DNA of 24,000 nucleotides from Geothrix sp. (GTDB lineage: Bacteria; Acidobacteriota; Holophagae; Holophagales; Holophagaceae): NCBI GenBank assembly GCA_030681515.1, contig JAUXSE010000018.1:7790-31789 (forward strand). The letters run 5' to 3'. The stretch's first letter is position 1, and each line of letters opens with the position of its first letter. Under the pieces are notes generated by a model. It did not search any database. It saw nothing but the letters and a program-made list of their open reading frames with translations, and was not told the DNA's origin. A program made the position numbers and the translations under genes. Shown piece after piece: positions 1 to 24,000 of the stretch.

Positions 1-895
1 TGCCTGAGGTGATCTGGGCCTCGTTGAGATATGGCGTGAGATAGACATCCGTTGCGCCGATGAATTCCTTGAGATCTTCCAGCGATACGAAGCGGTTGTA
101 GAAGATCACGTGCTCCTTGACGCCGCGAGCCTCGGCCAGCCGCTCCAGGCCCAGGCGGTAGTTTTCACCATCCCGGGCGACGAGATGGGGATGGGTGGCA
201 CCAAGGATGAGATAGACCACGTTCGGATGCCGCTTCACGATCTCTGGCAGCGCTTCGATGGCGTATTCGATTCCCTTGCCTGGCCCAAGCAGCCCGAAGG
301 TGAGCAGTACCATCCGCCCTTCCACGCCGAACTGCACCTTGTAGAAATTTGAGTCAATGAAGGGAAGATCAGGTATGCCGTGCGGGATGAGGTCCACCTT
401 GGCGTCCGGAACCCCATAGGTTTCGCGCAAGATCTCCGCGCCTTTTTGGGCCATCACCACCAGGCGGTCACTGCGCCGGACCAGTTCCTCCATCACCATC
501 CGCTGTGCGGCATTCGGATCGCGCAGCACCGTGTGCAGCGTCGTCACGACGGGCATCCGGACTTCCTTGAGCAAGGCCAGCAGGTGGCTTCCGGCTGGCC
601 CGCCGTAGATGCCGAACTCATGCTGGACGCATAGTACGTCCGCATTGTTGAAGTTCAGGAAATCCGCCGCCCGTCGGTAGGAATCCAGATCCTTCTGGTC
701 CAGTTCAAAGCGCACACGGGGCGGATAGTCATAGGCTTCAGCACGATCATTCATCGCGCCCGTGTAACATTCGGACGCAGGAGATGCCTCGGCCACCGCT
801 TCACAAAGATCATGGGTGAACGTGGCGATCCCGCACAGCCGTGGCAGGTATCCGCCCAGGAAGGCGATGCGGTCCGGCAGAGTGGCGTTCGTCAA
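1..895 (-). CDS. Group-1 (GT4-like, GT-B fold) glycosyltransferase; 3' end lies outside the window
   Basis: Absent from the ORF track because there is no stop inside the window. My minus-strand translation from TTG 895 (GAGGGGG 5 nt upstream) reads TNATLPDRIAFLGGYLPRLCGIATFTHDL...VLCVQHEFGIYGG...MVLLTFGLLGPGKGIEYAIEALPEIV...VIFYNRFVSLEDLKEFIGATDVYLTPYLNEAQITSG. The frame is open to position 2. The start is uncertain because this frame has no upstream stop until about 1607. Confidence 0.75.
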   Translation of the reverse strand, partial: MTNATLPDRIAFLGGYLPRLCGIATFTHDLCEAVAEASPASECYTGAMNDRAEAYDYPPRVRFELDQKDLDSYRRAADFLNFNNADVLCVQHEFGIYGGPAGSHLLALLKEVRMPVVTTLHTVLRDPNAAQRMVMEELVRRSDRLVVMAQKGAEILRETYGVPDAKVDLIPHGIPDLPFIDSNFYKVQFGVEGRMVLLTFGLLGPGKGIEYAIEALPEIVKRHPNVVYLILGATHPHLVARDGENYRLGLERLAEARGVKEHVIFYNRFVSLEDLKEFIGATDVYLTPYLNEAQITSG

Positions 896-1091
896 AAGAG
901 CCCCCTCATTCGCTGCAACACGTCGCAGCGCGCCCGGTTGTACAGGACAGAGATTAACACCCCGCGACCCGCGGGCCGGGTTGGCCTGGGGGATGGCCCG
1001 CGGAGATCGCTGGACGCATGGTCCGCCTCGAATGCCGGAACCCCTCAACGCCTGAGCTGATGTCTCGGTATAACGCCGCTGCCTGCGCCGT

Positions 1092-2171
1092 TCAGCGGAT
1101 CGGAGCGTAGGCCAGGCCGCCGCTGGGGGCGAGGAAGACGGCTTCGGTGTCGAGGAGGCCGACCAGGTGGTGGCCTTCGGAGAGGGGGGTCGGGAGCCAG
1201 TCCAGGGTGCCCTTGGCGAGGTCGAAGCGGGCGAGGAGGAGACCCTTGGACTCCGGCGCGCCGCAGGACTTGACCTGGCTTGGCGTGAAGACGCTGAAGA
1301 TCACATCCTTGCCGGCCCAGGCGAGCAGGGGGCCCCGGCCCACGCGCCCCAGCACGGCCCGGGCGGGGATGGCGTCCTGACACGTGAAGAACGTCTGGCC
1401 GGGTTCCTTCGGCCCCTTGGCGGGATCGAGGATGGTGAAGGCCAGGCTGGCGCCTTCCGCGATGTAGACGGTGCCATCCACGCCCAGGGCCATGCGGTTC
1501 AGGGGGACCAGCAGGGGCTGGGCCGCGGCCTCCTTCACCTGATGCCTGTCCCCGAAGGACCAGAGTACGGCGCCGGTCCTGAGATCCCGCTTCTCCAGGT
1601 AGGGCCTCAGGGTGCGGTAGAGGATGACGATTCCTTCCCGGCCCACGGCCATGTCCTCGACCTGCGCGGGGAGTGCCGCGGCGCTATCGAGCACGCCGTC
1701 CTTGCCGAGTACGAGCAGGCGCCCGTCGCAGACCATCCAGGTCCGGCTGTAGGAATCCACCACCCAGCGTTCGGGAACGGCATCGCAGGCGGCGGGTGCC
1801 TCGGGAGAAGGTGGAGGCGCGGATTTGGTCGGGGCGGGCTGGACGCGCTGATGGCGCGGGAGGCCGTACAGCAGGGCGCCTGCCGCGTCATAGTCGGTGG
1901 TGACCCGGATCGCGGTGGTGGCGGGGGGCTTGGAGGCCGGGGGGGTCTTCCGCACTTCGGGGAGGGATACCTGCAGCGTGGAAAGCAGGCCGCTCCCCTT
2001 CATCCAGGTGCGGAGGGAGCGGGCGGGCGGATCGAAGAAGATCAAGGATCCATCCACTTCCTGGAAGGCCCAGCCCGTGGCCTGCCTGCTGGCGTCCCAG
2101 CCCTGGGCGCGAAGCGGGGGAGCGAGGGCCAAGCCGAGCATCATGAGGGCGATCGAAACTCGAGGGCTCAT
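1092..2171 (-). CDS. Secreted hypothetical protein, possibly with beta-propeller-like repeats; function unknown
   Basis: 359-aa ORF with an N-terminal signal peptide (MSPRVSIALMMLGLALAPPLRAQG) and AGGTGA upstream of the ATG. Its composition looks protein-like, whereas the overlapping + strand ORF 1167..2234 is G/A/E/R-rich shadow. I recognise no catalytic motif. Confidence 0.6.
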   Translation of the reverse strand: MSPRVSIALMMLGLALAPPLRAQGWDASRQATGWAFQEVDGSLIFFDPPARSLRTWMKGSGLLSTLQVSLPEVRKTPPASKPPATTAIRVTTDYDAAGALLYGLPRHQRVQPAPTKSAPPPSPEAPAACDAVPERWVVDSYSRTWMVCDGRLLVLGKDGVLDSAAALPAQVEDMAVGREGIVILYRTLRPYLEKRDLRTGAVLWSFGDRHQVKEAAAQPLLVPLNRMALGVDGTVYIAEGASLAFTILDPAKGPKEPGQTFFTCQDAIPARAVLGRVGRGPLLAWAGKDVIFSVFTPSQVKSCGAPESKGLLLARFDLAKGTLDWLPTPLSEGHHLVGLLDTEAVFLAPSGGLAYAPIR

Positions 2172-2341
2172 ATATCACCTGCCTATATTTTATTGTGGAC
2201 AGGATCCCCTCCGATTCAAGCCCCTGGGTTGTGACGTGAAGCACTTTCTAGGAAAATATCTATATAAACATATAATAGAATTTCATTTTATTTCGCACCT
2301 TCCCGGTCCCTTGCGAGAATGGATGTTCCCGAGAGGTATCC
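2172..2341. promoter_or_regulatory. AT-rich divergent intergenic/promoter region
   Basis: 170 bp between divergent start codons, visibly AT-rich in a high-GC context (tatattttattg..., aaaatatctatataaacatataatagaatttcattttatttc). There is a perfect TATAAT at 2271-2276 on the + strand, about 65 nt upstream of the 2342 ATG, but no convincing -35. Confidence 0.35.
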
Positions 2342-2773
2342 ATGTCCCGCGCGCAGCTCAAGGACGAGGTCTTCATGAACATGGCGCTGGAGCTGAGCCG
2401 GCTCGGCACCTGCTGCCGCCTCCAGGTGGGCGCGGTGTTGCTGCGCGCGGACGGCGGCATCGCGGCGGCGGGCTTCAACGGGGCCCTGCCGGGCATGGCG
2501 CACTGCACGCCCGATACCTGCCGGCCGGGCCAGCGCTGCCTGCACACCAGCCATGCGGAAGAGAACGCCCTGGGCTTCTGCGACGGATCCGTGGCCACGG
2601 CCTACGTCACCCACGAGCCCTGCCTCACCTGCTGCCGCGCCCTGGTCCGGCGCGGCGTGCGCCGGGTGGTGTTCCGGCATCCCTACACCAGCATCGCGGA
2701 GCAGGAGCGCGCGGAGCGCCAGGCCATCCTCGATCACTTCAGCGTGCGCTGGGAGCGGCTGGGCGAGGCTTGA
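2342..2773 (+). CDS. Deoxycytidylate (dCMP)/cytidine deaminase family protein (ComEB-like)
   Basis: 143 aa with zinc-binding motifs HAEENA and PCLTCC. The N-terminus (KDEVFMNMALELSRLGTC..VGAVLL...GFNG) is typical of dCMP deaminases. GAGAGG lies upstream of the ATG. Confidence 0.85.
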   Translation: MSRAQLKDEVFMNMALELSRLGTCCRLQVGAVLLRADGGIAAAGFNGALPGMAHCTPDTCRPGQRCLHTSHAEENALGFCDGSVATAYVTHEPCLTCCRALVRRGVRRVVFRHPYTSIAEQERAERQAILDHFSVRWERLGEA

Positions 2774-2828
2774 TCTCCGGGCGGAGCGGCGCATACTGCA
2801 CAGCGCCCCGCTTCCAGGAGACAGCCCG

Positions 2829-5489
2829 GTGATTGGAACCCCCATCCGCCTGCGGGTGAACGGCCGCGATATCGCTGCCCCGGTGGGCACCACCCTGCTC
2901 GCGCTCTGCCAGTCGGAGGGCATCGGGATTCCCACCCTCTGCTCGGACCCGCGGCTGAAGCCCGCATCCTCCTGCCGCCTCTGCGAGGTGGAGGTTCTTG
3001 GCGAGGCCCGGCCCCTCTGCGCCTGCGCCACGGAGGTGCGGGAGGGCATGGAGGTGGAGACGCATACGCCCGCGCTGGAAGACTTCCGCCGCGCCATGCT
3101 GGAGCGGTACGCCGCCCATGTTCCGGCGGAGGATCCAGCCCGTCTGGAGGGCAAGCCCTTCCGCGCCCTGCTGGACGCCTATGGCGTGGCGCCCACGGGC
3201 GCGCGGCGCGCGGAGCTGCAGCATCCGGGCCATCCCTACCTCGACGTGGATCTCTCCTGGTGCGTGGCCTGCGGGCGCTGCGTCCGCATCTGCGAGGAAG
3301 TGCAGGGCCAGGACATCTGGACCTTCGCGGGCCGCGGCGCCGAGGTGCGGCCTGCTCCCGGGCTTTCCGCGGGACTGGCGGAGAGCGATTGCGTGAGCTG
3401 CGGGGCCTGCGCCGACACCTGCCCCACGGGCGCCATCGAGGATGTGTCCCGGCTCGTCCATGGACTGCCGGAACGCTGGGTGAAGACCATCTGTCCCTAC
3501 TGCGGCACGGGATGTGAAATGGATGTGGGGGTGAAGGATGGGCGGATCACGGAGGTCCGGCCCGTCCTCGACGCTCCCGTGAACCTGGGCCACCTCTGCG
3601 TGAAGGGCCGCTACGGCTTCGGCTTCAATGACGCGCCCGACCGCGTCACCGTCCCCATGCTCCGGCGCGGGGGGGCCTGGGTGGCGGTGTCCTGGGACGA
3701 GGCGCTGGATGCGGCCGCCGCGGCGCTGCGCCGGGCCGGAGGGAAGGCCGGTGTGCTGGCCTCCAGCCGGGCGACGAACGAGGACAACTACCTGGCGCAG
3801 AAGTTCGCGCGGCTGGTCCTGCGCACGAACAACGTGGACTGCTGCGCCCGCGTCTGCCACGCCCCCAGCGCCGCGGGTCTGGGGCAGGCCTTCGGCACCG
3901 GCGCGGCCACGAACAGCTTCGCCGATGTGGAACGGGCGGGGCTGATCCTGGTGGTGGGGGCCAATCCCACCGAGAATCATCCCATCGTGGGCGCGCGGAT
4001 CCGCCAGCGGGCCCGCGCGGGGGTGCCGCTGATCGTGGTGGATCCGCGGCGCACCGAACTGGCCGCCATCGCAGAAGTCCATCTCGCGCCGCAACCCGGG
4101 ACGAACCTGCCGCTGCTGCTGGCCATGGCCCGGGTGATCCTCGACGAGGGGCTCGCGGACGCGGCTTTCCTCCAGGCGCGCACCGAAGGTCTGGAGGCTT
4201 TCGCCGCCTCGGTCCAGGCCTGGACGCCCGAGCGCGCCGCCGAGGTGTGCGGCGTACCGGCGGGGGCCATCCGGCGCGCGGCGCGGCGCTACGCCACCGT
4301 CAAGCCCGCCATGTGCTTCCACGGCCTGGGCGTCACCGAGCATGTCCAGGGCACCGACGGGGTGACGGCCCTGGCCCATCTCGCCCTGCTCACGGGGAAT
4401 GTGGGCCTTCCCGGCGCCGGCGTGAACCCCCTCCGCGGCCAGAACAACGTGCAGGGCAGCGCCCAGATGGGGTGTGAGCCCTCGAGGCTTACCGGCTACC
4501 AGAAGCTCGCCACCGCCCGGGAAACCCATCAGGCGGTCTGGGGCGCGGAACTCCCCGTGGAACCGGGCCTCACTGCCCTGGACATGGTGGACGCGGCGGG
4601 AGAGGGGCGCATGAAGGCGCTGCTGGTCATCGGCTACGACCCGCTGCTGAGTCATCCCAACGCTCAGGAGACGGCGGAAAACCTGAACGGCCTGGACGAC
4701 CTCATCGTGGTGGACCTTTTCCTCACGGAGACCGCCAAGGCCTTCGGGACCATCTTCCTGCCGGCGGCGAGCGCCTTCGAGAAGGAGGGCACCTTCATGA
4801 ACGGCGAGCGCCGCGTGCAGCGGATCCGCGAAGTGGTGCCGCCGCGGGGTTCCAGCCGCACGGACCTGGCGATCCTGTGCGGCCTCGCGGAGCGCCTCGG
4901 GGCCGGGGCCCAGTTCCGGTTCCCCGACGCGGCCGCGGTATGGGACGAGGCCCGCCGCACCTGGCCCGCCATCGCGGGCATCAGCCATGCGCGGCTGGAC
5001 CGGGAAGGCGGGATCCAGTGGCCCTGTCCCACGGAGGACCACCCGGGGACCGCCGTGCTCCATGGGGAGACCTTTTCCGGCGCGAGGCGCGCGGCCTTCC
5101 GCCCCCTGGCCTGGACCCCCAGCGAGGAGGTCGCCACGGAGGCGCACCCCTTCCTGCTGAACACGGGCCGCAGCCTCTTCCACTTCAACGCGGCGACCAT
5201 GACCCGCCGCACCCGCAACGGGGATCTGCGCCCGGACGACCGGTTGGAGCTGCATCCCGAGGATGCCGCGGACCTCGGCGTGGGGGAGGGCGATGCCGTC
5301 CGGGTGCGAAGCCGCCATGGCGCCTTCACCCTCCGGGCCCACCTGACCACGGATGTCCGGTCCGGCGAGCCCTTCGCCACCTTCCACGCCGTGGAGGCCT
5401 ATGTGAACCGGGCCACGGGGCGGGGGCGGGACGCCACCACGGGAACGCCCGAGTACAAAGTCACGGCTGTCTCTCTGCACAAGGCGTGA
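2829..5489 (+). CDS. Formate dehydrogenase alpha-subunit-like molybdopterin oxidoreductase with an N-terminal 2Fe-2S domain and 4Fe-4S clusters
   Basis: I place the start at in-frame GTG 2829 with AGGAG at 2816-2820; the track start at 2553 overlaps the deaminase gene. 2Fe-2S region: LCSDPRLKPASSCRLCEVEV...CAC. Ferredoxin motifs: CVACGRCVRICEEVQG and CVSCGACADTCPTGAI. MopB 4Fe-4S: CPYCGTGCEMDV. Mo-ligand context ARVCHAPSAAGL has Cys (TGC 3855-3857) followed by His. Confidence 0.85.
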   Translation: MIGTPIRLRVNGRDIAAPVGTTLLALCQSEGIGIPTLCSDPRLKPASSCRLCEVEVLGEARPLCACATEVREGMEVETHTPALEDFRRAMLERYAAHVPAEDPARLEGKPFRALLDAYGVAPTGARRAELQHPGHPYLDVDLSWCVACGRCVRICEEVQGQDIWTFAGRGAEVRPAPGLSAGLAESDCVSCGACADTCPTGAIEDVSRLVHGLPERWVKTICPYCGTGCEMDVGVKDGRITEVRPVLDAPVNLGHLCVKGRYGFGFNDAPDRVTVPMLRRGGAWVAVSWDEALDAAAAALRRAGGKAGVLASSRATNEDNYLAQKFARLVLRTNNVDCCARVCHAPSAAGLGQAFGTGAATNSFADVERAGLILVVGANPTENHPIVGARIRQRARAGVPLIVVDPRRTELAAIAEVHLAPQPGTNLPLLLAMARVILDEGLADAAFLQARTEGLEAFAASVQAWTPERAAEVCGVPAGAIRRAARRYATVKPAMCFHGLGVTEHVQGTDGVTALAHLALLTGNVGLPGAGVNPLRGQNNVQGSAQMGCEPSRLTGYQKLATARETHQAVWGAELPVEPGLTALDMVDAAGEGRMKALLVIGYDPLLSHPNAQETAENLNGLDDLIVVDLFLTETAKAFGTIFLPAASAFEKEGTFMNGERRVQRIREVVPPRGSSRTDLAILCGLAERLGAGAQFRFPDAAAVWDEARRTWPAIAGISHARLDREGGIQWPCPTEDHPGTAVLHGETFSGARRAAFRPLAWTPSEEVATEAHPFLLNTGRSLFHFNAATMTRRTRNGDLRPDDRLELHPEDAADLGVGEGDAVRVRSRHGAFTLRAHLTTDVRSGEPFATFHAVEAYVNRATGRGRDATTGTPEYKVTAVSLHKA

Positions 5490-5498
5490 GGCTGGATC

Positions 5499-6449
5499 CT
5501 AGATGCCACCGTGCTCCCAGGTCGGCACGGGGTCGGGATCCATGGCCACCTCGGCGCCGTCGTCGAGGATGAGCACGGGCGGGTTGCCGGGGCGGATATC
5601 CACGATGGTGCGGCCCAGCAGCCGCTCGCGGCGGCCGTGGTGCCAGGAGATGCCCACGGGATAGGTGCGGCGATAGGCGTCCAGGGGGCCCTCCATCCGC
5701 CGGCAGATCTGGACCAGGGCCGACTGGAGGGTGGAATCGAAGCCCTTGGGGGGCTCGGGATCCAGGCCCGCGGCCAGGAGGAAGGCTTCGGCGGGGGGGC
5801 CGCCGCCCAGGCCCTCGGTGGCCCACCGGCGGGACCCGGGGCCCGCGGGGGACTGGCCTTCGAGCACCACCGGGCGGTCCCGGTGGATGCCGAGCCAAAG
5901 GGAGACCCGGCCGCAGGGTCCGGTGCCTTCGAAGTCGAGGGGCAGTTGGGCATCGTCGTGGAAGACCACGGCCCGGAGGGGCAGCCACTCGAAGGTCTCG
6001 GCCACCTTCGCCCCCACGGGGCTCAGATGGTCCCGGCGGAGTCCGGCCACGGCCTCGGCGAAGGCCTGGCGGAGCCCCGCCAGGCTGAGCACGCCGTCCG
6101 GGAGTCCCTGGGCGTCCAGGGCCATCGGCGGTTCATGCCAATCCGCGGCCAGGGCGGGGACCACCTGATGGAACAGGATGAGGGCGGGATCCCAGTCCCA
6201 GTGGCGGGCGGGTTCGTAGCCGAGTTCCCGGCACAGGTCGAACCAGGCCCGGCCCGGGGCCGCCGCCCCGGGAAGAAAGGTGGACTGGCCATCGAGGAAC
6301 AGTTCGCAGCCCGGCCCATGGAGGGTATCCCGGCGGCTGAGGCCCAGCTCATGGCGGCCCAGGGTGGCCAGGGTGGTCTCGTGGTACGGATGATCCTCCT
6401 GCCGCAGCACCTTCAGCGGCGCGCCGAGGATCCATGCATCCACAGCCAT
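5499..6449 (-). CDS. Hypothetical protein (316 aa), no recognisable domain
   Basis: ATG 6449 with GGGGAGG 7 nt upstream. Its composition is natural (W/D/E/L/H-rich), unlike the shadow ORF 5511..6563 on the + strand. It is convergent with the fdhA-like gene. Confidence 0.55.
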   Translation of the reverse strand: MAVDAWILGAPLKVLRQEDHPYHETTLATLGRHELGLSRRDTLHGPGCELFLDGQSTFLPGAAAPGRAWFDLCRELGYEPARHWDWDPALILFHQVVPALAADWHEPPMALDAQGLPDGVLSLAGLRQAFAEAVAGLRRDHLSPVGAKVAETFEWLPLRAVVFHDDAQLPLDFEGTGPCGRVSLWLGIHRDRPVVLEGQSPAGPGSRRWATEGLGGGPPAEAFLLAAGLDPEPPKGFDSTLQSALVQICRRMEGPLDAYRRTYPVGISWHHGRRERLLGRTIVDIRPGNPPVLILDDGAEVAMDPDPVPTWEHGGI

Positions 6450-6529
6450 GCCCAGCCTCCCCGTGGAAGGGAAGCCTGGGGCGTGCGGGATCCTTCGTCA
6501 ATCCCCGAATGGAGAAACCTGGTTAAAAA

Positions 6530-8635
6530 TCAATCCACCCGCTGGAGGTTCATGCCCGGGTAGTAGTGCTGGAGGATCTGCTGGAAGGTGGCGCCTTCCA
6601 GGGCCATGCCGTAGGCGCCGGTCTGGCACATGCCCAGGCCATGCCCCCAGCCGCGGCCGTAGAAGATCCACCGTCGCTTCGGACCCTGGCCCACGGTGAG
6701 CCACCGGAACACATTGTCCTTGAGGCCCAGCAGACCGCGGATGTGCATGCCGCGCACCCGGTGGGGGGCACCCTGGGCATCCACGAGAGTGAGGTCGAGC
6801 ACGCGGCCCTGGTCGTTGTACTGAGCCCTCAGATCCCGGATGCCCGCCACCCTGATGCGCCTGCGCACCATGGCCAGCAGATCCGCTTCGGTGTATTCCA
6901 CCCGCCAGTGGGCCGTGGGGTTGTAGCGGTCCCAGGCCGCGCCATCGGGATCCAGCCGGCGCACCAGCACCTGGGCTGGACCCTCCTCGCCGGGGATCCA
7001 CTTCAGCCGGTCGCCCACCTGGATATCCGCCCTGGGGACGAGGCGCAGGCTTCCATCCGGGCCCTCCTCCGCCAGCAACAGGGTGGACGCCAGGGGAAGG
7101 GGCTCAGGGCCGCCCCGCTTGCGGCGCACCTGGCGGTCCATGAGCAACGAACCTTCGCCCGGCGTGAAGGGCTCGAGCTCCTGCCAGAGCCGGCCGAGGG
7201 TCTGGAGGGCCTGGCGCAGGGTGCCGGGTCCGGTGGCGGCCCAGGCGGAGGCGGGGACCACGCCGCGCCGGGTGAGGAAGGCCGCCAGCAGGCGATCTTC
7301 GGGCAGGGAATCCGGCAGGAAGTAGGCCGCGTCCTGGGGCCGCTCCTGGCCTTCCACGATCCGCTGGAATCCGAAGGCCCGGGCCAGGGCGAGGGTGAGG
7401 TTCCCATCCCGCCCCAGGGGCTGGGGTTCCAGGGCCAGGCGCTGCTGGAGGGCCCGCACCGGCTGGGCCAGATCGTCCGGGGTCGCGGGCTTCGCCAGCC
7501 GGTCGCCGGAGAGCCACTGGGGGGGGATGGCGGCGGAGGCCAGGCGCAAGAGCTCCCAGCTCAGCCAGGGCTGGTAGGGCTCAGCGGTGACGGCCACCCC
7601 CGCGGCGAAGGGCAGGGTCATGGGCTTCGCGGGATAGCAGGACACGGCGCGGAGGTAGGGGGCATCGCCGCCGAAGACATGGGCCACATCCGTGGTGTGG
7701 CCGCCGCAGTTGGCCATGAACAGGGCCAGGATGGGCTTGCCGCCGTAGGTGGCGAAGAGGCCCTCGGTCTCCTGGATGGCGCGGTCCGTGAGGGACTGCT
7801 CGCCATCGTGGCCGCCGTAGACCTGGTCGGCCACGGTGTCCCCCATGTCGAAGCCGTCCGCCGCGCGCTTGCCGCGGTTGGCCACGGCATAGGTGCGCGC
7901 CGCCACCGCCTGGGCCTTCAGGGCCTCCAGCGAGGGGAATTCCCAGGCGCCCATTTCCTTGGGCACCACGCCGCGCAGGTAGGTCTCCAGGTCCAGCGTA
8001 TTCACCACGGTCAGCCGTCCCTGGGCATTGGGGAAGATCTCGATCTTTCCACGGTAGCGGCCCTTGCCCTGGAGGGAGGTCAAGTCGCCCGCGGGCTTCA
8101 GCCAGACGCCCGCCAGCGGAAGGGCGCGGCGCTCGTAGCGGTCGGTGATGCCGTAGAGGGCGCGACCCTTCCGGGCCTGGCTGGGCCGGGCCTCCGAGGC
8201 CACCCACAACTCGTCGAAGCCCAGGTCCTGGAGTTTCTGGAATACGGGTTCGGCTTCGCGGGCCTCGGGAAAGTGGCCCGTAAGCACGCGCCAGGTATCC
8301 GCATCCGGCACCTTCACCCGGTCCGGCGATTCTCCCAGTTCTTTCAGCCGCTTCATGAGGGTCGCGGCCTCGGCGGCGGTATGGGGGCGTCCCACCTGGA
8401 TGCGGTACTCGGTGGTGGGATCGGACAGGCCGCGGCTATCCCACCAGATGCGCAGTTTCCCGTCCGGGGCCAGGTGCATCAGGGGCTTCCCGGCGCGATC
8501 GCAGACCTGGCCGCCGCCTTCCAGGGACAGGATCCATTCCGTCGCCTGGGTATCGAGGCCGATCCTCAGCGGGGGCTGGGCGGCGATGACGGATGTGAAT
8601 GACAGGATCAGGGCGGGGACGAGGGGCGGCTTCAT
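6530..8635 (-). CDS. SpoIID/LytB-domain protein with a signal peptide and a SPOR-like segment (peptidoglycan remodelling)
   Basis: I place the start at the internal ATG 8635 (MKPPLVPALILSFTSVIAAQP signal peptide) rather than the track start at 8806. SpoIID hallmarks: ALKAQAVAARTYAV, DQVYGG, and C-terminal GRGWGHGLGMCQTGAYGMALEG. The start overlaps the upstream stop as ATGA. Confidence 0.85.
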   Translation of the reverse strand: MKPPLVPALILSFTSVIAAQPPLRIGLDTQATEWILSLEGGGQVCDRAGKPLMHLAPDGKLRIWWDSRGLSDPTTEYRIQVGRPHTAAEAATLMKRLKELGESPDRVKVPDADTWRVLTGHFPEAREAEPVFQKLQDLGFDELWVASEARPSQARKGRALYGITDRYERRALPLAGVWLKPAGDLTSLQGKGRYRGKIEIFPNAQGRLTVVNTLDLETYLRGVVPKEMGAWEFPSLEALKAQAVAARTYAVANRGKRAADGFDMGDTVADQVYGGHDGEQSLTDRAIQETEGLFATYGGKPILALFMANCGGHTTDVAHVFGGDAPYLRAVSCYPAKPMTLPFAAGVAVTAEPYQPWLSWELLRLASAAIPPQWLSGDRLAKPATPDDLAQPVRALQQRLALEPQPLGRDGNLTLALARAFGFQRIVEGQERPQDAAYFLPDSLPEDRLLAAFLTRRGVVPASAWAATGPGTLRQALQTLGRLWQELEPFTPGEGSLLMDRQVRRKRGGPEPLPLASTLLLAEEGPDGSLRLVPRADIQVGDRLKWIPGEEGPAQVLVRRLDPDGAAWDRYNPTAHWRVEYTEADLLAMVRRRIRVAGIRDLRAQYNDQGRVLDLTLVDAQGAPHRVRGMHIRGLLGLKDNVFRWLTVGQGPKRRWIFYGRGWGHGLGMCQTGAYGMALEGATFQQILQHYYPGMNLQRVD

Positions 8636-9582
8636 CCGCTGGATTGTCCCACGAATCGCGCAAGGGCTTCCCAGCGGCGGGCCCGCAGCGCTTCCGCGTC
8701 CAGGAGTCCGCCATCCGGGCCCCGGCGGTGGAGGAGCAGGCCGATGCAGCGCCGGTCCGAGGGCCGGTAGAACAGGGCGGGGCCGGTGTAGCCCAGGTGG
8801 AACCACCAGCCCGAGGGTGGCCCCGGCTCGGCGTCAAGGTCCGGGGCAGGCGGCGGGGCGTGTGCCGCGGGATCCTCCAGCACATGGATGCCGGGGCCGG
8901 GTGGAATCATGGACAACAATTGTCCATATTGCCCCTCGCCCGAAAAGGCGATCTTGAGGCCGAGACCCCAGCGGACGCCCTCCTCGCCTTCGGCCGTTTC
9001 CACGGCCATGCGCTCTGGCCAGCCCGCCGCCACCCACGGGGCCAGGGCGAGGCGCAGCTGGGGAGCGGTGGTGCCGAACCCTGCGTGGCCTGGCATTCCC
9101 GCCCGGGCGTTGGCGTCGTGGGGAAGACGCGGATCCCGGGGCGGAAGAGGCGCCGCCGTGGCCAGGGCCCAGGCCAGGGCATCGGGGCCATCGGGAACCC
9201 CGGTGGGAGCCATCGTCCAGGGTGCGGGGCTGAGGCCGGAGGCCTGGCCGAGCTTCGCGAAGGGGACACCGGTCTCGGCCTCCAGCAGCTCGGCCAACAG
9301 GCGGTAGTTCAGGTCCGAGTAGGTGGCCAGGCCGGGCGTGGCGGGGCGCAGCAGGGGATGCCCGGGCACATCCCGCCTCAATTGCGCGGCCAGAGGCTCG
9401 CCGGTGAAGGGCCGCCAGGGCGGCAGGCCGGAGTCGTGCGACAGCAGCTGGCGCACCGTGAGCGGCGTATCGCGGTCACGGAAGCCCAGGGTCCACCGCC
9501 GGTCCCCGTCCAGGTCCAGGAAGGCCAGCGCCAGCGGCGCCGTCACCAGGGGTTTGGTCAGCGAGGCAAGGTCGTAGAACAT
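8632..9582 (-). CDS. Beta-lactamase-fold serine hydrolase, N-terminally short
   Basis: SxxK (SLTK) occurs at residues 7-10, with a YSD(L)N Tyr motif and a GYTG third motif. No signal peptide is visible. ATG 9582 is the only ATG/GTG/TTG after the in-frame TGA at 9640-9642. Confidence 0.8.
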   Translation of the reverse strand: MFYDLASLTKPLVTAPLALAFLDLDGDRRWTLGFRDRDTPLTVRQLLSHDSGLPPWRPFTGEPLAAQLRRDVPGHPLLRPATPGLATYSDLNYRLLAELLEAETGVPFAKLGQASGLSPAPWTMAPTGVPDGPDALAWALATAAPLPPRDPRLPHDANARAGMPGHAGFGTTAPQLRLALAPWVAAGWPERMAVETAEGEEGVRWGLGLKIAFSGEGQYGQLLSMIPPGPGIHVLEDPAAHAPPPAPDLDAEPGPPSGWWFHLGYTGPALFYRPSDRRCIGLLLHRRGPDGGLLDAEALRARRWEALARFVGQSSG

Positions 9583-9639
9583 GGGCCCCCACGATGGGTC
9601 AGGATGGGCGCCGGGCGGTCCCCCTGACTGGCACGGCCG

Positions 9640-10605
9640 TCACGCCCGGCTCAGCTCCGCCAGGCTCCTGGCCACGGCCTTCTGCACCTGGTCGGCCACA
9701 CCCATGGCCTCCTGGCCCTCCTCCCAGGTGACGCCCTCCAGGCTGCGGCCCAGGCAGGCGGCGTGGAAGGCTTCGATCTCCAGGCGCAGGGGTTCGCCCT
9801 CCTCGATGCTGGCGGTTTCGGGATGCACCTCGGGACCGTCGGGGCCCATGACGAGACGCAGCAGCTCCAGCTTCTGGGTGGCGAAATCCAGGCTGGCGTA
9901 CTCCTTGTCGCCGAAGACGCGGAGGGTGCGCTCCTTCTTGCGGGCCACGCGGCTGGCGGTGACGGTGGCGAAGGCGCCGCCCTCGAACTTCAGCCGGGCA
10001 TTCACCAGATCGGCATAGGGCGTCAATACGGGTATTCCCACGGCCTCCACATCCACCACCGGACGCCCCACCAGGGCGCGAAGCAGGTCGAGGTCGTGGA
10101 TCATCACGTCCATCACCACGTCCACCTCCAGGCTGCGGGCGGGGAAGGGCGATACGCGCACGGCCTCCAGGAAGCGGGGCTTGAATCCGCGTTCCCGCAG
10201 GGCGGTGACGGCCGGGTTGAACCGCTCAAGGTGGCCCACCTGGGCGACGAGGCCCGGCCTGGCGGCGCGGGCCGCGGCCAGGGCCTTCAGCAGGGCCATG
10301 CCCTCGTCGAGGGTGGCGGCCAGGGGCTTCTCCATCAGGACGTGTTTGCCGGCCTTCAGGGCCTGGGTGCCGAGGGCGTGGTGGAAGCCCGTGGGCGCGG
10401 CGATCTGCACGGCGTCCACGTCCGCGAGCACCTGGTCCAGCGAGGCGGCCCAGGGGGCGTGGAACTTCGCGGCGATCCCGGGGCCCCGGACGGGGTCGGG
10501 ATCCACCACGGCGGCGAGAATGGCCTCCGGCGAAGAAGCTGCGATCCGGGCGTGATGCTGTCCGAGGTGACCCACCCCGACGACGGCGACTCTCAGCTTG
10601 CTCAT
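9640..10605 (-). CDS. Gfo/Idh/MocA family NAD(P)-dependent oxidoreductase
   Basis: Rossmann N-terminus MSKLRVAVVGVGHLGQHHA and the family motif GKHVLMEKPLA. I place the start at ATG 10605 with GGGAGGG 5 nt upstream; the track start at 10623 adds 6 residues. Confidence 0.85.
   Translation of the reverse strand: MSKLRVAVVGVGHLGQHHARIAASSPEAILAAVVDPDPVRGPGIAAKFHAPWAASLDQVLADVDAVQIAAPTGFHHALGTQALKAGKHVLMEKPLAATLDEGMALLKALAAARAARPGLVAQVGHLERFNPAVTALRERGFKPRFLEAVRVSPFPARSLEVDVVMDVMIHDLDLLRALVGRPVVDVEAVGIPVLTPYADLVNARLKFEGGAFATVTASRVARKKERTLRVFGDKEYASLDFATQKLELLRLVMGPDGPEVHPETASIEEGEPLRLEIEAFHAACLGRSLEGVTWEEGQEAMGVADQVQKAVARSLAELSRA
10554..10600. repeat. 47-bp perfect direct repeat, copy 1, inside the 5' end of the oxidoreductase CDS
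   Basis: gatgctgtccgaggtgacccaccccgacgacggcgactctcagcttg is identical to 10732-10778 by direct comparison. Confidence 0.9.
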
Positions 10606-10667
10606 GCTCTCCCTCCCAATCAATTTGGCTACCTCGGACAGGTCACGCCATCTGGCAGCCCGCGATC

Positions 10668-10690
10668 AGACGCCCCATTCAGGGGCGTCT
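10668..10690 (-). promoter_or_regulatory. GC-rich hairpin (9-bp stem), a candidate attenuator or terminator upstream of the oxidoreductase start
   Basis: agacgcccc-attca-ggggcgtct is a perfect 9-bp stem. A second hairpin at 10699-10726 pairs 11 of 12 positions (ccccgctgcgcg-ggct-cgcggagcgggg). Neither has a U-tract. Confidence 0.3.
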
Positions 10691-10783
10691 TCCCGCTCCC
10701 CCGCTGCGCGGGCTCGCGGAGCGGGGCCCCCGATGCTGTCCGAGGTGACCCACCCCGACGACGGCGACTCTCAGCTTGGACAT
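10679..10783 (-). other. 34-codon decoy/leader-like ORF or gene-fragment remnant
   Basis: Encodes MSKLRVAVVGVGHLGQHRGPRSASPRSGGAGRRP. The first 17 residues match the oxidoreductase. AGGAGG sits 5 nt upstream of the ATG, and the TGA stop (10679-10681) falls in the loop of the 10668-10690 hairpin. Confidence 0.4.
10732..10778. repeat. 47-bp perfect direct repeat, copy 2, 178 bp upstream in the gene sense
   Basis: Identical 47-mer. On the minus strand it is preceded by its own ATG (10783) and AGGAGG. Confidence 0.9.
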
Positions 10784-10849
10784 GACTTCCTCCTGACCAA
10801 CCGAGCCTAGCAGGGCTGCTACCCTGGGGGTCTTCTCCACGAGGCGACC

Positions 10850-11356
10850 ATGAATCTCAAGCTCGAAGCCGTGAACCTTCTCCGATGGCTGCATTTCGTG
10901 GCCATTGCCGTGGGCGGCGGCGCCGCCGTGGTCGCGCTCCTCCTTTCGGGATTCGAGGAGGACCGCGAGGATCTCCAGGGTCTGGCCGCGACGGTCTGGG
11001 CCAAGGTGGTGGTGTGGGCCTTCCGCCTGGCGCTCATCGTGGGCCTCGCCCTGCTGGTGATGATGATCCAGGGCGGCCGGAACCCCCTGAAGGACGGCAG
11101 CTACTTCCATCTCAAGCTGCTGCTGGTGTTCATCCTGTTGGGTCTCTCCGAAATGACGCCCAAGGCCCTCGCCGTGGGAAAGCGGGGCTCGGCCCTGCTG
11201 GTGCTGCTGCTCTTCCTGGCCTCCAGCTTCACGGTCTTCAACAAGGGACTCTTCGGTGGCCGTCCGAAGGCGGGTCCGGTGCTCCCGGTGAGCGCGGAGT
11301 CCACCTTGCCCCAGGCGACGCAGGCCTCGCCCGAGGTCCAGCGTCAACCCCGCTGA
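10850..11356 (+). CDS. Integral membrane protein with about 4 TM helices; function unknown
   Basis: 168 aa with four hydrophobic stretches (LLRWLHFVAIAVGGGAAVVALLL, VVVWAFRLALIVGLALLVMMI, YFHLKLLLVFILLGL, SALLVLLLFLASSFTVF). GAGG lies upstream of the ATG. Confidence 0.7.
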   Translation: MNLKLEAVNLLRWLHFVAIAVGGGAAVVALLLSGFEEDREDLQGLAATVWAKVVVWAFRLALIVGLALLVMMIQGGRNPLKDGSYFHLKLLLVFILLGLSEMTPKALAVGKRGSALLVLLLFLASSFTVFNKGLFGGRPKAGPVLPVSAESTLPQATQASPEVQRQPR

Positions 11357-11520
11357 CCCATGCGGATTCTGATACTGGCCCTGGCGGGGACGGGCTTCCT
11401 ACCTGCTGGGCCCGCGGAGCAGCGACAGCCCCGTGTTCTGGGACACCTTCCACAGCGCCCTCATCCGCGGCGTGGGTCACGGTGATACGGCTCTGAGCAT
11501 CACGCCCATTCCCGCGCCAA

Positions 11521-11560
11521 AGGCGCAGGAATAACTCGGGGCGCCGAATGGCGCCCGCTG
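11521..11560. repeat. Left copy of the imperfect ~40-bp direct repeat bracketing the low-GC islet
   Basis: Left AGGCGCAGGAATAACT----CGGGGCGCCGAATGGCGCCC-G aligns with right AGGCACAGGAATAACTAACTCGGGGCGCCGAA-GGCGCCCCG. It contains an imperfect hairpin (about 11537-11557). Confidence 0.8.
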
Positions 11561-11831
11561 AAGACTCAGGGCTGAGGCCGAAGCAGGAGCGAGGATCCAC
11601 TGTGTGAGAAGCGCATGGCCTAGAGGGCGCAACCCAGGAGGGGTTAAGCGGGGACTCCTCTTCTGATTTCCTGAAATTGCCGTTGTACCGAGAGATCCTT
11701 TCCGCGCGCCCGGGAAGGGGCGCATCATCGTGTGCAGGTGTGCAGTCAGAAATGTGTAGAACACAGAGCCTAGGTCACTGGCTGCTGGTAGCGTAGAGGC
11801 CAAACAAGAGGCTGGTATTTGGGAGGCCCCC

Positions 11832-14015
11832 TTGGGCAATAACCATGAATCTGTCTTTTCTTCGGACCAACCGGTTTCGAACAAGCTTGAAGATCAACTG
11901 AACCGTGCAGCGTTCTCGGAACGTGTGTCGGAGATCCTCGCTTCAGTTCCCTTGAGAGACAATTTGGTGGTGGGAATTCACGGCCCTTGGGGAGACGGGA
12001 AAACCAGCGTATTGAACCTGATCAGGGCTGAGCTGGGTGGTTACCACGACATTATTGTGAGGGACTTCAATCCGTGGCGATTGACAGATGAAGAGCAAAT
12101 GCTGCGGGGATTTATCACGATGCTTGCCTCTTCGATTGGTGAATCTCTAGCGACCCCTGGGGAGAGGGCCCAATCGATGTTTAGGAAATGGGCAGGCAAG
12201 GGGCGATTGGTCACCAAACCACTCAGCTGGGTTTGGAAGCCAGCCGAAACTGCTGACGAGTTATTAGCCGCATTGGGCAAGGTCGCCAAGTCAGGGGACA
12301 GCCTTGCACTTGATGACCTTCGGGGGCGCCTTGTTGAATGCCTCGGCGGATCTCTCAAGAGGGTTGTTGTTCTAATTGACGATGTCGATCGTCTCGACAA
12401 GCACGAAACGTATACCCTTTTCAAACTCATCAAGGCCTGTGCGGACTTTCCAAACGTTTGTTATCTGTTGGCTTTCGATGATGTGGCCGTTGCGAAGACG
12501 CTAGGGGACCGTTACGGAGAAGGCGGTGAACTAGCGGGTAGATCGTTTCTAGAAAAAATCATTCAGGTTCCCCTCAAGCTCCCAGCGCCAATGAAAGAGG
12601 ATCTTCGTCGGCTGTGTTTCCAGAATGTAGAGCTAGCGCTTGCCCGAGCAGGAATCGAGCTCACGGAGAATCAAGCTAGAGAATTCGTATCCAACTTCGA
12701 TCGAGGAGTATTAATACAGCTTGAAACCCCTAGAGCAGCAAAACGTTACGGCAACGCCCTGATGTTTGCTCTCCCACTGCTGAAAGGGGAAGTCGATGTC
12801 GTAGATCTGCTCCTTCTTGAGGCGCTGAGATCCTTTTATCCGACCATCTATGATCGGATTCGATCCGAGCAAACTGCGTTCTCTGGCCTTGATCAGGAAC
12901 GTGGCGGTCGGCCTGATGATACCCCGCGCGCAGTCCAGTTGCTCGCAGCAGAGCTTGATGGGTTGGACCCGAGATCCCAAGAATCTGTCAAGGCTCTCCT
13001 CGCGGGACTTTTCCCGCGTCTAAGGCCTTCGTACACGCGAGGAGGTCACTACGGGACAAGTTGGCTTCAATCCTGGGCCGAACGAAAGCGAGTGTGTTCC
13101 CCAGACTATTGCCCTCGCTACTTCACCTATTCAATTCCTCATGGGGATATCCGAGATTCAGAGATTGATGTCTTGATCGAAGCCGCCGTCAGATCTCAAC
13201 AAGAGATGGTATTCGACCTACTCAAAGGTCACTTCGAAAGTGATCGTTCTCGCAGGTTGATCGGGAAGCTACGTGCGATCGAAACGACTATCAATTCTCA
13301 AGCGGCTCCAATCCTGTGCATCGCGATTGCAGGGCTAGCAAAGCATATCCCGAACCCTCCTGCCTTTTTCAGGCATGCGGAGCCCCCCTCTCAGGCCGCC
13401 ATTTTGCTCTCTCACCTTGTTCGCCGGCTTTCTTCGTCGGATGACCGGAGCGCTCTAGCGCAACGGATTATCCAGGCCGCTGATCCGCTGTGGTTTGGAG
13501 CCGAGTGCCTACGTTGGTTCTATGTCACTGACGATGCTGACAAAGCAGAACACAACGCCCTCACAATGGAACAGCTAGTAGAAGTGCGATCGACCCTAGT
13601 CGAACGGGTCAGGGCCAGCTCGATTGAAGGTCAAGCAATGTTCAATCCTGAGGTACCACAGGAGGTAGATCTACTTATTGAGTGGCGCCGATTGGATGGG
13701 CGAGAACCTGTGCAAGCACACCTAACGAGAGTCTTCGACAATGACTCCAGGCAGATTTTCAGGTTTTTGGAAGCAATGTCTGGACAGCCTTGGGGAGTGG
13801 AGAATGGCTTGCCGTTGCCGCGAGAGATCGGTGGGGATCACTTAAAAAGCATTGAATTCCTAATCGGCCTCAACTTGACCGCAGAGTTGATTCAGAAGTA
13901 CTCCTTAAGCGAATTTGAGAATCCGCAACGACGCCCAGATCCCTCGAAGGGGGCAAACGAACGTCTGGCAGAGCAGTTTATGTATGCATACAAGAAACGT
14001 GGGGAGGAGAAGTAA
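11832..14015 (+). CDS. KAP-family P-loop NTPase (soluble, PifA-like architecture)
   Basis: TTG start with GGGAGG 5 nt upstream. An in-frame TAG at 11757 and the absence of any ATG before the P-loop force a non-ATG start. Walker A is GPWGDGKT (11982-12005) and Walker B is VVVLIDDVD (12363-12389). Also present: FNPW, YLLAFD and SFLEKIIQVPLKLP. 727 aa, with no TM insertions. Confidence 0.9.
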   Translation: MGNNHESVFSSDQPVSNKLEDQLNRAAFSERVSEILASVPLRDNLVVGIHGPWGDGKTSVLNLIRAELGGYHDIIVRDFNPWRLTDEEQMLRGFITMLASSIGESLATPGERAQSMFRKWAGKGRLVTKPLSWVWKPAETADELLAALGKVAKSGDSLALDDLRGRLVECLGGSLKRVVVLIDDVDRLDKHETYTLFKLIKACADFPNVCYLLAFDDVAVAKTLGDRYGEGGELAGRSFLEKIIQVPLKLPAPMKEDLRRLCFQNVELALARAGIELTENQAREFVSNFDRGVLIQLETPRAAKRYGNALMFALPLLKGEVDVVDLLLLEALRSFYPTIYDRIRSEQTAFSGLDQERGGRPDDTPRAVQLLAAELDGLDPRSQESVKALLAGLFPRLRPSYTRGGHYGTSWLQSWAERKRVCSPDYCPRYFTYSIPHGDIRDSEIDVLIEAAVRSQQEMVFDLLKGHFESDRSRRLIGKLRAIETTINSQAAPILCIAIAGLAKHIPNPPAFFRHAEPPSQAAILLSHLVRRLSSSDDRSALAQRIIQAADPLWFGAECLRWFYVTDDADKAEHNALTMEQLVEVRSTLVERVRASSIEGQAMFNPEVPQEVDLLIEWRRLDGREPVQAHLTRVFDNDSRQIFRFLEAMSGQPWGVENGLPLPREIGGDHLKSIEFLIGLNLTAELIQKYSLSEFENPQRRPDPSKGANERLAEQFMYAYKKRGEEK

Positions 14016-14037
14016 GAGGCCAAGGTCCCCTCTCTGG

Positions 14038-14082
14038 AGGCACAGGAATAACTAACTCGGGGCGCCGAAGGCGCCCCGAGCT
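14038..14082. repeat. Right copy of the imperfect direct repeat bracketing the islet
   Basis: See the left copy. This copy carries an extra AACT and a perfect hairpin. Confidence 0.8.
14056..14080. terminator. Hairpin between the convergent KAP and yebC genes, a likely bidirectional terminator
   Basis: ctcggggcgcc-gaa-ggcgccccgag is a perfect 11-bp stem with a 3-nt loop. It lies 41 nt after the KAP stop and 26 nt after the yebC stop. No clear U-tract. Confidence 0.55.
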
Positions 14083-14105
14083 TGACGGAATCAACGACAG
14101 GAACC

Positions 14106-14837
14106 TCAGTCCTCGGGCTCCTCGTATTCGCCGTTGTGCCACACGTTCTGCACATCGTCGTTGTCCTCCAGCAGGTCCACGAGCTTGAGGAAGCTGGCGA
14201 GCTTGGCGCCCTCCAGGGCGGTGCTGGTGCTGGGGGCCATGATCAGCTTGGCCTCGATGACGGGCAGCTTGGCGGCGTCCACGGCATCCTTCACGGCCTG
14301 GTAGGACTCGGGGCTGGTCTTGATGACCCAGGCCTCGCCCTCGTTGACCACGTCGTCGGCGCCGGCCTCCAGGGCCACCTCCATGAGCCTGTCCTCGGAG
14401 ACTTCCGGCTCGACCACGATCTGCCCCTGGTTGCTGAACAGGTAGGCCACCGAGCCCTGGGCGCCCAGTTCCCCGCCGAATTTGGTGAAGCAGCTCCGGA
14501 TTTCGGGCGTGGTGCGATTCTTGTTATCGGTCATGGCCTCGACCATGATGGCCACGCCGCCGGGGCCATAGGCCTCGTAGATGACTTCCTCGTAGGTCAC
14601 GCCTTCGAGTTCGCCGGTGCCCTTCTTGATGGCGCGCTCCCAGTTGTCCTTGGGCATGTTGCTGCCCTTGGCCTGGTCCACGGCCAGGCGCAGGCGGGGA
14701 TTGGCATTCACGTCGCCGCCACCGAGTCGCGCGGCCACGGTGATCTCCTTGAGGATCTTCGTGAAGACTTTCCCCCGCTTGGCGTCGGCGGCGCCCTTCT
14801 TGTGCTTGATGGTGGACCATTTGCTGTGGCCGGACAT
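14106..14837 (-). CDS. yebC: YebC/PmpR family DNA-binding transcriptional regulator / translation factor
   Basis: [32 protein letters not shown]...[21 protein letters not shown] is the unmistakable YebC signature. I place the start at ATG 14837 with AAGGAG upstream; the track start at 14858 adds 7 residues. Confidence 0.95.
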
Positions 14838-14920
14838 GGGGTGCGCTCCTTCAATCAATCGTTCGTTCTGCTCAGCAACCGCTCCGCGTTTGCTGAGTAG
14901 GGGAAGAGAGTCTTTTCAAT

Positions 14921-14955
14921 GCTTCGGAATCGACGCGTAGCGGCGATTCCGAAGC
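14921..14955 (-). terminator. Strong hairpin immediately downstream of the TPR-like gene (terminator-like, no U-tract)
   Basis: gcttcggaatcg-acgcgtagcgg-cgattccgaagc is a perfect 12-bp stem with an 11-nt loop, starting 7 nt after the stop at 14962. Confidence 0.4.
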
Positions 14956-14961
14956 CGGGCC

Positions 14962-15681
14962 TCAACCGCGCAAGCCCCTGCGGGAAACACGGGCGAAGGG
15001 CGGGGCCTCCTGGCGGATCATGGGGCGCTCCAGGAGGAACTGGTACCACTGCTCGCCGTAGACCTTCATCTTGAGGGCCTTGCCGTTCTGCAGCTGGTTG
15101 CGGTTGGTGATGAGGCGCTCGTCACCCTTGCAGACGCCCAGGCCCTTGTTGAGGGTCTCGATGGCCTTGTCCCTTTCGCCCATCTCCACCAGCACGTAGG
15201 CGTAGACGGCGTAAAGCAGGCTTTCCTTCTTGCCGGACTTGAGGGCCAGGGCGAAGGTCTCCTTGGCCTTCTTCTTTTCGCCGCGCTTCCACTGGAGGAT
15301 GCCCAGCATGGCCTTGGCGATGTAGTGCTGCATGGAGGCGGAAGCCAGCAGGGGCTCGGCCTCCGCGTTCTTCTTGCGGAGGTACTGCACCACGCCGATC
15401 TGGCCATCAATGCTGCCCTTCACGAGGAACTGCTTGGGGGCGAAACGGTAGCCCTCCTTCATCACGTCGAGGGCCTTCTCGAACTGTTGCTTCTTGAGCA
15501 GGTCACCGGCCCGGGAGAAGATCTTCTCCAATTCCTGCTGGACCTGCCGCCCAAGCCAGATGAAGAGTCCGCCGCCGGTCAGCACGCCGAGAGGAAGGCT
15601 GATCCACAGTTTGATGCTCAGCAGGCTGGACAACAGGATCACGGCAAGGGCGGCGCCCAGGCCGATCAGGAGGTTTATCAC
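14962..15681 (-). CDS. Membrane-anchored TPR-like repeat protein
   Basis: GTG start 15681 with GGAG upstream. Two N-terminal hydrophobic helices (LLIGLGAALAVILLSSLLSI, ISLPLGVLTGGGLFIWL) are followed by helical repeat-like sequence (FEKALDVMKEGY..., AKAMLGILQWKRGEKKKAKETFALAL, AVYAYVLVEMGERDKAIETLNKGL). Confidence 0.65.
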   Translation of the reverse strand: MINLLIGLGAALAVILLSSLLSIKLWISLPLGVLTGGGLFIWLGRQVQQELEKIFSRAGDLLKKQQFEKALDVMKEGYRFAPKQFLVKGSIDGQIGVVQYLRKKNAEAEPLLASASMQHYIAKAMLGILQWKRGEKKKAKETFALALKSGKKESLLYAVYAYVLVEMGERDKAIETLNKGLGVCKGDERLITNRNQLQNGKALKMKVYGEQWYQFLLERPMIRQEAPPFARVSRRGLRG

Positions 15682-15766
15682 GAAGGCTCCGACGGCGCGG
15701 CCCGAGGCCGGGCCAAAGGGCCATTTTATCGGCCTTCGCCTCCGTTTTCCATGCAGAGCTTCAGAA

Positions 15767-16495
15767 CTAGCCGATCACGCCGCTGCGGGAGGGTGTGGGC
15801 CGGCGGCGGCGCACGGCGCGCTTGGTGGGGGCGGACGCAGTCTCCTTCCGGGGGCGGCCCGGGCCGCGCTTGGGAGCGGGCTCCTTCGGCTTAGCGGCCT
15901 TCCGGACTTTGACCTTCTTGTCCTTCTTCACGTGTTCCCGCCGGACCAGCGCCGCGGCGGCCCTGCCGGTGACCACCACGCGGGTGCCATCCTTCAGCTT
16001 CTTGACCTTGCTGCCCGGCTTCCGGCCTCGCTTGAGGCTCATGGCCAGCGGTTCCACATCAAGCAGTTCCCGTTCGAGCTGGGCCTGGAGAGCCATCATC
16101 TCCCCCCGGTCCATTTCGTGGTCGTGGCCGCAGAGATGCAGAAACCCGTGGATGACCAGCGTCTCGACCTCGCGCCTGCGGCTCACGCCGAATTTCTTGG
16201 CCATTTTCTCGGCGGTGGGCAGGCTGATGACGATATCGCCGAGATGGGGGAATGCGCCCTTTTCCACGCTGGACGGGAAGCTAAGCACATCCGTGGTCAT
16301 GTTTTTTCCGCGATGTTCACGATTGAGTTTCCTCATGCCGCGATCATCTACATAAGTCATGGAGATTCCCTGTGCCTCGGGAGCAAGCCGATCTCGCAGC
16401 GCGTGAAACAGTTTTCCAAGGGACTGTTCGCCAGGCCCGCGCATTTTGCTGCGGCTCGACCAGTCAATCATGAAGGACGGTCGTGTCAGAGTCAT
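15767..16495 (-). CDS. ybeY: rRNA maturation endoribonuclease YbeY with a long basic C-terminal extension
   Basis: TDVLSFP and the zinc motif HGFLHLCGHDHE (residues 116-127). AGGAGAAGG lies upstream of ATG 16495. 242 aa, whereas the family is normally about 150-160 aa. Confidence 0.9.
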   Translation of the reverse strand: MTLTRPSFMIDWSSRSKMRGPGEQSLGKLFHALRDRLAPEAQGISMTYVDDRGMRKLNREHRGKNMTTDVLSFPSSVEKGAFPHLGDIVISLPTAEKMAKKFGVSRRREVETLVIHGFLHLCGHDHEMDRGEMMALQAQLERELLDVEPLAMSLKRGRKPGSKVKKLKDGTRVVVTGRAAAALVRREHVKKDKKVKVRKAAKPKEPAPKRGPGRPRKETASAPTKRAVRRRRPTPSRSGVIG

Positions 16496-16606
16496 GGCCT
16501 TCTCCTAGACAGGATCCAACAAAGGGGAATCATTATTAGCTGGTCTGATGAATTCGTCAATGTGGGGTTTCTAGGTGAAGGAATTACATTGATGTCATCG
16601 CTCTGA

Positions 16607-16635
16607 AGTATAGAAGTTGATATTTTAAATTTCAA
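16607..16635 (-). promoter_or_regulatory. Near-consensus sigma70-type promoter facing ybeY
   Basis: On the minus strand: TTGAAA (16635-16630), a 17-nt spacer, then TATACT (16612-16607). This lies inside a ~230-bp AT-rich block and predicts a ~100-nt leader. Confidence 0.35.
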
Positions 16636-16729
16636 TTCAAAATCATCCAAAACAGTGAATACAAAGAAGAAGGACCTCATATTCAGGAAAATAAAACTCG
16701 GGTGAAGGTTCCCCTGGCATCCTGGATGG

Positions 16730-17308
16730 ATGGATATCCGCCTGCCCACCGACCTTTCCGCCCCCCTGGGCCGGTTTCTGGTCCTTTTGGACCGGTGGAA
16801 CCGGACCCATGCCCTGACGGCCCTTCCGGCCGCGGATCGCCGCGAAGAGCTCCTGCTGGACGCCGCCTCCCTGCTCCCGTTTCTCGCCCCGCTTCCCCGG
16901 GGAGCCCGGGTGGCCGATCTGGGCACGGGCATGGGCTCGCCGGCGGTGGTGCTTGCGCTGGCGAGGCCTGATCTGGAGGTGCTGGGGGTGGACGCCTCCG
17001 CCAAGAAACTCGCCTTTTTACGCCAGGTGGCGCTGGAACTACCGGTGCCCAATCTCCAGGCGGTCCACGGCCGCCTGGAAGCGCTCCCCCCACTGGGTGC
17101 CGACTGGGGCACCGCCAAGGCCCTGGGTTCCCTGGAGCAGCTGGTTGGCTGGTGGGCCCGGCACGGCAAGCCTGGGGCGCCCTTCCACGCCCTCAAGGGA
17201 GTGGATTGGGCCATGGAGCCCATCCCGGATGGATGGTTGGCCATTCCTCACCCGTACTCGCTCCCGAAGCGGGGGCGGCGGGTGGTCCTGGAACTGCGCC
17301 ACCCCTGA
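16730..17308 (+). CDS. rsmG: 16S rRNA (guanine527-N7)-methyltransferase RsmG (GidB)
   Basis: LLDRWNRTHALTA (family WN..NLT motif), a SAM-binding motif VADLGTGMGSPAVVLA, and a family-typical length of 192 aa. The SD is weak. Confidence 0.85.
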   Translation: MDIRLPTDLSAPLGRFLVLLDRWNRTHALTALPAADRREELLLDAASLLPFLAPLPRGARVADLGTGMGSPAVVLALARPDLEVLGVDASAKKLAFLRQVALELPVPNLQAVHGRLEALPPLGADWGTAKALGSLEQLVGWWARHGKPGAPFHALKGVDWAMEPIPDGWLAIPHPYSLPKRGRRVVLELRHP

Positions 17309-17317
17309 AAACGAGGA

Positions 17318-17338
17318 GGGCCCCCGTCGTGGGGGCCC
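17318..17338. terminator. Hairpin between convergent rsmG and the LysM gene
   Basis: gggccccc-gtcgt-gggggccc has an 8-bp GC stem and sits in the 49-bp convergent gap. No U-tract. Confidence 0.5.
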
Positions 17339-17357
17339 CCCTGTCTCGAATCCTCGA

Positions 17358-18530
17358 TTAGCGGGTGAGGGTATCGCCGGTCCGGACTTCCTCGTTGGAA
17401 CGCAGCACCCGGCAGGTGGCCGTCTGAGCCTCGGTGCGGACCACCAAAGCCTGCCCCAGGTAGTGGGTGGTGGTTTCAGTGGGGGGCTTCTTGTCGGTAT
17501 CGGAACCCACGGGGAAGGTTCTCACCCGGACGGCGAGGAGCACCTCTCCGACCTTCAGGCCGTCGTTGGCGCCCCGGTCAATGATGATCATGTCGCCACC
17601 GGCGGAGTGCTGCTTGGCATCGCGGGTGTACACCACCAGGGCGGAGTTGGCGGCGACCTGGATCGGTTCGGCGGTGTCCGTCCGCAACTGCAGGGGGAGA
17701 TTGGCGGGTTCGGTGAACCGCACCAGATGGTCGCCGATCTCCACGGTATCCAGGCAGCGCTCGATCACCGCCACGGATCCCTTCGGCAGGACGGTGGTCA
17801 CCCGCACCACGCCGATCTGCTGCACGACATCGCCGAGATTCTTCTTGGCGATGGTGGGATGCGCCAGCTTCCGGGCCACGGTCTTGAGGACGAGAAAGCG
17901 GTCCCCGGTCTTCACGCCCTGATCGGCCCCGCCGTTCATGTAGACCGTTTCGCCATCGCCCAGGAAGCGGCGGTCGTCCCGCTTGTTGGAGGTGATGGTG
18001 AAGGCGCCCTGGCCCTTGTAGTGGGCCTCAGCGCCTTCGGCGGCGAAGAAGGGCAGCTGGATGAAATCCTGGAAGGAAAAGCCGAGCTCGGGGCGGCGGA
18101 CGGCGCTGGGATCGGCACGCCGCTGGTCGGGTTGCAGGTTGGCCACGGCATCCGGCATGGAATCCGCGGTGGCCACGGCCCTGGAGAGATCAATGATCAG
18201 CGGGTCGCCGGGGTAGATCCAATGCGGATCCTTGACCCACTGGTTCAGCTCCCAGATCTGCGGCCAGGCATAGGGGTTGCCCAGGTATCTGCCCGCCAGA
18301 TCCCAGAGGGTGTCGCCCTTCTGGACCATGTGAGTCCTGGATCCCTCGGGAACATTGAGTTCCTTGGGGTAGTCCCACTTGGAGGCGTGGGCCTCGACTT
18401 TGATGGCGCCGGCGGGGGCTGCCTCCTGGGCGCCCAGGCCCGGAACGGCGAGCGCCAGGACCGCGAGGAGACCGGGCGCCACCACAAGGGTGCGCCACCG
18501 GCCGGCATGCAGGCGATTGGGCTGGTGCAT
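17358..18530 (-). CDS. LysM peptidoglycan-binding domain protein, secreted
   Basis: Signal peptide (RTLVVAPGLLAVLALAVPGLGAQEA) and a LysM motif (HMVQKGDTLWDLAGRYLGNPYAWPQIWELN...IYPGDPLII). Confidence 0.85.
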   Translation of the reverse strand: MHQPNRLHAGRWRTLVVAPGLLAVLALAVPGLGAQEAAPAGAIKVEAHASKWDYPKELNVPEGSRTHMVQKGDTLWDLAGRYLGNPYAWPQIWELNQWVKDPHWIYPGDPLIIDLSRAVATADSMPDAVANLQPDQRRADPSAVRRPELGFSFQDFIQLPFFAAEGAEAHYKGQGAFTITSNKRDDRRFLGDGETVYMNGGADQGVKTGDRFLVLKTVARKLAHPTIAKKNLGDVVQQIGVVRVTTVLPKGSVAVIERCLDTVEIGDHLVRFTEPANLPLQLRTDTAEPIQVAANSALVVYTRDAKQHSAGGDMIIIDRGANDGLKVGEVLLAVRVRTFPVGSDTDKKPPTETTTHYLGQALVVRTEAQTATCRVLRSNEEVRTGDTLTR

Positions 18531-18564
18531 CAGGAACCCCCAGTTGAAGATTAGGTATCGCAGA

Positions 18565-19476
18565 TTATAGGTCTTCGACGCGGATCATATCTGAAAATAA
18601 TGACAATCGGTTGCGAACTTCGTCCTGGCTGATCTGCTCCAGGCGTTCGGTGGAGAATTGTTCCACGGTGAAGCTGGCCATGACCGAGCCCACCAGGGTG
18701 GCGTGCTTGAGGGCCGTCACGTCCATCCGTTCGATCCAGGCCAGGTAGCCCAGGAACCCGCCGGCGAAGGTATCGCCCGCGCCCGTGGGGTCGAAGACGT
18801 TCTCGAGGGGATAGGCCGGCGCCGCGAAAATGCCCTCGGGCGTGAAGAGAACCACGCCGTATTCGCCCCGCTTGACCACGAGGATCCGGGGGCCGAGCGC
18901 CTGGATCTTCCGGTAGGCCTTGATGAGGCTGTGCTCCTGGGTCAGTTCCCGGACCTCGGCATCGTTCACCAGGAGGATGTCCACTTCCTTGAGCACGGCC
19001 TCCAGGGCCGGCCGGGCGCCCCGGATCCAGTAGTTCATGGTGTCCAGGGCGATCCACTTGGGGCGGGTGGTCATCTGGCGGACGACATCGAGCTGGAGCG
19101 CCGGATCAATGTTCCCCAGGAAGAGGTACTCGGATTCCCGGTAGCCGGCGGGGAGGTCCGGGCGGAAATCCGCGAAGACGTTCAGATCGGTGGCGAGCGT
19201 CGTGGCTTCGTTGAGGTCGTAGCCATAGGCGCCCTTCCAATGGAAGCTGAGGCCCTTGACCCTGGAAAGGCCCGTCAGGTCAATGGGGCGGTGGTCGAAG
19301 ACGCGCATCTGGTCGGGGCCGAAGTCCTCCCCCACCACGGCCACGATCCGGACGGGATGAAAGCGGCTCGCGCTCAGCGAAAAGTAGGTGGCGGAACCCC
19401 CCAGGGCATGGTCCCGCCGCCCGAAAGGGGTTTCCAGGTCGTCGAAGGCCACACTCCCGACTGCCAGCAGACTCAT
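18565..19476 (-). CDS. PfkB-family carbohydrate/nucleoside kinase
   Basis: The PfkB signature DPTGAGDTFAGGFLGYL near the C-terminus and an N-terminal MSLLAVGSVAFDDL...GGSATY. The track start at 19482 is a TTG. I prefer ATG 19476, with GGAG upstream. Confidence 0.85.
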   Translation of the reverse strand: MSLLAVGSVAFDDLETPFGRRDHALGGSATYFSLSASRFHPVRIVAVVGEDFGPDQMRVFDHRPIDLTGLSRVKGLSFHWKGAYGYDLNEATTLATDLNVFADFRPDLPAGYRESEYLFLGNIDPALQLDVVRQMTTRPKWIALDTMNYWIRGARPALEAVLKEVDILLVNDAEVRELTQEHSLIKAYRKIQALGPRILVVKRGEYGVVLFTPEGIFAAPAYPLENVFDPTGAGDTFAGGFLGYLAWIERMDVTALKHATLVGSVMASFTVEQFSTERLEQISQDEVRNRLSLFSDMIRVEDL

Positions 19477-19504
19477 GGTCAAGACTCCAAATCATCAACG
19501 CGGC

Positions 19505-20257
19505 TCAGGGCTGGGCAGGGGGGGGACCGAAGTAGAGCACCCAGGCCTGGGTGCCGCCCATGGGAACCGGCGCCTGGGCGTAGCGGGCCACCATCGGAGC
19601 CTGGCCCGAAGCGAGCATCTCCCGAAGGCCTTCGTGCAGGGCGGGATCAGGCCCCAGTGTCACCTGGAGGCTGCGCCAGGCCAGCACCATTCCGTCCCCG
19701 AGACGGTCCTTGAGGCGCTCCATGGCGTCCGAAAGGGAATGCCCCCGGAGATCCAGGGATCCGTCCACCTCGATGGCCATGCCCGCCGCCAACTGGAAGC
19801 GCATGGGCCCGAGGGGCTGGGCCACGGGTTCGGATCCCGGCGGAGGGGGCTCCGGGAGCGCGGCCTCCGGGGCCTTCTCTGGAGCGGGCAGGGCTGGAAC
19901 CGATGTTGAAGGCGGGGCGGAGACGGCCGGAGGGGGCGGGGGGGCAGGGCGCTCGGGGAGGCCCTTCGCCAGGGGTTTGAGGCCTTTCAGATCCTGGATG
20001 GCCTCCTGGAAGGTCTCCGGAGCCGGGGGGTGGGGTGTGGGCGTCGCCTCGGGGGAGCCCTTGGTGGCCCCTGCTGTGGCCCCGCGCGGTGCAGCCGGTT
20101 TCAATCCCATGGCGGAGAGGAAGACGGCATCCTCGTCATCCAGGACGACGGGGCCCGTGGGCTTGACCGCGGGTTTGGGCAGGGGCCTGGGGGCCGGAGC
20201 GGGCGCTTCCGGGGCCAGTTGCTGCTTCAATTTTTCCAGATCCTGCTTCCAGGCCAT
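19505..20257 (-). CDS. Smr-domain protein (SmrA/SmrB-like) with a Pro/Ala-rich linker
   Basis: N-terminal DDEDAVFLSAMGLKP motif and a C-terminal Smr-like region (LDLRGHSLSDAMERL...VARYAQAPVPMGGTQAWVLYF). AAGGATGG lies upstream of the ATG. Confidence 0.7.
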   Translation of the reverse strand: MAWKQDLEKLKQQLAPEAPAPAPRPLPKPAVKPTGPVVLDDEDAVFLSAMGLKPAAPRGATAGATKGSPEATPTPHPPAPETFQEAIQDLKGLKPLAKGLPERPAPPPPPAVSAPPSTSVPALPAPEKAPEAALPEPPPPGSEPVAQPLGPMRFQLAAGMAIEVDGSLDLRGHSLSDAMERLKDRLGDGMVLAWRSLQVTLGPDPALHEGLREMLASGQAPMVARYAQAPVPMGGTQAWVLYFGPPPAQP

Positions 20258-20463
20258 GAACCATCCTTATCCTGACCAGAGTAGGCCATGACAGGCTCCG
20301 TCCAAAGCCCGCCGTTGCAATCCCGCACCGGTCCGAGGCAAAACGCCGCGATGGGCGCTGGTCCTCAACCGGAGTATGCTCGCGGACATCCAAGGATTGA
20401 CGCCGTTTGGCGTAACCTGGCACACCCTTCGCTCGTAGCCCCACCGTCCACCCTGGAGGTCCC

Positions 20464-21132
20464 ATGCGCCGCACCGCATCCCTGCTCGTGCTTCCCCTGA
20501 TCCTGGCTTCGGGATCCGCCCTGCGGGCCCAGAGCGCGCATATCGGGTTCAGCCTGAACCTGCTGTTTCCCACGGGAGAGTTCGCCAGCAAGACCTATCC
20601 GCCCTACTACAGCCCCTCGGCGGGCTACATCATCCCCGCCCAGACGGAGACCTACGATGTGGGCCTCGGGGGCAGTTTCACCGTCAGCTTTCCCATGGAC
20701 CGCACCCTGGCCATCCGCCTGAATCTCAGCGGTTCCGCCGAGAACGGCACCAACCGGGCGCCCGGCGAAGCCACCATCAACCTGCGCCACTCCCAGTTCA
20801 ACCTGGGGGGCGAGCTGCAGATCTTCCCCCAGGGCACCGCCTTCCGCCACCGTGGCCTCTACTTCGTGGCCGGCCTTTCCGCCGACTTCGAGACCTTCGA
20901 CCGCAGCTTTGGCGACCTGAGCTCGAACTACTACAACGATTACAGCGTTGATACCACGCGGAAGAGCCGCCTGGGCGCCACGGGTGGCATCGGCCACAGC
21001 TTTGGCTACGATGCGGGCACGCGGTTCACCCTGGAAGCCACCTTCCACAAGACCCTCACCGGGAACGATGTCAACGCCGGCGACCCCCCCAGCACGGACT
21101 ACTTGAAACTGGGGTTTGGCTTCGTGTTCTGA
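20464..21132 (+). CDS. Outer-membrane beta-barrel protein (OmpW/porin-like small barrel)
   Basis: Signal peptide (LLVLPLILASGSALRAQS), alternating amphipathic strands, and a C-terminal LKLGFGFVF ending in Phe. GGAGG lies 5 nt upstream. Confidence 0.75.
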   Translation: MRRTASLLVLPLILASGSALRAQSAHIGFSLNLLFPTGEFASKTYPPYYSPSAGYIIPAQTETYDVGLGGSFTVSFPMDRTLAIRLNLSGSAENGTNRAPGEATINLRHSQFNLGGELQIFPQGTAFRHRGLYFVAGLSADFETFDRSFGDLSSNYYNDYSVDTTRKSRLGATGGIGHSFGYDAGTRFTLEATFHKTLTGNDVNAGDPPSTDYLKLGFGFVF

Positions 21133-21147
21133 TGCCTTCCTCTACCC

Positions 21148-21177
21148 AAAAAAGGGCCCCGGGAGGGGCCCTTTTTT
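21148..21177. terminator. Bidirectional rho-independent terminator
   Basis: aaaaaa-gggcccc-ggga-ggggccc-tttttt has an A-run and a T-run flanking a 7-bp GC stem. It lies between convergent genes ending at 21132 (+) and 21193 (-). Confidence 0.85.
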
Positions 21178-21192
21178 GGCGGACGGGAAACC

Positions 21193-22047
21193 TCACCCCT
21201 TCTTGGTGGCGGGCTTCTTTTTCTTCGGCTTCGCGGGTTCGTTTTCCTCTTCCCTGCCCATCAATCCGTTGACGAGGCGGGCCACATCCCTGTTGGACGG
21301 ATCCAGCTTCTGAAGGCGGCGGGCGTAGGCCAGGCGCTCCGGCCGGGGGCGCGCATCGTCCGCCTTCACCTGTTCGAGTTTCCCGGCCACGTAGCGGGTG
21401 GTACCCCCCGCTTCGGTGATCTCCGCCTTCTCCTGGGCGAAAAAGGCCTGCCAATCGGCGTGGGTCTTGGCGGCGGTTTCCTTGGCCTGGCGGAGGCGGG
21501 CCAGGATGCCATCAATGTCCTTGAGCGCGCGTTCACTGTGGGCGATGGCGGCCCTCTGCTCGTCCATGAAGATCTTCAGTTGCTGCCGGAGTTTCACCTG
21601 CTCCTGGGAAAGGCCCGGGGCCTCGTCAAGTTCCTTGAGACGCGGGGCCTGCTTGGCGAGGGCCTCCTGGAACTCGCGCAGTTTGAGTTCATGCTCCATC
21701 CGCGTCTTGGCCAGCAGGGGTTCGGCGGTGCCCAGGTTCTCTTCCGCGGCCGACTGGGCCTTCCCCAGGTGGACGAGGGCCTCCTCCCAGCTGCCCTCGG
21801 AAACGCAGGCCCGGGCGGCGAGTCCCCGGAGCGCCACGAGGGCATACATATCGTTGTAGTCCGAAGGATTCACGGTGAGCCCCTCCCGGCCGAGCAGGGC
21901 TTCCACGCCCCTGCGCACGGTGGCGGCATCGCCCCGCTCGATCTGGAGCTCCCAGGGCCCCCGGACCTCCTTGAATCGGTCGGTGAGACTCTGGGCGCCC
22001 AGAGCCGTGGCCAGGGCGCAGGCAAGCAGGAATCCGAAGCGGGTCAT
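21193..22047 (-). CDS. Secreted coiled-coil protein with a lysine-rich C-terminal tail (paralog A)
   Basis: I place the start at ATG 22047 (MTRFGFLLACALATALGAQS signal peptide). Long heptad-like helical sequence ends in the tail EPAKPKKKKPATKKG. Confidence 0.65.
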   Translation of the reverse strand: MTRFGFLLACALATALGAQSLTDRFKEVRGPWELQIERGDAATVRRGVEALLGREGLTVNPSDYNDMYALVALRGLAARACVSEGSWEEALVHLGKAQSAAEENLGTAEPLLAKTRMEHELKLREFQEALAKQAPRLKELDEAPGLSQEQVKLRQQLKIFMDEQRAAIAHSERALKDIDGILARLRQAKETAAKTHADWQAFFAQEKAEITEAGGTTRYVAGKLEQVKADDARPRPERLAYARRLQKLDPSNRDVARLVNGLMGREEENEPAKPKKKKPATKKG

Positions 22048-22082
22048 GGGCGCTCCCCTCAGCATTGTTCCGGTAGGAATGG

Positions 22083-23099
22083 CTACTTCTTCTTCGCGCC
22101 GGCCTTCTTGGCAGGCCTTGCTTCCTTCGCGAAGGCCTCCTTGCCGGCCTTCAGGTTGTCGAGGGCCTTCTGGGCGCCCGCGTTGCCTGGATCCAGCACC
22201 AGCAGGCGGTTCAGGAAGGCGGCCTGGCTCTGGGGGGTGCCCAGCCTGGTGATGTTCTCGGGAGCGCGCAGCACCGCGTCCACCCAGTTCTTCCTGCCGA
22301 CGATCTTCACCTTCTTGATCACCTGCTGAGTGTTGAACTGGGTGATCTCATCGTTCTGGGTGGCCACGGCCCCCTTCGCCTTGGCGACGGCCTCATCGGC
22401 GGCCTTGATCATCCCTTCGACTTCCTTGCGGTTGCCCGCCAGCATTTTGGCGACCTTCGGCGCGTTCGCGACATTCTGCCTGTGGACGGGCAGGGCGGCG
22501 AGGATCTGGTCGAGTTCCTGCTGGTCCTGGGTGGCCTGGGCCATGCGCGCCTTGAGCTCCTCCACACCCTTGGCATCGAGCTTCTTCTGCTTGGCGTTCA
22601 CCGCGGCCACATCTTCCTGGACGGCCTTGAGGCTGGCCTGGAGCTGCGGCTCACGGGCGGCGTTCTTGGCGACGTAGTCCCCGGATTCCTGGGCCACCTT
22701 CTTCCACTGGGCGGCGATGGGCGAGAGGGCCTTCTCCAGATCGGCCATGGTGTCTCGCGCTGCCAGGGCCCGCTTCTCCTGGATCTCCAGGGCCTTTTCC
22801 CACTGGCCGGCCTCGGAGGCGACGTTGGCATGGAGGCGGTAGAGCGACATCAAGCCCTGGGCGTTGTCGAGGCTCTGTCCGATGGCCTGGGCCGTGGTGG
22901 CATTGAAGACGGGCCGTTCGGCGGGAACCAGCCCCTGGACCTTGGCCAGGGCCTCCTGGGTCTTCAGCTCCTTCAGCATCTGAACGATGCCGGGAAGTTC
23001 GGTGTTGAACCGCTGGGCGAGATCCAGGTTCACGGGGGCCTGGGCGACCAGGGCCAGCGGGGGGAAGAGCAGGAACGCGGGGAAGAGCAGTGGGCGCAT
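22083..23099 (-). CDS. Secreted coiled-coil protein with a lysine-rich C-terminal tail (paralog B)
   Basis: I place the start at the internal ATG 23099 (MRPLLFPAFLLFPPLALVAQAP signal peptide) rather than the track start at 23216. The tail is ARPAKKAGAKKK. It shares motifs with paralog A (GQWEKALEI vs GSWEEALVH; LLVLDPGN vs LQKLDPSN). Confidence 0.65.
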   Translation of the reverse strand: MRPLLFPAFLLFPPLALVAQAPVNLDLAQRFNTELPGIVQMLKELKTQEALAKVQGLVPAERPVFNATTAQAIGQSLDNAQGLMSLYRLHANVASEAGQWEKALEIQEKRALAARDTMADLEKALSPIAAQWKKVAQESGDYVAKNAAREPQLQASLKAVQEDVAAVNAKQKKLDAKGVEELKARMAQATQDQQELDQILAALPVHRQNVANAPKVAKMLAGNRKEVEGMIKAADEAVAKAKGAVATQNDEITQFNTQQVIKKVKIVGRKNWVDAVLRAPENITRLGTPQSQAAFLNRLLVLDPGNAGAQKALDNLKAGKEAFAKEARPAKKAGAKKK

Positions 23100-23179
23100 G
23101 GGCACTCCGGAAAAGTCCAGGCTCCAGGGTAGCGAAAAGGCCCGGACCGGGTGTTCTTGATCGCGACATTGTGACGGAA

Positions 23180-24000
23180 TCAGATGGAGGTCCGTTTCTC
23201 CTCGAGGTCCAGCCACTCCCCTTCCAGGGCGTCCAGTTCGGCCTGCGCGGCGTCCCTGTCCTTCAGGGCCTGGTGGCCGGGGCTATCGGAGCGGAGGAAG
23301 GTGGCGGGCTCCGCCAGGGCCGCGTCGAGTCCCGTGATCCGCCCGTGGAGGCTGGCCATGGCCTGCTCGACCTCCCCCAGGCGGCGCTGCTCCTTTTGCG
23401 AGAGTCCGGCCTTCCGGGGCCTGGCCGCCTCGACGCGGGGGGCCGGACGGGACAGGTCGGCCGCCGAGGGTTCCTGGGCCTGGGCCCGGGCGTCCCGAAG
23501 GCTGCGCACGGTGGAGGGCGGTCCCTCATAGAACTCCCAGCGCGGCGCGCCACGCTCATTCCAGGCCAGGGTATGGGTGGCCACCTGATCGAGGAAGAAC
23601 CGGTCATGGCTCACCAGGACCAGGGTGCCGCCGAAGCCCAACAAGGCCTCTTCGAGGTTCTGAAGGGTGGGGATGTCCAGGTCATTGGTGGGTTCGTCCA
23701 GCACCAGCAGATCCGATGGGCTGAGCATGGCCCTGGCCAGGAGCAGGCGGTTCCGCTCGCCGCCGCTGAGGGTCGAAGCCAGGCGGGCCTGTTCCTCCAC
23801 GGGAAAGCCGAAGCGGGTGAGGTAGACGTGGGCGAGCATGGCGCCGGTGCCGTTCCCCACCACCGCGGCCCGGTCGGCCAGGTTGTCGAGGATGCTGCGG
23901 CTGGTGTCGAGTTCGCCCCGCCCCTGGGAGATGGCCGTGACCGCGAGCTTGGGATGGCGGGCCACCGTGCCGCCGGTGGGCTGCAGTTCTCCGAGCAGCA
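23180..24000 (-). CDS. ABC-F family ATPase (Uup/EttA-type), C-terminal part; 5' end outside the window
   Basis: ABC signature LSGGERNRLLLA, Walker B LLVLDEPTNDLD and an H-loop VSHDR, followed by a C-terminal coiled-coil (LSQKEQRRLGEVEQAM...ELDALEGEWLDLEE). The frame continues open to 24000. Confidence 0.9.
   Translation of the reverse strand, partial: LLGELQPTGGTVARHPKLAVTAISQGRGELDTSRSILDNLADRAAVVGNGTGAMLAHVYLTRFGFPVEEQARLASTLSGGERNRLLLARAMLSPSDLLVLDEPTNDLDIPTLQNLEEALLGFGGTLVLVSHDRFFLDQVATHTLAWNERGAPRWEFYEGPPSTVRSLRDARAQAQEPSAADLSRPAPRVEAARPRKAGLSQKEQRRLGEVEQAMASLHGRITGLDAALAEPATFLRSDSPGHQALKDRDAAQAELDALEGEWLDLEEKRTSI

Follow-up and report, generated by a model that had tools for sequence, protein, structure and literature searches.

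Between two native genes of a Geothrix chromosome, one encoding a membrane protein and the other yebC, lies a short low-GC segment that carries a single long ORF for a protein with a KAP-family P-loop NTPase domain. The question raised by this locus is what such a solitary gene does among its neighbours, to which family it belongs and how it came to be there. In a preliminary sequence-only reading, the segment was regarded as an acquired phage-exclusion gene, the soluble product of which could be an undescribed variant of the KAP family. The locus was analysed here within a stretch of 24,000 nt, hereafter the window. The KAP assignment, the foreign origin, the lack of a partner gene and the defence context of that reading were upheld, whereas its views of the C-terminal region as unknown, of the protein as an undescribed variant and of the defence protein Tmn as a KAP member were not.

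Composition and Extent of the Islet

The GC content of the islet (positions 11558-14037, 2.48 kb) was 0.532, while the mean for the rest of the window was 0.681; the comparison set consisted of 166 windows of 2480 nt located elsewhere (standard deviation 0.033, minimum 0.609). In 500-nt windows spanning positions 11501-14000, GC values ranged from 0.51 to 0.58, and those of the flanks were mostly 0.62-0.75. The GC content at third codon positions (GC3) was 0.53 in the islet ORF versus 0.78-0.91 in five neighbouring genes. The foreign composition claimed from the initial inspection was thus borne out, and its spot counts of GC (0.45 at position 12421, 0.483 at 13141 and 0.80 at 9001) were exact. 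The bounds it had given, 11521-14080, correspond to the segment from one flanking direct-repeat copy through to the other. The features of the locus are listed in Table 1.

Table 1. Features of the islet and its flanks (positions in the window; a dot denotes no strand).
Feature	Position	Strand	Remarks
168-aa hydrophobic (membrane) protein gene	10850..11356	+	Native, left anchor; GC3 0.88
M14 zinc-carboxypeptidase remnant	11360..11534	+	Frameshifted pseudogene, native, secreted; stop TAA 11532-11534
Left direct-repeat copy	11521..11557	.	Last peptidase codons and degenerate terminator hairpin 11538-11556
Foreign leader	11558..11831	+	274 nt 5' of the PifA-family gene; GC 0.588; GGGAGG at 11821-11826
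PifA-family gene	11832..14015	+	727 aa; TTG start; stop TAA 14013-14015
KAP P-loop NTPase domain (residues 25-311)	11904..12764	+	Walker A 11982-12005; Walker B 12363-12389; PF07693
Predicted all-alpha PifA-type C-terminal domain (residues 331-727)	12822..14012	+	Conserved motif KRVCSPDYCPRYFTY at 419-433; PADLOC, hhalign
Right direct-repeat copy	14038..14082	.	Intact intrinsic yebC terminator; hairpin 14054-14082, read on the - strand, then T-rich tail
yebC (TACO1/YebC family)	14106..14858	-	Native, right anchor; PF01709 E 2e-56, PF20772 E 8e-35; GC3 0.91

The foreign leader gave no blastn match in the relatives L002-L004 and no Rfam or tRNA matches, and a consensus sigma-70 site was not found on its plus strand. 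It is overlapped by a minus-strand ORF (11477-11884), which was taken as non-coding because its GC1, GC2 and GC3 values are flat.

The Islet Gene Encodes an Intact KAP-Family NTPase

The low-GC segment contains a single intact ORF of 727 codons, as had been noted at first sight. Its TTG start codon is indeed forced, since an in-frame TAG is located at 11757-11759 and no in-frame ATG, GTG or TTG occurs between it and position 11832. This start is further supported by the Shine-Dalgarno sequence GGGAGG in the leader and by the N-termini of homologues, which align at the same position. The encoded protein is 100% identical to a Geothrix sp. protein from a metagenome-assembled genome (MAG) annotated as "P-loop NTPase fold protein".

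Assignment to the KAP family was confirmed by the Pfam KAP_NTPase profile PF07693 (E 1e-42, 146.8 bits versus a cut-off of 20), with protein residues 25-311 aligned to profile positions 1-287 of 293. The catalytic motifs are intact: Walker A (GPWGDGKT) occupies residues 51-58 and includes K57, Walker B (VVVLIDDVD) occupies residues 178-186 and includes D183/D184, and a third motif, SFLEKIIQVPLKLP, is located at residues 238-251. The first two agree with the general patterns GxxGxGK[TS] and hhhhDDxD, respectively. All 80 columns that are invariant in 60 homologues are retained, including G51, G54, G56, K57, D183 and D184. Between Walker A and Walker B, there is a W/K/R-rich insert (residues 109-157) of low confidence in the AlphaFold2 model (pLDDT < 50).

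Transmembrane (TM) helices in or beside the NTPase domain are typical of many KAP members. The Geothrix protein has none, in agreement with the sequence-only reading: the top 19-residue Kyte-Doolittle mean was 1.54, in a stretch with charged residues. A KAP protein of this kind is still compatible with the PifA subgroup, since PifA of the F plasmid, a KAP protein of ~741 aa, has been reported without TM helices (PMC13001434).

Relation to PifA of the F Plasmid

As for the C-terminal sequence of about 400 aa, it had at first been considered to match nothing recognisable. According to the comparison with PADLOC models, the protein matches the PifA profile PDLC02361 with an E-value of 7.2e-79 and a score of 264 bits, residues 8-652 being aligned to profile positions 4-668 of 720 (92%); this result is a match to the profile, and the system-level rules of PADLOC are not part of it. 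F PifA itself scored 963 bits with the same profile. The C-terminal residues 331-727 taken alone were aligned to profile positions 335-668 (E 1.7e-15). In hhalign, the clade containing the Geothrix protein (A1) and the F PifA clade (A4) were aligned over 618 columns with a probability of 99.93% (E 1.5e-35), and the collinear span covered residues 6-646 of the Geothrix protein and 8-681 of PifA. Family membership is established by these profile comparisons, which show homology and collinearity of the C-terminal region with its counterpart in F PifA.

In BLASTP, identity with F PifA was 25% over residues 12-362 (E 6e-25); similarity of the C-terminal regions was not found by pairwise BLAST and is visible with profiles only. 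The reciprocal narrow profile for the C-terminal domain gave a weak match (13.2 bits, E 0.0017), which ranked above all 999 shuffles. A BLAST bridge through a homologue from a Xanthomonas plasmid, which shares 34% identity with the Geothrix protein, was rejected: this homologue matches F PifA in the NTPase domain only. No housekeeping domain was matched by the C-terminal region, and in this respect the proposal of a defence gene stands.

The two proteins belong to one length class (727 aa in Geothrix and 741 aa in F PifA) and share an N-terminal KAP NTPase followed by a collinear all-alpha C-terminal domain, with no TM helices in either. They also have a common motif, which reads KRICSPDYCPRYFTY in the consensus of the Geothrix clade and RRLGSxAYWRYYFAF in F PifA, and occurrence as a single gene on mobile DNA is a further likeness found in many family members. 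On the other hand, identity between them is only about 21-25%, and the Geothrix protein belongs to a separate clade of environmental phyla (Acidobacteriota, Phycisphaerales, Cyanobium, Sulfurifustis). The Geothrix gene is chromosomal and surrounded by housekeeping genes. In F, the pifC repressor gene is located directly upstream of pifA in an operon, whereas the Geothrix locus has no pifC counterpart: there is no pifC-type gene directly upstream, the 274-nt leader holds no credible ORF, and no PifC-like partner was detected in the window. The Pif model of DefenseFinder also includes PifC.

Judging from its sequence, the Geothrix gene encodes a full-length PifA-family member composed of a KAP NTPase and a PifA-type C-terminal domain, which is predicted to be all-alpha. 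It is a further example of an already known type of defence gene and not a new type. The suggestion that a soluble KAP protein with a long C-terminus represents an undescribed variant has to be abandoned, because F PifA has the same architecture and is itself without TM helices.

Predicted Structure and Comparison with Other Defence Proteins

The full-length AlphaFold2 model had a mean pLDDT of 82.8, and the model of the C-terminal domain (pLDDT 87) consisted of helices throughout. The best solved-structure matches of the full-length model were RdrA (Foldseek E 1.3e-5) and, next, ORC/Cdc6 and STAND proteins. For the C-terminal domain, nothing in the PDB matched the fold significantly; the matches were to generic helical repeats, the best with E 0.11, and no effector fold was recognisable. 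Solved relatives were also sought by sequence, and none was found with either a single-sequence or a profile query.

Like RdrA of the RADAR system, the Geothrix protein is a large, presumably defensive ATPase whose C-terminal part is helical, and the resemblance of the model to the heptameric two-layered RdrA suggests that the protein may assemble into a ring. However, the TM-score was about 0.3, no match was found at the sequence level, no RdrA model was among the PADLOC matches, and the window contains no RdrB adenosine deaminase gene. The QatABCD system likewise includes a KAP-type NTPase, QatA, the N-terminal P-loop region of which matches that of the Geothrix protein. Membership in QatA was rejected (58.1 bits versus an NCBIfam cut-off of 600, with only about 65 residues aligned); no qatB, qatC or qatD genes are present near the islet gene, the neighbours of which are the peptidase remnant and yebC.

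Tmn, too, is a membrane-linked P-loop NTPase that provides defence as a single gene. It differs from the Geothrix protein in having two TM helices inside its P-loop domain, and no Tmn model was among the PADLOC matches. Tmn had been named in the preliminary reading as a KAP-family protein, but a 2026 preprint assigns it to a distinct YobI family and reports that it acts by turning over ATP, exporting Mg2+ and causing plasmolysis, with no depolarisation (PMC13001434). In a 2026 study in PLoS Biol, EF_KAP and three metagenomic proteins are described that consist of a KAP NTPase and an uncharacterised C-terminal region, and defence by them requires Walker B and the C-terminal region (PMC13552941). 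The Geothrix protein resembles them as a single protein in which a KAP NTPase is joined to a long C-terminal region of no known fold; EF_KAP differs in possessing two TM helices and in its behaviour, which is not abortive infection (PMC13552941).

Anatomy of the Insertion

Eight Holophagaceae relatives were compared by synteny, the gene order being YbeY, TPR, YebC, membrane protein and GFO oxidoreductase. The islet gene is missing from all eight and hence does not belong to the core gene set here. The 168-aa membrane protein, which has no Pfam match, shows 62-81% amino acid identity in these relatives and always adjoins the GFO/IDH/MocA oxidoreductase gene; YebC is 90-94% identical in Geothrix relatives. 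In the relatives L002, L003 and L004, an intact gene encodes a peptidase of 549 aa (Peptidase_M14, 38.2 bits versus a cut-off of 21.6). In the window, what is left of this gene is about 11 codons of its N-terminus followed by about 46 of its C-terminus (...TPIPAPKAQE), ~1.43 kb of the interior having been deleted. When compared with the intact gene by blastn, positions 11349-11392 corresponded to its 5' end, 11393-11472 to its near-3' part and 11502-11556 to its extreme 3' end with the terminator.

The islet is bounded by a 37-41-nt duplication that comprises the 3' end of the M14 peptidase gene and the yebC terminator; in shuffled sequences, such a flanking pattern is expected 0.00 times by chance. 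Relative L004 has a single repeat copy at the empty site, while the window has two, located exactly at the composition boundaries. The horizontal acquisition proposed earlier is borne out by this single-copy empty site together with the absence of the gene from the syntenic relatives. In the left copy, the 3' arm of the hairpin ends prematurely at the islet junction 11557/11558. The right copy runs on continuously into the native yebC 3' flank (blastn), and its terminator has a 13-bp stem with 10 GC pairs according to the terminator scan.

Several other explanations of the site were rejected. The flanking hairpin is not a dispersed REP-like repeat, as no further copies of it occur in the window, and no tRNA, tmRNA or known RNA family is available in the window as an integration target. 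The 3' side of yebC is not a general cargo hotspot either: in more distant Holophagaceae, it is occupied by different native genes of host-like composition. The islet gene is surrounded by housekeeping genes in the window and is not part of a defence island. No recombinase or transposase was found among the 20 flanking ORFs scanned against Pfam, and the locus is, as first described, devoid of a partner gene, integrase and toxin. Three features of genomic islands were thus found (deviant composition, absence from relatives and target-duplicating direct repeats), while an integrase of its own or a tRNA was not.

The islet would have entered at the convergent terminator between the M14 peptidase gene and yebC, duplicating 37-41 nt, and the neighbouring peptidase gene would have decayed after its entry. 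The duplication looks like the attL/attR sites of site-specific integration, in which case the recombinase would be absent, or would have been lost, from the islet; alternatively, it could have arisen in a single illegitimate event.

In Streptococcus, att-flanked elements that lack an integrase (cis-mobilisable elements, CIMEs) have been described. Like them, the islet consists of recombinase-free cargo between direct repeats, which are duplicates of a host gene's 3' end; it differs in that no cognate integrative element or recombinase was found for it and no such repeats were present at six homologue loci. We regard as rather improbable a more elaborate model, in which the islet is a one-gene defence cassette that has no recombinase of its own, lies between att-like duplicates of a terminator hairpin and is mobilised in trans, either by a recombinase from another locus or by a hairpin-targeting mechanism, and in which the W/K/R-rich insert 109-157 serves, in a large environmental PifA clade, as a peripheral membrane anchor. 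If true, this insert would represent a soluble-to-membrane switch that is not described for F PifA.

Homologues and Their Genome Contexts

More than 1000 full-length homologues were found across many phyla. About 1300 cluster representatives contain the C-terminal domain, and essentially every one of them has it joined to a KAP NTPase. The nearest homologue found anywhere has only 57% identity. The search of a plasmid collection gave 135 records, none reaching 60% identity; F-type plasmids of E. coli were not among the matches listed.

The homologues are stand-alone genes, often located in integrative or conjugative elements or next to restriction-modification genes, and no conserved partner or upstream gene was found across the six homologue loci. 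One homologue (P0051) is situated among PDC-S01 and type II and IIG restriction genes, and another (P0084) adjoins a type IIG restriction-modification gene (1139 bits) and a HicB-domain gene. A third (P0013) lies within a conjugative element (TrwC, TrwB, ArdC, ParDE), and two more (P0002 and P0033) adjoin integrases. The KfrA_N protein encoded upstream of P0033 was considered as a PifC counterpart and turned out to be unrelated to PifC. Flanking direct repeats are not a family-wide feature, none being present at the six homologue loci.

Proposed Function and Alternative Explanations

PifA is among the oldest known abortive-infection proteins and aborts infection by phage T7. We consider it likely that the islet is a horizontally acquired single gene of the PifA family, which acts as an abortive-infection NTPase and was inserted at the peptidase/yebC terminator. 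As a member of this family, the gene is probably a single-gene abortive-infection module, and the defence role that had been deduced from family context finds support.

F PifA is triggered by the T7 proteins gp1.2 and gp10 (capsid protein), and its action involves membrane depolarisation and nucleotide leakage (PMC8594841, PMC13001434). The defence function, trigger, oligomerisation and membrane effect of the Geothrix protein are proposed here on the basis of its homology with F PifA and of analogies with STAND-like and RdrA-like defence ATPases. The protein would remain inactive, either in the cytoplasm or on the cytoplasmic side of the membrane, until its helical C-terminal domain detects at least one phage protein. 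This would switch the NTPase, and the protein would probably oligomerise; as a result, the membrane would no longer be intact, nucleotide pools would be lost, and the infected cell would die before phage release.

Less probable, although it deserves some consideration, is that the PifA-family NTPase serves the biology of the mobile element itself (element competition, maintenance or membrane-associated signalling) and that the Geothrix gene is a stranded passenger with no anti-phage role. Within a large phage collection, F PifA acted against T7 and a single relative only, and doubts as to whether immunity is its primary or evolved role have been expressed by the BASEL authors (PMC8594841); moreover, three of the six homologues are located in an integrative or conjugative element and not in a defence island. 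However, two of the six homologues directly adjoin restriction-modification or PDC-S01 genes, four further KAP NTPases, in which the C-terminal region is unknown, conferred phage protection in experiments (PMC13552941), and the Geothrix gene is intact, with all family-invariant residues, though mobile-element functions are gone from its surroundings.

It seems unlikely that the islet is a decayed stump of a larger integrated element, with an inert gene that is becoming a pseudogene and has no working mechanism. Such decay would agree with the lack of a recombinase, the decayed state of the adjacent peptidase gene, the divergence of the repeat copies (one substitution in a 16-nt block and length differences of 4 nt and 1 nt), the TTG start and the failure to find a consensus promoter in the 274-nt leader. 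Nevertheless, the 727-codon frame is unbroken, it is preceded by a good Shine-Dalgarno sequence, and every family-invariant position is kept; long residence is also argued against by the composition of the islet, which is still far from that of the host.

A chimeric join in the MAG is very improbable: the segment comes from a MAG contig and is unique (one cluster member, one contig), but native sequence is present on both sides in the order common to the eight relatives, the segment lies between two copies of a host sequence that have diverged from each other, and these repeats, being short (26 and 16 nt ungapped) and imperfect, would presumably be a poor substrate for a false join.

Significance

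Understanding of the PifA family is unchanged by this locus. It offers a clean worked case of one-gene acquisition with an identifiable empty site, and it shows that a PifA-family gene can be transferred on its own. The occurrence of the C-terminal domain in about 1300 cluster representatives indicates that the full PifA architecture extends far beyond enterobacterial plasmids. Since the family gives confident models (pLDDT 83-87), its diverse and well-aligned environmental clade could help to work out how PifA senses phages and kills the infected cell.

Composition and Coding Content of the Islet

The low-GC islet lies between a membrane-protein gene and yebC. Outside it the window has a GC content of 0.677, and 500-nt windows mostly range from 0.62 to 0.75, with a drop to 0.51–0.58 in five successive windows from approximately 11500 to 14000. 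When its boundaries were taken from the flanking repeats, the islet (11558–14037) showed a GC content of 0.532 versus a mean of 0.681 (sd 0.033, minimum 0.609) across 166 equally long windows taken elsewhere. Most of the shift falls on third codon positions, with a GC3 of 0.53 in the PifA-like ORF versus 0.78–0.91 in yebC, ybeY and the genes of the membrane protein, the oxidoreductase and the TPR protein. In addition, short AT-rich stretches (GC 0.43–0.54 in 300-nt windows) were found at 2170–2300 and 16500–16700; these are intergenic, promoter-like, located between native genes and unrelated to the islet.

The TTG start of the ORF is supported by an in-frame TAG codon upstream (11757–11759), the absence of any alternative start codon between this TAG and 11832, a GGGAGG motif at 11821–11826, and the N-termini of 59 homologues, which line up with this position. 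An earlier sequence-only reading had placed Walker A, Walker B and SFLEKIIQVPLKLP correctly, and its KAP-family call agrees with Pfam (KAP_NTPase, E 1e-42). Its statement that TM helices are lacking was borne out by hydropathy analysis, in which no segment of the protein was sufficiently hydrophobic. The three GC spot counts of that reading were reproduced exactly, and its description of the low-GC segment, single ORF, TTG start, motifs and absence of TM helices was confirmed in full. All family-invariant residues are retained in the gene.

Features of the islet and its borders in the window
Feature	Coordinates	Strand	Description
PifA-like ORF	11832..14015	+	727 aa; sole long ORF of the islet
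M14 zinc-carboxypeptidase stump	11360-11534		frameshifted; ~11 first codons joined to ~46 last, ~1.43 kb deleted
Left repeat copy	11521-11557		last codons of the stump and hairpin
Right repeat copy	14038-14082		intact yebC terminator: 13-bp stem, then T-rich tail on the minus strand

Assignment to the PifA Family

The C-terminal ~400 aa, previously considered unrecognisable, were placed in PifA by profile methods. The PADLOC PifA profile aligned residues 8–652 with profile positions 4–668 of 720 (E 7.2e-79), and residues 331–727 alone with positions 335–668 (E 1.7e-15). Comparison of the alignments of the window protein's clade (60 sequences) and the F PifA clade (27 sequences) in hhalign gave a probability of 99.93% (E 1.5e-35, 618 aligned columns), with window residues 6–646 on PifA residues 8–681 and matching motifs in the C-terminal half. 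BLASTP against F PifA detected the NTPase domain only (residues 12–362, 25% identity, E 6e-25). The reciprocal narrow test, in which the C-terminal profile of the window clade was compared with F PifA, was weak (13.2 bits, E 0.0017); the match was collinear and ranked above all 999 shuffles. According to these sequence comparisons, the C-terminal residues are assigned to the C-terminal domain of PifA.

This domain matched 1326 cluster representatives at E <= 1e-3 and 521 at E <= 1e-10, and is located at about 320–720 in every full-length protein of 700–790 aa. Full-length homologues number more than 1000, belong to many phyla and show 48–57% identity. Since PifA has been described as a KAP protein that lacks TM helices (PMC13001434), a soluble KAP domain with a long C-terminal region, earlier proposed as an undescribed variant, is the PifA architecture itself. 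Profile coverage, C-terminal homology, size and the lack of TM helices all agree with the PifA family, and the KAP-family features are present too; the only PifA feature missing is the operon arrangement, F-plasmid pifA being positioned downstream of pifC. The window protein differs from F PifA in an identity of only 21–25% and in the absence of a PifC repressor here. A PADLOC-type tool would very probably label it PifA. The protein cluster containing F PifA (P0270, 2596 member sequences) bears the NCBI name “exclusion suppressor FxsA”. FxsA proper, a small membrane protein acting as a suppressor of F exclusion, is a different protein, and the name looks like a misannotation.

As for other defence NTPases, similarity to the QatA and PDC-S20 models is confined to the P-loop region, and membership in QatA, Tmn and RADAR was rejected. 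The sequence-only reading had counted Tmn in the KAP family; this is contradicted by a 2026 preprint, which assigns it to the YobI family (PMC13001434).

Predicted Structure

The AlphaFold2 model built from the 60-sequence alignment had a mean pLDDT of 82.8 over the whole protein, with residues 1–11 and 109–157 as exceptions; the C-terminal domain modelled alone was wholly helical (mean pLDDT 87.2). No solved structure matched the family by sequence. The best solved-structure match of the whole model was RdrA of RADAR (E 1.3e-5), followed by ORC/Cdc6 and STAND proteins such as NOD2, Dark and NRC2, all of them ATPases that act as switches or form rings. The C-terminal domain alone gave no significant match among solved structures, its hits (best E 0.11) being TPR-like and other types of helical repeat, and no effector fold (nuclease, protease, pore or other) was seen. 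The sole long low-confidence stretch, residues 109–157 (window 12156–12302), falls in the interval from Walker A to Walker B and has many Trp, Lys and Arg residues (MFRKWAGKGRLVTKPLSWVWKP); speculatively, it may mediate peripheral membrane binding.

The Locus in Related Genomes and a Proposed Route of Insertion

The window derives from a Geothrix sp. MAG, and loci of eight Holophagaceae relatives (L002–L009) were fetched through YebC. All keep the order YbeY, TPR, YebC, 168-aa membrane protein and GFO/IDH/MocA oxidoreductase, and the PifA-like gene is absent from all eight. The YbeY ORF of the window (15767–16495, minus strand) encodes 242 aa, with the Pfam YbeY domain only at residues 38–140; the extensions seem real because nearly the entire length is conserved in the closest relatives (79–90% identity).

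In G. paludis, G. oryzisoli and one MAG, a native high-GC gene of a secreted M14 peptidase (549 aa) is located between the membrane-protein gene and yebC; it is missing from the five other syntenic relatives. The peptidase ends in ...PIPAPKAQE (...PIPAPKTQE in L004, one of these three loci), and the hairpin terminator 3' of its gene is common to the convergent yebC. Both repeat copies flanking the islet correspond to the same 31–36 nt of single-copy sequence in these three loci (L002–L004) and are placed exactly at the composition changes, so L004, with its single repeat copy, represents the empty site predicted by the sequence-only reading.

Three hallmarks of genomic islands are seen in the islet (deviant composition, no counterpart in the relatives, a duplicated target); a recombinase of its own is lacking. 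The simplest reading is that it would have been inserted site-specifically, in an att-like manner, into the terminator region, its recombinase being lost or supplied in trans, and that the neighbouring peptidase gene would have decayed independently. No integrase, transposase or tRNA gene was found in the window, the remaining genes of which are housekeeping; there are no further copies of the repeat in the window, and no such repeats flank the homologues at six loci in other genomes. A one-off illegitimate recombination is a possible alternative to site-specific insertion.

Directly past the yebC stop codon in L002 (7745–8110, two tandem copies), L003 (7750–7900), L007 and L009, a GC-rich, hairpin-rich element of ~150–170 bp was observed, each copy of which repeats the final ~35 nt of yebC. 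Rfam gave no match for it, it is absent from the window, and its exact core occurs only at the yebC 3' site among the fetched loci. A small mobile or MITE-like element with the yebC 3' end as its target is a possible interpretation.

Homologue Neighbourhoods and Putative Function

No partner gene is common to the six homologue loci examined. Two of them adjoin restriction or candidate defence genes; of these two, one has PDC-S01 with type II and IIG enzymes close by, and the other a type IIG enzyme (1139 bits) and a HicB-domain gene. Integrases adjoin two loci, one locus lies within a conjugative element with TrwC, TrwB, ArdC and ParDE, and one is close to an antitoxin-like HTH gene and an RHS toxin gene. 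Another conflict-system neighbourhood was noted on the Xanthomonas citri plasmid pXAS220 (L089, 5935–8145), where the neighbours of a homologue with 34% identity across 98% of the query include a HEPN/Toprim-associated protein as well as a toxin-immunity pair, Tox-REase-5/Imm52.

F PifA makes T7 infection abortive: sensitivity depends on gp1.2 and the capsid protein gp10 of this phage, and the membrane is depolarised and nucleotides leak out (PMC8594841, PMC13001434); in view of its narrow target range, its primary role has been questioned (PMC8594841). Four other KAP NTPases with uncharacterised C-terminal regions protect Enterococcus from phages, and protection by EF_KAP requires Walker B and the C-terminal region (PMC13552941). 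Because of these precedents, the homologue contexts and the retained invariant residues, the window protein is, by homology and context, probably a single-protein sensor and switch. In this model a phage protein would be bound by its helical C-terminal domain; a change of state of the NTPase would follow, probably together with oligomerisation, and membrane integrity would be lost. Points of caution are the low identity to F PifA (21–25%), the missing PifC repressor and the narrow target range of F PifA.

Two points are out of the ordinary: the cassette holds a single bare gene, with a terminator duplication that is att-like and without a recombinase, and the environmental PifA clade is of a size that could help to solve the long-open mechanism of PifA.
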